Assembly (NCBI GenBank): GCA_017403955.1
Contig: JAFRDH010000025.1
Location: 71,294 to 135,293, forward strand
Length of the DNA stretch: 64,000 nucleotides
Origin: Mogibacterium sp.
GTDB taxonomy: Bacteria > Bacillota > Clostridia > Peptostreptococcales > Anaerovoracaceae
Reading direction: 5' to 3'
Shown: positions 1 to 64,000 of the stretch, piece after piece
Numbering within the stretch: position 1 is the stretch's first letter
Layout of the letters: each line of letters begins with the position of its first letter
Notes under the pieces: generated by a model
What the model saw: the letters and a program-made list of their open reading frames with translations, nothing else
Database searches by the model: none
Told to the model about the DNA's origin: nothing
Translations under genes and position numbers: made by a program

Positions 1-990
1 GACACTTACAAGGCTCAGAGAAGAGGCGGCAAGGGAATCGTCGGACTTACGACACGCGAATCTGATTTTGTCAAAGATCTAATCATAACGAGCACCCATG
101 ACTATCTGATGTTCTTCACAGACATGGGCCGCGTATACAAGATCAAAGCGTACGAGATCCCTGAGGCATCAAGAACTGCCAAGGGCACACCGGTCATCAA
201 CTTCCTCAATCTCAACAGCGGAGAGAGAGTCACAGCAGTCATTCCGATCAAGGAATTCCCTGCTAATGAATGTCTCGTAATGGTGACCAGGAAGGGTACT
301 ATCAAGAAGACGCCTCTGTCCGAATTCGATACTAACCGTAAGACCGGCCTTATTGCTATCACGCTCAGAGAAGACGACAAGCTGATTGCAGTAGCTCAGG
401 CAAGCGGCAAAGAAAATGTTCTTGTTGTCACAAAACAGGGCAAGGCTATCGCATTCTCCGAGACAGATGTCAGACCGATGGGCAGAAATGCCGGCGGAGT
501 CAGAGCGATCCTCCTCGATGAAGGCGATGAAGTCGTTTCGATGGAACTCGATATCGACCAGTCAAGGAAGATGCTCGTCATCACAGAAAATGGTTTCGGC
601 AAGAGAACGCCTCTTGATGAATACAGACTCCAGTCACGCGGCGGCAAGGGTGTTGCTACATATGACAAGACCAAGTTCGATAAGACCGGTCTGCTGGTTG
701 GCGCAACTCTTGTAAGCGATGAGGATGAAGTCATGGTCATCAACTCTGACGGAGTCATCATCAGGATCCGCGCGAATGAAGTCAGCACTTCAGGAAGAAG
801 CACTCAGGGAGTCAAGATCATGAGAGTGGATAACGATAACCGCATCGTGACCTTCGCTAAAGTCGTTGACGAAGACAGCTCCGGAAAACCGGGAGTGTCT
901 GCAGACGATGATGCTGAACCGGAAGAAGAAGCAATAGAAACTGAAGCTGAAGCAATCGATGCTGAGGCTGACACGACTGACGCTGAATAA
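1..990 (+). CDS. gyrA: DNA gyrase subunit A, C-terminal part (5'-truncated by window edge)
   Basis: Frame 1 is open from base 1; the ORF track lists it only from the internal Met at 109. The translation DTYKAQRRGGKGIVGLTTRESDF..THDYLMFFTDMGRVYKIKAYEIPEASRTAKGTPVINFLNL contains the GyrA-box (QRRGGKG) and beta-pinwheel repeats. It has an acidic tail and a stop at 988-990. Confidence 0.9.
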   Translation, partial: DTYKAQRRGGKGIVGLTTRESDFVKDLIITSTHDYLMFFTDMGRVYKIKAYEIPEASRTAKGTPVINFLNLNSGERVTAVIPIKEFPANECLVMVTRKGTIKKTPLSEFDTNRKTGLIAITLREDDKLIAVAQASGKENVLVVTKQGKAIAFSETDVRPMGRNAGGVRAILLDEGDEVVSMELDIDQSRKMLVITENGFGKRTPLDEYRLQSRGGKGVATYDKTKFDKTGLLVGATLVSDEDEVMVINSDGVIIRIRANEVSTSGRSTQGVKIMRVDNDNRIVTFAKVVDEDSSGKPGVSADDDAEPEEEAIETEAEAIDAEADTTDAE

Positions 991-1003
991 AAATCAACTA
1001 CTG

Positions 1004-1049
1004 AAAAGTCCTGTATACATTGCGCATGCAATGGATATACAGGACTTTT
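1004..1049 (+). terminator. Rho-independent terminator after gyrA
   Basis: AAAAGTCCTGTATA ... TATACAGGACTTTT gives a 14-bp perfect stem, with further imperfect pairing inside the loop (CATTGC/GCAATG). It ends in a T-run. Confidence 0.7.
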
Positions 1050-1190
1050 GAGGTATTTGGGTATTGTTAGAGGTTTTATTATGAAGAAAAAATTAGTTTG
1101 TTGTCTTGCTATCTGACAGTGCTATGATAATAAGCGAACTTAAAACGAGCCTTAAATGCAATTTATTTTTTAGAAATTCAGGAGAAAGAT

Positions 1191-1553
1191 ATGAGCAGCG
1201 AATTTAACGGCGAATATGGGAATCATCTCGGTGATTGGGAGGCCATGGACCAGGTAGAACGCATCAAAGCAATGGAAAAGATTCTCGATGCATCGAGACT
1301 TGCGGTTGACGATCTTGCTGAGGCAGTCCTGGCATACGAAGCGATCCAGAAAGCATACTTTGACCTCGTGAATTACTATAGCAGCACGACCTGGATGGCT
1401 GACTTCGAAGACGATGAGCAGGGCAAGCTGCCTGAGGATCTCAAAAGAGGGGTCCTCACTGAAGATGCAGTCTACGATCTGATCACCGACCACAAATATC
1501 TATTGAACCGCATGCAGCAACTGATCCTCAACTCAATGCAAAACGACCTCTAG
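1191..1553 (+). CDS. Small cytoplasmic helical protein (DUF4298-like), function unknown
   Basis: RBS AGGAGAAAG lies 5 nt upstream of the ATG. The protein is 120 aa and acidic, with the motif GVLTEDAVYDLITD that I associate with the DUF4298 family. The overlapping minus ORF 1170..1493 has no RBS. Confidence 0.55.
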   Translation: MSSEFNGEYGNHLGDWEAMDQVERIKAMEKILDASRLAVDDLAEAVLAYEAIQKAYFDLVNYYSSTTWMADFEDDEQGKLPEDLKRGVLTEDAVYDLITDHKYLLNRMQQLILNSMQNDL

Positions 1554-1664
1554 CAGGCGTGTAGTTGCAGATGCGGTGATGCGTGTATGTAAAAATGTTT
1601 ATAAGTGTTGGAATTTGAATGCAAATAGCTATAATCGTAGTTACAGGCAAGGAGGCGCGATTTT

Positions 1665-2189
1665 ATGAGGAAGATTCTAATAGTAATAGATATGCAGAAT
1701 GATTTCATCGATGGCGCGCTCGGTACTAAAGAAGCTGAAGCGATCGTTGAAAATGTCAAATCCAAGATCCGTTCTTATGATCCGCACAATGTGATCGCAA
1801 CCAGAGACACGCATGAGGTCAATTACCTTGAAACGCAGGAAGGCAAGTATCTGCCGGTCCCGCATTGTATCCGCGGCACTGATGGATGGCAGGTCCGTCC
1901 GGATATTGCTGAGCTCCTGACAGATGCGAGAGTATATGACAAGCCTACATTCGGGAGTATCGATCTCGCGAAGGATCTCAGGCAGCTCGCAGACAGGGAA
2001 GAAATTGAGATCGAGCTCGTTGGACTTTGTACCGACATATGCGTTGTTTCGAATGCTCTTCTGCTGAAAGCAACGATGCCTGAAGTGAAGATCTCGGTCG
2101 ATCCTGCATGCTGTGCAGGTGTCACACCTGAGAGCCATGAAGCGGCACTTAAGACGATGCAGATGTGTCAGATACAGCTCGCTGTTTAA
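1665..2189 (+). CDS. pncA: Isochorismatase-family cysteine hydrolase, nicotinamidase/pyrazinamidase-like
   Basis: Motifs seen: ILIVIDMQNDFIDG (catalytic Asp), PVPHCIRGTDGW (metal-site His), DKPTF (Lys) and VGLCTDICVVSNA (nucleophile Cys). RBS AAGGAGG lies upstream. Confidence 0.65.
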   Translation: MRKILIVIDMQNDFIDGALGTKEAEAIVENVKSKIRSYDPHNVIATRDTHEVNYLETQEGKYLPVPHCIRGTDGWQVRPDIAELLTDARVYDKPTFGSIDLAKDLRQLADREEIEIELVGLCTDICVVSNALLLKATMPEVKISVDPACCAGVTPESHEAALKTMQMCQIQLAV

Positions 2190-2205
2190 GATGGAGGGCA
2201 CAGAA

Positions 2206-3363
2206 ATGAAAATCTATAGTTTTGGGAGTCTTGAAAACGGCAGAAAGGCCGGTTTATATATCCTGAAAAATTCAAACGGGATGTCAGCGGAGGTCACGGA
2301 TTATGGCGCTGCGCTGGTAAGATTGATCGTGCCTGATAAAGACGGCACGAAAAGGGACGTTGTTCTCGGTTATGACGATGTTGCCGGTTATGAGAAAGGA
2401 CACGGCTCGCTCGGCGCTACAGTCGGACGTGTTGCCAACAGAATAGGCAATGCATCATTCAGGCTAAACGGCAAAGAATACAAACTGACTGCTAATAACG
2501 GAACGAACTGCCTGCACGGCGGAAGAGATCCATACAACAAGAGGATGTGGGATGCCGCTATCCCATTCGGGAAAATCAGCTCTGGAAGCGTTGCAGCTAA
2601 AGTCAATGCAGTCGAAAGTATGAACGACGGGCTGCCTGCTTACGTGCAAAGTGATCTGAACGGAGACAGTATCAAGTTTTGCCTCGACAGTCCTGACGGA
2701 GATCAGGGATTCCCGGGAAATCTGCACATCGAAGTGACCTATACCCTGACCAACAACAACGAATTGCACATAGAATATAGAGCTGTCAGTGATGCCGATA
2801 CTGCGCTCAATCTGACGAATCACAGCTATTTCAATCTGAACGGACATAACAGCAAGTCGGTTCTTGATCATGTATGCTCGATAAAGGCGGACTGCTTCAC
2901 TCCAAGCGATGAGATCCTGCTTCCTACAGGCGATCTGCAGAGCGTTCTGGAGACACCGATGGATTTCCGCATCGGCAAGGAGTTCTCCAAGGATATGGAT
3001 GTACAATACAATCAGCTCAGATTCGCAGGAGGATACGATCATAACTATGCGATCGACGGCTGGGATGAACCGGCAGGCGAAGGAGAAAAAGGTTTCTGTA
3101 AGTATCGTGAAGCAGCGGTCCTGAAGTCCGAAGAGAGCGGGATCAAAATGACGGTACTGACTGACCTTCCGGGAATGCAGCTTTATACATCAAATGGCCT
3201 GAACAATGAGAAAGGTAAAGGCGGCGTTGTTTACATGAAACAATGCGCTGCGTGCTTCGAGACACAGTTCTGGCCGGATTCGATCAACAAGGAAAACTTC
3301 CCGGGCGGCGTGCTCAAAGCAGGCGAAGAATTCTACTCAAAAACAACATACCGCTTCGAATAG
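2206..3363 (+). CDS. galM: Aldose 1-epimerase (galactose mutarotase)
   Basis: Mutarotase motifs are present: NCLHGG, LTNHSYFNLNG and ETQFWPDSINK. I place the start at ATG 2206, preceded by GGAGGG, rather than at the track start 2113, which lies inside the upstream gene. Confidence 0.85.
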   Translation: MKIYSFGSLENGRKAGLYILKNSNGMSAEVTDYGAALVRLIVPDKDGTKRDVVLGYDDVAGYEKGHGSLGATVGRVANRIGNASFRLNGKEYKLTANNGTNCLHGGRDPYNKRMWDAAIPFGKISSGSVAAKVNAVESMNDGLPAYVQSDLNGDSIKFCLDSPDGDQGFPGNLHIEVTYTLTNNNELHIEYRAVSDADTALNLTNHSYFNLNGHNSKSVLDHVCSIKADCFTPSDEILLPTGDLQSVLETPMDFRIGKEFSKDMDVQYNQLRFAGGYDHNYAIDGWDEPAGEGEKGFCKYREAAVLKSEESGIKMTVLTDLPGMQLYTSNGLNNEKGKGGVVYMKQCAACFETQFWPDSINKENFPGGVLKAGEEFYSKTTYRFE

Positions 3364-3885
3364 GAGACCGGGGACGGTTCTCTGTCTCCTTCACGCGATC
3401 TCCAGAGCAAAAGTTATCGGGAAGCATATGATCCGGGAAATATCATAATAGAGCCTTAAAAGGGTTACTTTTTTAACCCCAAAGGCTCTATTTTGCATTT
3501 CGAGGGGTTATCAGTATTTTGGCAAAGCTAGTCTTTTGTATATTCATTCGCTCCTATAAATAATTAATCATCATAATTAGTCCTGACTGATAGATCAATT
3601 CCGCTTTTGCTTGTTCATATGCATTTCTTTGGCTTCCAGGCATAAAAATGAGTCTCTCAGCACGGCGATAGATAAACGACTGGCTTTTCACATACATGAT
3701 ATGTTCAATGAGCGATAACCCCATTAAAACGAAAAAAGAGAAAAAGGATTATTTATTTGACCCAAAACTGTCTAATTGTAAGGATAAAGGTTATTTATAA
3801 TTATTCACGTCTCAAAACCTTATAGCAAAATTCAACTACAATTGTTTCTCAAAAGTGTGTCAATGAGAACCGTCCCCGGTCTCCT
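3362..3885. repeat. Perfect 21-bp inverted repeats (3362-3382 and 3865-3885) bounding a 482-bp AT-rich segment
   Basis: AGGAGACCGGGGACGGTTCTC at 3362-3382 has its exact reverse complement GAGAACCGTCCCCGGTCTCCT at 3865-3885. The bases just outside both ends mismatch. The left arm overlaps the galM stop codon (3361-3363). Confidence 0.9.
3448..3495 (+). terminator. Rho-independent terminator of galM (inside the IR-bounded segment)
   Basis: ATAGAGCCTT-AAAA-GGGTTA-CTTTTT-TAACCC-CA-AAGGCTCTAT forms a nested hairpin followed by TTTTG. Confidence 0.65.
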
Positions 3886-3944
3886 TGTTTTATTAAAATT
3901 CATTAATACTGGGCCGTATAAGGGAAAAGCTAAACATATGTTAA

Positions 3945-3974
3945 TTGACCTTAAAGCCTTGCAATTGTTAGAAT
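3945..3974 (+). promoter_or_regulatory. Sigma-A-type promoter candidate for the CHAP protein gene
   Basis: TTGACC (3945-3950), an 18-nt spacer, then TAGAAT (3969-3974), about 45 nt upstream of ATG 4020. It lies outside the inverted-repeat segment. Confidence 0.4.
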
Positions 3975-4019
3975 TCCAATGCATAAGGCGAATAATATCC
4001 TGTTATGAGGGGGCCGGTT

Positions 4020-5351
4020 ATGAATATGAGAGATATACGGAAAAAGATTGCAAGCAGCATATTATGTATGGTGCTGGCTTTGGCGATGATAGTGCCGTCA
4101 GCATTTTCTTTTGATGCTTACGGACTGGATGATCAGGCAGGCAGCGCCAGCAAGACGGTCGCTGCTGCTAAGCTCGACACTGCAACAGAGCTTACGATAA
4201 ATGGAAGCAATTTTGCTTTCAGCCAGAGCGTGATAACAAATGAATTCCTCGATTACGACAGATTCACAGATACCCTGAAAGCTTCGGGCAACAGGAAGAG
4301 CATCAAGCTCAAATGGAAGTCTGTAAAAAATAAGAACGGGATCGCGGGATATATTATCGTGAGAAAAGATCTGAACGGAAGCACCTGGCGTCAGATCGCA
4401 AAGGTCAACCGCAACAAGAAGACTTTTACAGATAAGACCGCAAAGACCAAGAACAAAGTATACAGCTACATGCTGGTTCCATACGCAAATGTCGGCACAG
4501 CTGTCAAAATAGCGAAGCCTTCGCAGTGGGCAAGTGCGGCCACGACCAAGAGCAAGAAAAAGAATGTAGAAAAGGTCCGTCTCAAGAGAGCGGCAAAGGG
4601 TTCTGCTGTCAGGGTCGGAGCAAAGACTACAGTCGCGATCAAATTCTGCAAGAAGCCGGTAAGCAAGAGCATCAGATGGTCCAGCTCAAACCCTGCAGTC
4701 GCTAAAGTTTACAAGGGAACGATCACCGGCGTAAGCGAGGGAACCGCTACGATTTATGCGAGAACTCATGCAGGATATGTGCTGAAGTTCAATATTGTAG
4801 TTGTCAAAGGCGGAACAGCCAAGGGAATGCTCGATGTCATGAGGAGTTGGCTCGGCTACAGTTACTATAATCAGAAGAACAGAGGTATCGTAGATATCTA
4901 CAATTCATTTATGCCTCTTCCGGGCGGATATGAAATGCAGTATTATGATGCATGGTGCGACTGCACTATCAGTGCGGCAGCCATTGTTTCCGGTAATGAG
5001 GACAAAATCGGCAGACATTGCAATGTTCCTGCACATGTTAAAATGTTCAAGAAGATGGGTATCTGGATCGAGGGCTGCAAGACAACACCGCAGCCTGGTG
5101 ATATAATCGTATTCAACTGGTACCCAAGCAGCAAGAATAATGCGAGCCACATCGGTATCGTCGAATCTGTCGAAGGCAATCAGGTCACGACACTGGAAGG
5201 CAATATGGGCATCGGCATCCTCAGCAGAAGAACTTTCACAGTCGGATGGAAGTATGTCAGAGGTTATGCAAGACCTAACGACATCCTTGACGGCGGTGAT
5301 GGGCCTGAGGACGAGCAGACACCGGAAGAAACACCGGCTGCAGCGAACTAA
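4020..5351 (+). CDS. Secreted modular cell-wall hydrolase: signal/TM anchor, FN3-like, Big_2 and C-terminal CHAP domain
   Basis: N-terminal hydrophobic segment: ILCMVLALAMIVPSAFSF. FN3-like region: KSIKLKWKSVKNKNGIAGYIIVRK..VYSYMLVPYA. Big_2 region: IRWSSSNPAVAKVYKGTITGVSEGTATIYA. CHAP region: AWCDCTISAAA ... GDIIVFNW..ASHIGIVESVEGNQVTTLEGN. I prefer the start at ATG 4020, 6 nt after GAGGGGG, over the track start 4005. Confidence 0.8.
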   Translation: MNMRDIRKKIASSILCMVLALAMIVPSAFSFDAYGLDDQAGSASKTVAAAKLDTATELTINGSNFAFSQSVITNEFLDYDRFTDTLKASGNRKSIKLKWKSVKNKNGIAGYIIVRKDLNGSTWRQIAKVNRNKKTFTDKTAKTKNKVYSYMLVPYANVGTAVKIAKPSQWASAATTKSKKKNVEKVRLKRAAKGSAVRVGAKTTVAIKFCKKPVSKSIRWSSSNPAVAKVYKGTITGVSEGTATIYARTHAGYVLKFNIVVVKGGTAKGMLDVMRSWLGYSYYNQKNRGIVDIYNSFMPLPGGYEMQYYDAWCDCTISAAAIVSGNEDKIGRHCNVPAHVKMFKKMGIWIEGCKTTPQPGDIIVFNWYPSSKNNASHIGIVESVEGNQVTTLEGNMGIGILSRRTFTVGWKYVRGYARPNDILDGGDGPEDEQTPEETPAAAN

Positions 5352-5390
5352 CAGTTATGACCCGGTAATTATAATAATAGGAAGAACAAT

Positions 5391-5837
5391 ATGAAATTTG
5401 TGATCCAGAGGGTGCGCCACGCATCAGTAACAGTAGATAATGAAGTAATTGGCAAGATAGGCAGAGGCTATATGGTCCTGATCGGTGTTTCGGACGCTGA
5501 TGATGAGGCCATTGCCGACAAAATGGTAGACAAAATGATCAAGCTTCGCATCAACGAAGATGCAGAGGGCAAAACGAATCTGAGTCTGGCGGATGTCGGA
5601 GGAGAACTTCTCCTTATCTCCCAGTTCACTTTGTATGCGAACTGCAAGAAAGGAAACAGGCCGTCCTTCACAGAAGCCGGATCGCCTGAAAAGGCCAATG
5701 CGCTCTATGAGTACATTATCGACAGATGTAAGAGAAGTGTTCCGGTAGTTGAAAAAGGCTCGTTCGGAGCTCACATGGCAGTAGAACTTCTTAACGATGG
5801 GCCGTTCACAATCGTGCTGGATTCAGAGAAAATGTAG
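5391..5837 (+). CDS. dtd: D-aminoacyl-tRNA deacylase
   Basis: 148 aa. Motifs: [34 protein letters not shown] and NDGPFTIVL. Confidence 0.9.
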
Positions 5838-5929
5838 CGCAAACACTGCACTTTTCTGATAATATAATATTCAGGACTGACTGCAGCCCGGATATATGCA
5901 GTAATTGATCCGGAAGGAAGTGTTTGCTG

Positions 5930-6928
5930 ATGAAGAAATATATTACCAAAACAATCGGAGTAATGATGGCATTGATTCTTGTCATCTCTTCGATTGTTCC
6001 TGTTTTTGCCGAAGGTGAAGAAGGCGGGACAGATCCGGCAGTCTGTGAACATGTTTTTGGCGAATGGACCGTGACCAAGCAGGCAACATATTTTGCGAAC
6101 GGAAGCAAGACAAGGACTTGCGAGCTTTGCGGTACGACAGAAACTGCAGGCATCAGCAAGAAGACCGCCACTAACAAGTGGGTCACCGAGAACGGAAAGA
6201 AATATTATTTCAACAGCAAAGGCAAGCCTGTGAAGGGCTGGAACAAGATCAAGTCGAGCAACAAGAAGAAAGCAGCCGTCAAGTGGTGCTGGTTCGACAA
6301 TTCCGGTGTATTCAAGAAAGCGATCAGCAAGAATACTAAGAAGAAATGGGTGACAGTAGCCAAAAAGAGATTCTACTTCACCTCAAAGAAAAAACCGATC
6401 GGCAAAGGCTTCCATATAATAGGCAACAAACTCTATTATTTTGGCGCTGACAAAGCCATGGTCAAGGGCACGTTCAAGGTCGACGGGCAGACTTACAAGA
6501 CTACGAAAAAGGGCAACATCGTTGGTATGAGTTACTATATCAAGCGATATAAGACATTTGTCCTCATAGATATTTCATCACAGAAGCTCAGCTATTATGT
6601 AAAAGGCAAACGCTATATGAAGGTCGATGTCGTTACCGGGATCCCGGGTGAGCGCGCGACCCCGACAGGAATTTTCAGTGTACAGGGAAAGGCGAGAAAT
6701 GTCGACCTTACCGGACCGACATGGAATGTACCGGTAAGTTATTGGATGCCATTTATCGGCGGAGCTTACGGAATGCACGATGCCGGATGGCGGGCATCAA
6801 GTGAATTCACCAATCACAGGACATATCTTACCAATGGCTCTCACGGATGCGTCAACATGAGATACAAAGACGCTGCCAAGCTTTACAGGAAGATCAAGGT
6901 CGGCACCAAAGTGATCGTGCAGCCTTAG
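5930..6928 (+). CDS. Secreted L,D-transpeptidase (YkuD domain) with choline-binding-type cell-wall-binding repeats
   Basis: A signal peptide is followed by the Cys/His motif CEHVFGEWTV..TRTCELCG. CW_binding_1-like repeats: WVTENGKKYYFNSKGKPVKGW, KRFYFTSKKKPIGKGF and GNKLYYFGADKAMVKG. YkuD domain: IDISSQKLSYYVKGK..TPTGIF..GMHDAGW..SHGCVNM. I place the start at ATG 5930, after GGAAGGAAG; the track start is TTG 5924. Confidence 0.85.
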   Translation: MKKYITKTIGVMMALILVISSIVPVFAEGEEGGTDPAVCEHVFGEWTVTKQATYFANGSKTRTCELCGTTETAGISKKTATNKWVTENGKKYYFNSKGKPVKGWNKIKSSNKKKAAVKWCWFDNSGVFKKAISKNTKKKWVTVAKKRFYFTSKKKPIGKGFHIIGNKLYYFGADKAMVKGTFKVDGQTYKTTKKGNIVGMSYYIKRYKTFVLIDISSQKLSYYVKGKRYMKVDVVTGIPGERATPTGIFSVQGKARNVDLTGPTWNVPVSYWMPFIGGAYGMHDAGWRASSEFTNHRTYLTNGSHGCVNMRYKDAAKLYRKIKVGTKVIVQP

Positions 6929-6958
6929 AAAAGATACAGAAAAAGGAGATATATAATA

Positions 6959-7993
6959 ATGAAAACACTTCTCACGGGAGGAGCAGGATATATTGGCTCG
7001 CATACCGCAGTTGCGATGATCGAGGCAGGCCATGATGTAGTGATAGTAGATAATTATTACAACAGTTCACCGGAGGCTGTTCGCCGCGTTGAACAGATAA
7101 CCGGCAGAGAGATACCGCTTTACGAAGCAGATGCTGCTGACAAAGAGGTAATGAGAGAGATCCTCAAGAAGGAAATGCCTGACTGCATCATCCATTTCGC
7201 GGGACTCAAGGCTGTCGGCGAATCAGTTGCAAAGCCGGTAGAGTATTACAGGAACAATATCGATACGACTCTGACTCTGCTCGAACTTATGAAAGAACTC
7301 AGACTGACGAACTTCGTTTTCTCAAGTTCCGCTACAGTCTATGGGGACGACAACATTCCCCCTTTCACAGAGACGATGCCAAAGGGCGCATGCACTAACC
7401 CTTACGGCTGGACGAAGTGGATGCAGGAGCAGATCCTGAGAGACGCGCAGACGGCAAGCGCTGCTGACGAGGGAACACCGGAGTTATCTGTGGTCCTCCT
7501 GAGATATTTCAATCCGGTCGGAGCACACGAAAGCGGTCTTATCGGAGAAGACCCGCAAGGTATCCCTAACAACCTGATGCCGTATATCTCACAGGTCGCA
7601 GTCGGAAGAAGAGATCATCTGACAGTTTTCGGCGATGACTATGACACACCTGACGGGACCTGCAGAAGAGACTACATCCATGTAATGGATCTTGCGGAAG
7701 GACATGTCAAGGCTGCAGAATATGCTGCCGGCAATAAGGGCACCGAAGTGTTCAACCTCGGAACAGGCGAACCATACAGCGTACTTGAGATGGTAGAAGC
7801 ATTCGGAAAAGCATGCGGACATCCTGTAAAGTATGAGATCGGTCCGAGAAGAGCCGGCGACGTACAGGATTCCTGGGCGAATGCCGATAAGGCGAAGGAG
7901 ATCCTGGGCTGGGAGGCAAAGCGCGGACTGGATGAGATCTGCAGAGATGCGTGGAACTGGCAGAGCAAGAATCCTAATGGATTCAATGCATAA
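6959..7993 (+). CDS. galE: UDP-glucose 4-epimerase
   Basis: LLTGGAGYIGSH Rossmann motif, PYGWTKWMQE (YxxxK) and a length of 344 aa, giving full-length GalE-like colinearity. Confidence 0.9.
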   Translation: MKTLLTGGAGYIGSHTAVAMIEAGHDVVIVDNYYNSSPEAVRRVEQITGREIPLYEADAADKEVMREILKKEMPDCIIHFAGLKAVGESVAKPVEYYRNNIDTTLTLLELMKELRLTNFVFSSSATVYGDDNIPPFTETMPKGACTNPYGWTKWMQEQILRDAQTASAADEGTPELSVVLLRYFNPVGAHESGLIGEDPQGIPNNLMPYISQVAVGRRDHLTVFGDDYDTPDGTCRRDYIHVMDLAEGHVKAAEYAAGNKGTEVFNLGTGEPYSVLEMVEAFGKACGHPVKYEIGPRRAGDVQDSWANADKAKEILGWEAKRGLDEICRDAWNWQSKNPNGFNA

Positions 7994-8036
7994 CGAGCAT
8001 AATCTATAACAATATTGCGAATTATATAAAAATATT

Positions 8037-8065
8037 AAAAAAAGCGGCCTTCCGGCCGCATTTTT
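8037..8065. terminator. Bidirectional rho-independent terminator between convergent galE and plsC
   Basis: AAAAAAA-GCGGCC-TTCC-GGCCGC-ATTTTT: a GC stem with an A-run on one side and a T-run on the other. Confidence 0.75.
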
Positions 8066-8074
8066 AGCGTTAAA

Positions 8075-8815
8075 TCAGTTGTCCAAAGCATCTCTTATTG
8101 TCTTCTCAATATCGATAGCTGCCTGTTTCTGTTCCTGCTTGTTCATCTGCTCGATGTGCACCATCGGGTGTACTGTGATCTTGATATGACAAGGCTGGTA
8201 CGAACCCTTCTCCTCGAACAGCTTATATCCGCCGTCGAGTGTGACCGGAAGAATAGGAACTTTGGCCTTCTCAGCGAACTTGAAAGCAGCAGGTTTGAAC
8301 TCTCCCATCTCATGGCGCTTCGAACGTGTACCTTCAGGATAGATAACCAGGTTGAACCCGAGATCGAGGACTTCCTTAGCCTCGTTCAGAGCCCTGATCG
8401 CCTCACGCGGATTGTCGCGTACAAGGAAAATCGAGCGGGTGTATGTTATGGCATTATTCAGGACCTTGTACTTACGCCACTCTTCTTTGGCAACGTAGCC
8501 GATCTGGCAATGATCCTTGAACAGCCAGAGGAAAGCAGGGATATCTGCAAAGCTCTGATGATTCGAGTAGACCATGAACGGACTCTTATCCGGAATGTTC
8601 TCCTCACCGATTACTTCGAATGTGATGTTGAGCTTTTTGGATACTGCCTCGATCCACTGCTTTTGACCTTTATTGATAAGAGCCTTCTCCTCTTCGATCT
8701 TGCCCTCTTCGCGGAGCTTCTTGAGAGTAGGGATAAGGCTGTTGAATTTGAGAGTTTCTATATAACCCTGAATGAACTTGGGTGCTGTCTTAAAGATATT
8801 CATAATGAACCTCAT
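8075..8815 (-). CDS. plsC: 1-acyl-sn-glycerol-3-phosphate acyltransferase family
   Basis: HX4D motif NHQSFADIP and the motif YPEGTRS; 246 aa. Confidence 0.8.
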   Translation of the reverse strand: MRFIMNIFKTAPKFIQGYIETLKFNSLIPTLKKLREEGKIEEEKALINKGQKQWIEAVSKKLNITFEVIGEENIPDKSPFMVYSNHQSFADIPAFLWLFKDHCQIGYVAKEEWRKYKVLNNAITYTRSIFLVRDNPREAIRALNEAKEVLDLGFNLVIYPEGTRSKRHEMGEFKPAAFKFAEKAKVPILPVTLDGGYKLFEEKGSYQPCHIKITVHPMVHIEQMNKQEQKQAAIDIEKTIRDALDN

Positions 8816-8923
8816 TAATGCGATTTTATATTATCTGAATTGAAATATTATCCAGTTAATTATACTTACAAGCCACTCAAAATGCATCAACTATTAAATT
8901 TTCTTAAAAACTCATGAAGATGT

Positions 8924-8951
8924 TTGACGGAGGTCCTGCCCTTGATAAAAT
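8924..8951 (+). promoter_or_regulatory. Sigma-A-type promoter candidate for the S8 protease gene
   Basis: TTGACG (8924-8929), a 16-nt spacer, then TAAAAT (8946-8951). It is followed by a ~65-nt leader containing an imperfect hairpin (ACTCTG..CCTGCAT/ATGC.AGG.CAGAGT). Confidence 0.4.
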
Positions 8952-9019
8952 TGTATTCGTAGTAACTCTGTTTCCTGCATGCGAATGCGAGGCAGAGTCA
9001 GAAGTGAGGTAGGGTAATT

Positions 9020-12000
9020 ATGAAGAGAAGAATAACAGCTATTATTCTGACACTTTCAATGCTGCTGTGGATGATACCTGCAGCAAGTGTCTACGGCGTT
9101 GAGGCTGAGACAGATCAGACAGAAGCGGCTGAAGGACAGGTCGTTGTTCTGTATGAGGATGGAGCAGTCGACAGCAGCGCGCCGGCTACGAAGAGTGAAA
9201 GAAGAAGCGCCGAAAAGGCCAGAAAAGCCAGATCTTTCGGCAAGACAATGGAAAAATACAGCGAAGACGCGGAGTCTTCCAGAGAACAGGCCGAAAACAC
9301 TCTCGGCCAGCAGGAAGAAATCCTTGCGGAGACTCTCGGAAGTGACTATGTGATAGAAGACACTATAGTCCTTGGCTCCGGTGATACGGATGCAAAGAGC
9401 GCTGATGAAACAGTAGTAAGTACTATTTCATCTGACAAATACACCGTAGATGAGCTCTGCGAGATGCTTTCTGCGAACAAGAACATTCAGGCTGCCGAGC
9501 CTAATTATTGTTTCCGCGCATCGGCGATTCCTGACTGGAATGATACATATATAAATGAAGCATGGCAGAATGCTGAGAAAGGCATCAATGCGGACAGCGC
9601 ATGGAACAGCGAAGATTTTGACAAAACAGAAAATCCTGTCATAGTCGCCGTGATGGATACGGGTATCGACTATGATCACGAGGACCTCAGGAACCACATC
9701 TGGACTGCACCTGATGATTTTAAACTGAACGGCAAGCACGGAATGGATTTTGTCGAGAAGGATGCAGATCCTATGGACCAGAACGGACACGGGACTCACT
9801 GCGCAGGCATCATCGCTGCGGAAGCGAACAACGGCGTCGGTACTGCGGGCGTTGCAGGCCCTTCAGAGAAAGTCCTTCTGATGTCAGTCAGAGTACTGGA
9901 TGAAGAGGGCGGCGGATATTTCGAAGATATCATCTCAGCATTCTATTATCTCGAGAGAGCGAAGAAAGCCGGAGCGGATATCCGTGCGGTCAACTGCTCA
10001 TTCGGAGCAAGCACATATTCGGACATTTTCGACAAAGTCATAGAGAAGGTCGGAGAGTCCGGGATCCTGACTATTGCATCGGCAGGAAATGAGTCATCGG
10101 ATAATGATGAAATGCTCAGTTCACCTGCAAATTGCAAATCGGATTATGTTATTTCCGTAGCGGCTCTTGACGAAAACGGGGAACTTGCGTCTTATTCGAA
10201 TTACGGAACCAAGAACGTAGATGTCGCAGCTCCGGGCAGCAACATCCTTTCTTCAGTAAGCTACAACAACTACGCGCCTTATCTCTATGATAACGCAAGG
10301 ATCGGCGAGACGACCGAATACTATGGAGAATTCGGCGGTGCTGAAATAATCGAAGAGACAGACGATGCCGGAAATACTATACAGAAAGTCGTACCGGTCA
10401 GCGGGACTGACTATAACGGGGATCCGGTGACTTCGGCGGGTACCTTCGGGGAATCCGTAATGATCGCTGATCTTACTAAAGAAAGCGCCGGCTTCGCGGA
10501 ACTCGAGCTGGTGGATAACGAAGAAGATGCTTTCCCGATAGGAAATAACAGCACGTCATTGCGCTGGAAGATCACAGGAGCACGCGCCGGTGATAAGTTC
10601 GTGCTCTACTTCCCTTATGAGAAAATGGCGAGCAGCAATAATGATACACTCGCTAATGTTGCGTTCCGTACACATACAGAGCCGGACGGGGGCATGGGCG
10701 ATCTCGAATACGGAGATGTCATCGCTTATGTTGATAAGAACGGCAAACTCTCATACAAAACCACTTCTTCAGAGGACTTTTTTGGCGCCGGTCTTCCGGT
10801 GACATGGGACTGGAACAGTATCTGGCACGCATCGGGTGATCCGGAAGCGCTGTTCCCGCATAGTGAGATCAAGAGCCTATCAGAAGGCGGTGCAGGCAGC
10901 GTATCGACTTCAAGCAGCGACGGCTATGGTCTTGGAATGGTCTATACCGCCGGTGGGGACGGTGATGTATACATTGACATAAGCTCCCTTGCGATAAGCA
11001 AAGTCGGGGCTGACGAAAATGACTTCGGCATGTATGATGTCTATTCGGGAACATCGATGGCAACACCAGTAGTCACCGGTACAGCCGGTCTTCTGGCGGC
11101 TATGGCTCCATCCATGAGCGCGGGCGAACTGAGAAATAAGATCTTCCAGACAGTAAGAGGCGGTTATTCGGACATCTGCTCGACAGGCGGAGCCATTGAT
11201 TTCGCAAGCTACAGCAGCACGCCTGAACTGTCAAAACCTTTTGTCAGCAGCGCGACCTGCGATTTTGACAAGCATACAGTGACCCTCTCCGCCGGGAACT
11301 TCGGCAGCGCGCCTGCAATCACCGCAAAACTGAACCTCGCGGGCAGGACGGAAGAGATCGCAGCTGAAGACATCACACTCAGCGATGGCAAGATCGTGAT
11401 CGGCGACAAATACGGACTGACCGGAAGTGATGTGACATTTACCATAGAAAACACCGAAAGCGGGCTGACCGGAAGCAGGACGTTCTATCTGGTCAAAGGC
11501 CTTAAGAAATTCACTGAGCTTTTCACAATGAATAAAACGCAGGAGGAAGAAGAATTCATCGACTGGTCCAAAGGCAGCACGGATAAGCTGATATCTGCAA
11601 GTGACGTTGATGATAACGATGATGAAGAGACGGAGGTCACTTTCCCTTCAGGACTTACCTACATAAAGGGAACTGACAGATTCCTTCTGCACGACAGTGA
11701 CTATATCTACAGACTCACCAGAGATGAGGACGGTAATTATTGCGCTGAAGAGATCGGCGATTCGATCAGTGAGACGGTCGGAAAGTACGCTGCGAAGGCT
11801 GCAAAGACAGAGGAACTCTGGGCACCTGATGGTGGACCAGATGAAAAGGGCGAATACTATACTCTTACGATGATGTGTGAACCGGTCTGCATAGGAGATG
11901 TAGTATACACTCTCATCCATGTTGATCTTGTCGACAGAGCAGCAAATCTCCTGCTCGGCCTCGATATTGCAAACGGCAGCAAATGGACGGTATACTACGA

Positions 12001-13195
12001 TTCACTGTCAGATTTCGGAACCGCTCCGGCAGGTCTCAAATTTAACGAAATATACGGGCCTTCACTTGGCGCATATAACGGCAGGATATATTATTTCGCG
12101 GGATACCCGACTGATGAAGAGGGTGTACCGACAGGAAATACCAAAGTATTCCGCTGCACGCCTTCTGAAAAGGGAAGCGTATGGGAGAGCAGCGCTGAGA
12201 TGCCTGCGACTGTCACGGAAGGCAGGGCCATCGCACAGGGCGGCAATCTGTATTATTTCTTCGGAAGGACAGACGAAGGAGCAGTCGATTATAACGTATA
12301 TAAATTCAACGGCTCATCCTGGTCAGTTGCGGGGCAGCTCCCTGCAGCAATATTCAAGAGAGGCGCGGATTCTGCTGATATTTTATTCTTCTTCGACTCA
12401 GGTTATACGGAAGACCTCAGCTGTGCATACGGCATAGACGACCGGGGCATCATTTTCGCCGGAAGATCTTTTGACCAGGCAGGCGATGTTTTCAGATTCA
12501 ATACCGGGACAGGCGAGACCGAACTTCTCGGATATACTGTCTGGGGAGACCTCGCCGACAGAGTAACGGATGGGACCGTTGCCGGAGGCAAGCTTCTGGT
12601 ACAGTACGACATTGAAGACGGAGAGAAAACGACTGCAAAAACTATCCCTGTCAAGTCAGGCTATGTCAAAGTCACCATAAAGAAGACAGGCAAAGGTACA
12701 GGAACCGTCAAGGGCGCGGGCAGTTTCCCTAAGGGTGAGACTTCGACTATCACGGTCACACCTTCGAAGGGCAGCTATGTTTACGAGGTACGCTCTACAG
12801 GATTTTCGCCGAACCTCAATAAGAAATACGGCAAGGCGGTGACCGCAAGCAAAGGCACACAAAAGGCGGTATTCAAGGGCAGCATGAACGCGACCATGAC
12901 CATCCACTTCGGAAAGATCAGCACCAGGCTGACTGTCAAGAAGGTCAAGACTGTCAAAGTCGGCAAGCGCAAACTCACTGCATATACTGACGGAACCATC
13001 AACGGGGTCAAATGGAAGAGCAGTAACAAGAAATATGCCAAGGTCAACAAGAACGGCACAATAACCTTCAAGAAGGCAGGCATCGGCAAGACGGTCAAGC
13101 TTACAGCGATATCCAAAGAAAACCCTAAACTCAAGAAAACCATAAAGGTCAAAATCAAGAAAGCAAAGAAAACAAAGAAGGCCAAGAAGAAATAG
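9020..13195 (+). CDS. Giant secreted subtilisin-like (S8) serine protease with beta-propeller-like region, Big_2 domain and poly-Lys tail
   Basis: Signal peptide: MKRRITAIILTLSMLLWMIPAASVYG. Catalytic triad motifs: VAVMDTGIDYDHEDL (Asp), HGTHCAGIIAAE (His) and SGTSMATPVVTG (Ser). Kelch-like repeats around GRIYYFAGY and GGNLYYFFGR. Big_2: VKWKSSNKKYAKVNKNGTITFKKAGIGKTVKLTA. C-terminus: KVKIKKAKKTKKAKKK. No LPXTG motif was seen. Confidence 0.85.
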   Translation: MKRRITAIILTLSMLLWMIPAASVYGVEAETDQTEAAEGQVVVLYEDGAVDSSAPATKSERRSAEKARKARSFGKTMEKYSEDAESSREQAENTLGQQEEILAETLGSDYVIEDTIVLGSGDTDAKSADETVVSTISSDKYTVDELCEMLSANKNIQAAEPNYCFRASAIPDWNDTYINEAWQNAEKGINADSAWNSEDFDKTENPVIVAVMDTGIDYDHEDLRNHIWTAPDDFKLNGKHGMDFVEKDADPMDQNGHGTHCAGIIAAEANNGVGTAGVAGPSEKVLLMSVRVLDEEGGGYFEDIISAFYYLERAKKAGADIRAVNCSFGASTYSDIFDKVIEKVGESGILTIASAGNESSDNDEMLSSPANCKSDYVISVAALDENGELASYSNYGTKNVDVAAPGSNILSSVSYNNYAPYLYDNARIGETTEYYGEFGGAEIIEETDDAGNTIQKVVPVSGTDYNGDPVTSAGTFGESVMIADLTKESAGFAELELVDNEEDAFPIGNNSTSLRWKITGARAGDKFVLYFPYEKMASSNNDTLANVAFRTHTEPDGGMGDLEYGDVIAYVDKNGKLSYKTTSSEDFFGAGLPVTWDWNSIWHASGDPEALFPHSEIKSLSEGGAGSVSTSSSDGYGLGMVYTAGGDGDVYIDISSLAISKVGADENDFGMYDVYSGTSMATPVVTGTAGLLAAMAPSMSAGELRNKIFQTVRGGYSDICSTGGAIDFASYSSTPELSKPFVSSATCDFDKHTVTLSAGNFGSAPAITAKLNLAGRTEEIAAEDITLSDGKIVIGDKYGLTGSDVTFTIENTESGLTGSRTFYLVKGLKKFTELFTMNKTQEEEEFIDWSKGSTDKLISASDVDDNDDEETEVTFPSGLTYIKGTDRFLLHDSDYIYRLTRDEDGNYCAEEIGDSISETVGKYAAKAAKTEELWAPDGGPDEKGEYYTLTMMCEPVCIGDVVYTLIHVDLVDRAANLLLGLDIANGSKWTVYYDSLSDFGTAPAGLKFNEIYGPSLGAYNGRIYYFAGYPTDEEGVPTGNTKVFRCTPSEKGSVWESSAEMPATVTEGRAIAQGGNLYYFFGRTDEGAVDYNVYKFNGSSWSVAGQLPAAIFKRGADSADILFFFDSGYTEDLSCAYGIDDRGIIFAGRSFDQAGDVFRFNTGTGETELLGYTVWGDLADRVTDGTVAGGKLLVQYDIEDGEKTTAKTIPVKSGYVKVTIKKTGKGTGTVKGAGSFPKGETSTITVTPSKGSYVYEVRSTGFSPNLNKKYGKAVTASKGTQKAVFKGSMNATMTIHFGKISTRLTVKKVKTVKVGKRKLTAYTDGTINGVKWKSSNKKYAKVNKNGTITFKKAGIGKTVKLTAISKENPKLKKTIKVKIKKAKKTKKAKKK

Positions 13196-13320
13196 GACCT
13201 TTATACTTGTTCAGATTGCTTGATTATCCGCTGATTATTCAATAGAATATAGAAGTCGGATTATGCTCATGCAGAGCATGAGCAGCGAGATAGTAATTAC
13301 TTAAGAATCGAGGACTTATA

Positions 13321-15441
13321 ATGTTTAGGACTTACAGAAAAGAATTGTTAGTTAGAATAGCAAGGATCACATTATCGGTTCTTCTGTGTTTCACGATGAT
13401 TCCGGTCGGAGCTTTCGCCGAGGAGATCGGACAGGCTCCTGTAGATAATCAGCAGGCAGCAGACCAGACAGTTGAAACTGCCGCTGATGCAGATCAGGTT
13501 GCAGACCAAGAGGCAGAGAATCCTGCCGAGGTCATAGAGGGCACAGAAGCCAATAGCACGGATGATGTTCTCCTTGGAGAAGATTCAGCTGTAACCGAGA
13601 CTGCTCCTGAAGTCACAGCAGGAACAGAGACCGGCGAAGTGACTCCGGGCGGAGAAGAAGAGGAGCCTGCGCCTGTCGCACCGGCACCTAAAATTGCTAA
13701 GTCACTTACGCTGAACGGACTTTCACTCAAATTCAAGAACAATGTTCTTATCGAGACTCCGCTCGACAGCAAGTGCGGACCTGCAAGAGCATGGATCAAG
13801 GGCAACAAGAAGAGCATTAAGGTCAGCTGGACTAAGGAAGCTGCCTCTGCGCCGATCGATGGATATATCATCCTCCGCAAAACAGGCAAGTCCAAGGTTT
13901 TCAAAGAAGTAAAGAAAGTCAGCAAGTCCACCTATACCTTCACAGATAAGAAGGCTAAGAAGAAGAATACTGTTTACTCATACACTGTAGTAGGCTACAG
14001 AAGAGAAGGCGCTAACATCCATGTTTCGCCATGTTCTTCATGGGCAGAAGGGCTGACAACGAACAGCAAACTCAAGAACAGCTATAAAGCAACTATCAGC
14101 AGCAAAACTGCTTCTCTTCAGGTAGGAGGCACAGTTGCTCTTACAGCCAAGCACAAAAAGACTAAGAAGATCCATAACAAGAAGAGCTTCCGCTGGGTAT
14201 CGGATAATAACAGAGTTGCAAAGGTCAGCAAGGGCAAAGTCACCGCTGTTGCACCGGGAACCACCACTATCAGAGCCCGCATTGCAAGCGGAGTAGAGGT
14301 TTCATGCAAAGTCACTGTAGTCGGAGCTTTCAAGCCGGGCAAGCCGACTGTTCAGCGCGATTATTCGACAACACAGAATATCGCGATCATGTGGAGCAAG
14401 ACCAAGCACGCGACATCTTATGATGTATATTGCTCCAAGGACAATGCAGATAATTATGAACTGATCGCTAACGTCAAGGGAGTTACCTACAATCATACCG
14501 GCCTTGAGAAAGATCATCTCTACTCATATATAGTACAGGCCCGCAATGATAACGGCAGCTACAAAGCACTGAGCGACAGATCGAATGCGCTTGATCTCAA
14601 GGCAGTCAAGACACCTCGTGCAACAAGAGTGTCCGGTTTCCCTGCCAAGAAGTCTATCAAGGCAAAGACACATTGCAAGCTCACCCTCAAGGTAACTGCA
14701 CCTGACAGCAGAACAGCTACACTTCAGGAGTACAACGGCAAGAAATGGGTCAACACCAAGACTACTGTCAAGCTTCCTGCAGGAATCGATACCGTAAGTG
14801 TTGATGTTACACTTCCGGATACATGGTGGAAAGAAAACAGCACTTCATGGAGACTTGTATTCCCTAAGAGCGAAGGCGCTACTGCTTTTACAACAGGAAC
14901 ATTCAAGCTGAAGACTCTGAGATATTATCAGAACCCTAAGAAGTACGTTCAGATCACTAACAAGATCTCCAAGCACGGACTCAGCTACTATACATCCCCG
15001 GTTCTCGTCAACAACATGAGCACCAAGAAGGATCACATAGAAGCTATGATCAAGACTGCATATAAGTACCTCGGAGATCCTTACGTAGTCTGCCAGTCAC
15101 GTGCACCGGGCAAAGGCGTCGACTGCTCCGGCCTCGTAATGCAGGCATGCTACGGCGCTGGCGTTGACCTTTGGCCGAGCAATCCGTACAGACACAGATC
15201 ACCGGCTTATGAGTGGGAATCCCGCAACATTGCCAAGCACAGCAACCTCAGAACAGTTCCATACAGCGACCGTAAGAGAGGAGACCTGATCTTCTACGCG
15301 AACGGAAGCGGAACCGTTATCCACGTTGCGATCTACCTCGGCAACAACAAGATCATCCATTCAGCTCTGTCCGGAGTACATGTAACAGGCATGGGATACA
15401 AATACGGACATGTCTGCAAAGTAAAGAGAATATTCAACTAA
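13321..15441 (+). CDS. Secreted modular NlpC/P60 peptidoglycan endopeptidase (FN3-like, Big_2, FN3, C-terminal NlpC/P60)
   Basis: A signal peptide and an acidic linker come first. FN3-like: KSIKVSWTKEAASAPIDGYIILRK..VYSYTVVGY. Big_2: FRWVSDNNRVAKVSKGKVTAVAPGTTTIRA. NlpC/P60: GDPYVV..GKGVDCSGLVMQACYGAG ... GDLIFYANGSGTVIHVAIYLGNNKIIHS. Confidence 0.85.
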   Translation: MFRTYRKELLVRIARITLSVLLCFTMIPVGAFAEEIGQAPVDNQQAADQTVETAADADQVADQEAENPAEVIEGTEANSTDDVLLGEDSAVTETAPEVTAGTETGEVTPGGEEEEPAPVAPAPKIAKSLTLNGLSLKFKNNVLIETPLDSKCGPARAWIKGNKKSIKVSWTKEAASAPIDGYIILRKTGKSKVFKEVKKVSKSTYTFTDKKAKKKNTVYSYTVVGYRREGANIHVSPCSSWAEGLTTNSKLKNSYKATISSKTASLQVGGTVALTAKHKKTKKIHNKKSFRWVSDNNRVAKVSKGKVTAVAPGTTTIRARIASGVEVSCKVTVVGAFKPGKPTVQRDYSTTQNIAIMWSKTKHATSYDVYCSKDNADNYELIANVKGVTYNHTGLEKDHLYSYIVQARNDNGSYKALSDRSNALDLKAVKTPRATRVSGFPAKKSIKAKTHCKLTLKVTAPDSRTATLQEYNGKKWVNTKTTVKLPAGIDTVSVDVTLPDTWWKENSTSWRLVFPKSEGATAFTTGTFKLKTLRYYQNPKKYVQITNKISKHGLSYYTSPVLVNNMSTKKDHIEAMIKTAYKYLGDPYVVCQSRAPGKGVDCSGLVMQACYGAGVDLWPSNPYRHRSPAYEWESRNIAKHSNLRTVPYSDRKRGDLIFYANGSGTVIHVAIYLGNNKIIHSALSGVHVTGMGYKYGHVCKVKRIFN

Positions 15442-15454
15442 AAGAATACAAACT

Positions 15455-15491
15455 AAAAATGCTGCAGTGCCGGTCACTGCAGCGTTTTTTT
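15455..15491. terminator. Bidirectional terminator between convergent genes, overlapping the 3' end of the minus-strand gene
   Basis: GCTGCAGTG-CCGGT-CACTGCAGC (15461-15483) is flanked by AAAAAT and GTTTTTTT. The stop codon of the 15474..17321 gene lies in the loop/stem. Confidence 0.7.
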
Positions 15492-17321
15492 AATGATGTC
15501 ATTTATTTCGCCGGATGATGAGACTGTGAGGATCTTGCCCCGGTCAGGGCCTTTGAGCAGCGGCCGGATAAGGTCATATGTTTCCTGATCCGGAACTACT
15601 ATGATCGAGCAACGGGCTGCTGCAAAATATACCGCGTCCTTCATGAATTTATTGCCGTTTCTTATCTCTTCCGCAACTAAGCTGCTGATGAAGAGGGCTT
15701 TGTGCGGTGCATCTGCGAGCGATAATCCGATGATCATCTCGGGATCAGCCGTGTCATAGATGCCTACAAAATCGAATGACGCGTCACCGTACATTCTCTT
15801 CGGGTATAATGCAAATTCATCTTGCAGGAACCTGATAGCAGTCCTGAATGAGATCTTATTTGCTTTGTACAGGTCGAGGAGCGGAGCTCCTATAGAGGAA
15901 AGTCTCTTGTTGGCGCGGGAGGCCACGAGGGAAGCTTTGTTAAGCATTGGATATGCACCGCCCGGATCCTGGTTGACCTTCAGATGGTCACAACCTATAT
16001 ATAAGTTGAAATCGCCTGAACCGGTAAGGTCAACAAGCTCTTCCAGGACCTGAGTGTCCCTGCCCGGAGGACATGCCTCCGAATACATAAGGACTGCCGG
16101 TTTATCACTCTTCGGTATCGTATAGACGGAATCATTGTCTGCCTGCCCCAGAAGCAGCCTGCATAATTTCTGCGGGTTGTCGACAGAATCATAGCCGCAC
16201 ATCATATCATAGAATTCCGTATCGTCGTAATGCTTCCCCGCATTCAGCATCGTGATGACCTGACTTTTGTCAAAGGCCAGATCGAACGGAAGATCTTCGA
16301 TATTCATATTGAGTCCGCGGGACCTCTGATAGTCTTCCAGATCCTCCACGAACAGTATGATGTGTTTGCGCAGTGCAAGATAATCAAAGAAAACGCTGGA
16401 GTAATCTGAGATAAGAGCATCAGTGCCTGCCAGCAATTGGTATGAGTCCATATCCTGAGGGAACAGCCTGATATGCTTGTAGCTGTCACATGACATGCCT
16501 TCCTGGATATGGTGATGCAAGTTCACATACAGTATCTGATCATCTCTGAGATTGTCATCCATATAATCAAGGAAGAGCTGCTCGCGCGCTATTGAAGCCT
16601 CGTCCGACAGATTGCCTCTGAAAGTCGGCATGTACGCATAGACCTTCTCGCCATTCGGAGCGAGTTTTGCGCGTATCGACTCGTCATGAGCTGACGCTTT
16701 CATCATGCCCGCAGTCCTCGGGTAGCCCATCATGATCGTATCGGCGCTCAGAAGATCGCTGACACCGTAAGAATCGAGCATGATGTCCCGGGTAAAAGCA
16801 TTCGGGAATGTGAGATAGTCCGCACTGAGAAAATTCTTCTGCTGCACAGAGTTGATGTGGCGTCTGTCGCCGCTTTTGGCAAGTCCGAGCTTCTTGAGCG
16901 GGGTGCCGTGCCACGTGTTTATCATGATCTGACCATCACGCTTGATCCAGTTATACGGGAAAAAGTCCTCGGTGATCAGATACTTGCAGCTCTCGAGGAC
17001 CTTGAGATTCTTTTTCGAAACTGTTTTGGTCCTGGTCCAGTTACGCTGACGGATAAAATCCTTGACCGCATCTTCAGTCTTGCCCTTTTCGATCCTTACA
17101 TAAATAGTAAAATCCTTGAAGGCTTCATTGCTGTTGAGCTCATCAAGGATATACATCATGTTGCCGCGGACATGAAAACCAAGCCCGGAGATGACGATGC
17201 TCTTCCCGTTCAGATCTGTGTCGAAATAATAATCAAAAGCATTCGCTGATTCCGGAGCTTTGCGGTGTAATTTCAGAATGGCCGAATAAAGCCATTTTAT
17301 ATTCGATCTATTGTTCTTCAA
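15474..17321 (-). CDS. CDP-glycerol/alditol-phosphate glycerophosphotransferase family (TagB/TagF) protein with ~190-aa C-terminal extension
   Basis: Family hallmarks: INTWHGTPLKKLG (conserved WH), YAYMPTFRG and ISDYSSVFFDYLALRKHIILFVEDLEDY. The start overlaps the upstream gene by 14 nt. Confidence 0.8.
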   Translation of the reverse strand: MKNNRSNIKWLYSAILKLHRKAPESANAFDYYFDTDLNGKSIVISGLGFHVRGNMMYILDELNSNEAFKDFTIYVRIEKGKTEDAVKDFIRQRNWTRTKTVSKKNLKVLESCKYLITEDFFPYNWIKRDGQIMINTWHGTPLKKLGLAKSGDRRHINSVQQKNFLSADYLTFPNAFTRDIMLDSYGVSDLLSADTIMMGYPRTAGMMKASAHDESIRAKLAPNGEKVYAYMPTFRGNLSDEASIAREQLFLDYMDDNLRDDQILYVNLHHHIQEGMSCDSYKHIRLFPQDMDSYQLLAGTDALISDYSSVFFDYLALRKHIILFVEDLEDYQRSRGLNMNIEDLPFDLAFDKSQVITMLNAGKHYDDTEFYDMMCGYDSVDNPQKLCRLLLGQADNDSVYTIPKSDKPAVLMYSEACPPGRDTQVLEELVDLTGSGDFNLYIGCDHLKVNQDPGGAYPMLNKASLVASRANKRLSSIGAPLLDLYKANKISFRTAIRFLQDEFALYPKRMYGDASFDFVGIYDTADPEMIIGLSLADAPHKALFISSLVAEEIRNGNKFMKDAVYFAAARCSIIVVPDQETYDLIRPLLKGPDRGKILTVSSSGEINDIIKKTLQ

Positions 17322-19176
17322 TGATTTGATCCCTCGATTTTTTAAGTTTGTCGCCGTCTGATCTGTAGAACATGATCGGCACGAACATCATATAACAGGA
17401 TATCCACGGAAGCCAGACGAAGAATCTGTCTACATTATCCGCCATACTCATCAGAATGAATGATGATATGCAGTAAAGCGGCAGTGCCGAGAAAACGAGG
17501 TTCTCTCTTGCGAATTTGACGGATTTGTCAACGGCGCGCACCATAAGAAGAATGAATGGCACGATTACCGGAACGCCGTAAGTATAGGCTTGCCCGATCA
17601 GAGAATTGTGCGGCTTGATGTGGCTGTTTGCATATAAGCAATATGGTTTTGCATCATGACCGAACAGATTCATTTTGTTCATGTAACAGCGATAATAATA
17701 GTCTCTCCCGGAAAGGAACTGAGTAATATCTGCTGATCCGAGTTTCTGCGCGAGCCTTCCGCTGAATCTGTTCAGAAGATCCGGGTTGATAATAATCGCA
17801 AAACCCACTGCAAAGAACAGGACCATTATGCCCGCAAGGATCCGCAGAGCTTTTCTGATGCCGATCTTTTCGATTGCTTTTCTGAAAATGAACAGGCCAA
17901 GCACGAATATGACCGCCAGCATCGGAGTCATAGACTGAGCCGCAACTATCAGATATAGTGTGACAGCGAGCTCTATGCCCGTCAGCACTATTTTCGGACT
18001 GAAACGTCTGAACCGGAGTTGTCCTTCAAGAGAAGCCATCAGGACAGCCCAGATAGAGGCCAGATACAGCGCATAGATACTCGGATTGGATATCGGACCT
18101 GAATATCTGGCATCCTCGATGTCCTTGTTCATTGTGAATGAGAGTACAATAAGCAGAACCAGGAACAACTGGACTGCTCTTTCAAACTCTTGCAGGAACA
18201 GCTCATGATCCTGTTTGCCTGCCCATATGTATGCGAAAATAGCCAGTATGACGAAGATCTTGACTGCCGCGAATCCGGTAGGTTTCATGACATTATTGTC
18301 GGAAACGATCGTCCAGATAGTATATAAGGCTAATATGAAAAACATCGACAGATCGATCCTCGTCCGTTTCGACTGATGATCCGCGTCATTCAGCATGATC
18401 GCGAGCGCCAGAATGATACCAAGCTCGACATTCAGAAATGTGTTGAAGTAATCATCATAGTAATCATTGATCTGGACGACCAGTGTGCTTGTTATCAGAG
18501 CAAACCACAATATCGTCCTGACCCAGGTCGCGACTGACGCAGGAAGAGGCAGGACATATTTAAACGAACCTGTCGATATCACAAGACGCTTAGACCGGGA
18601 CTCAGATACTTGTTTGAGCAATTTGTAGATCACAACGATAAGCGCTGTCAGAAGCACATACCCTATTGTGACCAGGAGCATGAAGCCCAAAGCGTTAATG
18701 ACGGGATGAGGTGTAACGGACTGCCTGAACTCTGCGGCCTTGACCACCTTTTCATCAGGTCCTTTCACTGTTATCTGTGCTAAGGAGTAATTCTGTTTCT
18801 TAAGAGGGATATCATTACAGCCGTCGTGTATTTTGACAGGATCCGTTTCGTAACGGGTACGCCCGCGCCTGCTCATTCCGGTGAAAACAAGCTTTGCTTT
18901 GCCATCGCCGATCCCGTCAGCATATACTCTCAGGTAATTCACCTCACCTTCATTGAGGTAACATTTGAACTTGTAAGAGACAATGCCATCTTCAACTTCT
19001 GTCTGTGGGGACTTGAAAACCCAATGACTGATCTCTGCAACATAATTATTGTCAAGCGAAAAAGAAATCTCACGGAAGTCATTGTAGTATGTGAAATATG
19101 AAGAACATATAACAAGGATCCCCGTCAATATCCATGCCAGAATTATATATAGTCTTGCGTTGATTTTGTCTCTCAT
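17308..19176 (-). CDS. O-antigen ligase / Wzy_C-family polytopic membrane protein with N-terminal extracytoplasmic domain
   Basis: About 12 hydrophobic helices. Wzy_C-like pattern: ARYSGPISNPSIYALYLA ... AAQSMTPMLAV ... KPHNSLIGQAYTYGVPV. The start is ambiguous between GTG 19221 (track) and ATG 19176 (MRDKINARLYIIL, used here). Confidence 0.65.
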   Translation of the reverse strand: MRDKINARLYIILAWILTGILVICSSYFTYYNDFREISFSLDNNYVAEISHWVFKSPQTEVEDGIVSYKFKCYLNEGEVNYLRVYADGIGDGKAKLVFTGMSRRGRTRYETDPVKIHDGCNDIPLKKQNYSLAQITVKGPDEKVVKAAEFRQSVTPHPVINALGFMLLVTIGYVLLTALIVVIYKLLKQVSESRSKRLVISTGSFKYVLPLPASVATWVRTILWFALITSTLVVQINDYYDDYFNTFLNVELGIILALAIMLNDADHQSKRTRIDLSMFFILALYTIWTIVSDNNVMKPTGFAAVKIFVILAIFAYIWAGKQDHELFLQEFERAVQLFLVLLIVLSFTMNKDIEDARYSGPISNPSIYALYLASIWAVLMASLEGQLRFRRFSPKIVLTGIELAVTLYLIVAAQSMTPMLAVIFVLGLFIFRKAIEKIGIRKALRILAGIMVLFFAVGFAIIINPDLLNRFSGRLAQKLGSADITQFLSGRDYYYRCYMNKMNLFGHDAKPYCLYANSHIKPHNSLIGQAYTYGVPVIVPFILLMVRAVDKSVKFARENLVFSALPLYCISSFILMSMADNVDRFFVWLPWISCYMMFVPIMFYRSDGDKLKKSRDQIIEEQ

Positions 19177-19261
19177 CAAGTAAGATGCCCTTTCGCTTTT
19201 GGTGTATGTTAAGAATACCACAACATAGCCTGTTTAGTCAGTACTTGACATTCTTGTATTC

Positions 19262-19290
19262 TTGAACCTTGCCCTATAATAATGTATAAT
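19262..19290 (+). promoter_or_regulatory. Sigma-A-type promoter candidate for the polysaccharide operon
   Basis: TTGAAC (19262-19267), a 17-nt spacer, then TATAAT (19285-19290) with TG immediately upstream. This would give a leader of about 140 nt before ATG 19434. Confidence 0.45.
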
Positions 19291-19378
19291 CTCAGTGATT
19301 TAAAGAGCTTGGGACAACTACAAGCAGTTTTTTTGGTGTTCAGTTATTTTTTAGCAACAGAACACATTCAGATACATA

Positions 19379-19402
19379 ACTTAAGCTATCATTAGCTTAA
19401 GT
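19379..19402. promoter_or_regulatory. Perfect 10-bp palindrome with 4-nt spacer in the operon leader (operator or RNA hairpin)
   Basis: ACTTAAGCTA-TCAT-TAGCTTAAGT, located 32 nt upstream of the start codon of the priming transferase gene. Confidence 0.5.
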
Positions 19403-19433
19403 CAACATTAAGGAAGAGAGAATAGATTTTTAC

Positions 19434-20834
19434 ATGAGAAAACACAGTCAATTATTCCATGACATTTCAATAAGAGTAGCAAAGCTTATCAACATTGTGT
19501 TCATGATGATGCCGTTTATCGTTGCATGGTATGCGTGTTACGCTGATAAGCTTTGGGTAAACTTTTTCAGAAGAGGCCACTGGCTGGTAATTGCGCTGTT
19601 CGCAATTCTGTATTTTGTGATCGGCAGGATCTATGATGCGTTCAAGATGTCATATAACAGCATTGCCGAGATGATATACAGCCAGGCGCTGACGCTGTTT
19701 GAAGTTGATGTCATTATGTATATCGTTGCATGGCTCCTGATCAGACGCGCGCCGGCAGTCTTGCCGATGCTGGCTGTATTTGCGGTCCAGCTCGTGATAG
19801 CTGCGATATGGAGCGTGATATCGCAGAAGTGGTATTTCCTGACATTCCCTGCGAACAAAACAGTAATAGTATGGGACATGCGCGAAGGTATTTCGCACCT
19901 TATTGAGCAGTATAACCTTACCCGCAAATACAAAGTTGTTGCGACCGTTTCAGCTGAAGAATGTATCAGTGACATAAGCATTCTTGACGATGCAGATACT
20001 GTATTTCTGGTCGGAGTCCACAGCCATGACCGTAACATTATAACTAAGTACTGCCTCCTTCATGGTGTCAAGGCATTCCTGATCCCTAGAGTCGGCGACC
20101 TTATCGTTGCAGGATCTTCCCGCAGCCATATGTTCCATTTCCTGATGCTCAAGGTAGAGAGATTCAACCCTACATTTGAGTATCTGATCATCAAGAGGAT
20201 CGGAGATATCATTCTTTCACTGATAGCATTGATCGTGCTGTCTCCGGTCATGCTGATCACAGCGATCTGCATCAAGGCAGAGGATCACGGCCCGGTCATC
20301 TACAAGCAGTGCAGACTGACCAAGGACGGAAAAGAATTCAACATCCTCAAGTTCAGAAGTATGAGGACTGATGCTGAGAAGGACGGAGTCGCGAGACTTT
20401 CCACAGGTGATAACGATGACAGAATCACCAAAGTCGGCAAATTCATCCGTAAGGTCCGTATCGACGAGCTCCCTCAGCTTTTCAATATTCTCGCCGGTGA
20501 TCTGACGATCGTCGGACCGAGAGCGGAGAGACCTGAGATCGCCAAAGAATATCAGGAAGAACTGCCTGAGTTCGAGCTCAGACTCCAGGCCAAAGCAGGT
20601 CTTACCGGCTATGCGCAGGTTTACGGAAAATACAACACGACTCCATATGACAAACTGCTGATGGATCTTATGTATATCGCAAACGCAAGCATATTCGAGG
20701 ATCTGAGAATCATATTTGCAACTGTGAAGATCTTATTTATGCCTGATAGTACAGAAGGCGTAGAAGTAGGTCAGGTTACTGCTCTTGGTGGCAATAACCC
20801 CGAGAACGCCGGCGACGAACCGGAGAAAGAATGA
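19434..20834 (+). CDS. Polyprenyl-phosphate glycosyl-1-phosphate transferase (bacterial sugar transferase, WbaP/CpsE/EpsL type), priming enzyme
   Basis: Four or five N-terminal TM helices plus the C-terminal PF02397-type domain: KRIGDIILSLIALIVLSPVMLI..HGPVIYKQCRLTKDGKEFNILKFRSM..RIDELPQLFNILAGDLTIVGPRAERPE. Confidence 0.85.
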   Translation: MRKHSQLFHDISIRVAKLINIVFMMMPFIVAWYACYADKLWVNFFRRGHWLVIALFAILYFVIGRIYDAFKMSYNSIAEMIYSQALTLFEVDVIMYIVAWLLIRRAPAVLPMLAVFAVQLVIAAIWSVISQKWYFLTFPANKTVIVWDMREGISHLIEQYNLTRKYKVVATVSAEECISDISILDDADTVFLVGVHSHDRNIITKYCLLHGVKAFLIPRVGDLIVAGSSRSHMFHFLMLKVERFNPTFEYLIIKRIGDIILSLIALIVLSPVMLITAICIKAEDHGPVIYKQCRLTKDGKEFNILKFRSMRTDAEKDGVARLSTGDNDDRITKVGKFIRKVRIDELPQLFNILAGDLTIVGPRAERPEIAKEYQEELPEFELRLQAKAGLTGYAQVYGKYNTTPYDKLLMDLMYIANASIFEDLRIIFATVKILFMPDSTEGVEVGQVTALGGNNPENAGDEPEKE

Positions 20835-22076
20835 GTGACAACGGTAATGCCACAATCAAAATCTATCTGGATAATCAATCACTATGCTTCACATCTTGAG
20901 AACCGTCATCTCGAATTAGCAAAGGCTTTCGCAGAGAACGGATATAAGGTGGGAGTTATCACATCATCTTATCACCACGGACGGAGGGAATACTTATATC
21001 CTGAAGAGTATCACTTTGATAAAAGAGCCGGGAACGTTTATTTTATCTATCTTAGATCTACACCGGAGTATGCTTCCAATGGAGGCAAACGCATTCTTAA
21101 TATGCTCAGTTTCTGCCGCCTCGTTGAGAAACACCGCGGCGATATCTGCGAGCTGATCGGAAAGCCGGGATATATTATCGGTTCATCGGCCCATCCTTTC
21201 GTCTGGGAAACATCATACAGACTGGCAAGAAAGTATAAGTGCAAATTCATTGCGGAATTCCGCGATATCTGGCCGCTTTCTCTGATCGAGATACAGGGTG
21301 TTTCGGAAAAGCATCCTTTTGTTAAGCTGCTTGCTCAGGTCGAGAAGAGAGCTTACAAGAGATCTGACGCGATCGTCGGAACGATGCCTTACGCCTACAA
21401 GCATGTTTGTGACAAGCTCGGATTCCCGAGGAGCAAGATGCACTGGATGCCGAACGGGATCAATACCGATAAAGTAGATCAGATCGTTCAGGGCGAAAGT
21501 ACTCTTTCCCCGGAACTGGAAGATTATCTTACCAACAACTGGTGCTGCGTATACGTCGGCAGCATTGTCAAGAGTGAGTGCCTCGATTACATACTCGATG
21601 CATGGAAACTTGTCTCTGACAAGAGCATCAAGTTCGCAATGGTCGGTGAGGGATCGGTCAAAGATCATATAGAAAGCCGCATCGCGGATGAGCACCTCAC
21701 GAATATCAAAACATTCCCGGCAGTAAAGCCTGAGGAAGTACATAAGATACTCAGCATGGCAAACTGCTGTGTTGCAGCACTTGAGTTCGAAGGTCTCGGA
21801 AGATTCGGTCTCAGCAAGTATAAGCTGAACGATTATCTATATTCCGGAACTCCGACTATTTTCGCGTGCAACAGCCCTAATGTTGTCGGAGAGGCAGGAC
21901 ATTTTGCCATCCCTACCGGAGACCCGGCGCTGATGGCTGAGAAAATCGAACAGATCAGGAAGATGCAGCCTGAAGAAATACAGGAACTTGCGGATAAGGG
22001 CCGTAAACTCATCAAAGAAGTCTACGACTACAAAGCCGTCGGCAAGAAGTATCTGGAAATGATGGAAAATCTCTAA
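20835..22076 (+). CDS. Glycosyltransferase family 4 (WbuB-like)
   Basis: The N-terminal motif IWIINHYA is typical of WbuB-type GT4 enzymes, with a GT-B C-terminal half (EGLGRFGLSKYKLNDYLYSGTP). The GTG start at 20835 sits 6 nt after GGAGAAAG; an alternative ATG is at 20847. Confidence 0.7.
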   Translation: MTTVMPQSKSIWIINHYASHLENRHLELAKAFAENGYKVGVITSSYHHGRREYLYPEEYHFDKRAGNVYFIYLRSTPEYASNGGKRILNMLSFCRLVEKHRGDICELIGKPGYIIGSSAHPFVWETSYRLARKYKCKFIAEFRDIWPLSLIEIQGVSEKHPFVKLLAQVEKRAYKRSDAIVGTMPYAYKHVCDKLGFPRSKMHWMPNGINTDKVDQIVQGESTLSPELEDYLTNNWCCVYVGSIVKSECLDYILDAWKLVSDKSIKFAMVGEGSVKDHIESRIADEHLTNIKTFPAVKPEEVHKILSMANCCVAALEFEGLGRFGLSKYKLNDYLYSGTPTIFACNSPNVVGEAGHFAIPTGDPALMAEKIEQIRKMQPEEIQELADKGRKLIKEVYDYKAVGKKYLEMMENL

Positions 22077-22091
22077 AGGAATCAGATTTTT

Positions 22092-23159
22092 ATGAAAATT
22101 GTAACTGTTGTCGGCGCAAGGCCGCAATTTATCAAAGCCGCAGTGGTATCCCGCATCCTGCGTAAAGACGCAGAAGAGATCATAGTCCATACCGGACAGC
22201 ATTATGATTACAATATGTCGGATATCTTCTTCGAGGAGCTGAACATTCCGACTCCTGACTATAATCTCGGGATCTCAGGAGGAAGCCACGGCAAAATGAC
22301 CGGAAGAATGCTTGAGGCCATTGAAGAAGTCCTGGTCAAGGAACAGCCGGATAAAGTCCTGCTGTACGGAGATACCAATTCAACAATGGCAGCTGCACTT
22401 GCAGCCGTTAAGATGCATATTCCGGTATATCACGTTGAGGCGGGTAACAGATTCGGGACACTCGACAGCCCTGAAGAAGTCAACCGTATCGTTACGGATC
22501 ATGTTTCGACATGTCTGATGCCTTGTACAGAATCCGCTGCAAAGTTCCTTGAGAAAGAAGGACTTGCAGACAAGTCGCATATCGTAGGAGACCCTATGTA
22601 TGATGCTTTTCTGTATTACGGCAGCAAACTTACAGACAAAGACAGAAACGCGATCGTAGATTTTGACGGCAATCCGGTAGCCCGTCCTGAGTCGTTCTAC
22701 TATCTCACCTGCCACAGACAGGAGAACACGGATACGGATGACAAGCTCAGAGAGATCCTTGTCGCAATGAACGAACTCGATGCTCCGACGATCTATCCGG
22801 TACATCCGAGGAACAAAGACCGTGTCCGCAGAGTGAGCAGCGGTCTGAACAATATAATTGCAGCACAGCCGGTCGGATATCTGACATCGATATCCCTTGT
22901 GAACGACGCGAAGAAAATCGTCACAGACTCAGGCGGACTGCAGAGAGAAGCTTTCTTTGCGGGAAAGCAATGCGTCACCGTTCTGGATTTTGTCGTATGG
23001 CCTGAAACAATGGTAGGAAACAGGAACCAGCTGTCGAAGCCTGACTCCGGAGAGATCCTCAGGAAGCTCAGCGACGTCCAGACAATTGACGATACATATA
23101 AACCGTTCGGAAACGGACACGCAGGAGACAAAATAGTAGAACTTTTACTGAATAATTAA
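22092..23159 (+). CDS. UDP-N-acetylhexosamine(uronate) 2-epimerase, non-hydrolysing (WecB/WbpI family)
   Basis: MKIVTVVGARPQFIKAAVV, VHTGQHYDYNMSDIFF and GDTNSTMAAALAA; 355 aa. Confidence 0.85.
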   Translation: MKIVTVVGARPQFIKAAVVSRILRKDAEEIIVHTGQHYDYNMSDIFFEELNIPTPDYNLGISGGSHGKMTGRMLEAIEEVLVKEQPDKVLLYGDTNSTMAAALAAVKMHIPVYHVEAGNRFGTLDSPEEVNRIVTDHVSTCLMPCTESAAKFLEKEGLADKSHIVGDPMYDAFLYYGSKLTDKDRNAIVDFDGNPVARPESFYYLTCHRQENTDTDDKLREILVAMNELDAPTIYPVHPRNKDRVRRVSSGLNNIIAAQPVGYLTSISLVNDAKKIVTDSGGLQREAFFAGKQCVTVLDFVVWPETMVGNRNQLSKPDSGEILRKLSDVQTIDDTYKPFGNGHAGDKIVELLLNN

Positions 23160-23172
23160 GTGGAGGGAATGA

Positions 23173-24501
23173 ATGCAATTCAATAATATTTATCAGGGAC
23201 TTATTTCCGGGGAAGAAAAACTGGCACTTGTAGGACTCGGATATGTCGGAATGCCTATCGCTGTAGAATTTGCCAAGCACATTCATGTAATAGGATTCGA
23301 TATCAACAAGAAGCGTATCGAGGAGTACCAGAACGGTATCGATTCGACAAACGAAGTAGGAGAGGCGATCAAGAATACAGCAGTTGAATTCACTGCAGAC
23401 CCTGCCAGACTGAAAGAGGCAAAGTTCCTTATCGTTGCTGTCCCGACACCTGTCAAGGACGACAACAGCCCGGATCTCGGACCTGTCAAGGGAGCATCCA
23501 AGACGATCGGACAGAATCTCGCTCCGGGATCGATCGTAGTATTCGAGTCAACAGTATATCCGGGAGTAACAGAGGATATCTGTGTTCCGATCATCGAGAA
23601 GGAATCCGGACTCAAGTGCGGAGTAGACTGGAAGATCGGTTACTCCCCTGAGAGGATCAACCCGGGAGACAGAGTACATACACTTACCAATATCAAGAAA
23701 GTCGTATCCGGAATGGATGAAGAATCCGCTAACGAGATCAAGAAGGTATATGACATCGTTATCAAGGCGGGAACTTTCCCTGTTTCGACCATCAAGACAG
23801 CAGAAGCAGTCAAGGTTGTCGAGAACAGCCAGAGAGACATCAACATCGCGTTCATGAATGAAGTCGCTATGATCTGCGACAAAATGGGGATCGATACAGC
23901 TGAAGTCCTCGACGGAATGAACACCAAGTGGAATGCCCTCGGATTCAAACCGGGTCTTGTAGGCGGTCACTGCATCGGAGTTGATCCGTACTATCTGACA
24001 AATGCAGCAGAAAAACTCGGATACCACAGCCAGATCATCCTCAACGGAAGACAGGTCAATGACAGCATGGGCGCATATGTAGCAGATGCTGCTATCAAAG
24101 AGATGATCGAAGCAGGCATGGCTCCTAAGAAAGCTACCGTCGTTCTGCTCGGACTTACATTCAAGGAGAATTGCCCGGATACCAGAAACAGCAAGGTCGT
24201 TGATATCATCAACCGTCTCAAGGAGTTCGATATCGATCCGATCGTAACGGACAACTGGGCAGACCCTGCAGTTGCAAAGCACGAATACGGAGTCGATCTC
24301 GTACCGTTCGAAGAGATCCCTAAGGCAGACTGCGTTATCGTAGCAGTAGGCCATAAAGAATTCAGATCGATGCCTGTCATGAAGCTGAAAGAACTGTTTA
24401 AGGACGAGCTTGCTGACGAGGAGAAGGTCCTCGTTGATGTAAAGAGCCTCTATCGTATGGACGAACTGAAGGCTTCCGGAATGAGATTCTGGAGATTGTA
24501 A
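23173..24501 (+). CDS. UDP-N-acetylhexosamine 6-dehydrogenase (nucleotide-sugar dehydrogenase, WbpA/WbpO/TviB/WecC-like)
   Basis: Rossmann motif LALVGLGYVGMPIAVEFA, catalytic Cys region LVGGHCIGVDPYYL and C-terminal end GMRFWRL. Confidence 0.85.
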   Translation: MQFNNIYQGLISGEEKLALVGLGYVGMPIAVEFAKHIHVIGFDINKKRIEEYQNGIDSTNEVGEAIKNTAVEFTADPARLKEAKFLIVAVPTPVKDDNSPDLGPVKGASKTIGQNLAPGSIVVFESTVYPGVTEDICVPIIEKESGLKCGVDWKIGYSPERINPGDRVHTLTNIKKVVSGMDEESANEIKKVYDIVIKAGTFPVSTIKTAEAVKVVENSQRDINIAFMNEVAMICDKMGIDTAEVLDGMNTKWNALGFKPGLVGGHCIGVDPYYLTNAAEKLGYHSQIILNGRQVNDSMGAYVADAAIKEMIEAGMAPKKATVVLLGLTFKENCPDTRNSKVVDIINRLKEFDIDPIVTDNWADPAVAKHEYGVDLVPFEEIPKADCVIVAVGHKEFRSMPVMKLKELFKDELADEEKVLVDVKSLYRMDELKASGMRFWRL

Positions 24502-24518
24502 TATCCCGGGGGAAAACA

Positions 24519-25430
24519 ATGCTTTTATCAAAAGAACTGCCGCAAATCGGCATTACTTGCAGATGCATAAACGAGAAGGAATTCGATTCGCTCGGTCTTG
24601 CAGGCTATAACGACGGAAAGAACGTATGCACTTTCCTCGCTGCGGCTAAGTACGCAGCAGGTCTGTCGAGCGGGATCAGCATGATCATCACATCGGAGAA
24701 AGTATTCGATGAACTGAGCAATGCAGGCGGACTCGGTGATGCGTACGGAATATGCATAGTCGACAATCCGAGACTGACATATTTCCTGCTTCACAATGCT
24801 TTGTGCAGCTCGAAGGAATATTGCAGGCCGGAGTTTCCGACTAAGATCGCAGAGTCAGCGAAGATCAGTCCTCTCGCATATATAGCTCCGACCAACGTCG
24901 TTATCGGCGAGAATACAGTAATAGAAGAATTTGTTTCGGTCAAAGAGAATACTGTGATCGGTGATGACTGCGTTATCCGCACCGGAACTAAGATCGGCGG
25001 TCCGGGATTCGAGATCAAGAATGACGGCACCAAGACAATTACCGTAACGCATATCGGCGGCGTCAGGATCGGAAATAATGTTGAGATCCAGCAGAACTCA
25101 AATGTAGACAAGGCTATTTACCCTTGGGACGATACCGTTATCGAGGATCATGTCAGGATCAACACCCTGGTACAGATCGCTCACGGCGACAAGATCGGCA
25201 GATTCACTGAGATCGTAGCGCATGCCAGCATCCAGGGGCGTGTTGTGATCGGTGAAAATGTATGGATCGGTCCGGGCTGCGTGATCAGGAACGGTATCTC
25301 TATCGGTGATAATGCAAGAGTGAATATGGGCGCTGTAGTTACTTTGAGCGTCCCGGCCGGAGAGGCAGTCAGCGGCAATTTTGCAAGAAGTCATGCATTG
25401 CTGATAGATGAAATGAAATCATATAAATAA
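24519..25430 (+). CDS. Left-handed beta-helix (hexapeptide-repeat) N-acyltransferase, LpxD-like architecture
   Basis: Tandem hexapeptide repeats: IGENTVIEEFVSVKENTVIGDDCVIRTGTKIG, IGNNVEIQQNSNV and IGENVWIGPGCVIRNGISIGDNARV. An N-terminal non-repeat domain of about 110 aa precedes them. Confidence 0.7.
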   Translation: MLLSKELPQIGITCRCINEKEFDSLGLAGYNDGKNVCTFLAAAKYAAGLSSGISMIITSEKVFDELSNAGGLGDAYGICIVDNPRLTYFLLHNALCSSKEYCRPEFPTKIAESAKISPLAYIAPTNVVIGENTVIEEFVSVKENTVIGDDCVIRTGTKIGGPGFEIKNDGTKTITVTHIGGVRIGNNVEIQQNSNVDKAIYPWDDTVIEDHVRINTLVQIAHGDKIGRFTEIVAHASIQGRVVIGENVWIGPGCVIRNGISIGDNARVNMGAVVTLSVPAGEAVSGNFARSHALLIDEMKSYK

Positions 25431-25450
25431 AACAAAAGCGGGAGCCTGAT

Positions 25451-26569
25451 ATGACTAAGATATGCCACATGACAAGTGTGCACAAAAGCAACGATATACG
25501 AATCTTTGAAAAAGAGTGCTCTTCACTTGCAAAAAAACCTGAATATAAAGTATGGCTTGTTGCTCAGGGCGACAGCAGGAATGAGAACAATGTTGAGGTC
25601 ATCGGGATCGGTGAGAAACCATCAAGCAGGATCAAGCGTATCCTGCTCTTCTCCCGTCAGGTTTACAAAGAATCGAAAAAGCTCGACGCGGATGTTTATC
25701 ATTTCCATGATCCGGAACTGCTCCCGTTTGGTCTGATGCTAAAGAAGCAAGGCAAGAAAGTAATATTTGACAGCCACGAGAACTACTCATACCAGATCAA
25801 AACACGAGAGTACATGAAACCTGCACTCAGGAAGATCATCTCTGCTTCGTATTACCGGCTGGAAACAATGGCCGCAAAGCATTTTGACGCGGTTATCTTC
25901 CCATGCAAAATGAATGGCAAACATCCATTTGAGGGTCGCAGCAAGAGACCGGTCTTCATCAATAACGCTCCTATTTTCACGGAGAATGATACAGACAGAG
26001 CGGCGCAGCAGGATAGTGAGTTCACAGCATGCTATGTCGGAGGTCTGTCAGAACCGAGAGGGATCACCAAATCGATCCTTGCAGCTTCAAAAGCAGGGGT
26101 CAAGCTGGTGCTCGCAGGCAGATTTGACAGCGACAGCTATGAACAGAAGCTCAGAGCAATGCCTGAATTCGAATGCGTCGACTATAAAGGACAGTGTTCA
26201 CATGAAGAAGTCTATAATATACTGGCTTCCTGCTCGGTAGGCCTTTCAGTACTTCAGAATGTCGGACAGTATAAAATAATTGAAACACTGCCTACCAAGG
26301 TCTATGAATATATGCAAATGAAAATGCCGGTCATCATGGGTATTTCATCATATGCCAAAGAACTGAATGATGAATATAAATTTGCAGAGCTCGTGGACCC
26401 GGGTAATGAAGATGAGATAGCTGAGGCGATCAACAGACTTAGAAAAGATCCTGAAAAATGTCAGGAAATGGGCAATAATGGCTACGAACTGGTAAAGAAT
26501 CATCTGAACTGGGCTGTTGAAGAGGAGAAACTGTATAAGCTATATCAGGAAATACTGACAGAAGAATGA
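25451..26569 (+). CDS. Glycosyltransferase family 4
   Basis: N-terminal ICHMTSVHKSNDIRIFEKE (Glyco_trans_4-like) and a GT-B C-terminal region with EYMQMKMPVI. The stop overlaps the next start (ATGA). Confidence 0.75.
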   Translation: MTKICHMTSVHKSNDIRIFEKECSSLAKKPEYKVWLVAQGDSRNENNVEVIGIGEKPSSRIKRILLFSRQVYKESKKLDADVYHFHDPELLPFGLMLKKQGKKVIFDSHENYSYQIKTREYMKPALRKIISASYYRLETMAAKHFDAVIFPCKMNGKHPFEGRSKRPVFINNAPIFTENDTDRAAQQDSEFTACYVGGLSEPRGITKSILAASKAGVKLVLAGRFDSDSYEQKLRAMPEFECVDYKGQCSHEEVYNILASCSVGLSVLQNVGQYKIIETLPTKVYEYMQMKMPVIMGISSYAKELNDEYKFAELVDPGNEDEIAEAINRLRKDPEKCQEMGNNGYELVKNHLNWAVEEEKLYKLYQEILTEE

Positions 26570-27759
26570 AGAAAAAAGTAATTACCGATATGATGCTGAA
26601 TATCATAGCAGCCGCCTTGCCGGTTGCTATGTTGCAGTTGGTTATTTATCCTAAAGTAGCAGTGGCAGCAGGTGGAGATGAATACGGGCTGATGCTCACG
26701 GTCTATTCCATCTGGATAATGACATCAAATGCTCCGGGAAATGTACTGAACAATGTAAAACTTCTCAAGTTCCCGCAGTATCAGGCAATGGAAACAGAAG
26801 GAGATATTCCTATACTGCTTCGCAGATGGATAGTACTCAGTTCTTCTATCGTATTCCTTGCGACCTGGCTGTATGTCGGCGAGTTTTCTGTACATCATCT
26901 GTTCCTGGGCGTTCTGGTCGCGTGTGCGCTGATGCTCAAGGCCTACCTGGAAGTCGGATTCAGGATCAAACTGAACTACAAAGCCATTCTGATGAATAAT
27001 GCTCTTTTGAGCCTTGGTTTCTTTGCAGGTTATTATCTTTTCCTCAAGACTTCATACTGGGAACTGATTTTCCTCACAGGCTATGCAATGAGCTGCACCT
27101 TCTGTGCGATCAAGACCGGACTCCTCAAAGAGGCGGCAGTCAAAACTACGTTGTTTCCAACTGTCAGGAGCGATGCATACAGTCTGCTCGTGGCAGCTGT
27201 GATCGGCAACCTTATCAACTATGCAGACAAGCTGGTGTTGTATCCGCTTATGGGCGGGACCGCTGTATCTATTTACTACACAGCAACGATACTCGGCAAA
27301 ATAACCGGAATGCTTACCGGTCCTATCAACAGCGTTATACTCAGCTATATCACCAGATGGGACAATGCGAAAGCGAGTATTTTCTCCAAGGTCCTCGCGA
27401 CCGGGTTCGCCGTGATCTGTTTCGGATATGTACTTACACTCGTATTTGCAAGACCTGTGATCGGCTTCCTGTTCCCTCAGTGGGTCGACGAAGTCATCAA
27501 AATCATTCCTATAACAACGGTTACAGTAATGCTTACAGTACTTACATCCATACTCCAGCCGTTCGTTATGAAATTCTGCAATCTGCACTGGCAGATCGTT
27601 ATAAGCGGAGTCGGATCAGTAGCATATTTCACATGCGCACTTATCCTGTGGAAAGTATTTGGTCTCGTAGGTTTTTGCATTGGTACGGTTGTCGGTGCGA
27701 CAGTTAAGCTGATTCTCATGATTGTGATATACAGAAAAAGGGCGGGAGCCAAGAGTTGA
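26566..27759 (+). CDS. Polysaccharide flippase (Wzx / MOP superfamily) candidate
   Basis: 397 aa with about 12 hydrophobic helices. It has no soluble domain and sits between the glycosyltransferase and polymerase-like genes. Confidence 0.6.
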   Translation: MKKKVITDMMLNIIAAALPVAMLQLVIYPKVAVAAGGDEYGLMLTVYSIWIMTSNAPGNVLNNVKLLKFPQYQAMETEGDIPILLRRWIVLSSSIVFLATWLYVGEFSVHHLFLGVLVACALMLKAYLEVGFRIKLNYKAILMNNALLSLGFFAGYYLFLKTSYWELIFLTGYAMSCTFCAIKTGLLKEAAVKTTLFPTVRSDAYSLLVAAVIGNLINYADKLVLYPLMGGTAVSIYYTATILGKITGMLTGPINSVILSYITRWDNAKASIFSKVLATGFAVICFGYVLTLVFARPVIGFLFPQWVDEVIKIIPITTVTVMLTVLTSILQPFVMKFCNLHWQIVISGVGSVAYFTCALILWKVFGLVGFCIGTVVGATVKLILMIVIYRKRAGAKS

Positions 27760-27763
27760 TCAT

Positions 27764-29071
27764 ATGAAGACGATCGCGAATCGATATCTTGAAATAACGC
27801 AGAAACTATCAGAGTTGTCAGGCAACAAAGTCTTGACTTGCCTCTTTTTCCTCATATACAAAGGGATCCTTGATCTGATCTATCTTAAATTTGTAGGTGA
27901 TGCTTATGCATACTTCGGTATTTGCATCTCACCTGTAAATATTGCCAGCGGATGGCTGATCACGATCATCATGGCGGTAGTTTTTTCCGAATATTACAAG
28001 GGGAATACTGCATCTTCCGTTATGATGGTTGTTTTTAATATGTTCTATTTCATTCCGATGACGACTTATTGCTCTTATGGCGGAGGAAGCTCATCGTTCC
28101 TCTTCTGGGGGATCATATACTGGGCGCTTCTGACGATCCTGCAGCTGAGGCTGCCGGTAATAGCCTGGGGCAGAAGCGGGCAGTCGGAAATGAGCGCAAA
28201 AAGCATCTTTTTATTCACTGCGATCGCTGCGGTCCCGGTCGTATATGTCTGGGTCAGATATGCGAAATGCAGATTGCTCCTGAACTTCGGGGAAATCTAT
28301 CAGGTAAGGGCAGAGGCTGCCGGATACGGACTCAGCACACCTCTGCATTATTTACTTAATATGATGCCGATCGTTCTGGCACTCCTGATCGTACTGGCAC
28401 TGAGCAGAAGACAGTACATTGCGCTGATCATCCTGCTGGGGCTGGTATTCATCAATTTCTCGATTGCCGGCCACAAAACTGTGATTTTCTTCCCGTTTAT
28501 CCTCATTGGCGGATATATATTCTACAGAAAAGAAATGATCTCAATGATCCTGCCCGGAGGAATATTAGTAGAACTTGCTGCCATTGCGGAGCAGTTCCTC
28601 GGGAAAGGTCTTATCATCAATCTTCTTTTCAGACGTATGGGATTTGTGCTGGCGCAGCTGTCGGAATTCTATTACAGGTTCTTTTCAGGAAGCAGCATAG
28701 ACTTCTTCCGTCAGGGGATCATAGGAAAACTCGGATTCGACACTATTTATTCACAGAGTATTGCTAATGTAATAGGTAATAACTTCGAGACACAGGTCGT
28801 TAACTGTAACAATGGCATTATGGCTGATGCATGGGCGAACCTCGGACTGATCGGTATCTTTGTCATGCCGGTAGTGCTTGTTTACTGCATGAGATTCCTG
28901 GACTTCGCTTCCCATAATGTCAATTCCAGGCTGATCATTGGTATGATCGTCTACTATTCATTCGCTTTTGCCAACTCACAGTGGAGCACCGTCCTGATAA
29001 CCCATGGATTTGCTCTTATGTGCATCCTGCTGATGTTCTTCCCTCGTGAGCAAAGCAGAAAAAACAGGTGA
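27764..29071 (+). CDS. Polytopic membrane protein, repeat-unit polymerase (Wzy-like) candidate
   Basis: 435 aa with about 11 hydrophobic helices and one larger loop. The call rests on position next to the flippase candidate; no diagnostic motif was recognised. Confidence 0.45.
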   Translation: MKTIANRYLEITQKLSELSGNKVLTCLFFLIYKGILDLIYLKFVGDAYAYFGICISPVNIASGWLITIIMAVVFSEYYKGNTASSVMMVVFNMFYFIPMTTYCSYGGGSSSFLFWGIIYWALLTILQLRLPVIAWGRSGQSEMSAKSIFLFTAIAAVPVVYVWVRYAKCRLLLNFGEIYQVRAEAAGYGLSTPLHYLLNMMPIVLALLIVLALSRRQYIALIILLGLVFINFSIAGHKTVIFFPFILIGGYIFYRKEMISMILPGGILVELAAIAEQFLGKGLIINLLFRRMGFVLAQLSEFYYRFFSGSSIDFFRQGIIGKLGFDTIYSQSIANVIGNNFETQVVNCNNGIMADAWANLGLIGIFVMPVVLVYCMRFLDFASHNVNSRLIIGMIVYYSFAFANSQWSTVLITHGFALMCILLMFFPREQSRKNR

Positions 29072-29075
29072 TGAT

Positions 29076-30071
29076 ATGAAAGTGATCAATTTTGATTTTA
29101 AATCTTCTTTTGCAAATATACGTAAGAATGCGCGCTTCTCGATCATTATCCTGATCGTGTGCATTCTGATCGGTGTTATCTGCGGTCTGTATCAGAGCAG
29201 GCAGTATCAGGGGAATAAAGACCTCGTCTACAGAGGAGAACCCGAAGTAACACTGGCAGATATCGAAAAGAACGAGCAGTACTATTTCGATGCTTTTGAC
29301 AGGATCAAAGCAGAAATAGACTGCCTTGACATATATTTCAAATACTTCAGGAATGTCAAACTGACTAACGCCAACAGAGAATTGCTCGAAGAAGCGAAAG
29401 TGGCTTTTGATGATTTCTATGAAGATTATAAGAGCACGGAATACTATTTCTGGGAAACAGCTCTGACAGCCGGCGACAAGGATAAAACGGTTGAATTCTA
29501 CAGGCAGAAGATGACCGGACTCGAAGAGATGAAGGAGGTCGTTGACGCAAAATGCGCAGAAGATGATGAAGACAAGCTCCTGACAGACGTTGAGAGAAAA
29601 CGCCTCAACGATCAGGCTGTTTATATAGATGCCTATCATTCTAACTTTGAGACGCTCATAGCTTTGTTCGACGCTCCGGATGAGGAGATACTGAAGAACA
29701 ACGAAGAAGCGGACAGAATGCTGGCAGACAATGTCGATAAACTCAACAAAATCATAGCGATGTTCAACAGCGCTATGCAGACAATATCCGGATCCGAGAA
29801 CTATCAGATACTGATCAACAAGAATATATTCCCTAACAGCAGTATATTCACAGTTGAAGGTATCAACTTCGGCCTGCTTAGAATGACCGAAGACGAGACG
29901 TTGCTGAATAATAAGATCAACAATGCCATCATCTATGCTAAAAGCGTAGAAGGTCTGGATTCAGGACATGAAAGATTGTTCGCGATGATAACATTCTTCA
30001 CATTATTTGGTATAATTCTCTCTATAACATTTGGTGCTTTCCATACGCCAAAAGAAAGGAAAAAAGGGTAA
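29076..30071 (+). CDS. Bitopic membrane protein with polysaccharide co-polymerase (Wzz-like) topology
   Basis: The N-terminal TM (FSIIILIVCILIGVICGLY) and C-terminal TM (LFAMITFFTLFGIILSITFGAF) flank about 260 aa of helical, acidic sequence. I place the start at ATG 29076; the track start 29046 lies inside the previous gene. Confidence 0.4.
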   Translation: MKVINFDFKSSFANIRKNARFSIIILIVCILIGVICGLYQSRQYQGNKDLVYRGEPEVTLADIEKNEQYYFDAFDRIKAEIDCLDIYFKYFRNVKLTNANRELLEEAKVAFDDFYEDYKSTEYYFWETALTAGDKDKTVEFYRQKMTGLEEMKEVVDAKCAEDDEDKLLTDVERKRLNDQAVYIDAYHSNFETLIALFDAPDEEILKNNEEADRMLADNVDKLNKIIAMFNSAMQTISGSENYQILINKNIFPNSSIFTVEGINFGLLRMTEDETLLNNKINNAIIYAKSVEGLDSGHERLFAMITFFTLFGIILSITFGAFHTPKERKKG

Positions 30072-30075
30072 AACA

Positions 30076-31212
30076 ATGCAATTCAGAGATCTTAAGAAAC
30101 AGTACAATGTACTTAAGAAAGAAATGGATGAGGCGATGATCGATGTCGCTGCTTCAAGTCAATATATCAACGGTCCTTGGGTAAGAGAACTGGAGGCACA
30201 GCTCGCAGAATATGTAGGAGTCAAGCACTGCATCACATGCGCGAACGGAACAGATGCGCTTTCGATCGCTATGATGGTATGGGGCATCAGCGAAGGCGAT
30301 GCTGTCTTCGTTCCTGACTTCACATTCTTCTCATCAGGCGAAGTCGTATCCCTTGCAGGCGGAACACCTGTATTTGTAGATGTTGACAAGGACACTTTCA
30401 ATATCTCGGCTGAGTCACTCGAGAAGGCCGTAATCAAAGTCAAAGAAGAAGGCAAGCTCACACCGAAGGCAGTCGTAGCAGTAGACCTGTTCGGACTTCC
30501 TGCAGACTTCAATGCGCTGAGACCGGTAGCTGAGAAGTACGGACTCCTCGTACTTGAGGACGGAGCTCAGGGATTCGGCGGAGAAATCAACGGAAAGAAA
30601 GCCTGCAGCTTTGGCGATATTTCCACAACATCTTTCTTCCCGGCAAAACCTCTCGGATGCTATGGCGACGGCGGAGCCGTTTTCACAGACGATGATGAGG
30701 CAGCAGCACTTATCCAGTCGATCAGAGTACACGGCAAGGGAAGCAATAAATACGACAATGTCAGGATCGGTCTTAACTCAAGACTCGATACCATCCAGGC
30801 AGCTATCCTGCAGGTCAAGCTCAAAGCATTCGCTGATTACGAACTTGATGATGTGAATAAGGTAGCTGACAAATATACAAGCATTCTGAAAGAATCCCTT
30901 GGCGATGCGGTCAAACTCCCGGTCATTCCGGAAGGCTTCCTCTCATCCTGGGCTCAGTATACGATCCAGCTCAAGGACAGAGCTACCAGAGATTCTGTTC
31001 AGGCTAAGCTCAAAGACAAGGGCATCCCATCCATGGTTTATTATCAGAAGCCAATGCACAAGCAGCAGGCATTTAACTTGCCTGAGGATTATGGATTTGA
31101 CTGCTCTAATACTGATGAACTGTGCGATACCGTACTGTCACTTCCGATGCATCCTTATATGACAGACGAAGACATCAAGACAGTAGCAGACGCACTTAAG
31201 GAAGCACTGTAA
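30076..31212 (+). CDS. DegT/DnrJ/EryC1-family PLP-dependent sugar aminotransferase (WbpE-like)
   Basis: YINGPWVRELEAQLAEYVGVKHCITCANGTDAL and the PLP-Lys region STTSFFPAKPLGCYGDGGAVFT. I place the start at ATG 30076; the track start 30031 lies upstream, inside the previous gene. Confidence 0.85.
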   Translation: MQFRDLKKQYNVLKKEMDEAMIDVAASSQYINGPWVRELEAQLAEYVGVKHCITCANGTDALSIAMMVWGISEGDAVFVPDFTFFSSGEVVSLAGGTPVFVDVDKDTFNISAESLEKAVIKVKEEGKLTPKAVVAVDLFGLPADFNALRPVAEKYGLLVLEDGAQGFGGEINGKKACSFGDISTTSFFPAKPLGCYGDGGAVFTDDDEAAALIQSIRVHGKGSNKYDNVRIGLNSRLDTIQAAILQVKLKAFADYELDDVNKVADKYTSILKESLGDAVKLPVIPEGFLSSWAQYTIQLKDRATRDSVQAKLKDKGIPSMVYYQKPMHKQQAFNLPEDYGFDCSNTDELCDTVLSLPMHPYMTDEDIKTVADALKEAL

Positions 31213-31235
31213 ATCACTGAAATAGGAGAGAACTA

Positions 31236-32318
31236 ATGAAATATGCACTTATTGGCTGTGGCCGTATAGCTACCAATCACGTTAAAGCCGTACTCAACAA
31301 TGACCTCGAATTCGTTGCAGCATGCGACCTTCTTCCGGAGGCGATCGAGAACCTTCTCGCCAAGCATGGCCTCGAGAAGGACGAGTCTATCCAGAGATAT
31401 ACCGACTACAAGAAAATGCTCGAAGAGCATCCGGATGTCGATATCGTAGCGATCGCAACTGACAGCGGAGTACATGCAGAGATCGCACTCTGGTGCATCG
31501 AGCATGGATTCAACATCATCGTTGAGAAGCCTATGACAATGTCTATGGCTGACGCTGAGGAGATCATCAGACTCAGCGAAGAGAAGGGCGTAAAGGTTTC
31601 TGTATGCCACCAGAACAGATTCAATGTTGCGATCCAGGAGATGAGAGCAGCACTCGAAGCAGGAAGATTCGGACGTCTTTCCCACGGTTCGATCAATGTC
31701 CGCTGGAACCGCGGCAAGCAGTATTATGATCAGGCAACATGGAGAGGCAAATGGGCTTCGGACGGCGGCTGCCTGTTCAACCAGTGCATCCACGGCATCG
31801 ACCTGCTCCGCTGGATGATGGGCGACGAAGTAGAAGAAGTCTACGGTGTTACAAAGCAGCAGTTCCATGATTATCTCGAGTGCGAAGATATCGGAATGGC
31901 AGTCGTCAAATTCGCAAACGGAGCAGTCGGAACGATCGAAGGAACCGTAAATGTTTACCCTAAGAACCTTGAGGAAACTCTGTATCTCTTCGGCGAGACC
32001 GGTACAGTAAAGATCGGCGGAACATCCACAAACAACATCGACGTATGGGATTTCGCAGACGAGAGCGAAGAAGACAGCAAGAACAAGGGTCTTAAAGAAG
32101 CGACCAGCAATGTATACGGCAACGGACATACAAGCCTTTATGCAGACGTTATCGATGCAATAAAGAATGACAGAAAACCGTATATCGATGCAGTAGCAGG
32201 AAGAAACGCAGTTGAAATGATCCTTGCGATCTATCAGTCCGCTGCGACCGGCAAGCCGGTAAAACTCCCGCTCAAAGACGTTGCTTCAACAGACTTCGAA
32301 GGAAGATTTGACAAGTAG
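31236..32318 (+). CDS. Gfo/Idh/MocA-family oxidoreductase (WbpB-like UDP-GlcNAcA 3-dehydrogenase candidate)
   Basis: MKYALIGCGRIATNHV Rossmann motif and the EKP motif IIVEKPMTMS. It follows the DegT gene directly. Confidence 0.75.
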   Translation: MKYALIGCGRIATNHVKAVLNNDLEFVAACDLLPEAIENLLAKHGLEKDESIQRYTDYKKMLEEHPDVDIVAIATDSGVHAEIALWCIEHGFNIIVEKPMTMSMADAEEIIRLSEEKGVKVSVCHQNRFNVAIQEMRAALEAGRFGRLSHGSINVRWNRGKQYYDQATWRGKWASDGGCLFNQCIHGIDLLRWMMGDEVEEVYGVTKQQFHDYLECEDIGMAVVKFANGAVGTIEGTVNVYPKNLEETLYLFGETGTVKIGGTSTNNIDVWDFADESEEDSKNKGLKEATSNVYGNGHTSLYADVIDAIKNDRKPYIDAVAGRNAVEMILAIYQSAATGKPVKLPLKDVASTDFEGRFDK

Positions 32319-32339
32319 AAGCAAGGAGCGGTTTAGAAA

Positions 32340-33926
32340 ATGGGTGTAAAAGGAGTAATTAGAAACTTGATGAAGCATGGAGTAAGAAAGACTTACCAGA
32401 TCCATGTCGATTCAAAGAAAACTGCCAAGGCTGCACCGGTCGATGTCGATGCTATCGTTTATGACACTATCAGAACGCAGATGATTGATTCTGTCAAGGC
32501 ACAGATCGACCTCGGAGAGAAAGTGGCACCTTATTTCAATGCACTCCCAAAGGGAATGGCAGGCGCTTTTATCAGAAAATTCAACGCGGCGCAAATGACA
32601 AGCCTGATCCTGCACGGACTGAAAGAGAATGAGACCAAGCTCGCGGCGATCGATAAGGTGATCGCAGAGATGAAGGCTCAGGATCCTGAGACAGTCACAT
32701 CTGATCAGATGAAAGCCTGGGACTCCCAGATGCTTTCGCTCGAGAGCGGAAGATATCGCAAACTGATGAAGAGGATCTTCGTCAAGGAGATCTATCCGCT
32801 TCTCTATAACAGCAGAGCGGATCAGCCTGTCGAAAACAAGATCCTTTTCATGCAGCCGAGAACAGGTCTCAATCAGAGCTTCAAGTACATTTACAACAGG
32901 ATCAAAGAAGACTATCCGTATGAGCCGGTACTGTACGAGTTCCACTTCAACGAAGTGTCAAGCGCAGAGCATTATATAAACTCTCTGGACTTTGTCCGCG
33001 CCTCAGCAACAGCCAAGGCTGTTATGCTTCACGAATCCAGCGCGTACATCACTTATATCAAGTTCCGTCCGGAGACAAAAGTCATCCAGCTCTGGCACGG
33101 ATGCGGCATCATCAAGCACCTCGGACTCAGCAATGCAGATAAGCCTGGCTTCAAGAAAATGTCCACATTTGAAGAGTTCCCTGAACACAGCAATTACGAC
33201 CTCGTTACGATCGCAAGTGACGAACTGAAGTGGGTGTTTGAGGAATTCATGGGCAGGAAGAAAGGCGATCCTGTACTTCAGGCGATCGGAGTCAGCAGAA
33301 CCGACGAATTCTTCGACCCTGAATATGTCAAGAATTGTTACGACAAGCTGCATTCGATAATCCCTGCGTCCAAGGATAAGAAAGTCATCCTGTACGCACC
33401 TACATATCGCGGCAAAGGAATCGGAAGAGTAGCGCCGAGAGAACTTGACGTTGCGAAATTCGCCGAGAAGCTGTCCGATGATTATATTCTGATCATCAAG
33501 CAGCATCAGACAGCAAAGAACCTTCCGGAGATCCCTGAAGAAAACAGAGACTCTTTCGCTTATGATATGACACGCGGCAAAGGCATGGATATCAATGAGC
33601 TTATGACAGTTGCGGATATCTGCATCTCCGACTATTCTTCCGTCGTATTTGAATTCTCACTCTTCGAGAGACCGATCATATTCTTCATGTATGATCTTGA
33701 GGATTACAGCGACAGCCGCGGAATGTACTATACTTATGAGGAACTCGCGGAATGCGGCCCGATCTGCAAGACGAACGAAGAGGTCATCGACTACATAGCG
33801 CATGTCGATGAGCGCTTTGACAAAGAAAAAGTCACAGAATTCAAGAACAGATTCATGTCTGCATGTGACGGTCATGCTACCGAAAGGATCATGAACTTCA
33901 TAGAATCAGACGAGAGAACAAGATAA
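32340..33926 (+). CDS. TagB/TagF-family alditol-phosphate transferase with N-terminal helical domain
   Basis: IQLWHGCGIIKHLG, LYAPTYRGKG and ISDYSSVVFEFSLFERPIIFFMYDLEDY. It is a paralogue of the 46320 gene over its full length. Confidence 0.8.
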   Translation: MGVKGVIRNLMKHGVRKTYQIHVDSKKTAKAAPVDVDAIVYDTIRTQMIDSVKAQIDLGEKVAPYFNALPKGMAGAFIRKFNAAQMTSLILHGLKENETKLAAIDKVIAEMKAQDPETVTSDQMKAWDSQMLSLESGRYRKLMKRIFVKEIYPLLYNSRADQPVENKILFMQPRTGLNQSFKYIYNRIKEDYPYEPVLYEFHFNEVSSAEHYINSLDFVRASATAKAVMLHESSAYITYIKFRPETKVIQLWHGCGIIKHLGLSNADKPGFKKMSTFEEFPEHSNYDLVTIASDELKWVFEEFMGRKKGDPVLQAIGVSRTDEFFDPEYVKNCYDKLHSIIPASKDKKVILYAPTYRGKGIGRVAPRELDVAKFAEKLSDDYILIIKQHQTAKNLPEIPEENRDSFAYDMTRGKGMDINELMTVADICISDYSSVVFEFSLFERPIIFFMYDLEDYSDSRGMYYTYEELAECGPICKTNEEVIDYIAHVDERFDKEKVTEFKNRFMSACDGHATERIMNFIESDERTR

Positions 33927-33946
33927 CAGACAGGACAATAGTAAAA

Positions 33947-33981
33947 CCTGCCGGCACCTAAACAGTGACGGCAGGCTTTTT
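33947..33981 (+). terminator. Terminator of the + strand operon, overlapping the 3' end of the convergent gene
   Basis: CCTGCCG, a 15-nt loop, CGGCAGG, then CTTTTTG. The loop contains the stop codon of the minus-strand acyltransferase gene. Confidence 0.55.
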
Positions 33982-34995
33982 GTTTAACTTGATTTTGTGT
34001 ATGAAATACGAAAGTACCATTGATAGCAGCAGCATGATCCCGAACTGGACCGGATCGTATGCATGGAATCCGAGCGGCTTCATGAGGTTGCGCAGTGTGA
34101 CGTGTGTCAGATAAAGCTCCAGCGAATAGCTTCCGACAAACCTGAGAAAGCGCATCAGGATGTTGCTTTCGCGGAACAGATCCAGGAATGCGCAGCCTAC
34201 CGGCAGAAGCCCAAGCGCGAATATAACATCAGTATATCTGTTATATCGCGAAGGGAAATCATGTACGCAAGCGTAGAAGTTGATATAGAAGGAAACAGCA
34301 AATAACACGATCACCCCAATGTACGGGATGCTGCTTCCCTTCTTGATAAACTTCCCCATGTAGCAGCCGATGATGAAAATACAGAACCTGGTGATCGCGA
34401 TCTGTGTGTTCCTGTAAAACGGCCGCGCTGCAACGTACAGGTGTTGCGGTATCATGTATGACAGTACCAGCAGCAGGATAAACCAGATGAAACTGTATTT
34501 ACTGTCTGCCAGCAGCCTGTGAAATAGCGGATACAACAGGTACAGAACACAGATCAGGCCTATAAACCACAGGGTATGTACACCATCGGTAAAGAATGTG
34601 ACGAAAAAGAAGTCTTTGATGACTCTGTCAAATCCGAGACCGCCCAGGTACATACGCTTGATCATCCAGAACGGAAGACCGACAATGGCATAAGGGATCA
34701 GGATCCTGGTAAAACGCTTCCTGTAAAAATTCAGGATATCCGGATTCCGGGAGTACGAATAGTACAACCCCATGCCGGAAAGAAACAGGAATAGCTCAAC
34801 ACCGATACTGCCGATGTATTTCTTGAAATAGTAGCAGAAACGGACGAACCATCCGAACCCTGTCGTATCGATAAGTCCCTTATCTACTCCCGGAAGAAAG
34901 TCGCAGCTGAAGTGAAAAAATATGATAGCGATGATCGATAAGCCAAACAGCTCATCACGGTATTTGCTGATCAGCGATAGTTGAAACTTTTTCAT
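33958..34995 (-). CDS. Acyltransferase family 3 membrane protein (polysaccharide O-acyltransferase candidate)
   Basis: 345 aa with about 10 hydrophobic helices. The N-terminal region YRDELFGLSIIAIIFFHF resembles the Acyl_transf_3 start. Confidence 0.65.
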   Translation of the reverse strand: MKKFQLSLISKYRDELFGLSIIAIIFFHFSCDFLPGVDKGLIDTTGFGWFVRFCYYFKKYIGSIGVELFLFLSGMGLYYSYSRNPDILNFYRKRFTRILIPYAIVGLPFWMIKRMYLGGLGFDRVIKDFFFVTFFTDGVHTLWFIGLICVLYLLYPLFHRLLADSKYSFIWFILLLVLSYMIPQHLYVAARPFYRNTQIAITRFCIFIIGCYMGKFIKKGSSIPYIGVIVLFAVSFYINFYACVHDFPSRYNRYTDVIFALGLLPVGCAFLDLFRESNILMRFLRFVGSYSLELYLTHVTLRNLMKPLGFHAYDPVQFGIMLLLSMVLSYFIHKIKLNKKPAVTV

Positions 34996-35009
34996 ATTGT
35001 GATCCCGGA

Positions 35010-35657
35010 TCAGAACTTTGCATACTGATCTACTGCATCATCCATATCGTAGTAGATCCTGTCATCTGCGATCAGTCTTCCGATGCCATTTTTCCCCTCA
35101 ATGATATTGACTGCACAGTTGTACGGCACATGTCCGTGCCAGTAATCTGACTGGTCTTCATACAGGAAATTGAGCATTCCGCGAAGTGCAAAACCGTGAG
35201 TCGTGATCAGATATGTTTTATCATCATCACGCGCGAGCAGTTCTTTCAGGAATTCCTGCGTCCTGTCACATACTTCCCTGATCGATTCTCCGCCCGGACG
35301 TTTCTCAAAATTGAATGGGTCAGTGAAGAATATTCTGATTTGTTCTTCATCGACTTCACGTTCACCCGGACGGAATTTCTTGCGTTCCCAGTCCCCAAGG
35401 TTGATCTCCATAAGCCTTTCATCGATAGAGATCGGGACGTTCTCGTTGCCGCTTTCACGGAGGAGGATCTCGGCTGTTTCCTTTGCCCTTATGAGAGGAC
35501 TCGAGATACATTCATCAAAGGTCACGCCCTTAAGGCCCTGTCCTGTGATCACAGCGAGAGCTCTTCCGTTTTCGTTGATTGGATCATTACTTTGCCCCTG
35601 CATATAACCCAGAGAGTTAGCAGGGGTCTCCCCATGACGTACTATATAAATGAGCAT
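35010..35657 (-). CDS. Histidine phosphatase family protein (phosphoglycerate-mutase-like)
   Basis: The IYIVRHGETPANS (RHG) motif and a second His in ITTHGFALRG. Confidence 0.8.
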   Translation of the reverse strand: MLIYIVRHGETPANSLGYMQGQSNDPINENGRALAVITGQGLKGVTFDECISSPLIRAKETAEILLRESGNENVPISIDERLMEINLGDWERKKFRPGEREVDEEQIRIFFTDPFNFEKRPGGESIREVCDRTQEFLKELLARDDDKTYLITTHGFALRGMLNFLYEDQSDYWHGHVPYNCAVNIIEGKNGIGRLIADDRIYYDMDDAVDQYAKF

Positions 35658-35664
35658 TTATAAC

Positions 35665-37518
35665 TTATTCCTTCCAGCCCTCAGGTGCTGCCTTAGGGTC
35701 TTCGATTGGTCCGTAGAGCTTTTCGTATCTAGGCATACACCACTGAGCGAGCTTCTTGGACTGTTTGAAGAAGAAGACCATCCAGTCACGGCTGCTCTCG
35801 TTGATGCTTTCTTTGTAGAGAGCCCAGCCTACGTAATACCAGTTGTGGATCGCTGAATATGCCATCCAGTGCAGATGCTCGATCTCTGTAGCAGGACGGT
35901 CAAAATATGCTTCGAGGATGTCGAGGATCTTCGGCTCGTCTGCCTCATACTCAAGACCTGCGATAACTCTTCCGAAGTCATATCCAGGGTCGTTGTATCC
36001 TGCGAACTCATAGTCGATGATATCGAGAGTGTCTTCTGTGAGAAGAACGTTATCGATGTTGATATCGTTATGGCAGAATGTGTGCTTGAAGCCGTCCATG
36101 TCTGCGTATTTCTGGAGCTTGCGCATCATGACCCATTCTTTCTCGAAAATCTTGAAGAGGTCCCCCTTCATTTTGGAAGCTTCCTTGAAGAGACGCTCTG
36201 TCTGCCAGATCGGATCGTAGTTATATTCTTCCCAGCCTTCCATATCGTAGCCGACATCGTGGAATGCGCGGATCTTGCGGGCGACTCTCTTCATGAGCTC
36301 TACATCTTCATAATAGATTCCGTGGAGGTCTATGCAGTTCTCGCGGAACTTGGAGATCTTAGCGCCCTGCTCATCGATGTAGATGTATGTATCATCAGCG
36401 TGAGCCTTAGCGGCAAGCTTGTTAGCTACGCACTCGTTCTTTCTGTAAATGAAGAACTGTGTGCTGTCTCCAGGGTAACGGAAGATATAACGCTCGCCTC
36501 TTACAACGAATGTGAACAGAATGTTGGACAGGCCCTTCTGCAGCACGTTGATATCGCTGATCTCGTCTTCGGTACAATCAAGAACGGTGCAGATCTTCTC
36601 GTTGATCCATCCGGAAACATTTCCGAGGAAGAGGCCGTCGATGTTCTGGATCTCCTGGATGGAGTCGAACTCGAAGACGAAGTCTGATGAATATTCACGG
36701 GCATACATATCGAGGTCATCTGCATGACGTGAGATGAACTCTTCCCAGAAGAGGGATGAAATACGGAAGTCGTCGATTTCTTCTTCCATATATTTGAGAA
36801 GTCTTCTGCTGACTTCAGGGTCAAGATAAGCATGTCCGTAGATGCACTCGCCACTCTTAGCGCAGCTGTAAACATTGAGGATCCTGCCGGACTGATTCTT
36901 CCTTACGACCAGCTCATTGTGAGCGTCCTCTTTGTAAACTGTTGCGTGGAATGAATTGTATTCATACTGAGAGAACGGATTCTCTTCGAAGTAGTTATCG
37001 CAGTTAAGAATATATGTAGAACCCAGGAAGTTCTTTGCGATATAAAGTGAGTAAATGTTGTTCTTCTTGAGGTCAGGATTGATCTCGATGTTTACTCCCC
37101 ACTTATCTACCAGGAAGAAATAAAGCTCCTGCTTGTATCCGATAACAACTGTGATGTCGTTGATGCCTGCTTCTTTGAGCTGACGGATCTGTCTTTCGAT
37201 CAGAGTCTCGCCGTTCTTCATGAACAGTCCCTTAGGCATGTTGTAAACGGATTTTGCGGAAATGTCTGAACCGCCGGCTGCAAGGATAACGGCGTTGTTG
37301 ACCTTAAGAGCCTCGATTTCCTTAAGACCGAGCTCGGTAACAGCAGAATCAGTGATATAGCCCTTCGACTTAAGTGAGTCGAACAGACGCTTTACTTCAT
37401 CTACATCCTTGAATGCATAATAGTGTACATGATCATACACATATTCCGGCGCATTTTCTGCAACGCTGCCTGCCTTGAGTAATGTGTTGATAACTTCGAA
37501 TTCTTTGTAGGTTATCAT
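35665..37518 (-). CDS. Fused cytidylyltransferase + choline/aminoalcohol kinase (LicC-LicA-type) with N-terminal ~70-aa extra domain
   Basis: Nucleotidyltransferase loop: AVILAAGGSDISAKSVYNMPKGL..GETLIERQI. Kinase motifs: FCHNDINIDNVLL and IDYEFAGYNDPGYDFG. Confidence 0.8.
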   Translation of the reverse strand: MITYKEFEVINTLLKAGSVAENAPEYVYDHVHYYAFKDVDEVKRLFDSLKSKGYITDSAVTELGLKEIEALKVNNAVILAAGGSDISAKSVYNMPKGLFMKNGETLIERQIRQLKEAGINDITVVIGYKQELYFFLVDKWGVNIEINPDLKKNNIYSLYIAKNFLGSTYILNCDNYFEENPFSQYEYNSFHATVYKEDAHNELVVRKNQSGRILNVYSCAKSGECIYGHAYLDPEVSRRLLKYMEEEIDDFRISSLFWEEFISRHADDLDMYAREYSSDFVFEFDSIQEIQNIDGLFLGNVSGWINEKICTVLDCTEDEISDINVLQKGLSNILFTFVVRGERYIFRYPGDSTQFFIYRKNECVANKLAAKAHADDTYIYIDEQGAKISKFRENCIDLHGIYYEDVELMKRVARKIRAFHDVGYDMEGWEEYNYDPIWQTERLFKEASKMKGDLFKIFEKEWVMMRKLQKYADMDGFKHTFCHNDINIDNVLLTEDTLDIIDYEFAGYNDPGYDFGRVIAGLEYEADEPKILDILEAYFDRPATEIEHLHWMAYSAIHNWYYVGWALYKESINESSRDWMVFFFKQSKKLAQWCMPRYEKLYGPIEDPKAAPEGWKE

Positions 37519-37544
37519 TTAATATCTCCCTTCTGATTATAATA

Positions 37545-38279
37545 TTAATAGTCAACTTCTTTGCCTTCGGATAAGCGCTTTTCTTTGAGAAGCAGAAGGC
37601 CTTCGAATCTTTCAAGATCTTCTCTGTTGGATATTTTGAAATTATGTCCGCTGGTCTTGGAGAACCAGAGACGTTTGCCGAGAGCCAGATAGACCGATGT
37701 GGTATGCGGTTCGAGATCGTCGAGCATTCCCTTGGCTATGACTTCATCATACGCCTCGACCAGTTCGCCGTATCTGAAGGACCACGGATTGCTGAAGCCC
37801 TTGATCGTTTCTCTGATCAGGTTCTGCGTCGTGCTGTAGTCATCGTCCTTGATGCATGTGCAAAGCACATAGTCTTCTGCGCTTATTCCATTGCCGTGTT
37901 CAGACGCGACTCTGATGCTGTCGTTTATGATGTCCGGAGAACAGAATGGCGAAACACCGAATGAAATCACGGCGATATCGTCAGGAGATATTTTGTCTCT
38001 GAGATGATATACGCCATTCAGGACAGACTCCTGAAAAGTGTTGCCTCCGACTGTCGTCCATCTGAGTTTGGTGATCCCGTACTCTTTGCAGATATGTTGT
38101 ACATGATCTACCCAGTCTTTATGACAGACAACTTCGATCGCAGATATCTCATCATCATTCTGGAAGTTCTCGAGTGTATAGATCAGGATCGGTTTGCCCA
38201 TGATCTCAAGGAATTGCTTTGGTATGTCCGCACCGACTCTGGTGCCTGTGCCTCCTGCGAGCACAATCGCTATATTCAT
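37545..38279 (-). CDS. IspD/TarI-family cytidylyltransferase, divergent substrate motif
   Basis: The CTP loop IAIVLAGGTGTRVGADIPKQFLEIMGKPIL is intact. The canonical HD(G/A)(V/A)RP is replaced by ISFGVSPF. Confidence 0.75.
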   Translation of the reverse strand: MNIAIVLAGGTGTRVGADIPKQFLEIMGKPILIYTLENFQNDDEISAIEVVCHKDWVDHVQHICKEYGITKLRWTTVGGNTFQESVLNGVYHLRDKISPDDIAVISFGVSPFCSPDIINDSIRVASEHGNGISAEDYVLCTCIKDDDYSTTQNLIRETIKGFSNPWSFRYGELVEAYDEVIAKGMLDDLEPHTTSVYLALGKRLWFSKTSGHNFKISNREDLERFEGLLLLKEKRLSEGKEVDY

Positions 38280-38380
38280 ATTATTACCACCTCTGTATGA
38301 CTGGATTCAGCCCATAAAATACAATCATATTATCTTAAAAAAACCTTAATATGTCAACGAAGATACTATATGGTACAATA

Positions 38381-38408
38381 TTGTAAACAGGATATAAATC
38401 TGTATAAT
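38381..38408 (+). promoter_or_regulatory. Sigma-A-type promoter candidate for the lipoprotein gene
   Basis: TTGTAA (38381-38386), a 16-nt spacer, then TATAAT (38403-38408) preceded by TG. Confidence 0.4.
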
Positions 38409-38444
38409 GATACTTAATTTTACGGGGAGACAAGGAGACAAATA

Positions 38445-39044
38445 ATGAAAAAGAAACTGACGATTTTTCTGATCCTCATGCTTGTGATAATGAGCTTCAC
38501 TGCTTGTTTCAAGGACTCGGACGATTCCGGCTCCTCCGGCTCCGATGGAAATCAATCACAGACTTCTGAGGACGCAGAAGAGATGGATGACGAAGATGAT
38601 GAAGAGGGAAATCCTGACGGATGGGATGCCGCGGACACGTACCAGCCTGATGAGGATATGGTATATAACGGAAAGACTCTGCAGGAGAGACTCAAATATC
38701 TGAAGCTCGACGGCTGGGTACAGAAAGGTGATTCCTATGTCTTCACTACAGACGATGAGGACTGCAAGGGTGAATACAAGATCTCCGCTAATGGCAATGA
38801 TGCTGATCTGACGGTCACTTTCGATTACGGCGGCGACAATAACGAAATGATCGCTTTCTATAAGGAGGACAAGGACGCATCGAGATCGATCTGTGCTTAC
38901 TGGTATCTGAGAGCAGCTTATGTAACATCTATTGAAGAAGGCTCAGTCCACTACGTGCTTAAAGTCGGCAACACCAAAGTCATTGATGACAGTATGACTT
39001 ACGAAGATGCCGATGACGCGTATGATACGTACTTCGCAGACTGA
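38445..39044 (+). CDS. Acidic lipoprotein, function unknown
   Basis: The signal peptide has a lipobox-like SFTAC. The mature part starts with a Ser/Asp/Glu-rich linker. RBS GGAGACAAGGAGA lies upstream. Confidence 0.65.
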   Translation: MKKKLTIFLILMLVIMSFTACFKDSDDSGSSGSDGNQSQTSEDAEEMDDEDDEEGNPDGWDAADTYQPDEDMVYNGKTLQERLKYLKLDGWVQKGDSYVFTTDDEDCKGEYKISANGNDADLTVTFDYGGDNNEMIAFYKEDKDASRSICAYWYLRAAYVTSIEEGSVHYVLKVGNTKVIDDSMTYEDADDAYDTYFAD

Positions 39045-39141
39045 TGCAGATCCGGTCTGCCGGACAGGACCGGTATTAATGATTCTTTAGAAAAATAACA
39101 AATATTAATAAAAAGCAGGTTTAATCTTAAAAAACGTGTAG

Positions 39142-39187
39142 GTTCAGCATAACAAATGTCAAGGTTTGTTGATGCTGAACTTTTTTA
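39142..39187 (+). terminator. Rho-independent terminator
   Basis: GTTCAGCATAACAAA-TGTCAAGG-TTTGTTGATGCTGAAC (one mismatch) followed by TTTTTTATT. Confidence 0.7.
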
Positions 39188-39247
39188 TTCCTACAATTGC
39201 ACTACACACGAAAAATTCATGAAGGACATGAAACAGAGAGGCTTTAT

Positions 39248-40771
39248 ATGGATATTACAACAAGATTAAAACTGCGAAGCAAAAAGATTGCTGTAATACT
39301 GATAGGAGTATTGTTATTCACAGCAGTCTTTGCGTTCGTCCAGAACAGGGTGCAGGCCGACACGATCGCGTCAGCGAGCGGTAAGGTAAATGCTTCGGGA
39401 GGAGCATACCTGAGGTCAAAGGCTTCAACAAAGAGCGATGCTGTTAAATTGCTGAAGAATAAGACTGTAGTTACGATCACTGAGGAAGTGTTTGTCAAAG
39501 AAGGCAGCACCAAGGCGACCAACAGGTGGTACCAGGTAACTGCAGCAGGAGCAAGCGGCTATATCAGATCAGACCTCGTTAACAGTATCAGCTATAAGCA
39601 GACCAGCGGGAAGACGATAGATGCTCTCAATTACAGAACCGGACCGAGTGCGAAAATGGCGAAAAAAGGCTATTTCAAGAACAACTCCAAGGTCACGATC
39701 GTTCTCAGAGCAAGTCTGAAGGGCAGTTCAGATGAGTGGTACAAGGTCAAGATCGGTAAGAAGTTCTACTTCGCATGTGCAGACTGGATCAGAGTCGGCG
39801 CAGTCAAGACCGCTCAGACAGCAGCACCGGACAGCACTACGAATTCTGTCATGGCAGCTTCCGCTACAGATGTAGTTCCGGGCGTTTCTATCGAAACACC
39901 GACCGTACCTGTTTTCACAACAGAGGATATCACCCATCCGACAACACTGATCGAGGGCATGGGCTTTGGCCTTGCAGGAACCATCAGCTGCAATATCCCT
40001 ATCGAGAAAGCAAGAGTAGGGATCATCGATTCAAAGGGCAAATGGCTCTATGATGTAAATAAGGAAGTCGACAGTGAAACATTCAGCCTTAGCTCCGTTG
40101 ACGCTGCTATCAAATTCGGCAGCCTCAAGGCCGGCACATATACTTACAGAGGCGATGTATATGTAAACGGACAGTCATCCACACAGTTCAGCTATAAGTT
40201 TGTCATAAAGAAAGGAACAGGCGGAGAAAGACTGGCTTCGACAGCACAGCAGCTCGCTTGGCCGATCGGAACTTCCAAGAGCACATACAAGAAGAAAGCA
40301 ACTCCGAACTATACAGCAGCACTTAATTCTGTATATCCGGAACATAATAAATGGAAGAAAGGCGCTAGAACAGGAGCGTCCTGCGATGTATTCGTAGGTA
40401 CTGTATGCAGATACAGCGGAATCGATCCGAACATGCCAAGAACAGTCGGAACGATCTGGGAGTACCTGCCAAAGCATCCGGAAAAGTGGGTCAAGATCAA
40501 TTACACATACAAGGAATCTGACCTCAGAAGCGGCGACATCATCATCTACTACTACAAAAAAGGCGGCGGAAAGCATGTCTGCATGTATGTAAAAATCAAC
40601 GGCAAGGGTTATCTTGCAGAAGCAAATTATCCTAGCGGTTACTATGGATTCATCAACGGATCCAAGGGCAAGCTGTTCAAATCAAGCGATAAGAAGAAAT
40701 TCGCTGTATACAGATTTGCAGGCGAGACCAAGGCGAGCATAGCATCCGCATCGGATGAACCGGGAGAATGA
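39248..40771 (+). CDS. Secreted protein with two SH3b-type domains and a C-terminal papain-like (NlpC/P60/CHAP superfamily) domain
   Basis: TM/signal: IAVILIGVLLFTAVFAFV. SH3_3-like: GKVNASGGAYLRSKAS..NRWYQVTAAGASGYIRSDLV and ALNYRTGPSAKM..DEWYKVKIGKKFYFACADWI. Cys/His pair: GASCDVFVGTVC ... GDIIIYYYKKGGGKHVCMYV. I place the start at ATG 39248, after AGAGAGG. Confidence 0.65.
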   Translation: MDITTRLKLRSKKIAVILIGVLLFTAVFAFVQNRVQADTIASASGKVNASGGAYLRSKASTKSDAVKLLKNKTVVTITEEVFVKEGSTKATNRWYQVTAAGASGYIRSDLVNSISYKQTSGKTIDALNYRTGPSAKMAKKGYFKNNSKVTIVLRASLKGSSDEWYKVKIGKKFYFACADWIRVGAVKTAQTAAPDSTTNSVMAASATDVVPGVSIETPTVPVFTTEDITHPTTLIEGMGFGLAGTISCNIPIEKARVGIIDSKGKWLYDVNKEVDSETFSLSSVDAAIKFGSLKAGTYTYRGDVYVNGQSSTQFSYKFVIKKGTGGERLASTAQQLAWPIGTSKSTYKKKATPNYTAALNSVYPEHNKWKKGARTGASCDVFVGTVCRYSGIDPNMPRTVGTIWEYLPKHPEKWVKINYTYKESDLRSGDIIIYYYKKGGGKHVCMYVKINGKGYLAEANYPSGYYGFINGSKGKLFKSSDKKKFAVYRFAGETKASIASASDEPGE

Positions 40772-40801
40772 TAATATCCAAAAGCCTTAAATAAAGAGAG
40801 G

Positions 40802-40846
40802 AGCAGTGATTTCCCCTGCGCACGGGAATCACTGCTTCTTTCTTTG
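40802..40846 (+). terminator. Rho-independent terminator candidate
   Basis: AGCAGTGATTTCCC-CTGCGCAC-GGGAATCACTGCT (one bulged T) followed by TCTTTCTTT. Confidence 0.5.
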
Positions 40847-40935
40847 GCCTAATTCAACATCTTCAAAGATTGCTTGTAATAGCCCAATTTGATAAAATAA
40901 ATAAGATACTTTACTAATAATAACGAGGAATGCCA

Positions 40936-41988
40936 ATGAATGAGAAAAAATCAGTCATCCTGACATTGCTGGGAGAAGTTCATAAACTGTGTAAGAAGAA
41001 CGGCATCGTTTATTATCTCGCAGAGACAGAGAAAACAGCTTATTCCGCAACTCTTACGATGGACGCTCAGGCTATCAGGAAGTTTATTGACTCCTATGAG
41101 GGAGATACAGAGCACCGTGCACTCGAGCACAGGGGCAATAACCACAGCCTGTCAGATAACAACCTGAAATATATAGACCTTGATACTACATATATAACAG
41201 AAGGAAGAATCATCAGAGATATCCATCTCGGAATGTATATCAAGATCAAACCTGCAGGCGACAGCAAGAGTGTCTGGACCAAGCTGGAAAGATTCAGAAA
41301 GCATACCGGATTCGAAACAAGTGTAAAAAGATCGGCTCTCATCAACAGTCTTTCGGGCGCTATCTACAAAGATGTGATCCGCAAGAGCAACGGGAAGATC
41401 ACTGCAAAATCCGTCAAAGAGATCGAAATTGCCGGCACGCCTGTTTACGTCAAGAAAGATTCTCCGTTTATTGAGGATCCTGAGGGTTGCTTCGACAAGC
41501 TCATCGTCGAGAAGAACAATACCGAATTCTTCGTTTGCGATGCAGAACTTTCATATAGAGACATCGATCTTGACTCCTCCCGCAAGAGGCTTGCTATCTA
41601 TTATCGCAAGCTGAGAGTACCTAAGATCAAATTCAAACGGAGCGATGCTGAGCAGAACTTGGCCACTGCAGTATCAGGCGCAAGTTTTGCCAGATTTTGC
41701 GTTGCCACAGATCTGCTGCAGAAGTACACCTATGAAGAGATCATCGAGCATGCTGACGATGAGGATGTAAGAGCAGCTCTGAATGAATACATTTCCAAAG
41801 CGACCAAGCTCCGCAGCAAGAAGCTGTCAGCTTATATCGGCGATGAATTCACCGAGGTGATCAACAAGCTGTACCCTGAGATCGACACGGATGATCTGTA
41901 CAAATACACGCCGGAAGTTTATCTTGAAGGAATCAAGGTAACAGACTATAATGGTAATCTTATTGGAATTTATGGAGGTAAGAAATGA
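40936..41988 (+). CDS. LicD-family-like protein lacking the DXD catalytic motif (probable non-catalytic paralogue)
   Basis: The N-terminus VILTLLGEVHKLCKKNGIVYYLAE aligns with the LicD start of the next gene (ILVQLLREIDEVCRANDIRYYLCGG). The GGT..G..RH.GF.PWDDDIDI segment is absent. The ATGA overlap with the next gene suggests translational coupling. I prefer the start at ATG 40936 over 40930. Confidence 0.5.
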   Translation: MNEKKSVILTLLGEVHKLCKKNGIVYYLAETEKTAYSATLTMDAQAIRKFIDSYEGDTEHRALEHRGNNHSLSDNNLKYIDLDTTYITEGRIIRDIHLGMYIKIKPAGDSKSVWTKLERFRKHTGFETSVKRSALINSLSGAIYKDVIRKSNGKITAKSVKEIEIAGTPVYVKKDSPFIEDPEGCFDKLIVEKNNTEFFVCDAELSYRDIDLDSSRKRLAIYYRKLRVPKIKFKRSDAEQNLATAVSGASFARFCVATDLLQKYTYEEIIEHADDEDVRAALNEYISKATKLRSKKLSAYIGDEFTEVINKLYPEIDTDDLYKYTPEVYLEGIKVTDYNGNLIGIYGGKK

Positions 41989-43628
41989 GCAGTAAAAGAC
42001 TTCAGTCAATATTAGTTCAGCTCCTCCGAGAAATAGATGAGGTCTGCCGTGCGAATGATATCAGGTATTATCTCTGCGGAGGAACCTGCATAGGCCAGAT
42101 CAGACATGGCGGTTTCGTGCCATGGGACGATGACATCGATATTTTTATGCCTCGCAAGGACTATGAGAAGTTCGAAGAGGTCATCAGCAAGAACATGCCG
42201 GAGGGCAGAGATCTTGTAAGTTTCAGCAGATACAACACTTACACGAACCCGGTGCCAAGATATATGGATCTGTCAACGACGGCAATCAGAAGCGGAAGAC
42301 TCGGTGACGGAACGGTCTGCGGTGAGTGTATTGAGATCTTTATTCTTGACCCGATGCCGCGTGACGAGAAAGAACGCGACGAGTGGAAGAAACTTCAGTA
42401 TGTATATTGCGAACTGCTTACTACAGGATGGATCCAGGGCAAGCGCAGATACAGGAAGAAATATGTCGATATCGACTTATATAATAAATATAGGAAGAAA
42501 GCAGCCAAAGTCGGAAGGCTCGCAGTGCTTGCAGAGCTCGAAGAGAAGCTGTTCAACATCGATGAAAAGGATTCGGATATATACTGCTACAGATGGACGC
42601 CGAGAAGTCTCTTCGAGATGCCGATCAAGTGCTACGGAACGCCTAAGGATGTTATCTACGAAGGAATGCATGTCCTGACACTTGAAAGACCTGCAGAATA
42701 CCTGCAGCTTTACATCGGATATACATGGAGAAACCTCCTTGCTCCGGAGGACAGAGGCATCCATCCTACAAGGATCAATCATGACCTTGCGGCAGGAAAC
42801 TGCGAGAGAGAATTCCTACAGATCGTCAGTGAGGACGAATACAACAGGATATTCCAGCATCACAAAGATGAGAGTATGGAATATTACAGACTGAGGAATC
42901 TCTATTTCCGCGACAGACTCGATCCTGCAATGAAATATGCTGTCGCCAAGTCGAAAGCCGAGTTTGCGCGCTACGGCAAGGAAGCACTCAGCAAAGACAC
43001 CAAGCTTGCGCTCAAAGCTTTTGGTGAATATATTAAGCTGCAGAGAAATGCAACCCTCAGAGATAACGATATTGCTATCCCGCTGGACAATGAGATCGTA
43101 GATCTTGTCGCAGATGCTATGTTCAGAGAGCATATGGTCCAGCAGCTTTTCCAGATCCTTCATGTAAGACACAAGAACGTGGGTAACGGTATCGAGCTTA
43201 CTGAACTTCAGGAGCAGTACTACAGAGACTGCAAAGATTTCCTGAAGATGGTCGTTCACATCGATGAAGGTGAGTATGAAGAGGCTGAAAGTTATTGCAA
43301 GATGCTCGGAGAGAAATATCCTGATCATCTGTGGATCTACAGATGCAAGATGAGACTCGCCATAGAGCGTGCCGTTACACCTGAAGATTACACCAAAATG
43401 GCAGAGCTCGGAGAAGAAGCTCTCAAGCTTTATCCTGAAGATGACTGCATCAACAAGAGATATGCTGATGCACTTCTTGCACTCTCCAGAAAGGATGAAG
43501 CAGAAAAGATTTATCACAAAGTATCGAGAGAGAGTATCAACGGACTCCTTCTCAGAGAGATGAAAGAGTACGGAATCGAAGAAGCCGCTCTCAAACTCGA
43601 TGCGAAAGTATGGAAGTTTGATGAATAA
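41985..43628 (+). CDS. licD: LicD-family phospho-alcohol transferase (phosphocholine or alditol-phosphate) with C-terminal helical/TPR-like domain
   Basis: YYLCGGTCIGQIRHGGFVPWDDDIDIFMPRKDYEKF and CIEIFILDPMP are canonical LicD motifs. About 270 extra C-terminal residues are helical repeats. Confidence 0.8.
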   Translation: MSSKRLQSILVQLLREIDEVCRANDIRYYLCGGTCIGQIRHGGFVPWDDDIDIFMPRKDYEKFEEVISKNMPEGRDLVSFSRYNTYTNPVPRYMDLSTTAIRSGRLGDGTVCGECIEIFILDPMPRDEKERDEWKKLQYVYCELLTTGWIQGKRRYRKKYVDIDLYNKYRKKAAKVGRLAVLAELEEKLFNIDEKDSDIYCYRWTPRSLFEMPIKCYGTPKDVIYEGMHVLTLERPAEYLQLYIGYTWRNLLAPEDRGIHPTRINHDLAAGNCEREFLQIVSEDEYNRIFQHHKDESMEYYRLRNLYFRDRLDPAMKYAVAKSKAEFARYGKEALSKDTKLALKAFGEYIKLQRNATLRDNDIAIPLDNEIVDLVADAMFREHMVQQLFQILHVRHKNVGNGIELTELQEQYYRDCKDFLKMVVHIDEGEYEEAESYCKMLGEKYPDHLWIYRCKMRLAIERAVTPEDYTKMAELGEEALKLYPEDDCINKRYADALLALSRKDEAEKIYHKVSRESINGLLLREMKEYGIEEAALKLDAKVWKFDE

Positions 43629-44437
43629 TGGATACTATCAGAATAATAATTGAAGAACATAGGTTGCTCGGATTCCGTCAGATAACTAAGCTGGCCAAAT
43701 CTGACCTGGTCAAAAAGTACCGCGGCGCGGCACTAGGTTGGGCATGGGCACTTGTAAAGCCTGCGGTCAGGATCTTCGTTTTCTGGTTCGCTTTTTCCAT
43801 AGGAATGAAAGGCGGCAAACCGATAAATGGTTATCCGTGGATCCTCTGGCTTATAGCAGGATTCCTGCCATGGTTCTATATGCAGGAAATGATCAGTGGA
43901 GGCGCCGGCTGCATCAGAAAACACAAGCACCTGGTCACCAAGATGAGATTCCCGGTTTCTACGATCCCGACTTTCTCAAGTCTTTCCAGCCTGTACATTC
44001 ACTGGGTACTCCTTGCGGCGGCAATTATCATATTCGCCTGCACAGGACATTTCCCTGACAAATACTATCTGCAGATACCGTTTTATATGTTGCTGATGTT
44101 TGTCTTCTTTACAGTATGGGCACTGGGAGGCGGACTGCTTGCGGCACTCAGCAAAGACTTCCAGAATCTTGTAAAATCCATCCAGACTGCAATATTCTGG
44201 CTGTCAGGAGTAATGTATGATGTCAACAAGATCAACAATCACACGATCAGAGTGATCCTCAAGTTCAACCCGATCACTGTTATCGCGAGCGGATACAGAA
44301 AAGTCTTCATTTACAAAGAATGGTTCTGGGAAGACAAGACTGAGCTGCTGTGTTTCTCAGTAACTTTGCTTGCTTTCTGCATACTCGCTATATGGGCATT
44401 CAGGCGACTGAGAAAAGAAGTGCCTGATGTGCTGTAG
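43628..44437 (+). CDS. tagG: ABC-2-type polymer export permease (teichoic acid translocation permease type)
   Basis: 269 aa with six hydrophobic helices. The ABC-2 entry motif LAKSDLVKKYRGAALGWAWALVKPAV is present. The start overlaps the previous stop (TAATG). Confidence 0.8.
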   Translation: MDTIRIIIEEHRLLGFRQITKLAKSDLVKKYRGAALGWAWALVKPAVRIFVFWFAFSIGMKGGKPINGYPWILWLIAGFLPWFYMQEMISGGAGCIRKHKHLVTKMRFPVSTIPTFSSLSSLYIHWVLLAAAIIIFACTGHFPDKYYLQIPFYMLLMFVFFTVWALGGGLLAALSKDFQNLVKSIQTAIFWLSGVMYDVNKINNHTIRVILKFNPITVIASGYRKVFIYKEWFWEDKTELLCFSVTLLAFCILAIWAFRRLRKEVPDVL

Positions 44438-44456
44438 TTGCTTCGAAGGAGAATGA

Positions 44457-45194
44457 ATGGATAACGAAAAAGATATCGCTATACGATTTGATCATGTAAC
44501 CAAGGAATACAAGCTGTACAAGAACGACAAGGCCAGATTCAAGGGGCTTTTCAACAAGAAGATCCCGTATAAGACCAATAAGGCCGTCAACGATCTTTCG
44601 TTTACAGTAAGACGAGGCGACGCTGTATCTCTGATCGGAAGAAATGGTGCTGGTAAGTCCACCATTCTGAAAATCATCACAGGCGTTACTTTTCCTACGT
44701 CCGGAACTGTAGAGGTCAACGGCAAGATCAGTGCTTTGCTCGAGCTCAGTGCCGGATTCGACAAAGAGTTCACCGGCAGAGAGAACATCTATCTCAAATG
44801 CGAGCTCATGGGAATGAGTCAGGAAGAGATCAAAGCAGTCGAGCCGGATATCGTTGCTTTTGCGGATCTCGGAGAATATATCGATCAGCCGCTCAGAGCA
44901 TATTCGAGCGGTATGAAATCGAGACTCGGATTTGCCATCAGTGTTAATGTACAGCCGGATATCCTGATCGTAGACGAGGCACTCAGCGTCGGAGACAGGA
45001 AGTTCCGTAAGAAATGTAAAGAGAGAGTCAGAGAGATAATGGCGGACGAGACCGTAACATTGTTATTTGTAACTCACTCACTTGATGCTGCCAAAGATTT
45101 CTGCAAGAGAGGAATCGTCCTTGAGAGAGGAAAGAAGCTTTTCGACGGAGAAATAGACGAGGCCATCGAATTCTATGACGCCAGAGAAGAATAA
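44457..45194 (+). CDS. tagH: Polymer export ABC transporter ATP-binding protein (teichoic acid export type)
   Basis: Walker A GRNGAGKST, signature YSSGMKSRLGFA and Walker B ILIVDEALSVGD. Confidence 0.85.
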   Translation: MDNEKDIAIRFDHVTKEYKLYKNDKARFKGLFNKKIPYKTNKAVNDLSFTVRRGDAVSLIGRNGAGKSTILKIITGVTFPTSGTVEVNGKISALLELSAGFDKEFTGRENIYLKCELMGMSQEEIKAVEPDIVAFADLGEYIDQPLRAYSSGMKSRLGFAISVNVQPDILIVDEALSVGDRKFRKKCKERVREIMADETVTLLFVTHSLDAAKDFCKRGIVLERGKKLFDGEIDEAIEFYDAREE

Positions 45195-46329
45195 AGTGAC
45201 AAAAATCATAATATTATTCAAATCAATACTGAACCTTTTGTACAAGGGAATGTGCCGCAAAGATACCGAAAAGAAAGTTCTCTTCATGAGCAGACAGAGC
45301 AACAGACCATCGGTAGATTTTGAGTTGCTCGCTGATCGCATCAGTGAAGAGCATCCTGACTATTCTATAGAGATGCTTTGCAGGATGATGGGCGGCGGCC
45401 TTAAGGGCAAGGCGTCTTATGCATTCCACATTCTCAAACAAATAAAGAGCCTTTCAAAATCGAGAATAGTTATTCTCGATTCTTATTGTATCCCGGTAAG
45501 CATCCTCAGGCACCGCGACCATCAGGTCATCGCGCAGATCTGGCATTCCATAGGAACGATGAAGAAAAACAGCTTCAGCATCCTCGACAGACCGGAAGGA
45601 AGATCTTCGGCAATTGCAGAAGCAATGGATATGCATAAGAATTATGATGTGATCTTCTGTGCCGGAGAAGGATACCGCGGATACCTTGCGGAAAGCTTCA
45701 ACTATCCGCCGGAGGCGCTCACAATAGTTCCTCTCCCGAGAGTCGATCTTCTGAGAGACAAGGAATACCAGCGCCGCAAGAGAGACGAGATCCTTGCAAA
45801 GTATCCATCACTTGCCGGAGGGAAGAATATCGTCTATGCGCCGACCTTCCGTAAAGGCGAAGACGAAAGAGAACCATTCAGAAAAGCAACAGAAGCACTG
45901 AAAGAAGCGATAGCGGGATATGGTGACAAATATAATCTGATCGTCAAGGCACATCCTCTTTCGGATGTTGAGTCTGACTGCAAAGAATATTCAACGATGG
46001 ATATGCTGTCTGTCTGCGATTATTTCATCAGTGACTACAGCTGTGTTGTGTATGAAGCCGGCGTAATGCGGATACCGTTCTTCTTCTATGCATATGACTT
46101 TGACGAATACATGTCGAGAAGAAGTGTATATATAGACTATCCGGGAGACCTTCCGGGGGGCATGTACAGAACTGCCGCGGATATCATCAGAGATATCGAT
46201 GCCGGCAATTATGACGCTGCAGCAATGGAAGAATTCGTGAACAAATACGTAGAACTGCCGGATGGTTCGGCAGCACATTTCATGATCAAAGAGATTTTCA
46301 GCAAAAGCGGAGGGAAATCGTGGACTTAA
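45175..46329 (+). CDS. TagB/TagF-family transferase, short (TagB-sized) form
   Basis: 384 aa. Motifs: AQIWHSIGTMKKNS, VYAPTFRKGED and ISDYSCVVYEAGVMRIPFFFYAYDFDEY. The start is uncertain: ATG 45175 overlaps tagH by 20 nt, and a GTG just after the tagH stop is an alternative. Confidence 0.75.
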   Translation: MTPEKNKVTKIIILFKSILNLLYKGMCRKDTEKKVLFMSRQSNRPSVDFELLADRISEEHPDYSIEMLCRMMGGGLKGKASYAFHILKQIKSLSKSRIVILDSYCIPVSILRHRDHQVIAQIWHSIGTMKKNSFSILDRPEGRSSAIAEAMDMHKNYDVIFCAGEGYRGYLAESFNYPPEALTIVPLPRVDLLRDKEYQRRKRDEILAKYPSLAGGKNIVYAPTFRKGEDEREPFRKATEALKEAIAGYGDKYNLIVKAHPLSDVESDCKEYSTMDMLSVCDYFISDYSCVVYEAGVMRIPFFFYAYDFDEYMSRRSVYIDYPGDLPGGMYRTAADIIRDIDAGNYDAAAMEEFVNKYVELPDGSAAHFMIKEIFSKSGGKSWT

Positions 46330-47804
46330 AAGCTATTGTAAGGAATCTGAGAGAAAAGGGAATTGGAGAAACAATAAGGATCGCCAACACCAAGAAGAAA
46401 TACAGACCGATGTTTGAACAGTGGAAAGCGGAATGCGCAGAACACACCGCTGCTCTTAAGAGTCTGATGAGTGAGGGCAGAGACGACGAAGCTGCTGCAT
46501 ATGCTGCAGAGCATTTTCCTGTGCTCATCGATAAGGGTATAACTATTCTTTCCCTGACACACTCCAATTTCAAACTCGAAGTTTCGGATATATTGAAGAA
46601 ACAGGAAGATTTGTTCAATTCCAAGTTCCCTAAGCAATTCAAGAAATACCGCAAGGATATCCGCGAGAATACGATCAAGAAGCAGATCCCTGCGATCTAT
46701 GCAAAAGAAGCGGTCAAACCGATCGAGAAAAAAGTCATTTTCATGGAGAATGGCATTTCGCCTTCTGCAGCTGCCACAGAGCTCGCGCATGTGATGATAG
46801 CACAGAAGAAATACAAAGTTATCTATACCGGACTTCAGATCCGTATGGTCTCGGTCGCGGAGTATTACTACAACGCACGGGAGTTTATCCGTGACATGGC
46901 AACAGCTAAGGCCGTATTCATTTCAACTGCAAACGACCTTCTGAGCCAGTTCGATGTAAGGCCTGAGACCAAGATCATCCAGCTCTGGCACGGGGTCGGT
47001 GCTTTCAAGAAAGTCGGATACAGCACGATCGGCAATTCCCATTTCGGCAAGAGCGAGAAAGCAAGAGAAGAATACAATCAGTACAGGAACTATACTTATG
47101 TAACGGTTGCGGGCGAAGAGCAGATCTGGGTATTCGAGGATGCTTTCCGTATCAGCAGAGATACCGGAGTGTATAAACCGATCGGCATAGCACGTACCGA
47201 TGTTTTCTTCCAGGAGGATTATCTCAGGAAGCAGAGGAACATGCTGAATAAAGCATTCCCTGCATGCAAGAACAAAAAGCTTATTCTGTACGCGCCGACG
47301 TTCAGAGGATCGGTCGCAAAGGCCAAGGCGCCTGACAAACTGGATATAAGGCTTCTTGCCAAGTCTCTGCCTGATGACTACGTTCTGCTCATCAAGCACC
47401 ACGGACTTTGTAAGGATATCCCGCCGATCCCTGCAGACCTTAAGAACAAATTTGCATTCGATATGAACGAAAAAGAAGTCCTGACCATCGAAGGACTTCT
47501 CGGAGTAGCAGATATACTTATCACAGACTATTCATCCGTAGGTTTCGAATTCGCGATCAGAGAGAAACCGATGATATTCTTCGCCTACGACCTCGATGAC
47601 TATATCGACAAACGCGGCATGTACTTTGACTACGAAGATATCACGCCGGGACCGATCTGCAGTACTACCGAAGAGATCGCGGATTATATCTGTAATTTGG
47701 ACGAACGCTTTGACATTGAAGAAGTCAGAGCTTTCAGAAAGAAATACGTTGACGCATGTGACGGACACGCTATCGAGAGGACGATCGCGCTTCTCGAGGA
47801 ATAG
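46320..47804 (+). CDS. TagB/TagF-family alditol-phosphate transferase with N-terminal helical domain
   Basis: IQLWHGVGAFKKVG, LYAPTFRGS and ITDYSSVGFEFAIREKPMIFFAYDLDDY. The GTG start sits 5 nt after GGAGGGAAA, with a 10-nt overlap with the previous gene. Confidence 0.8.
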   Translation: MDLKAIVRNLREKGIGETIRIANTKKKYRPMFEQWKAECAEHTAALKSLMSEGRDDEAAAYAAEHFPVLIDKGITILSLTHSNFKLEVSDILKKQEDLFNSKFPKQFKKYRKDIRENTIKKQIPAIYAKEAVKPIEKKVIFMENGISPSAAATELAHVMIAQKKYKVIYTGLQIRMVSVAEYYYNAREFIRDMATAKAVFISTANDLLSQFDVRPETKIIQLWHGVGAFKKVGYSTIGNSHFGKSEKAREEYNQYRNYTYVTVAGEEQIWVFEDAFRISRDTGVYKPIGIARTDVFFQEDYLRKQRNMLNKAFPACKNKKLILYAPTFRGSVAKAKAPDKLDIRLLAKSLPDDYVLLIKHHGLCKDIPPIPADLKNKFAFDMNEKEVLTIEGLLGVADILITDYSSVGFEFAIREKPMIFFAYDLDDYIDKRGMYFDYEDITPGPICSTTEEIADYICNLDERFDIEEVRAFRKKYVDACDGHAIERTIALLEE

Positions 47805-47813
47805 AGAGGTTTT

Positions 47814-49556
47814 ATGAGCAAATTATTCCAGAAAAGCCTGAAACTGGTCGAAGATCATACGACTCTGGACTATCAGATCACAGAAGTGTGGTGGGAGAGG
47901 ATATTCCTCAACATCACAGTTGAAACGAAAAGAGATGACGATGTCGAGTTCACTCTGAGACAGTTCAATCGTAAGAGAAGAAGACCGAAAAGAGGCGAAC
48001 GTTACAGCCAGATCATCGATATGCCGATCTTCAAGGAGATCCCTGCGCACCCGCAGACAGTCGAAGAAGCAGACGGCGTCAGGAAGTATCATTTTGTATT
48101 CAATATCACCGCGATGGATGACAGGACATTCCTCGACAACGGTAAATGGCAGCTTCAGGCCAATGTTCCGGGCGAGGAACCTTTTACCTGCTCAGTCGCT
48201 TATGATGTTGCGTACACACTGATCGACAAGTCCAGGATCTACAAATATGACGACGGTAAGTATTCGTACGATGTTTCACTCGGTACTTATTCTGTAGACG
48301 GAACGACCCTGAGCTTCGTGATCAACTCTCACTTCATGATCGAAAATGAGACATGGAACCGCAGACGTTATGTGCAGGAAGCTCTTACATTCAAGGGTAA
48401 ATTCAACAGAATGTATATGTATGCTGTAATCGAAATGATGAGAGCATATTATGCGGTAGTCGAGAAGGCTTCGCCAAAAAACGGCAAGAAGATCATGTTT
48501 ATGACTGAGACAAAGCCGTATCTGTGGGGCAATCTCAAGTACATCGATGACAGAATGAAAGCCCGCGGCCTTGACAAGGAATTCGATATCACCTATTCCC
48601 TGAGAAATGCCGTAGGAACTCACAAGAGTGCACTCAGCTGGGCAGAACTTATCACGAAAATTGCCAGACAGGACTACATTTTCGTAGACGATTATGTTCC
48701 GGTATTCGGTTTCCTTGAACTTTCAGACCGCACCAAACTCATCCAGGTATGGCACGCCGGTGAAGGATTCAAATCCGTAGGTTACAGCAGATTCGGAAGA
48801 GCCGGTACACCGTATCCGGCAGGATCATGCCACAAGCAGTATGACTACGTCATCACCGGATCTGAGAGACTCGTTCATGTATACAGCGAGGTATTCGGCC
48901 TTCCGGAGAAGTATTTCATGCCTGTCGGAATGGCAAGACTTGACGGATTCCTCGATCCGGATAAGATCGCTTCTTTTAAGAAAGACTTTTACGGGAAATA
49001 TCCTCAGTTTGAGGGCAAGAAGATCATACTCTTCGCACCGACATTCAGAGGAACCGGACAGAAGGTCGCTTTCTATGAATATGAGAAACTCGACCACAAG
49101 CAGATCTACGACTTCTGCGGTGATGAGTATGTCTGGGTCTACAAGATGCATCCATTCGTAACAGAGAAACCGCCGATCCCTAAGGAATACTCCGACAGGA
49201 TATTCGACCTCTCTTCATACGAGAACATCAACGACCTTTATTATGTCACAGAAATCATGATCACAGACTACTCATCAGCTTACTTCGAATTCGCGCTGAT
49301 GAACAAGCCGGTGCTCTTCTACACATACGACAGAGAATGCTACGAACTGACAAGAGGCGTACACAAGTCTGTCAAAGAAGAAGCTCCGGGCAAGGTCTGC
49401 GATACTTTCGAAGAACTTATCGAAGCACTCAAGAACAAAGACTACGAGTTCGAGAAGACTGCAGCATTCAGAGATGCCAACTTCAGCAACTATGATGGAA
49501 ATGCCGCAGACAAGATCATCGATACGATCCTGCTGAAGAAAGATAACGCAAATTAG
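47814..49556 (+). CDS. TagB/TagF-family alditol-phosphate transferase with ~230-aa N-terminal domain
   Basis: IQVWHAGEGFKSVG, LFAPTFRGTG and ITDYSSAYFEFALMNKPVLFYTYDRECY. Confidence 0.8.
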   Translation: MSKLFQKSLKLVEDHTTLDYQITEVWWERIFLNITVETKRDDDVEFTLRQFNRKRRRPKRGERYSQIIDMPIFKEIPAHPQTVEEADGVRKYHFVFNITAMDDRTFLDNGKWQLQANVPGEEPFTCSVAYDVAYTLIDKSRIYKYDDGKYSYDVSLGTYSVDGTTLSFVINSHFMIENETWNRRRYVQEALTFKGKFNRMYMYAVIEMMRAYYAVVEKASPKNGKKIMFMTETKPYLWGNLKYIDDRMKARGLDKEFDITYSLRNAVGTHKSALSWAELITKIARQDYIFVDDYVPVFGFLELSDRTKLIQVWHAGEGFKSVGYSRFGRAGTPYPAGSCHKQYDYVITGSERLVHVYSEVFGLPEKYFMPVGMARLDGFLDPDKIASFKKDFYGKYPQFEGKKIILFAPTFRGTGQKVAFYEYEKLDHKQIYDFCGDEYVWVYKMHPFVTEKPPIPKEYSDRIFDLSSYENINDLYYVTEIMITDYSSAYFEFALMNKPVLFYTYDRECYELTRGVHKSVKEEAPGKVCDTFEELIEALKNKDYEFEKTAAFRDANFSNYDGNAADKIIDTILLKKDNAN

Positions 49557-49569
49557 GAGGAGACGAGCT

Positions 49570-50307
49570 ATGAGTAAGAATCTGGCTATTATATTTGCGG
49601 GGGGAAGCGGTGTCCGTATGGGAGCGGGCAAGCCAAAACAGTTTCTCGAGATAGACGGAAGACCGATCATCATCCACACACTGGATATTTTTGAAGATCA
49701 TCCTGCTATCGATGAGATCTATATCGCCTGCAAGGCTGACTATATCAGCAAACTCAAAAAACTTGTCAGACGCTACGATATCACTAAGGTCAAAGCGATC
49801 GTTCCGGGAGGGACCACAGCTCTCGGCTCTGCTTATAATGCTCTTCAGGCCGCGAAAGCCAACAATGAAGATGATGCTATAGTACTCATCCATGACGGAG
49901 TACGTCCTTGCATCACGAATGATCTGATCAACGAAGTGATCGAAGAGACCAAGGCCAAAGGTGCCGCAGTTACATGTACACCGCTCTTCGAGACACCGGT
50001 CATCAGCAAGGAAGGTCTTGTAGTCGAAGAGTCTCCTAAGAGATCTTACTGCTACACCGCGCAGGCGCCGCAGAGCTTCAGACTCGGTGACATTCTCGAT
50101 GCTCATGAAGAGACAAGAAAGGATAACCCGGACTATACAGATATAGTAGACAGCTGCACACTTATGAGAAGACTCGGAAGAGATGTTGCCATAGTAAAAG
50201 GCCCTAGGAGCAATATCAAAGTTACCACTCCTGAGGACCTGTACATCTTCAAAGCTATGCTCGAGTATAAGAGGACCAAAGATACCTTCGGTGTTATCGG
50301 CGAATAG
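49570..50307 (+). CDS. IspD/TarI-family cytidylyltransferase (ribitol-5-phosphate cytidylyltransferase-like, canonical motifs)
   Basis: LAIIFAGGSGVRMGAGKPKQFLEIDGRPII and VLIHDGVRPCI are both canonical IspD/TarI motifs. Confidence 0.8.
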   Translation: MSKNLAIIFAGGSGVRMGAGKPKQFLEIDGRPIIIHTLDIFEDHPAIDEIYIACKADYISKLKKLVRRYDITKVKAIVPGGTTALGSAYNALQAAKANNEDDAIVLIHDGVRPCITNDLINEVIEETKAKGAAVTCTPLFETPVISKEGLVVEESPKRSYCYTAQAPQSFRLGDILDAHEETRKDNPDYTDIVDSCTLMRRLGRDVAIVKGPRSNIKVTTPEDLYIFKAMLEYKRTKDTFGVIGE

Positions 50308-50310
50308 CCT

Positions 50311-51381
50311 TTACTTCTCAGTTATTTCATAATTCGAAATCATTCGACCTACGCCTTCGGCAACAGATACCTTCGGGGCCCAGCCGAGGGCTCTTATTTT
50401 GCTGTCATCGAGGCCTATGAATTTGGCAGGGTTGTAGCTGGCGGCTGCGGACTGATCGATATTCATCACAAGCTTGAGATTCTTCTCCGGTCTGCATGCG
50501 ATGAATGCTTCGGCAAGCTGCCTGATCGAAATGATGCTGCTGCTGTCGGCGATATTGTAAGCCATGTCTTCTCCTTTGAGGAGGACATAGAAAATACCTG
50601 TGACAGCGTCACCGACATAAGTGTATGCTCTCTGGGATGAACCGTCGCTGTTCATGACGATGTCTTCGCCTCTGAAAACATTCGCTGCAAAGTCTGCCTG
50701 GACTCTTCCGTCATTCAGAGCGAGTCCCGGGCCATAGATATGCGCGAATCTAGGCAGTTTGCAGTTGATCCCGTACTGAGCGTGGAATGATGTGCAGATA
50801 GTTTCTGCCGCGCGCTTGCCCTCAGAATAGCATGATCTCGGATTGAGAGGATCGATGTAGCCGTAATCGTTCTCACTTATCACGCCTGACTCCGGAGCTA
50901 CTTTGCCGTAAACTTCCGAAGACGACATGAGGACGAATCCCTTGCTCTTCTTCTCGACCGCAAGATCGAGGAGGTTGAAGGTCCCGATGAGGTTAGCTCT
51001 GATCGTCGAAGTCGGAGCTGCCCTGTGTTCTTTTGGCCTTGCTGCACTTCCGCCGTGGAAAATATAGTCTACCGGACCATCATAGCTGACCGGGACGGAT
51101 ACATCCTGTACGATAAGCTCCACGTCATCTCTCTCAAGGACCGGACCGAGGATCCTGCGGGCCTTCTCTCCGTTGCGGACAAGAGCGAGGACTTTGATAC
51201 CGAGATCCATATGATCGTTGAGCCCGAGAAGTGTATACAGTACATAAGAAGGGATCATTCCGCTTGCTCCGGTGACCAGAACAGTAGCACCGCGGAAGGT
51301 ATCCCATGGAAGATTTTCCGAAATAATTCTTTCGATATCTTCTGAAATTATTTTGTTCTCAAATTTATCCATTATTATCAC
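50311..51381 (-). CDS. Extended SDR, NAD-dependent epimerase/dehydratase family (UDP-glucuronate decarboxylase-like)
   Basis: VLVTGASGMIPSY, SSSEVYG and YSEGKRAAE (YxxxK). The start is ambiguous between GTG 51381 and ATG 51372. The gene is convergent with the previous gene, with only 3 nt between the stop codons. Confidence 0.8.
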   Translation of the reverse strand: MIIMDKFENKIISEDIERIISENLPWDTFRGATVLVTGASGMIPSYVLYTLLGLNDHMDLGIKVLALVRNGEKARRILGPVLERDDVELIVQDVSVPVSYDGPVDYIFHGGSAARPKEHRAAPTSTIRANLIGTFNLLDLAVEKKSKGFVLMSSSEVYGKVAPESGVISENDYGYIDPLNPRSCYSEGKRAAETICTSFHAQYGINCKLPRFAHIYGPGLALNDGRVQADFAANVFRGEDIVMNSDGSSQRAYTYVGDAVTGIFYVLLKGEDMAYNIADSSSIISIRQLAEAFIACRPEKNLKLVMNIDQSAAASYNPAKFIGLDDSKIRALGWAPKVSVAEGVGRMISNYEITEK

Positions 51382-51518
51382 ATTCTCCTCACACTAAAGC
51401 TGTTGGATTATTATAGCATGAATTGTAATCAGTAGTCATATATGGTAGAATAATCTCCGATTTCGGATTTTGCCGGGATCGTTATCAGCGAAGCACAATT
51501 AGAAGGACTGATCTACTC

Positions 51519-52625
51519 ATGAACGAGAATAAAGAGAAGAATTATACAATCGAACAGAACAAACAGGTAATGACCGAACATCACGACAATGATGGATTCG
51601 GTGAAGACCTGGGCAGATCATATACAAGAGTATCAGACAATCTCCGCAGGAACAGACGCAAATATGCGATCATCTCTGTAGCGGCAGCTGTCCTGATCGC
51701 GATCGGCGGGGTTTCGGCCGCAGCAGTCGCCAATGTAGCTCCATATGCTATTTCAATCAATGGCAAGCAGGTCTGCACAGTCAGCGGCAAGAACGAGGCG
51801 GAAGTCGTCGTCAAGGGCCTCGTAGCAGATTACGTTCCTGAAGGTTCGGTCGTCAAAGCGATTTCTACAGATGACATGATCAAGGTAGAGCCTGCGGAGT
51901 CCGCATCCGAGGCACGCGACAATGCTGTAGGAGTCGATGAAGCCATCGAGAACCTGAAGGACGCTATTTCGGAGTCTAAGGATGATGCCAAAGCTGAGAT
52001 CACTGTCGTCAGCACCGGAATGGAAGTCGAGAAATTCACACCTAAGACGAAATACATCAAAGACGATACGATGCTTGCAGGTGAAGCAGTAGTTGAAGTC
52101 GAGGCTAAGAAGGGCAGCAAAGAAGTCACCAAGAGATATACAACAGTCAACGGCGAAGTGACCGGTGAGGAAGTCCTCAAAGAGACGGTCATCAAGAAGG
52201 GCAAAGCCGCCAAAATCAGAAAGGGTACTCTCGGACTCCCTGAAGGCGAGGACTGGAAGACATACGAAGGAGATCCGATTTACCAGAATGGTGAGGAACT
52301 GACTCAGACAGCTCTCAACTATCTCGGCGCACCGTATAAGTACGGCGGACACAGCCTTGTAAACGGTATCGACTGCGTACAGTTCATCAGACAGATGTAC
52401 GCGAAGTACGGCATCAGCCTTCCTAACGGAAAGAATGCTCTCAAGCATGTAGGCTTTGCAGTCAATTACAAGGATATGCGCCCTGGCGATATCATCTGTT
52501 ACTCCAACCATTACGCGCTTTATATCGGCAACGGCAAGATCGTCCACGCCATCCGTAAGGGTGTAAGCGTAGGTAACAATCCTAAATACAGAGGCATCGT
52601 TACTATCAGGAGAGTCGTAGGATAG
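51519..52625 (+). CDS. Membrane-anchored G5-domain NlpC/P60 peptidoglycan hydrolase
   Basis: TM: AIISVAAAVLIAIGGVSAAAV. G5-like: TKYIKDDTMLAGEAVVEVEAKKGSKEVTKRYTTVNGEVTGEEVLKETVIKKG. NlpC/P60: GAPYKYGGHSLVNGIDCVQFIRQMY ... GDIICYSNHYALYIGNGKIVHA. Confidence 0.8.
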   Translation: MNENKEKNYTIEQNKQVMTEHHDNDGFGEDLGRSYTRVSDNLRRNRRKYAIISVAAAVLIAIGGVSAAAVANVAPYAISINGKQVCTVSGKNEAEVVVKGLVADYVPEGSVVKAISTDDMIKVEPAESASEARDNAVGVDEAIENLKDAISESKDDAKAEITVVSTGMEVEKFTPKTKYIKDDTMLAGEAVVEVEAKKGSKEVTKRYTTVNGEVTGEEVLKETVIKKGKAAKIRKGTLGLPEGEDWKTYEGDPIYQNGEELTQTALNYLGAPYKYGGHSLVNGIDCVQFIRQMYAKYGISLPNGKNALKHVGFAVNYKDMRPGDIICYSNHYALYIGNGKIVHAIRKGVSVGNNPKYRGIVTIRRVVG

Positions 52626-52656
52626 CAGGCCGAGACCGGGAGGGCCGGACCAACCA

Positions 52657-53526
52657 ATGACCAGGAAAAAAGAAACAACGCTGATCACAGTGATCCTTTC
52701 CATATGCCTTATAGCGGCAATTGCCGGAGTGATCAGGTCGTCCGGAAATAAAGAAGAAGCTCCTGAAACAGATCCGTCAGACGATAAATCAGAAGCAGAA
52801 GTCACAATAGTACTTCCTGATTCATCAAGAGGCGATACAGCGGATGCTGAAGTCACCAATCTCAAAGGAGATACATACAACTTCAGAATATTCGATCAGA
52901 GAGCAGGATATGAGAATTATTCAGAATATTTGAGCGCGCATGGTTGTTCGACCTGCGCGCTTACCACTATATTGAGAACGACTGCAGAAGGGCTTGAAGA
53001 CCTGACCCCGGACCGGACTTTGACAGAGATCATCTACCCGGTCATCGGAGATGACGTCTTCAGCAAGAACTTCAGCAAGTCCAAGAAGAGACAGATGCCG
53101 ATCACCCTCGGCGGTATGACTCTTATTTTTGATAAATACGGAGTCGAATACAAGAAGCCGTCAACTGATCCGGATAAGAGAGCCGGAGAGGTGAAGAAAT
53201 GGCTCAGGAAAGGAAACCCTGTCATTCTTACTTTCGGCAACGGCAAGTCGGCTCATCTCAGCAGATATACACATACGGTACTGCTCCTTGGCATTGATGA
53301 CAATGGCAAAGTCATTATCGGGGATTCACTCCACAAGAGCGCATCTTATTGGGGCAAAGACGGCCTGATCAAATCAGGCAAGCTCACAGTAGAAGAAATG
53401 CTGTCTTTCATCAAGAAGGAAGACGGCTGGACTTTGAATCAGGACATGGTCCCTCAGGACCGCATTTTCTATAAAAATTCAGCAGACAGAGGATATTTAT
53501 TGATCAGGAAGGCCGGTAACAACTGA
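52657..53526 (+). CDS. Membrane-anchored protein with putative papain-like (peptidase C39-like) domain
   Basis: N-terminal TM: LITVILSICLIAAIAG. Candidate Cys/His pair: HGCSTCALTTIL ... YTHTVLLLGIDDNGKVIIGDS. The family assignment is by pattern only. Confidence 0.45.
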   Translation: MTRKKETTLITVILSICLIAAIAGVIRSSGNKEEAPETDPSDDKSEAEVTIVLPDSSRGDTADAEVTNLKGDTYNFRIFDQRAGYENYSEYLSAHGCSTCALTTILRTTAEGLEDLTPDRTLTEIIYPVIGDDVFSKNFSKSKKRQMPITLGGMTLIFDKYGVEYKKPSTDPDKRAGEVKKWLRKGNPVILTFGNGKSAHLSRYTHTVLLLGIDDNGKVIIGDSLHKSASYWGKDGLIKSGKLTVEEMLSFIKKEDGWTLNQDMVPQDRIFYKNSADRGYLLIRKAGNN

Positions 53527-53527
53527 C

Positions 53528-54490
53528 ATGGTTTCAACAACACTTTATACATCGATCAACAACAGAAAAGTCGCGATCATCGGAGCCGGATTCGTAGGTT
53601 CATCTATCGCCTACGCGCTCACCATCAGGAATCTCGCCAATGAGATCATCCTTATAGATGTCAATGAGACAAGAGCACGCGGTGAGGCGATGGACATACA
53701 GCACGGGATCCCTTACATGGGAACTTCTTCGGTACGTGCAGGCAACTATTCCGACTGCAGGAACTGCGACCTGATCATCATCACAGCAGGAAGACCGAGA
53801 AGACCGGGAGAGACAAGACTTGACATGATCGCTGATAATATCGGGATCATGAAGAACGTAGTAGATCAGATCAAACCATATTACACACACAGCGTTATAA
53901 TGGTAGTATCCAACCCGGTAGATATCATGACACACATGATCGACAAATGGATGGGACTTCCTAACGGCGTCGTATTCGGAACCGGATGCATTCTTGACAC
54001 ATCAAGACTTGTCAGATGTATCGCCGATTATACCAACCTCAACACAGAGTCGATCAAGTGCAATATCGTCGGAGAGCACGGAGACACACAGTTCCCGGTA
54101 TGGAGCAGACTTGCTATCGCCGGCCTGACAATGGATGAATATTGCCAGAACGTCGGACTCGAGTGGAATGACGAGCGCAAAGAACTTCTCCATGAAGAAG
54201 TCAGGAACATGGGCGCCAGCATAATCGGTGCAAAAGGAAGAACGCATTACGGTATCGCTACTTGCGTTTGCTCGCTCGCAGATGCTGTTCTCAGCCAGAG
54301 ACCGACTATCGCACCTGTTACTTCACCTCTTCAGGGAGAGTATGGTATCAAGGGCGTTTCGATCAGTATTCCTTCGATCGTCAGCGTAAGAGGAGTCGAG
54401 CACAGACTTCAGGAGAACTGGGCACCTGAAGAGATCGCAATGCTCCACACCAGTGCGGAAAGGCTGAGCGACAAGCTCGCAGCTCTCTAA
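53528..54490 (+). CDS. ldh: L-lactate dehydrogenase
   Basis: KVAIIGAGFVGSS, IILIDVNETRARGEAMD, GCILDTSRL (substrate Arg) and GEHGDTQFPVWS (catalytic His). Confidence 0.9.
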   Translation: MVSTTLYTSINNRKVAIIGAGFVGSSIAYALTIRNLANEIILIDVNETRARGEAMDIQHGIPYMGTSSVRAGNYSDCRNCDLIIITAGRPRRPGETRLDMIADNIGIMKNVVDQIKPYYTHSVIMVVSNPVDIMTHMIDKWMGLPNGVVFGTGCILDTSRLVRCIADYTNLNTESIKCNIVGEHGDTQFPVWSRLAIAGLTMDEYCQNVGLEWNDERKELLHEEVRNMGASIIGAKGRTHYGIATCVCSLADAVLSQRPTIAPVTSPLQGEYGIKGVSISIPSIVSVRGVEHRLQENWAPEEIAMLHTSAERLSDKLAAL

Positions 54491-54506
54491 TCAACAATCG
54501 TTATTT

Positions 54507-55886
54507 TTGGATCATTCTACGGTTTGCAGGGAAATGGCAGTAAGATCAACAACAACGGAAATACTTGAATGGATCAGAGAGAGGAACAATAAACTCTCAG
54601 TCAATATCGAAAGAACATCCCTCGATAAATGTGAGGGCTGGTTATATGATGAAGAATCGGGTTTGGTGCGTCATAAAAATGGCGCATTTTTCTCTATTGG
54701 AGGACTTTCCGGGACCTTCAGAGGTTCTTATGTAGAGCAGCCGATCTGTTATCAGAAGGAGATCGGCTATCTCGGATATCTGTGCAGTGTGATAGATGGT
54801 GAAATGCATTTCCTGACGCAGGCCAAAATGGAACCGGGAAATATCAGCCTGATGCAGCTTTCGCCGACCATTCAGGCAACCAAAAGCAATTTCGAGCAGA
54901 AACACGGCGGCAGGAAGCCGGTTTATCTGGATATTTTCAAGAATGTAGCGGACGATGATGTCATCGTAGACCAGATACAGTCCGAGCAATCCTCGAGATT
55001 CATGGGCAAGAGGAACTGCAATATCATCATCAGAACGGATGATCCTGACAGCATAGAACTCACGGAAAATCACCGCTGGGTCAGCCTGAGGCAGATGAGG
55101 GAACTCAGCAAGTATGACAATCTCGTCAATATGAGCAGCCGTACGGTGCTCGCGGGAATACCGTTCAGCACGATGAGGCAGGACTACTGGGTCGATGAGA
55201 TCAGAGACGAAGCACTCAGGAACTCTATTTTCAAAGAGCCTGACCATCAGCTGCTCAAGGATATACGTCACCGCATCGTTCAGTACAAGATGTTCAATGA
55301 CGATGATGTCCGCGAAGTTCCGCTGATGAGTCTCGCCGGATGGGAACTTACCGAAGACGGCTTCAGCTGCAAAGAGGACTATCCGTTCAGACTGAATTTC
55401 TGCAGGATCGCGATCGAGGGCAGAGAAGTCCGTGAGTGGTGCCAGCCACTCTTCGAAGCGACGGGAAGAGCCTTCTTCGGATTGTTTGCGAGAGATCATG
55501 AAGGAAAGAGGGAATGGCTCCTCAGACTCAAGCCGGAAATAGGCTGTTTCGACAAAGTAGAGCTCGGTCCGACGGTCCAGAGAGAAGCTTTCAGCCGCAT
55601 CCCTGAGAATGACATAGATAAACTGTTCATTCGCAAACTTGAGGAAGCAAAATCATCGGGAGATAAGGATGGCCGGATCATGTTCGATACGCTTCTCGCT
55701 GAGGAAGGCGGAAGGTTCTACCATGAAGAGAACCGCAATGTGATCCTGAAGATCGAGGATGATGAGATCGATGAACTGCCGAATGACTACTTCTGGTGTG
55801 ACTACGCAACGATCCAGGCAATGAACAGTGACAACAATCACCTGAACATCCAGCTCAGAAGCCTGATGTCAGTAATAAATCTGTAG
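54507..55886 (+). CDS. NDP-hexose 2,3-dehydratase (EvaA/TylX3/OleV family)
   Basis: HKNGAFFSIGG ... LTQAKMEPGNISLMQLSPTIQATKSNFEQKHGGRKPVYLDIF, and a second pseudo-repeat half ending in GGRFYHEENRN. The start is either TTG 54507 (track) or ATG 54534. Confidence 0.85.
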   Translation: MDHSTVCREMAVRSTTTEILEWIRERNNKLSVNIERTSLDKCEGWLYDEESGLVRHKNGAFFSIGGLSGTFRGSYVEQPICYQKEIGYLGYLCSVIDGEMHFLTQAKMEPGNISLMQLSPTIQATKSNFEQKHGGRKPVYLDIFKNVADDDVIVDQIQSEQSSRFMGKRNCNIIIRTDDPDSIELTENHRWVSLRQMRELSKYDNLVNMSSRTVLAGIPFSTMRQDYWVDEIRDEALRNSIFKEPDHQLLKDIRHRIVQYKMFNDDDVREVPLMSLAGWELTEDGFSCKEDYPFRLNFCRIAIEGREVREWCQPLFEATGRAFFGLFARDHEGKREWLLRLKPEIGCFDKVELGPTVQREAFSRIPENDIDKLFIRKLEEAKSSGDKDGRIMFDTLLAEEGGRFYHEENRNVILKIEDDEIDELPNDYFWCDYATIQAMNSDNNHLNIQLRSLMSVINL

Positions 55887-55901
55887 GATAAGCGAGGAAT
55901 T

Positions 55902-56900
55902 ATGGACAAGATACGTATCGGAGTAATGGGACCTGCTGAGATCGCATTCAGGAGGACAGTCCCTGCACTTATCGCAAGTGAATCAACAGAATACGCAGGT
56001 ATCTCGCATGCTAGTCTCGAGGAATGGCCGGGGCAGTCCGCAGGTCACGCTGCAAAGTGTGACAAATTCGTCGAGACTTACGGAGGCAGGATATACGATA
56101 GCTTTACTGAAATGCTCGATGATGAGAGTATAGATGCCGTATATATCCCGCTTCCTCCGGGCGCTCATCTCAAGTGGGCGACTTTGGCGCTCAACAAGGG
56201 CAAGCACGTGCTCGTCGAGAAGCCGTCAACAACTTCTCTCGAAGACACTCAGGCACTCGTAAGCCTCGCGAAGGAAAAAGGCCTTGCTTTGCACGAGAAC
56301 TACGCTTACGCATTCCACAGACAGATCCGCGCCCTGCAGGAACTCCTCAAAAGCGGCAGGATCGGAGATCTCCGAATGGTCAGAAGTTCGTTCAGCTTCC
56401 CTTACAGAGGCGAGCAGGACTTCAGATACCATGCCGATAAAGGCGGCGGAGCGATCATCGACTGCGGAGGATACCCTGTGAATCTCGTTTGCAGATTCCT
56501 TGGCGGGAACATCCGTGTCACGGATTCATTCATGGGCTCGACTCGCGAACATGATGTCGACACCTACGGGGCAGCGACACTGAGAGGCGACAACGGCGTG
56601 ATCGCACAGATATCCTGGGGAACGGATAATACTTACAGATGCAACATAGAACTTCACGGAAGCACCGGACTTGCATCGGCTGACAGAGTATTCTCACCGC
56701 CTCCTACCATGAACCCGGTCATTACGGTAAGAGACAACTCCGGGACAGAAGAGATTTTTGCGGGTTCAGAAGACCAGTTCAGAAGCTCCGCGGAATACTT
56801 CTGCAAGTGCATATCCGATCCGGAGAAGAGGGAGACAAGATATGCCGAGATCCTGAAACAGGCCGAACTGATCCAGTCGATCATTGACAGCAACAAATAG
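55902..56900 (+). CDS. Gfo/Idh/MocA-family oxidoreductase (NDP-hexose C-3 ketoreductase candidate, OleW/KijD10-like)
   Basis: IRIGVMGPAEIAFRR and the EKP motif VLVEKPSTTS. The function is inferred from its position directly after the 2,3-dehydratase. Confidence 0.65.
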   Translation: MDKIRIGVMGPAEIAFRRTVPALIASESTEYAGISHASLEEWPGQSAGHAAKCDKFVETYGGRIYDSFTEMLDDESIDAVYIPLPPGAHLKWATLALNKGKHVLVEKPSTTSLEDTQALVSLAKEKGLALHENYAYAFHRQIRALQELLKSGRIGDLRMVRSSFSFPYRGEQDFRYHADKGGGAIIDCGGYPVNLVCRFLGGNIRVTDSFMGSTREHDVDTYGAATLRGDNGVIAQISWGTDNTYRCNIELHGSTGLASADRVFSPPPTMNPVITVRDNSGTEEIFAGSEDQFRSSAEYFCKCISDPEKRETRYAEILKQAELIQSIIDSNK

Positions 56901-56911
56901 ATTGTGCACAG

Positions 56912-56941
56912 AAAAAACGACCCCGTCACCGGGGTCGTTTT
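56912..56941. terminator. Bidirectional rho-independent terminator
   Basis: AAAAA-ACGACCCCG-TCAC-CGGGGTCGT-TTT, located between convergent genes. Confidence 0.8.
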
Positions 56942-56967
56942 AGCGTCATATTCGGTTCAGCCGGGAA

Positions 56968-58287
56968 TTAATCATACATTGTGATGATGATTGCGGTCTT
57001 GTTAACGTGTGTATGCTTGTACATGAACGATGCACCACCGTTAGTCATTCTGATGCAGCCATATGTTCCAGGCTTTCCTGCCTTGGAAACGACTACTCTT
57101 GTCTTGCCGCTTTCCCACCATGTTCCTGTGTGGAATGATACGCTGCCCTTCTTGCCGATCTTGGTTCCTACATAGGATACTGTTGTGAAGTAATAACGCT
57201 TACCATTTTCCTGTACCATCCATACTTTGCCAGGTACTTTCTTGGTGATCGTGAACTTTGTATATCCGGCGTTATCTGTGGAACGCGTAGGCTGGCTGTA
57301 TTTTCCTGAAGTTATACGGTCGGTATGATAAAGTGACCACTTGCCATCATCCCACTTGAATGTGTAAGCTCTCTGTGTGTGGAGGCAAACCCATACAAGA
57401 GTATTGTCCTTTGACTTTGCAATAGGAGTAGCTTTTTTGCCAGGACCCTTTTTGTTATAGGTCTCATTGACAAACTGTTCTTTGAGTGAGCGAGTGTAGT
57501 CTTTCTTGACTATTGTACTGGCCTTGACGCCGCCCTTAAGGTCTTTCCACTTGATCCAGCCTGTGACTTTCTTGCCTTTGACTGTGTAAGTGACCTTTAC
57601 TCTTTCAGCATAGTGGTATTTCTTGACGACTGCAGGATATCTTCCGATAGCACTCATCTTGGTACCCTTTTTGACCTTGGTCAGCTTAGCAGAGCCGGAA
57701 CCCTTCTTGTATATAACAGCGGTTCTCTTTGCCTTGCAATACCAGTTGATTCCGGATGTTGCAGTAATAACGCCGGAAACAGTTGCGTACTTAGCAGAGG
57801 ACTCGACGGAGTTTGCAATGGTCTTGCCATCTTCCTTGTACTGAATAGCTCTTACTGAGTAGTAATAAGTGCCGCTAGGTACGAGGACGAAGAAAGAGTA
57901 GCTGCCGCCTGCGTTAACAGTCTTCACAACTGCCTTTGCAGCAGAGCCCTTCTTCCAGCGGAGAACCTGATATGCATCTACGCCTGTAGCATTTGCATGT
58001 GACCACTTCAGAGTATAGCCGTTGTCCTTAGCGCCTTCGAAGTCATCCTTGTCGTATTTCTTCTTGAAGGCGGTGATGACCGGAGCAGTCGTTGTGAACG
58101 GTTCTACGGCTTCACCTTCGCTGACTGTACCCAGAGTAGCTGAATCTGCATCAGCCTCAGGCACCACATCGGTTACGATCGTGCTGTCGCCGGACATTGT
58201 CTCTTCGCCTTCAGCAAATACAGCAGCTGTTGAGAATACCATCATCAAGGCAAGCAGAATTGATAAATAACGTGCATGTCTCTTCAT
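56968..58287 (-). CDS. Secreted modular protein: FN3-like, SH3-like and C-terminal L,D-transpeptidase-like (YkuD) domain
   Basis: Signal peptide: MKRHARYLSILLALMMVFSTAAVFA. FN3-like: YTLKWSHANATGVDAYQVLRWKK..YYYSVRAIQY. C-terminal: SFHTGTWW...GTYGCIRMTN, resembling the YkuD H..(S/G)xGCxR motif. Confidence 0.65.
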   Translation of the reverse strand: MKRHARYLSILLALMMVFSTAAVFAEGEETMSGDSTIVTDVVPEADADSATLGTVSEGEAVEPFTTTAPVITAFKKKYDKDDFEGAKDNGYTLKWSHANATGVDAYQVLRWKKGSAAKAVVKTVNAGGSYSFFVLVPSGTYYYSVRAIQYKEDGKTIANSVESSAKYATVSGVITATSGINWYCKAKRTAVIYKKGSGSAKLTKVKKGTKMSAIGRYPAVVKKYHYAERVKVTYTVKGKKVTGWIKWKDLKGGVKASTIVKKDYTRSLKEQFVNETYNKKGPGKKATPIAKSKDNTLVWVCLHTQRAYTFKWDDGKWSLYHTDRITSGKYSQPTRSTDNAGYTKFTITKKVPGKVWMVQENGKRYYFTTVSYVGTKIGKKGSVSFHTGTWWESGKTRVVVSKAGKPGTYGCIRMTNGGASFMYKHTHVNKTAIIITMYD

Positions 58288-58428
58288 AATATAAATCTCC
58301 TAATGTATTTAAAAAGTATAACTAATTAACAATTCCCCGATTTTATCGCATAAATCGATACATTATTCTACATTATTATTTGTTAAGAATCTCTAAAGAT
58401 TAATAAATGTTAAGATACTGTAAAGTTA

Positions 58429-58437
58429 TGATATAAT
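58429..58437 (+). promoter_or_regulatory. Extended -10 promoter element candidate
   Basis: TGATATAAT, 35 nt upstream of ATG 58473, in a very AT-rich divergent intergenic region. Confidence 0.35.
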
Positions 58438-58472
58438 ACGAGAAAATTGATAACAAACTGATAGGAGATACT

Positions 58473-59762
58473 ATGTTTGAAAAATACCAGAAGAAGTTCG
58501 TGAATCTTCAGATTTTCCTGGATCTGCCTAAGATGAAGCTGAGCCTTCCGCAGGATTATTCCAAGCTGGTGAAGATACAGAACAGAAGGATCCGCTCGCT
58601 GATGAAGGCAGCATACAAGGTCCCGTTCTATAAGGAAAGATTCGATAAAGCAGGTGTGAAGCCGGGCGACATCAAGTGTGCCGAAGATCTTGCCAAGCTG
58701 CCGCTTCTTACGAAAGAAGAGCTGCGCGCCTGGATGAAAGAAGAAGCCAAGAACCCTAAATACGAAGACTGGTTCCACGATACTACAAGTGGTTCATCCG
58801 GAGAGCCTCTCATGCTCCTCATGTCACCTCGTGAGAAAGCATATCTGATGGCAAACTGGTTCCGCGTTCTGCTCGCTGCAGGCTACAATCCGTTCCTCGG
58901 TAAGACGATGAGCCGCAAAAGTGCGCACAGCGTGACCGGCGGCAAGGACACGATCTTCCAGAAGGTCGGCATCCTGAGAAGGGACTTCCTCGACCAGTAC
59001 GCGCCTGAGGAGGAGATGATCCGCCAGGTCAACGAGTACAAGCCGGATTTCCTCTACATGAACAAGACCGAGCTCATGCGTATGTGCATGTATGCCAGCA
59101 AGAATAACGTCAAAGTCTGGCAGCCAAAGTTCTTCTGCCCGACCGGCGAGAAAATCGATGACGCAGCAAGAGCTGTTTTCTTCGAAGTACTCGGTCCGAA
59201 CATGATCGATTCCTACGGAACAGCCGAGGCCGGCGCCTGCATGGTCAAGCTCCCGGGCTGGAACGACCACAAAGTGTGGCATGACTCTTTTGTCGTAAAT
59301 ATCTATGACGATGACGGCAATCTGGCCGACGAAGGCAAGATCGTTGTCACTCCGCTCTTCAAGAAAGACCTGCCACTCATCAATTATATAGTAGGCGATA
59401 AAGTCGCATCAGAAGTGAGAGACGGTGAGAGATTCATCACTGGTGTCCAGGGCCGTATGAATGACGCGTTCAAATATGAGACCGGAGAAGTCACTACTTT
59501 CTTCGAGATCGCTCCGATCATCGCCCACTGCGAGGACGTTATCCAGATAAGATTCATCCAGGAAGATTATCATCATGTAACAGTCCAGGCAGTCCACAAC
59601 GCGAAAGAATCCACCAAATCTATAGAAGAAGTTGAAGCAGAACTCCGCAAACAGCTCACTGCCAAGTTCAAGCACCCGTTTGAACTCACCTTCGAGTGGA
59701 AAGAGAACCTGCCGCCTGATGATAACGGCAAACTCAGAATGATCGTCTGCAAAGTCAAATAA
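58473..59762 (+). CDS. Phenylacetate-CoA ligase-like adenylate-forming enzyme (PaaK/CapK/F390-synthetase family)
   Basis: 429 aa. Motifs: HDTTSGSSGEPLMLL (AMP-binding core), SYGTAEAG and C-terminal GKLRMIV. Confidence 0.7.
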   Translation: MFEKYQKKFVNLQIFLDLPKMKLSLPQDYSKLVKIQNRRIRSLMKAAYKVPFYKERFDKAGVKPGDIKCAEDLAKLPLLTKEELRAWMKEEAKNPKYEDWFHDTTSGSSGEPLMLLMSPREKAYLMANWFRVLLAAGYNPFLGKTMSRKSAHSVTGGKDTIFQKVGILRRDFLDQYAPEEEMIRQVNEYKPDFLYMNKTELMRMCMYASKNNVKVWQPKFFCPTGEKIDDAARAVFFEVLGPNMIDSYGTAEAGACMVKLPGWNDHKVWHDSFVVNIYDDDGNLADEGKIVVTPLFKKDLPLINYIVGDKVASEVRDGERFITGVQGRMNDAFKYETGEVTTFFEIAPIIAHCEDVIQIRFIQEDYHHVTVQAVHNAKESTKSIEEVEAELRKQLTAKFKHPFELTFEWKENLPPDDNGKLRMIVCKVK

Positions 59763-59854
59763 CCGGAGGACGATCCGGAAAATAAAGCAAACAAAGAAGG
59801 CGCAGCTTGCGTAATGCAGCAGACGCCTTTTTCATTGCGAGCTTGGATCTTGCG

Positions 59855-60880
59855 CTATTCTTTATGATTTGTGCCGTTGCTGTTCGAAGCATTCTTTTGC
59901 GAGGAAGGAAACCTTGCTGCCCGAAGAGCCACACCTACGATACGGCGGATGCGGCGATTAGGGATCGCGTCTTTGGCTATTTCAAGGGCGTCAAGAGCGA
60001 CATCTTTGACAACAGGATTTTTAGCCAGCTTTTTCACCTCGCGCCTGACCTTAGGCGCATTTTTTCTGACGATCTCTGAGCTCTTATCCAGAACATTCCG
60101 GCCATTGCTCTCGCGCTTTTCTTTATTATCATGTCTGGCCTTATTTTTATGAGCCTTGTCATTGTCAGATGCCTTGGCAGCCTGCTTGTCTTCTTTAGAA
60201 TCTTTCGCCTTCTTTTTATCGCTGCGGTCTTCGATCAGCTCCTCTATACACAATCCCAGGGCAAACGTTGCCTGTTCTGCAGACATCGAAGGCGGGCACG
60301 CAGGGACCTCTCCGGCTTCAAAGAGTGCCTGTGCCTGCTCAGGGAGATATGGTATGTGTATGAATCCGCCTGCCACCTTCTTGTACTTGCGTCTGATGAG
60401 GTGGAGTAGGGTGTACATCACACTATTACATACAAAAGCACCTGCTGTGTAAGAGACTTCCGCAGGGATCATATTCGCTGCAAGGCGGTTCTGCATTTTC
60501 CTGATCGGCAGACCGGTAAAAAATCCATCGGGTCCTCCCGGGATGACAGGTTCATCGCACGGCTTGTTGCCTTCATTGTCAGGGATGCGGGCATCCATTA
60601 TATTTACGGCGACTCGTTCAAGCCTGATGCCGGGACTTCCGCCTGCCTGGCCTGTGCAGATCACAGCATCAGGGGCATGCTCTTTGACAGCGCCCTCAAG
60701 TACTGCACCGGCTTTGCCGAACACTGTCGGGAGCTCAAGCTTGATGATCTTCCACCCCAGTATTTCATCGGGAAGAGCGCTCACTGCAGCCCATGAAGAA
60801 TTGATGGAATCTGAGTCGAACGGGTCAAAACCCGTAATCAGGATCTTATGTTCTGTATTATTAGCCATGTTGTTCTCCAT
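59855..60880 (-). CDS. pcp: Pyroglutamyl-peptidase I fused to a ~125-aa Lys/Arg-rich C-terminal extension
   Basis: KILITGFDPFDSDSINSSW, GIRLERVAVNI (Glu), AGAFVCNSVMY (Cys) and GGFIHIPYLPEQ (His). The tail begins at DRSDKKKAKDSKEDKQAAKASDNDKAHKNKARHDNKEKRE. Confidence 0.8.
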   Translation of the reverse strand: MENNMANNTEHKILITGFDPFDSDSINSSWAAVSALPDEILGWKIIKLELPTVFGKAGAVLEGAVKEHAPDAVICTGQAGGSPGIRLERVAVNIMDARIPDNEGNKPCDEPVIPGGPDGFFTGLPIRKMQNRLAANMIPAEVSYTAGAFVCNSVMYTLLHLIRRKYKKVAGGFIHIPYLPEQAQALFEAGEVPACPPSMSAEQATFALGLCIEELIEDRSDKKKAKDSKEDKQAAKASDNDKAHKNKARHDNKEKRESNGRNVLDKSSEIVRKNAPKVRREVKKLAKNPVVKDVALDALEIAKDAIPNRRIRRIVGVALRAARFPSSQKNASNSNGTNHKE

Positions 60881-61010
60881 TCAACCGGAACTCTCAGTCC
60901 TTTTCTTCACAAATTTTAGCATTGCGAATGAATATCGGTCAATGTGGCATATCTTGTTCAAAACATGATATTATATATGCAAATGTCACAGAACAAGTCA
61001 AGGAGGAATT

Positions 61011-64000
61011 ATGAGCAATATAAACATAAGTGATAGTTTCCTCAAGATTCTTGAGAACAATCAATCATCAGATGAACCGAAACGTCCGAGCTTCTTTGAT
61101 ACTCCATCAGAACCGGAAATAAAATCGCCGTTCGATACCCTTAAGACCAACGATAATTACCCACCGGATCCAAATGCTTCCAGGAAAATCAGGAGTGAAT
61201 TCCTGGCGAGTGAATCCGGATACGATAAATACGGCCGGATCCTCGACAGTTTTGTATGGGAAGATGAAGAAGCAGCAGATATGCTTGCAAAAATCCCGGA
61301 GCGTTTCTTCGTGATGGTCGATGAAATGTCAGAAAAATGCAGATTCAGAGTTGAATTTGAAGAGGACGATAAGAAATATTTTGTCAGGATCTCAGCTCCG
61401 GATGTTGTCTGCGGCGGAGAGTCCCTTGTCGATACCAGAAATGAACTTCGCAAGAAATCCGTTGAGAACAGCGGTCTGGTCAAAACGATCGTTGTTGACC
61501 CGGACAATCCGCGCTCGACCGGACTTGCCGGCAGCATGTGTCCGGGTAGAAGGGATCCTGATGAAAAGGGAAAGAATTGCCAGTATTATATATGCCCTGT
61601 AGATGTTGCTGTATATGTATCATATCTCAAGGCATACGGCCTTACAGACAGTCTCCGCATGAGCAGAGTGAAGTATATGGAGAATAAGGACAAGGTCGAT
61701 CTGGATACCAACAATCCATGGTATTTCCTCAATGTGCCGGCGGATCTGATCTTCAATCCTTTCGGCCGCGGATACTTTATTCCGGAAGACAAGATGATCA
61801 AAGCCAGAAAGATGCTCGATGAGGGTCTCTTTTCATCAGTCGTCACGCTGGATGAAAAGGAACGCCCGATGATCATGGCTTGTTATGACGGAACATACAG
61901 ACGTATGGAAGTCACAGACTTCGGCAAGCGCAATAATACGGAGCCTTTTGCAGATCTCTTCCTTGAGAGAAGACCTGCTGAGACAAAGTCGAAGAGACAG
62001 AGTGCTCTTGAGAAGAATGTTGCTGATGCAAAACTGTCATCTGCACACGACTTCAGACAGTTCTCGCCATGCCCATACTGCGACAACGAATTCTGCGAGA
62101 TCAAATACGCTTCTTTCGCAGACATGCTGATCCAGAGCGGCAACTATGCTTCATATATTGAGAAGTCCAGAAAGAACAAACAGAGACATGACAAAGAATA
62201 CGCGCAGTTTACAGAAGAGATCCCAAGACTTGCCGAGATCAAGGACGCAATATCCGTGCAGAACAGCTTCTTCGGCTGCGTGACAGGTAATTCCGAGAAT
62301 TTTGTCAGGAAAATCGCTTCGCTGATCGCAGAAGAGATCACATACAGACCGGGAGTTTCTCCTAACGTGGCACGCATGACCATGATGGAAATGATGACCG
62401 AGCTCAGGAGTAACACTTACTATAAGAAGATCACCGACTTCACAACAGAGATGTGGGGCAAACCTGCTAATAATCAGATCTACATCCTGAACGGCGTAGA
62501 TGAATTCATCAAATTCATCGCAAACCCTCAGCAGAAAGAAGCCGGCATGAACCTTATTGACCACCTGATCCATGTAAGGGACAATAAGTACTTCATCCTG
62601 ACGGGCACCAAGTATGACCTCGACTGCCTCTTCAATGAGTTTGTCGGGATCTCCAACGTATTCTCGCTCGGAAGCGTCGACCTCAAGGATATGACCGCAG
62701 TCGAGATCTATGATGCTTTCACAAATATGCTGACTGACAACCTGAAAGCAGCCATAACAGAGGAATTCAGGAATAAAGCGATCGACTATATCTCGCTGAA
62801 TCAGGGTGTGCTGCCGTATAACAACATGGAAATGGCAGTTTATCTTTCTGCTTATGTCAACCAGAAGGGCCTCCAGCTCCCGAAGATGCATAATGTTGAC
62901 GTCGAAAAGATGCTCAGCGAGATCATCGGAATGGACGACATCAAGCAGAAACTCAAAGATTTCGAAGCGTATACCAAGTACCAGAAGATGGTCAAAGGTC
63001 ACGGCGCGAAGGTCCCGAGTGCCAATACTCACATGGTATTCCTCGGCAATCCGGGTACCGGTAAAACTACGATCGCCCGTATAGTCGCTCAGATGATGTT
63101 CAACATCGGACTCCTGCGCAAGAACACAGTGATCGAAGTCCAGCGTAAAGACCTGATCGGAGAATATGTAGGCCATACAGCCATAAAGACGCAGGAAGTC
63201 ATTGATAAAGCAATGGGCGGCGTGCTCTTCATCGACGAAGCATACGCACTTACCGCATCAGGATCATCAAATGACTTTGGCGGAGAATGCGTTGCGACAC
63301 TCATCAAGGCGATGGAAGACCACAAAGACGACCTGATCGTGATTTTCGCAGGTTACGTAGATGAGATGAGAATGTTCCTTGCATCGAACCCGGGTCTTGA
63401 GTCAAGAGTAGGATATGTATTCAGATTTGAAGATTACGAAGTCGATGATCTCGTCAAGATCTTCAACGTCAAGATGACATCGAACGGTTACCGGTTAGAG
63501 GACGGCGTAGAAGAAAAGGTCGGAGAACTCTGCAGATACTTCAGCGGGAAACGCGACTTCGGTAACGGAAGATTTGTTGACAAAGTTATTCAGCAGACTC
63601 TCGTAAGACATGCTCAGAATGCTGATGAGAATAATCTGATCACGATCAAGCCTGAAGACATTCCTGAGATCGAAGATGTTCAGAAGACATCCGCCGGCGG
63701 ATGGGAAATGGTAAATCCGAAGGATATCACTAAGGAAGAGCTCATGACTATCGCAGTACATGAACTCGGACACGCTATCGCCGGATATTATCTCGCAGGC
63801 AACATGGAGATCGAGAAGATCTCGGTACAGGCAGATGCATCGGGCACACTCGGATTTGTCAAATACGACCTCAAGAAGAAAGCTCTCGAGTCCGAGAAAG
63901 ACCTGATCAACCAGCTGGCAGTTACACTCTCCGGCAAGAATGCAGAGGAAGTCGTCTTCCAGTCGCATACTTCAGGATGCAGCAATGACATCCAGAAAGC
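61011..64000 (+). CDS. Large soluble protein (3'-truncated by window edge): ~640-aa unknown N-terminal region + SpoVK/CbbX-type AAA+ ATPase + FtsH-like M41 metallopeptidase domain
   Basis: This ORF is not in the ORF track because it has no stop within the window. RBS AGGAGG (61001-61006) precedes ATG 61011, and the frame stays open for 996 codons. Walker A: GNPGTGKTT (63045-). Walker B: GGVLFIDEAYAL. SpoVK-type: DDLIVIFAGY and GNGRFV. M41 motifs: TIAVHELGHAI (HEXXH at 63759-63773) and TSGCSNDIQK. No hydrophobic TM segment was seen. Confidence 0.8.
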   Translation, partial: MSNINISDSFLKILENNQSSDEPKRPSFFDTPSEPEIKSPFDTLKTNDNYPPDPNASRKIRSEFLASESGYDKYGRILDSFVWEDEEAADMLAKIPERFFVMVDEMSEKCRFRVEFEEDDKKYFVRISAPDVVCGGESLVDTRNELRKKSVENSGLVKTIVVDPDNPRSTGLAGSMCPGRRDPDEKGKNCQYYICPVDVAVYVSYLKAYGLTDSLRMSRVKYMENKDKVDLDTNNPWYFLNVPADLIFNPFGRGYFIPEDKMIKARKMLDEGLFSSVVTLDEKERPMIMACYDGTYRRMEVTDFGKRNNTEPFADLFLERRPAETKSKRQSALEKNVADAKLSSAHDFRQFSPCPYCDNEFCEIKYASFADMLIQSGNYASYIEKSRKNKQRHDKEYAQFTEEIPRLAEIKDAISVQNSFFGCVTGNSENFVRKIASLIAEEITYRPGVSPNVARMTMMEMMTELRSNTYYKKITDFTTEMWGKPANNQIYILNGVDEFIKFIANPQQKEAGMNLIDHLIHVRDNKYFILTGTKYDLDCLFNEFVGISNVFSLGSVDLKDMTAVEIYDAFTNMLTDNLKAAITEEFRNKAIDYISLNQGVLPYNNMEMAVYLSAYVNQKGLQLPKMHNVDVEKMLSEIIGMDDIKQKLKDFEAYTKYQKMVKGHGAKVPSANTHMVFLGNPGTGKTTIARIVAQMMFNIGLLRKNTVIEVQRKDLIGEYVGHTAIKTQEVIDKAMGGVLFIDEAYALTASGSSNDFGGECVATLIKAMEDHKDDLIVIFAGYVDEMRMFLASNPGLESRVGYVFRFEDYEVDDLVKIFNVKMTSNGYRLEDGVEEKVGELCRYFSGKRDFGNGRFVDKVIQQTLVRHAQNADENNLITIKPEDIPEIEDVQKTSAGGWEMVNPKDITKEELMTIAVHELGHAIAGYYLAGNMEIEKISVQADASGTLGFVKYDLKKKALESEKDLINQLAVTLSGKNAEEVVFQSHTSGCSNDIQK

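Follow-up and report, generated by a model that had tools for sequence, protein, structure and literature searches.

A perfect 21-bp inverted repeat around a non-coding segment between galM and a CHAP hydrolase gene: a static insertion or a switch?

Background

Two clostridial switches provide the most direct comparison for the locus described here. In Clostridium difficile, the recombinase RecV acts on both the cwpV and the flgB switch (PMC2784873, PMC7446863), and at cwpV the switch is located between the promoter and the open reading frame (ORF) (PMC2784873). Another group of comparable systems consists of the promoter invertons of the fimS type, as also detected by PhaseFinder, in which a short inverted repeat (IR) pair encloses a few hundred intergenic base pairs adjoining genes for surface structures. 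The recV gene itself is encoded away from the cwpV and flgB switches. Short IRs also occur in systems without a switch. Bacterial MITEs such as Correia elements and RUP are non-coding, measure approximately 0.1 to 0.6 kb, carry terminal IRs and are present or absent according to lineage. Finally, imperfect IR arms can be made perfect by template switching (PMC5941160, PMC8604942, PMC7202029).

We analyzed a DNA stretch of 64 kb (hereafter the window) in which a perfect 21-bp IR brackets the region between galM and the gene of a secreted CHAP-domain hydrolase. The locus resembles cwpV (PMC2784873) as follows: the repeats are 21 bp long, are separated by a few hundred base pairs and precede the gene of a cell-wall protein in a clostridial species, and no recombinase gene was found in the vicinity of those studied here. 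Nonetheless, the cwpV repeats are imperfect, have 195 bp between them and lie 57 bp from the start codon, whereas those studied here are perfect and 482 nt apart. The cwpV repeats are moreover downstream of the promoter, so that their orientation decides on a terminator in the 5' UTR, whereas the galM-CHAP segment precedes a promoter that is conserved between species; an inverted copy is not seen, and the nearest strain has lost the IR. In contrast to fimS-type invertons, the segment has no outward promoter, is closed by a bidirectional terminator and is observed in one orientation. Compared to Correia and RUP elements it is single copy, has no target-site duplication outside the arms, overlaps a host stop codon with one arm and has no cognate insertion sequence that we could find. 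With quasipalindrome correction (PMC7202029, PMC5941160, PMC8604942) it shares the pairing of an imperfect IR in one haplotype with a perfect, abruptly ending IR in another, and a replacement of several nucleotides on one arm by the exact complement of the other. Here the difference concerns distance, since the spacer of approximately 480 nt by far exceeds those of the short-range events on record, and the event is inferred from two haplotypes.

Results and discussion

The left arm, AGGAGACCGGGGACGGTTCTC, has its exact reverse complement in the right arm: all 21 nt (100%) are complementary, and 482 nt lie between them (Table 1). The initial annotation had reported this perfect repeat, and it turns out to be far above chance. 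Allowing up to three mismatches, the 21-mer occurs in the 64 kb only as the two arms, while none of 100 shuffled controls contains any match to it. The pair is also the sole perfect IR of at least 16 nt with a span within 3 kb in the whole window, and by our own arithmetic (~64,000 x 3,000 / 4^21) the chance expectation of such an IR is about 4e-5. Because the identical arm pair recurs in six further spanning contigs, obtained from different samples with different assemblers, the repeat is not an assembly artefact. Each arm is a quasi-palindrome (GAGACCG-GGGA-CGGT(T)CTC), and the right arm folds by itself as a small hairpin of -10.2 kcal/mol.

Table 1. Features of the galM-CHAP region, in window coordinates. 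S and S' denote AGGAGAC and GTCTCCT.
Feature	Position	Strand	Remarks
galM (aldose 1-epimerase, 385 aa)	2206-3363	+	PF01263; 7,717 homologues; stop TAG 3361-3363
Left IR arm	3362-3382	+	S (AGGAGAC, 3362-3368) + L (CGGGGACGGTTCTC, 3369-3382)
galM-proximal hairpin S-L-T-S' (AGGAGAC ... GTCTCCT)	3362-3390	+	Starts within stop codon
Direct repeat copy 1, GTCTCCTT	3384-3391	+	3' half of hairpin stem; just inside left arm
Strong bidirectional terminator-type hairpin	3444-3495	both	T-rich tail after it on each strand
Orphan 56-codon ORF	3554-3724	-	Probably untranslated
Substitution-free 153-nt block, window versus L009	3586-3738		22/22 interior substitutions fall elsewhere
Promoter-like site TTGCTA-17-AATAAT	3800-3828	-	Reads inward to terminator; consensus match only
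Right IR arm	3865-3885	+	L' (GAGAACCGTCCCCG, 3865-3878) + S' (GTCTCCT, 3879-3885); then TTGTTTTATT
Direct repeat copy 2, GTCTCCTT	3879-3886	+	Outer part of right arm
Invariant 17-nt box ATTAAAATTCATTAATA	3892-3908	+	Start of conserved CHAP regulatory region
Sigma-A-type CHAP promoter, TTGACC, 18-nt spacer, TG-n-TAGAAT	3945-3974	+	Conserved across five lineages
Secreted Big_2 + CHAP-domain cell-wall hydrolase gene (443 aa)	4020-5351	+	PF05257, PF02368

On the galM side, the left arm indeed begins within the stop codon, as annotated before. This stop is found at the equivalent codon position in three related lineages (L010, L012 and L024). Given this conservation, the arm's leftmost bases belong to the host, and they do not represent the end of an inserted element. 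A test sequence of 46 nt (3355-3400) containing the galM-proximal hairpin folds at -17.1 kcal/mol; in L009, the closest other strain, the stem is identical and the loop is another one (-14.2 kcal/mol). In both haplotypes GTCTCCT (3384-3390) is the local pairing partner of the seven outermost nucleotides of the left arm. This heptamer plus T recurs at 3879-3886 as an 8-nt direct repeat that is offset relative to the arms, with a 9-nt counterpart in L009 (TGTCTCCTT, present twice). The earlier statement that flanking direct repeats are lacking is therefore correct for the sequence outside the arms, but it missed this offset pair. In-silico removal of one repeat copy together with the intervening DNA leaves the stem-loop followed by UUGUUUUAUU, and the distance from stop codon to 17-nt box then becomes 35-54 nt, comparable to 41-63 nt in the relatives.

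On the other side, the right arm is followed after 6 nt by the 17-nt box, which shows no variation among the window, L009, L010, L012 and L024; homology to the relatives resumes at this point. A sigma-A promoter beyond the segment had been proposed as well, and the TTGACC-18-TAGAAT site is confirmed. As the conserved CHAP promoter and the box both follow the right arm, the CHAP 5' UTR does not include the segment. The start of the CHAP gene is identical in public contigs; a look-up of the exact CHAP protein of the window gave no record.

Comparison with four related lineages (L010, L011, L012 and L024) shows that the gene order is kept with 135-190 nt between galM and CHAP, against 656 nt in the window. 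The segment is thus a discrete stretch of additional DNA, which agrees with the earlier idea of a cassette. The four lineages are other species (72-75% galM identity), and there is no exact empty site among them. The protein collection yielded no intermediate strains, neither at 75%-99% galM identity nor at 68%-98% CHAP identity.

A different pattern emerges from strain L009. Its interior is kept at 95.4% identity, while the arms differ at 14-31% of positions and by a 41-nt indel (galM differs at 2.5%), so that between the strains the arms diverge approximately 5-10 times faster than the interior and form the least conserved part of the locus. Where the window has an IR of 21 nt, L009 retains merely 9 nt. 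On the right side, both haplotypes contain a complement to the left loop (they share GAGAACCGTCC), and the left loop sequence itself is found in the window type alone; together this fits copying from right to left.

The interior was previously described as strongly AT-rich. However, its GC content of 0.349 is ordinary for the intergenic DNA of the window (mean 0.385), and therefore this is no sign of foreign origin. The hairpin assigned as galM terminator is present, strong and bidirectional, with -26.0 kcal/mol on the plus strand and -30.2 kcal/mol on the minus strand (z -5.2 and -6.2). Both tiny ORFs exist as described, one of 56 aa on the minus strand and one of 34 aa on the plus strand (3696-3800), and for the 56-codon ORF the lack of a convincing ribosome binding site also holds, as no Shine-Dalgarno sequence precedes it. 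This ORF is probably not translated; in L005 it breaks off at codon 37, in L009 at codon 47. Pfam gives nothing credible for four small ORFs, an exhaustive phmmer search with the 56-aa ORF, covering 1.84 billion representatives, returns only itself, and 11 of 11 contigs bearing it represent this very locus. All 22 interior substitutions between the window and L009 fall outside a block of 153 nt, the rate in the remaining interior being 6.7%. The interior contains no outward-reading promoter; the sole site above threshold points inward, and its TTGCTA and AATAAT hexamers are unchanged in L009. Another TTGACC, at 3757, has no -10 element and is mutated in L009. We also considered the segment as a decayed long palindrome and rejected this, as the global score of the sequence against its own reverse complement (16) is below the shuffle mean (20.8).

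Our preferred explanation, to which we give about an even chance, is that a lineage-specific insertion at the galM terminator hairpin gave rise to the 524-bp unit, which is static, that its IR was extended later by strand-switch copying, and that it is no switch. We infer three steps, for all of which two or three haplotypes are available. The ancestor would have had a short galM 3' region with a stem-loop (S-loop-S', AGGAGAC...GTCTCCT) beginning in the stop codon and, behind it, a U-rich tract that led into the conserved CHAP regulatory region. In the second step approximately 490 nt of non-coding DNA would have been inserted directly after S', with duplication of GTCTCCTT (8-9 nt). The insert would have brought along the inward promoter-like site, an orphan ORF or RNA and the strong bidirectional terminator, and one S' copy would have ended up some 500 nt away from S, giving an IR of 7-9 nt, a state that may persist in L009. 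In the third step, confined to the window haplotype, pairing of S with S' may have primed strand-switch copying of the quasipalindrome type. The left hairpin loop would thereby have been replaced by the exact complement of the 14 nt adjoining the right S', yielding a perfect 21-nt IR with abrupt ends. In its present state, a small, self-contained transcription unit would be insulated from galM and CHAP by the pair of GC-rich arm hairpins together with the internal terminator, and CHAP would presumably be expressed from a conserved promoter of its own, located downstream of the segment. Quasipalindrome corrections usually span tens of bases, not approximately 500. The polarity could also be the reverse, in which case the perfect IR is ancestral and has decayed in L009. 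Under the direct-repeat model no terminal inverted repeats of the insert were found, and no source of the inserted DNA was matched in the phage, plasmid, JGI and viral collections searched.

Instead of a copying event, selection might have kept the arms identical as hairpins or protein-binding sites, without any rearrangement of the DNA. One could think of paired insulators or terminators at both borders, or of two operators of one dimeric regulator. Each arm does fold as a hairpin, with a U-rich tract after the right one, immediately ahead of the CHAP regulatory region, and L009 has a different canonical terminator at the corresponding place (GGGCTGTCGGTCGACAGTCC then T7), which suggests that a terminator is needed there. 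Furthermore, position 8 of the arms covaries between the haplotypes (C with G in the window, A with T in L009), possibly a trace of selection, either for pairing or for recombination sites that are identical. Yet the hairpin of the left arm has no U-tract, and selection for hairpins does not need identity over 21 nt including the loop. That no other part of the locus is less conserved between strains than the arms also speaks against such selection, as does the result that no credible sites resembling GAGACCG-N4-CGGTCTC were found upstream of other genes in the window. We therefore regard selection on the arms as unlikely.

Could the unit be a MITE-like relic with the 21-nt arms as terminal IRs, which entered the space between galM and the CHAP regulatory region a single time and is now immobile? 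Its perfect terminal IRs, its typical MITE size of 524 bp, its lack of coding capacity and its absence at the orthologous site in four relatives are all consistent with such an origin. Also, among 185,579 GTDB species genomes the 21-mer is found, apart from the same species, as one exact match of 21-22 nt in L001, an unrelated ruminant-gut Clostridia metagenome-assembled genome, at a chance expectation of approximately 0.07-0.3 (own arithmetic). This match is, however, unpaired and resides within the 3' end of a LysR-type ORF, and no paired match occurs elsewhere in these genomes. The 21-mer is absent from the JGI metagenomes and IMG/VR, a 24-mer from the conserved core is absent from the JGI metagenomes and viral contigs, blastn of the interior against phages and plasmids gives no match, and sensitive blastn of the segment against the window and unrelated loci gives nothing beyond the arms. 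The segment is thus a single-locus sequence without homologue in any collection searched, and no second copy exists in the 64 kb. The outer flanks of the arms (...TTCGAAT and TGTTTTA...) contain no target-site duplication, the left arm begins with bases of the conserved galM stop codon, and a transposase is missing from the window. Finally, neutral decay of a dead element would not let the arms diverge approximately 5-10 times faster than the interior. The mobile cassette suggested initially is not supported as an active element, given the single copy, the missing outside duplication and the host stop codon within the arm; a MITE relic we consider improbable.

The initial annotation had further suggested an invertible switch. 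Here a tyrosine or serine recombinase encoded at a distance would act on the two quasi-palindromic 21-nt sites, as RecV does in C. difficile; flipping might for example couple the orphan unit to galM read-through or uncouple it. Because the arms are identical, we tested the junctions with 41-mers reaching into the outer flank, the inverted junctions being CTTCGAATAGGAGACCGGGGACGGTTCTCATTGACACACTT and GTGAAGGAGACAGAGAACCGTCCCCGGTCTCCTTGTTTTAT. In 12 independent assemblies of this Mogibacterium-like rumen/gut species (six spanning and four partial contigs, the window and L009) all junctions are forward and none is inverted; these are consensus assemblies and not reads, in which a minority orientation can stay hidden. 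A 58-aa ORF predicted from the inverted junction gave no record in the look-up, and the contigs for P0183 end before they reach the arms. Contig ends do cluster at the arms, which we attribute to co-occurring haplotypes, though structural heterogeneity could produce the same. The perfect IR with its suitable length and spacing, the quasi-palindromic arms as in recombinase sites and the cell-envelope genes nearby fit an inverton too. On the other hand, the IR is not conserved in L009 despite its kept interior. No recombinase or transposase Pfam is present in the 40 window ORFs scanned or in the annotation of the first 9 kb (an ORF at 1823-2125 on the minus strand falls outside both), in line with the earlier remark on this point, and a recombinase is also absent from the 4 kb upstream of the window.

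The geometry argues against a switch as well. Because the CHAP promoter and the 17-nt box are downstream of the segment, orientation-dependent termination of the CHAP transcript as in cwpV is impossible, and in this respect the suggested parallel to that system is not supported. The lone internal promoter-like site reads inward and meets the bidirectional terminator in either orientation, so inversion leaves transcription of both neighbours unchanged. What a distal invertase of this uncultured rumen Anaerovoracaceae bacterium could toggle, rather than a promoter, is the self-contained orphan unit, between antisense isolation and co-transcription with galM; the L009 haplotype would then be naturally phase-locked. 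We hold both this specific form and an inverton in general to be very unlikely.

Least of all do we expect that the arms pair in one long transcript to close a structured RNA domain of 482 nt, which is extremely improbable: folded as one RNA, 3355-3895 does pair the arms (-148.6 kcal/mol, z -6.0), but this z-score is due to the arms and the terminator, as the interior by itself is not unusually structured (z +1.6 and +0.2 for the two strands), a strong bidirectional terminator lies between the arms, the arms are not conserved in L009, Rfam 15 (including ROOL, GOLLD and OLE) returns nothing for 3200-4200 at E up to 5, and Rfam at gathering score gives no match in the whole window.

Conclusions

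If the static explanation is true, the galM-CHAP segment is a cautionary case, since inverton finders flag precisely this configuration, a perfect 21-bp IR that encloses a few hundred base pairs ahead of a surface-protein gene. Such an IR would then be able to stem from a duplicated terminator half-stem and homogenisation by strand switching, without any switch being involved. Three questions would discriminate at low cost between both situations: is the IR kept in sister strains, is the conserved promoter of the neighbouring gene inside or outside the segment, and are the outermost bases of the IR host sequence? If, conversely, the segment were a true inverton, RecV-like phase variation would be extended to uncultured rumen Peptostreptococcales.

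The inverted repeat and its setting

The perfect 21-bp inverted repeats of the initial annotation are confirmed: the right arm is the exact reverse complement of the left arm, at a spacing of 482 nt. At up to three mismatches the 21-mer matches only the two arms in the 64-kb window (shuffles gave no match), and the pair is the sole perfect inverted repeat of at least 16 nt with arms at most 3 kb apart. Six further contigs that span the segment, obtained from differing samples and assemblers, carry the identical arm pair, which is therefore real DNA rather than an assembly artefact. The repeat is real and non-random. As was also annotated, the left arm overlaps the galM stop codon and the CHAP promoter lies outside the segment. 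The interior is indeed AT-rich (GC 0.349), but not unusually so for intergenic DNA of this window (mean 0.385); a flanking direct repeat had been reported absent, and an offset one of 8 nt was found.

The genes come in the order DUF4298, isochorismatase, galM, the segment, Big_2/CHAP hydrolase, dtd and YkuD transpeptidase, with recF-gyrB-gyrA close to the locus. The remainder of the window is a large gene cluster for cell-wall polysaccharide and teichoic acid. It contains six CDP-glycerol glycerophosphotransferase (Glyphos_transf) genes, LicD, a choline kinase/NTP-transferase fusion, two IspD-like cytidylyltransferases and an ABC-2 exporter, along with several ORFs of 340-640 aa without Pfam match. 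Contigs originate from gut metagenomes of goat, sheep and other ruminants, and NCBI names identical proteins 'MAG: Mogibacterium sp.' or 'Clostridia bacterium'. In agreement with the initial annotation, which saw no recombinase, neither recombinase nor transposase families were found in the 40 window ORFs scanned or in the annotation precomputed for the first 9 kb, which together cover all but one short ORF (see table).

Features of the galM-CHAP locus and of compared contigs (window positions unless a contig is named)
Feature	Position	Remark
Short ORF outside recombinase scan	1823-2125	minus strand
Left arm	3362-3382	AGGAGACCGGGGACGGTTCTC
Right arm	3865-3885
Direct repeat	3384-3391, 3879-3886	GTCTCCTT
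Strong hairpin	3444-3495	bidirectional
56-codon ORF	3724 to 3554	minus strand
Promoter-like site	3828 to 3800	minus strand
Substitution-free block	3586-3738	153 nt
Substitution cluster in L005	3598-3635
Invariant box	3892-3908	ATTAAAATTCATTAATA; 17 nt
CHAP promoter	3945-3974	TTGACC/TG-n-TAGAAT
Contig termini near arms	3371, 3395, 3851, 3852
Haplotype differences at termini	3369 onward, 3394, 3852, 3854
Glycopolymer cluster	13321-51381	cell envelope
Extra terminator	L009 3802-3830	GGGCTGTCGGTCGACAGTCC + T7
Arm copy	L001 1555-1580	GAGAACCGTCCCCGGTCTCCTT, + strand
Duplicated galM 3' end	L024 2520-2600	GCTTCGAATAGCG

Arms and interior in other strains

The nearest other strain (L009, Logan SRR17035133) has a galM with 99% amino acid identity and 2.5% nucleotide divergence compared to the window, and its interior has the same orientation at 95.4% identity. 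Its left side reads AGGAGACAGTATACGTTGTCTCC, the stem of the window with an unrelated loop, and its right side GAGAACCGTCCATGGTGACACAGAACCGTCTGTCTCCTT, after which comes an additional canonical terminator. This intrinsic terminator, located between the right-arm remnant and the CHAP box, is absent from the window. Only 9 nt of the inverted repeat are left (AGGAGACAG / CTGTCTCCT), with the outer boundaries as in the window. Arm positions are 14-31% different, in addition to a 41-nt indel, and form the fastest-changing part of the locus. In another contig, L023, a right arm of the window type stands next to a CHAP allele like that of L009, which indicates that arm types were reshuffled between backgrounds.

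If the arms were functional recombination sites or transposon ends, one would expect them to be what is conserved, yet they vary most. This argues against the segment being a dead MITE, which we consider unlikely. Neither does the test for a mobile cassette, namely other copies of the 21-mer, bear out that suggestion: no further copies of arm or interior were found in the window, phage and plasmid collections, viral contigs or JGI metagenomes, and among 185,579 species genomes the 21-mer occurs in its own species and as one unpaired copy in an unrelated MAG. All 11 contigs carrying the exact 56-aa ORF represent the galM-CHAP locus. The unpaired copy (L001, JAFWES010000056.1, a Clostridia MAG from sheep duodenum) is an exact 22-nt match within the final ten codons of an ORF of LysR type, with T5 next on the coding strand. 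As 0.07-0.3 exact 21-22-mers are expected by chance in 596 Gb (own arithmetic), it proves nothing and may reflect chance or a shared hairpin module. That the arms are functionally selected, as paired hairpins or binding sites, also seems improbable.

Orientation of the segment

Because the arms are identical, junction k-mers without outer flank cannot tell the orientation; we used 41-mers of 8 nt outer flank, the arm and 12 nt interior. Forward junctions were found in six spanning contigs (ERZ28019072, ERZ28654157, ERZ27256761, ERZ28653997, ERZ28653894 and Logan SRR12529045) and four partial ones (left: ERZ28018714; right: GCA_017407765.1, SRR12529039 and SRR33263723), and inverted junctions in none of these ten. 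Counting the window and L009, 12 of 12 assemblies among the matches listed have one orientation, a number that omits up to ten further similar places. The assemblies argue against frequent switching, although a consensus could hide a minority orientation. Together with the variability of the arms, this makes a true inverton very unlikely.

Between galM and dtd, 4 of 11 contig termini fall within 14 nt of an arm (P ~0.002, a post-hoc estimate). They come from four independent assemblies (ends of L006, L008, L018 and L023) and adjoin haplotype differences. Two haplotypes co-occurring in one sample likely suffice to explain them; an inversion ought to interrupt the assembly graph precisely at 3382 and 3865.

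The cwpV-like switch proposed initially was not supported either. In C. difficile that switch lies between promoter and ORF, whereas the CHAP promoter here is outside the segment; this defining position was tested, and membership of the class is rejected. Moreover, since a bidirectional terminator closes the unit and there is no outward promoter, a flip would leave galM and CHAP transcription unchanged. A long-range RNA stem formed by the arms is hardly credible.

Content of the interior

The annotated terminator hairpin proves strong and bidirectional, and the small ORFs exist. The minus-strand promoter-like site reads into the 56-codon ORF and then the terminator. This ORF has no upstream Shine-Dalgarno sequence, no Pfam match and no homologue among 1.84 billion cluster representatives, and is broken in L005 (codon 37) and L009 (codon 47). 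L005, otherwise 99.9% identical, carries six substitutions in 38 nt; each is a transversion, three are T to G, and one of the six makes a stop in the ORF. The cluster is probably low-coverage sequencing error. A block covering the first 46 codons of this orphan ORF and 14 nt upstream shows zero substitutions between the window and L009 (6.7% in the rest of the interior, 2.5% in galM), and could represent a gene for a small RNA or peptide, or else a tract of recent recombination. Folding shows no unusual structure in the interior, and no Rfam family matches it. A decayed palindrome was tested and rejected.

Origin of the segment

Four related species (L010, L011, L012 and L024; galM identity 72-75%) keep the order galM to CHAP with a gap of 135-190 nt, against 656 nt in the window. 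By this comparison, the segment is additional DNA that the sister species lack. The galM stop is at an equal codon position in all relatives, so the first left-arm bases (AG of TAG) are host sequence. Downstream, homology restarts 6 nt past the right arm at the invariant box and runs through the promoter up to the CHAP start codon. Five lineages share the box, upstream of this promoter, without any change, while their CHAP proteins reach only 60-68% identity; it may serve as a UP element or operator.

The left side consists of S (AGGAGAC), L (CGGGGACGGTTCTC), T and S' (GTCTCCT), S and S' being stem halves and L the loop; this hairpin begins inside the stop codon, and a test sequence containing it folds at -17.1 kcal/mol. 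The right side consists of L' (the exact complement of L), S' and then TTGTTTTATT. The outer third of the inverted repeat thus simply repeats, in direct orientation, the 3' half-stem of the local hairpin. In silico removal of one direct-repeat copy and the DNA between copies yields a stem-loop followed by UUGUUUUAUU, a terminator geometry, with a spacer of 35-54 nt to the conserved box, near the 41-63 nt of relatives. In this direct-repeat model, the insert itself lacks terminal inverted repeats. On the right, the complement of L is partly common to both haplotypes (GAGAACCGTCC); the left L is unique to the window type.

In the best-supported reading, to which we give about an even chance, the segment is a static insertion, specific to this lineage, at the terminator hairpin of galM. 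The half-stem would have been duplicated, giving the bracketing repeat, which strand-switch copying would later have lengthened; in the simplest reading, L was copied from the right side through a switch primed on S/S' pairing. Template switching that turns imperfect inverted repeats into perfect ones is documented (PMC7202029, PMC5941160, PMC8604942).

In L024, the relative with 72% identity, the 3' end of galM is duplicated inside the short spacer, which shows that this spacer is prone to rearrangement in other lineages too.

Follow-up and report, generated by a model that had tools for sequence, protein, structure and literature searches.

A SpoVK/CbbX/EccA-type AAA domain fused to an FtsH-like M41 peptidase in a predicted soluble ATP-dependent protease of Mogibacterium sp.

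Bacteria are usually credited with just a few energy-dependent proteases, always the same ones, M41 being the membrane-anchored member. Canonical FtsH carries two N-terminal transmembrane (TM) helices with an extracytoplasmic domain between them. NSF, through its D2 domain, exemplifies the tandem-ring AAA+ machines in which one tier is inactive. The characterised members of the SpoVK-EccA clade of AAA proteins are remodelling chaperones with narrow clients and do not act as unfoldases for a protease (PMC11513918). Here we describe a gene at the end of the window, the 64,000-nucleotide stretch of Mogibacterium sp. DNA that we analysed, whose product, judged from its sequence, is probably a soluble, self-contained ATP-dependent zinc metalloprotease. 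The original prediction had proposed an M41 protease without TM helices, driven by a SpoVK/CbbX/EccA-type AAA domain behind a large N-terminal region, and the domain matches, the absence of TM helices and the intact M41 residues reported below all bear this out.

The reading frame is open on the plus strand from the ATG at 61011 to the window end (61011..64000; 996 codons, residues 1-996 of 1064) and is preceded by the Shine-Dalgarno sequence AGGAGG, read directly from the sequence at 61001..61006, 4 nt 5′ of the ATG. As stated when the frame was first noticed, the ORF list over this region contains antisense and off-frame entries only (for example 62151..63176 on the minus strand); that list omits ORFs running off the end of the source. 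A further 207 nt of gene, counting the stop codon, follow the window end and add the last 68 residues. The complete 1064-aa product is MBQ3292653.1 (“AAA family ATPase”, Mogibacterium sp., NCBI; P0001, encoded at L001:10001-13195), to which the window ORF is 100% identical. The ORF is a real gene. That it might be a chimera of assembly or a pseudogene in decay, and not a functional gene, had been worth considering because the sequence is known from metagenome-assembled data only, because close relatives are exceedingly few (a single cluster at 50% identity in 1.84 billion cluster representatives) and because a scan of the GTDB species representatives and JGI metagenome contigs with the motifs DFRQFSPC and PYCDN[ESD]FC returned no relatives. 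This reading now has next to no probability: it is effectively refuted by the calling of the identical product on 15 contigs, the four listed places being in four different samples, by the retention of the full architecture in five homologues of 52-68% identity and by dN/dS values of 0.06-0.12, and the domain order also recurs in 45 distant clusters. For one pair the ratio was 0.12 overall and 0.06-0.27 per region, which places every part between the start of the N-domain and the end of the AAA domain under purifying selection; the M41 stretch is nearly identical in this pair, making the ratio uninformative there.

The N-terminal region begins with a poorly conserved tail (residues 1-55, 61011..61175, plus strand) that is probably disordered, with a pLDDT of about 30 and no conserved columns before Y74. 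It continues with a Cys-rich N-domain made of two modules. Module 1 (residues 56-235, 61176..61715, plus strand) is an alpha/beta unit with four Cys invariant in nine sequences (C134, C177, C190 and C195), followed by a CxxxxCP-helix-hairpin motif (188-231) that is common to the whole superfamily (6e-14). AlphaFold2 modelled most of its length with a pLDDT of 85-94, and a homologue, P0052, occurs as a stand-alone protein. Module 2 (residues 236-394, 61716..62192, plus strand) is specific to the six proteins of the close family, none beyond them being matched, and contains an invariant DFRQFSPCPYCDNxFCE block. Residues 296-361 were modelled with low confidence, and the CxxxxC-helix motif has a weak second occurrence at 354-393, all six proteins giving weak matches there in one register (E 3e-4 to 0.17). 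The Cys pairs reported earlier are present at 176-196 (MCPG..NCQYYICP) and 354-362 (CPYCDNEFC). Searches of Pfam, PHROGs and PADLOC gave no match for residues 1-629, and the N-domain at 56-394 had none in Pfam, the PDB or Foldseek; for a model of it (pLDDT 73, pTM 0.77) the lowest E values were 0.27 in the PDB and 0.07 in BFVD, with no fold match. The original prediction had recognised no family for the first ~640 residues. This still holds for the roughly 340 residues at 56-394, but not for 395-629, where its suspicion of a degenerate second AAA region proved correct.

This second region (residues 395-629, 62193..62897, plus strand) is a degenerate AAA domain of the SpoVK/CbbX type (a pseudo-AAA) that lacks Walker A, Walker B, the pore loop and the sensor-2 Arg, and it was identified by profile-profile matching. 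A six-sequence profile of 395-629 did not align significantly with the AAA domain in hhalign (P 0.067); homology became clear with a deeper profile, as 24 pseudo-AAA sequences aligned to 114 AAA domains with a probability of 98% and E 2.4e-13 over 210 colinear columns. The same 24-sequence profile matched CbbX (3.3e-06) and EccA1 (0.022) in the PDB. Secondary-structure prediction gives an alternating beta/alpha core with five strands and then a helix bundle. In an exhaustive profile search the pseudo-AAA was common to 80 distant clusters.

The next domain (residues 630-890, 62898..63680, plus strand) is an active-looking SpoVK/CbbX/EccA-type AAA with AAA_lid_6, as judged from Pfam, NCBIfam and PDB matches and from motif conservation. 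On the window fragment, Pfam AAA (6.1e-19) and AAA_lid_6 (7.5e-08) were above their cut-offs, and with the full protein AAA_lid_6 scored 32.7 bits against a cut-off of 24.3. The NCBIfam models SpoVK (TIGR02881, 1.9e-75), CbbX (TIGR02880, 2.2e-64) and EccA (TIGR03922, 3.8e-64) scored 253.3, 217.5 and 217.2 bits, below their equivalog cut-offs of 422.95, 459.25 and 466.65, and the PDB match was CbbX 3zuh (5.5e-49). The motifs named in the original prediction are all present: GNPGTGKTT at 679-687, VLFIDEAYAL at 738-747, LIVIFAGY at 775-782 and GNGRFV at 851-856. Among 114 superfamily AAA domains, the Walker A Lys (Walker A at 63045-63068, plus strand) is found in all 114 and the Walker B DE (D742/E743, 63234-63239, plus strand) in 112, while the pore loop Y719-V-G (63165-63173, plus strand) retains its Tyr in 91/114 and its Gly in 107/114. 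The sensor-1 GY signature (G781-Y782, in IFAGY) is conserved in 113/114 and 112/114, respectively, N793 and R799 in 112/114 each and the sensor-2 Arg (R854, in GNGRF) in 111/114. R799 is the invariant Arg at +6 from N793, and CbbX has NPGFRSR at the equivalent place. Four positions after N793 the protein has E797; the superfamily has A, S, E, Q or K here in 98/114 domains and Arg in 6/114. The absence of the first Arg of RSR (Glu here, non-Arg in 108/114) suggests that inter-subunit ATP hydrolysis may differ from that of SpoVK and CbbX or be weak. The earlier description of this domain as belonging to a “different AAA+ clade” is right as to its SpoVK/CbbX/EccA type but overstates the distance from FtsH, both being Classical AAA.

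The C-terminal domain (residues 891-1064) is an M41 peptidase. The first 106 of its 174 residues (891-996) lie at 63681..64000 on the plus strand, and residues 997-1064 are outside the window. Peptidase_M41 (PF01434) scored 95.1 bits with the full protein against a cut-off of 29.9, and 63.3 bits (3.5e-17) with the window fragment. The domain also aligned to solved FtsH protease domains (3.7e-16), with both HExxH and the Asp of xND(I/L) covered, and lacks about 37 residues of the FtsH stretch that separates the active-site helices from those at the C-terminus. TIAVHELGHAI and SGCSNDIQK, on which the assignment to M41 had originally rested, are at 913-923 and 988-996. They hold the zinc site HELGH (917-921, 63759-63773, plus strand) and Asp993 of SGCSNDI (63987-63989, plus strand), which, going by FtsH crystal structures, we take to be the third zinc ligand; Glu979 is encoded at 63945-63947 on the plus strand.

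No TM helix was found in six full-length homologues, in which the maximum 19-residue Kyte-Doolittle mean was 1.06-1.28, well below the values of TM helices; this agrees with the original prediction and extends it to the 68 C-terminal residues past the window. Neither the two-TM anchor nor the FtsH_ext domain of FtsH was detected in the protein by Kyte-Doolittle and Pfam analyses. Together with the domain order and the intact ATPase and peptidase motifs, this describes a protein with the parts of a soluble ATP-dependent protease. Modelling of the full length with AlphaFold2 from six sequences was poor (mean pLDDT 52, pTM 0.29). Taking FtsH, CbbX and other hexamers of the Classical AAA as models, we infer that the protein would assemble into a stacked ring, in which a crown of Cys-rich N-domains would select the substrate and the catalytically dead AAA tier (395-629) would be a ring for structure or assembly. 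The one live tier, of SpoVK type (630-890), would then grip the substrate via its Tyr-Val-Gly pore loops, and ATP would drive unfolding and threading into a chamber formed by the C-terminal M41 domains, where the HELGH/Asp993 zinc site would cut the chain, presumably processively. No membrane anchor would be needed.

Alternatively, the protein could be a remodelling chaperone like SpoVK, CbbX and EccA, with M41 as an oligomerisation platform or pseudo-protease and no degradation. Plant FtsHi proteins are a precedent for pseudo-protease M41 domains. All characterised SpoVK-EccA clade members are non-degradative (PMC11513918), the RSR motif lacks its first Arg here and P0010, P0015 and other relatives apparently have no M41, but HExGH, Glu979 and Asp993 are each invariant in 43/43 superfamily M41 domains at overall identities down to about 20%, a pattern that would hardly be expected without selection for catalysis, and the Tyr-hydrophobic-Gly of the pore loop is conserved as well. 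We regard a purely chaperone function as very unlikely and the proteolytic function as the best explanation.

Word-indexed searches with the whole fragment or with residues 1-630 returned only the six proteins of the close family. The superfamily reached by the pseudo-AAA profile is a much wider family in anaerobic gut and rumen Clostridia, organisms on which little other work exists. At least 45 of its 80 clusters (50% identity) have the order pseudo-AAA, one to three SpoVK-type AAA domains and M41, some relatives thus carrying 2 or 3 live AAA domains in tandem, and their N-domains are variable and modular. M41 is apparently absent from some superfamily members, P0010 and P0015 among them. 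We found no description in the literature of a SpoVK-type AAA fused to M41, and journals outside our search may hold one. The fusion looks undescribed, as the SpoVK-EccA clade was surveyed in 2024 with no association with peptidases reported (PMC11513918). As a tentative possibility, the superfamily may be a distinct, unrecognised class of soluble ATP-dependent protease beside Lon, ClpXP/AP, HslUV and FtsH; it could preserve an ancestral protease-linked state, with the SpoVK, CbbX and EccA chaperones arising by loss of M41, and its Cys-rich N-domains could be a new substrate-selection module.

The gene stands alone, with its ribosome-binding site upstream, a terminator directly after the stop codon and no neighbour conserved across the ten different contexts examined. 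Downstream on the same strand at L001-L004 are genes for Metallophos, Ser/Thr kinase, VWA, PP2C and transglutaminase proteins, four of which are also present at L005, the locus of a 68%-identical relative. Such an arrangement could be read as one signalling or proteolysis operon that includes our gene, and the original prediction had expected partners just beyond the window. However, a 15-bp GC-rich hairpin followed by TTTTTATT lies 27 nt after the stop codon, at L001:13222-13255, and forms a strong terminator, and L005 is simply syntenic, the same ATP-grasp, GT2 and polysaccharide genes following further on; the kinase/VWA/PP2C/transglutaminase cluster is absent from all the other examined loci with downstream genes in view (L006, L007, L008, L010, L012, L013, L014, L015 and L016). 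A shared operon is highly improbable, and the expectation of partners just beyond the window finds no support. All-against-all BLASTP of the neighbours at several loci was also used in the search for a conserved operon partner, the sole match being an upstream ORF pair at L006 and L007.

Some of these neighbourhoods raise the question of conflict. Relatives adjoin restriction-modification methylases (L006), an HNH gene (L014) and SUKH/SMI1_KNR4 immunity genes (L015), the N-domains are of variable, modular make-up and weak matches were obtained to IetA in PADLOC (2.4e-10) and to IteA in NCBIfam (1.9e-08), as might befit a component or effector of anti-phage or inter-bacterial conflict, an ATPase-plus-protease activated by infection with a logic like that of IetAS. 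Yet the IetA/IteA matches are limited to the generic AAA core (33.9 bits against a cut-off of 510), no gene for an IetS-type protease is adjacent at the locus, no neighbour recurs across loci, and the neighbours in the window, at L010 and at L016 are housekeeping or cell-envelope genes. Moreover, the GC content of the gene equals that of its flanks and no full-length relative was found on 72,556 plasmids or in 50,697 phage records, findings on which a mobile-element origin was likewise rejected. A conflict role is unlikely, and we retain the soluble, self-contained protease as our preferred reading.

A cytosolic M41 protease with SpoVK-type motors would be a new branch of the bacterial set of energy-dependent proteases. 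Its parts are known and their combination is new, with up to three tandem motors plus a dead one in relatives, and it extends a literature in which the recent survey of the SpoVK-EccA clade reported none that is linked to a peptidase. It also makes the relationship between FtsH and the SpoVK, CbbX and EccA chaperones concretely testable, and a soluble, single-chain FtsH-like enzyme could ease enzymological and structural work on M41.

Compared with FtsH, YME1 and AFG3L2 (MEROPS M41), the protein has the same order of AAA, lid and C-terminal M41 zinc peptidase. With FtsH it further shares HExxH, the conserved Glu, the Asp as third ligand, the aromatic-hydrophobic-Gly pore loop and membership of the Classical AAA assemblage. 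It differs in having neither TM helices nor FtsH_ext, in its SpoVK/CbbX/EccA-type AAA with AAA_lid_6, in about 630 extra N-terminal residues that include the dead AAA, in an M41 domain shorter by about 37 residues and in the 2 or 3 tandem live AAA domains of its relatives; the FtsH equivalogs were missed by a wide margin (TIGR01241, 76.5 bits against 600; PRK10733, 31.5 against 1008). The SpoVK/CbbX/EccA clade (PMC11513918) is matched by the AAA domain at 1e-64 to 1e-75, and at 5.5e-49 by CbbX structures, and has in common with it the GY sensor-1, the conserved Asn, the sensor-2 Arg and AAA_lid_6, as well as variable N-terminal domains that presumably recruit substrates. In contrast to that clade, the protein has a peptidase fusion, its live AAA is preceded by a degenerate one and Glu takes the place of the first Arg in NPG(F/L)RSR (mostly Ala in the superfamily). 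With NSF-type machines it shares a motif-less AAA beside a live one in a single chain, suggesting a structural ring that supports an active ring, but those machines have no protease fusion and belong to other AAA families, and the ring arrangement here is the one we infer above. Finally, FtsH-annotated proteins of jumbo Pseudomonas phages (PA5oct group) match residues 622-1063 over about 433 residues, with AAA and M41 in common, but at about 25% identity (E about 1e-11), and the match takes in neither a pseudo-AAA nor a Cys-rich N-domain.

Translation of window positions 61011-64000 (+ strand) gave 996 codons without a stop, starting from an ATG preceded four bases upstream by a ribosome-binding site (AGGAGG, 61001-61006, + strand). 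Only antisense or off-frame entries, such as 62151..63176 on the minus strand, appear over this interval in the ORF list because ORFs running off the end of the source are left out of it. The complete product was found as P0001 (MBQ3292653.1, titled "MAG: AAA family ATPase [Mogibacterium sp.]"; Clostridia, Peptostreptococcales, Anaerovoracaceae), a 1064-aa protein that is 100% identical over all 996 residues of the window, so that only 68 residues are absent from the window and no frameshift interrupts the gene. It was called on at least 15 contigs and, among the matches listed, at four places (L001-L004) from four different samples; the DNA around the gene was read from these, the longest ones. 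All motifs quoted in the original prediction, which had read the ORF as a soluble fusion of a SpoVK/CbbX-type AAA+ module to an FtsH-like M41 peptidase, were recovered at their positions, and its interpretation was essentially right: both the ORF and the AAA plus M41 architecture are real. A hydrophobicity scan of the six full-length family members revealed no stretch of transmembrane strength (maximum 19-residue Kyte-Doolittle mean of 1.06-1.28), including in the C-terminus missing from the window.

Alignment of these six homologues (52-70% identical), combined with later searches, divided the protein into five parts, all encoded on the + strand: an N-terminal tail (residues 1-55), a Cys-rich N-domain (56-394), a degenerate AAA domain (395-629, hereafter pseudo-AAA), a live AAA domain (630-890) and an M41 peptidase domain (891-1064). 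Members of the close family are extremely rare, forming six clusters at 90% identity and a single 50%-identity cluster among 1.84 billion representatives, and no match was found in 185,579 GTDB species representatives or in JGI metagenome contigs. Searching exhaustively with a profile of residues 1-629 retrieved 84 proteins (E up to 1e-3), nearly all of which match in the pseudo-AAA region. HMMs derived from sections of the six-protein alignment were used to scan these proteins, two of which were checked by Pfam. Forty-five of the 80 pseudo-AAA-bearing representatives combine a variable N-region, the pseudo-AAA, one to three SpoVK-type AAA domains and a C-terminal M41 domain. Many of the other 35 stop a few residues from an AAA domain and may be truncated by contig ends, while P0010, P0015 and a few others seem genuinely devoid of M41. 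Where members are named, the annotation goes no further than "AAA family ATPase" (Mogibacterium sp.; Eubacteriales bacterium) or "AAA+ superfamily predicted ATPase", and record names suggest that they come from rumen or gut metagenome assembly sets.

The tail is unconserved and its structure was predicted with very low confidence. The first half of the N-domain (56-235) was modelled from nine sequences with pLDDT of 85-94 across most of its length, and its cysteines C134, C177, C190 and C195 are invariant even among distant homologues. At its end stands the motif C-x-[YF]-x-x-C-P-helix...YLK.xG...RkxYxENKdxvDL, which many distant relatives also carry at their N-termini, often twice. An HMM of this motif built from distant relatives alone matched residues 188-231 (6e-14) and, in identical register in all six proteins, a further copy, degenerate, at 354-393. 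The second half contains the invariant block DFRQFSPCPYCDNxFCE, and scanning the 84 proteins disclosed no relatives of it beyond the six. Neither Pfam, PHROGs nor PADLOC gave a match for the N-domain, and Foldseek with its model returned nothing credible (best E of 0.27 in PDB and 0.07 in BFVD).

The pseudo-AAA was recognized by profile comparison and predicted secondary structure, a five-strand alternating β/α core followed by a helix bundle. A six-sequence profile of residues 395-629 had no significant similarity to AAA domains; a 24-sequence profile aligned with 114 AAA domains using hhalign at a probability of 98% (E of 2.4e-13, 210 colinear columns) and matched CbbX (3.3e-06) and EccA1 (0.022) in PDB. 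The domain lacks Walker A, Walker B, the pore loop and the sensor-2 Arg. A word-indexed protein search with the 24-sequence alignment yielded 2177 candidates, none at E ≤ 1e-5, a mode whose negatives are unreliable with divergent alignments, several of the aligned sequences being present in that same database. Streptomyces plasmid records (H1-H3, H9-H11) aligned by tblastn to residues 478-888, i.e. the back half of the pseudo-AAA and the live AAA; they are annotated as "right-handed parallel beta-helix repeat-containing proteins", which fits the β-helix plus EccA-like AAA architecture already on record (PMC11513918).

The live AAA domain carries Walker A (GNPGTGKT), a pore loop (Y719-V-G), Walker B (D742-E743), the GY signature, N793...R799 and the sensor-2 R854. 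In the fragment encoded by the window, Pfam recognized AAA at 675-782 (6.1e-19) and AAA_lid_6 at 832-884, and the top solved-structure match was CbbX (5.5e-49). The nearest NCBIfam models of the ATPase were SpoVK (1.9e-75), CbbX (2.2e-64) and EccA (3.8e-64); because all three equivalog cut-offs were missed, P0001 is none of these proteins. Across 114 AAA domains of the superfamily, the Walker A Lys was conserved in 114, the Walker B DE in 112, the pore-loop Tyr in 91 and Gly in 107, GY in 112-113, the Asn in 112, R799 in 112 and the sensor-2 Arg in 111. A consistent difference from SpoVK and CbbX lies at the first Arg of CbbX's NPGFRSR, which is Glu in P0001 and mostly replaced elsewhere (Ala 53, Ser 14, Glu 13, Gln 10, Lys 8, Arg 6).

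Pfam Peptidase_M41 matched residues 906-996 of the window fragment (profile positions 3-93 of 191, clipped at the window edge) and scored 95.1 bits on the full sequence against a cut-off of 29.9. The domain displays HELGH, Glu979 and the third zinc ligand, Asp993; all 43 superfamily M41 domains, without exception, share HExGH and these two residues. The NCBIfam FtsH match is confined essentially to this part. The C-terminal helices align weakly with the last part of the protease domain in Aquifex FtsH, after a gap of about 37 FtsH residues. Jumbo Pseudomonas phages (H13-H24; e.g. PA5oct, MK797984.1:175586-176884) gave a match of ~433 residues to AAA plus M41 modules, ~25% identical to residues 622-1063 and annotated as FtsH, cell division protein or hypothetical; should the match span the entire phage protein, there would be no room for the FtsH membrane anchor.

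Nei-Gojobori estimates gave a dN/dS of 0.12 (dS 0.58) for the homologues P0005 and P0006, and of 0.06-0.12 for P0001 pairs, in which synonymous sites are saturated. By region, P0005/P0006 values were 0.27 for N-domain 1, 0.07 for N-domain 2, 0.08 for the pseudo-AAA and 0.06 for the AAA, and selection therefore maintains the N-domain and the dead AAA domain too. The M41-coding 3′ ends of these two genes are nearly identical in DNA (L006:~3100-3671 and L008:~2790-3361, dS 0.009), compared with dS of 0.6-1.4 for the remainder; this suggests that recent recombination introduced the 3′ end, possibly with downstream DNA. An N6_Mtase/Eco57I methylase gene lies downstream in L006 and a 188-aa ORF in L008.

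At the level of sequence, the nucleotide-binding and hydrolysis site is intact, the pore loop is of the translocating type, and the M41 zinc site, likewise intact, follows in the FtsH domain order on one soluble chain, with the dead AAA and the conserved Cys-rich N-domain placed ahead of both. By analogy with FtsH, CbbX and other Classical AAA hexamers, we consider it fairly probable that the protein would form a hexameric stack in which the N-domains choose the client, the dead AAA tier supports assembly and the live AAA tier threads the client into the M41 chamber. It is least certain whether the enzyme would degrade processively or just clip or remodel one specific client: the initial Arg of RSR is missing, and characterized relatives of the ATPase are narrow-client chaperones (PMC11513918).

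In the Mogibacterium contig, the protease gene has its own ribosome-binding site, shares the GC content of its flanks and diverges from a pyroglutamyl peptidase gene (Peptidase_C15, 59855-60880, minus strand; 1.5e-65 over residues 12-216), whose product has ~125 further C-terminal residues without Pfam match. A terminator-like hairpin (15 bp, 10 GC, plus TTTTTATT) starts 27 nt past the stop and separates the gene from a cluster just past the window end coding, on one shared strand, for a Metallophos phosphoesterase, a 443-aa Ser/Thr protein kinase, and VWA, PP2C and transglutaminase-like proteins (L001:13344-18078). This cluster is also present in L002-L004 and, without Metallophos, in L005 (3583-7451), the wholly syntenic locus of a 68%-identical relative and the only other one in which the kinase/VWA/PP2C/transglutaminase set recurs. 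The kinase, VWA and PP2C trio presumably resembles signalling modules of the "TerY-P triad" type. Neighbors differ at each of nine further loci and include restriction-modification methylases, a CAP/Big_2 protein, CotH plus oxidoreductase, small ORFs of unknown family, HNH, SUKH immunity and polysaccharide genes. All-against-all comparison found a single recurrent item, a ~150-aa ORF of unknown family directly upstream of the P0005 and P0004 genes (L006:3-452 and L007:1-441; 44% identity, motifs GRPTGV and VPESYRPFY). Since it is fused N-terminally in the distant members P0068, P0070, P0037 and P0082 (hmmsearch, 2e-12 to 2e-06) and separate at these two loci, the superfamily carries it as an optional accessory at the N-terminus; the window has no copy. 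Full-length relatives were found on none of 72,556 plasmids or 50,697 phage records, and given the varied neighbors the protease gene looks like a stand-alone chromosomal gene without obligatory partner.

Upstream of the gene for P0068, a three-tier superfamily member, lie a run of small ORFs of unknown family and two adjoining SMI1_KNR4/SUKH-family genes (L015:4050-4887), a family that we take to comprise immunity proteins of polymorphic toxin systems; this locus hints that some superfamily members reside in conflict-system islands. Genes for cell-envelope or polysaccharide biosynthesis (epimerases, UDP-glucose dehydrogenase, Bac_transf, GT2, Polysacc_synt, CapK) flank the protease gene at two unrelated loci, that of P0019 (L016:1-4704) and the window (~51500-60000, plus L001:18090-23195). 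This may be coincidence; members of the SpoVK-EccA clade have been speculated to act on envelope-synthesis enzymes (PMC11513918).

The architecture is of an already known kind, an AAA+ M41 protease, and is not categorically new. The predicted enzyme would work like FtsH, yet it is not FtsH, having no membrane anchor and missing the equivalog score. Sequence features group its ATPase with the SpoVK-EccA clade, with which it shares the GY signature, the sensor-2 Arg and AAA_lid_6, and the Asn/Arg-finger feature in part only. P0001 represents a wider family, and our full-text literature search found no account of a superfamily joining SpoVK-type AAA to M41. A 2024 survey of the SpoVK-EccA clade reported no association with a peptidase (PMC11513918); the superfamily described here provides one.
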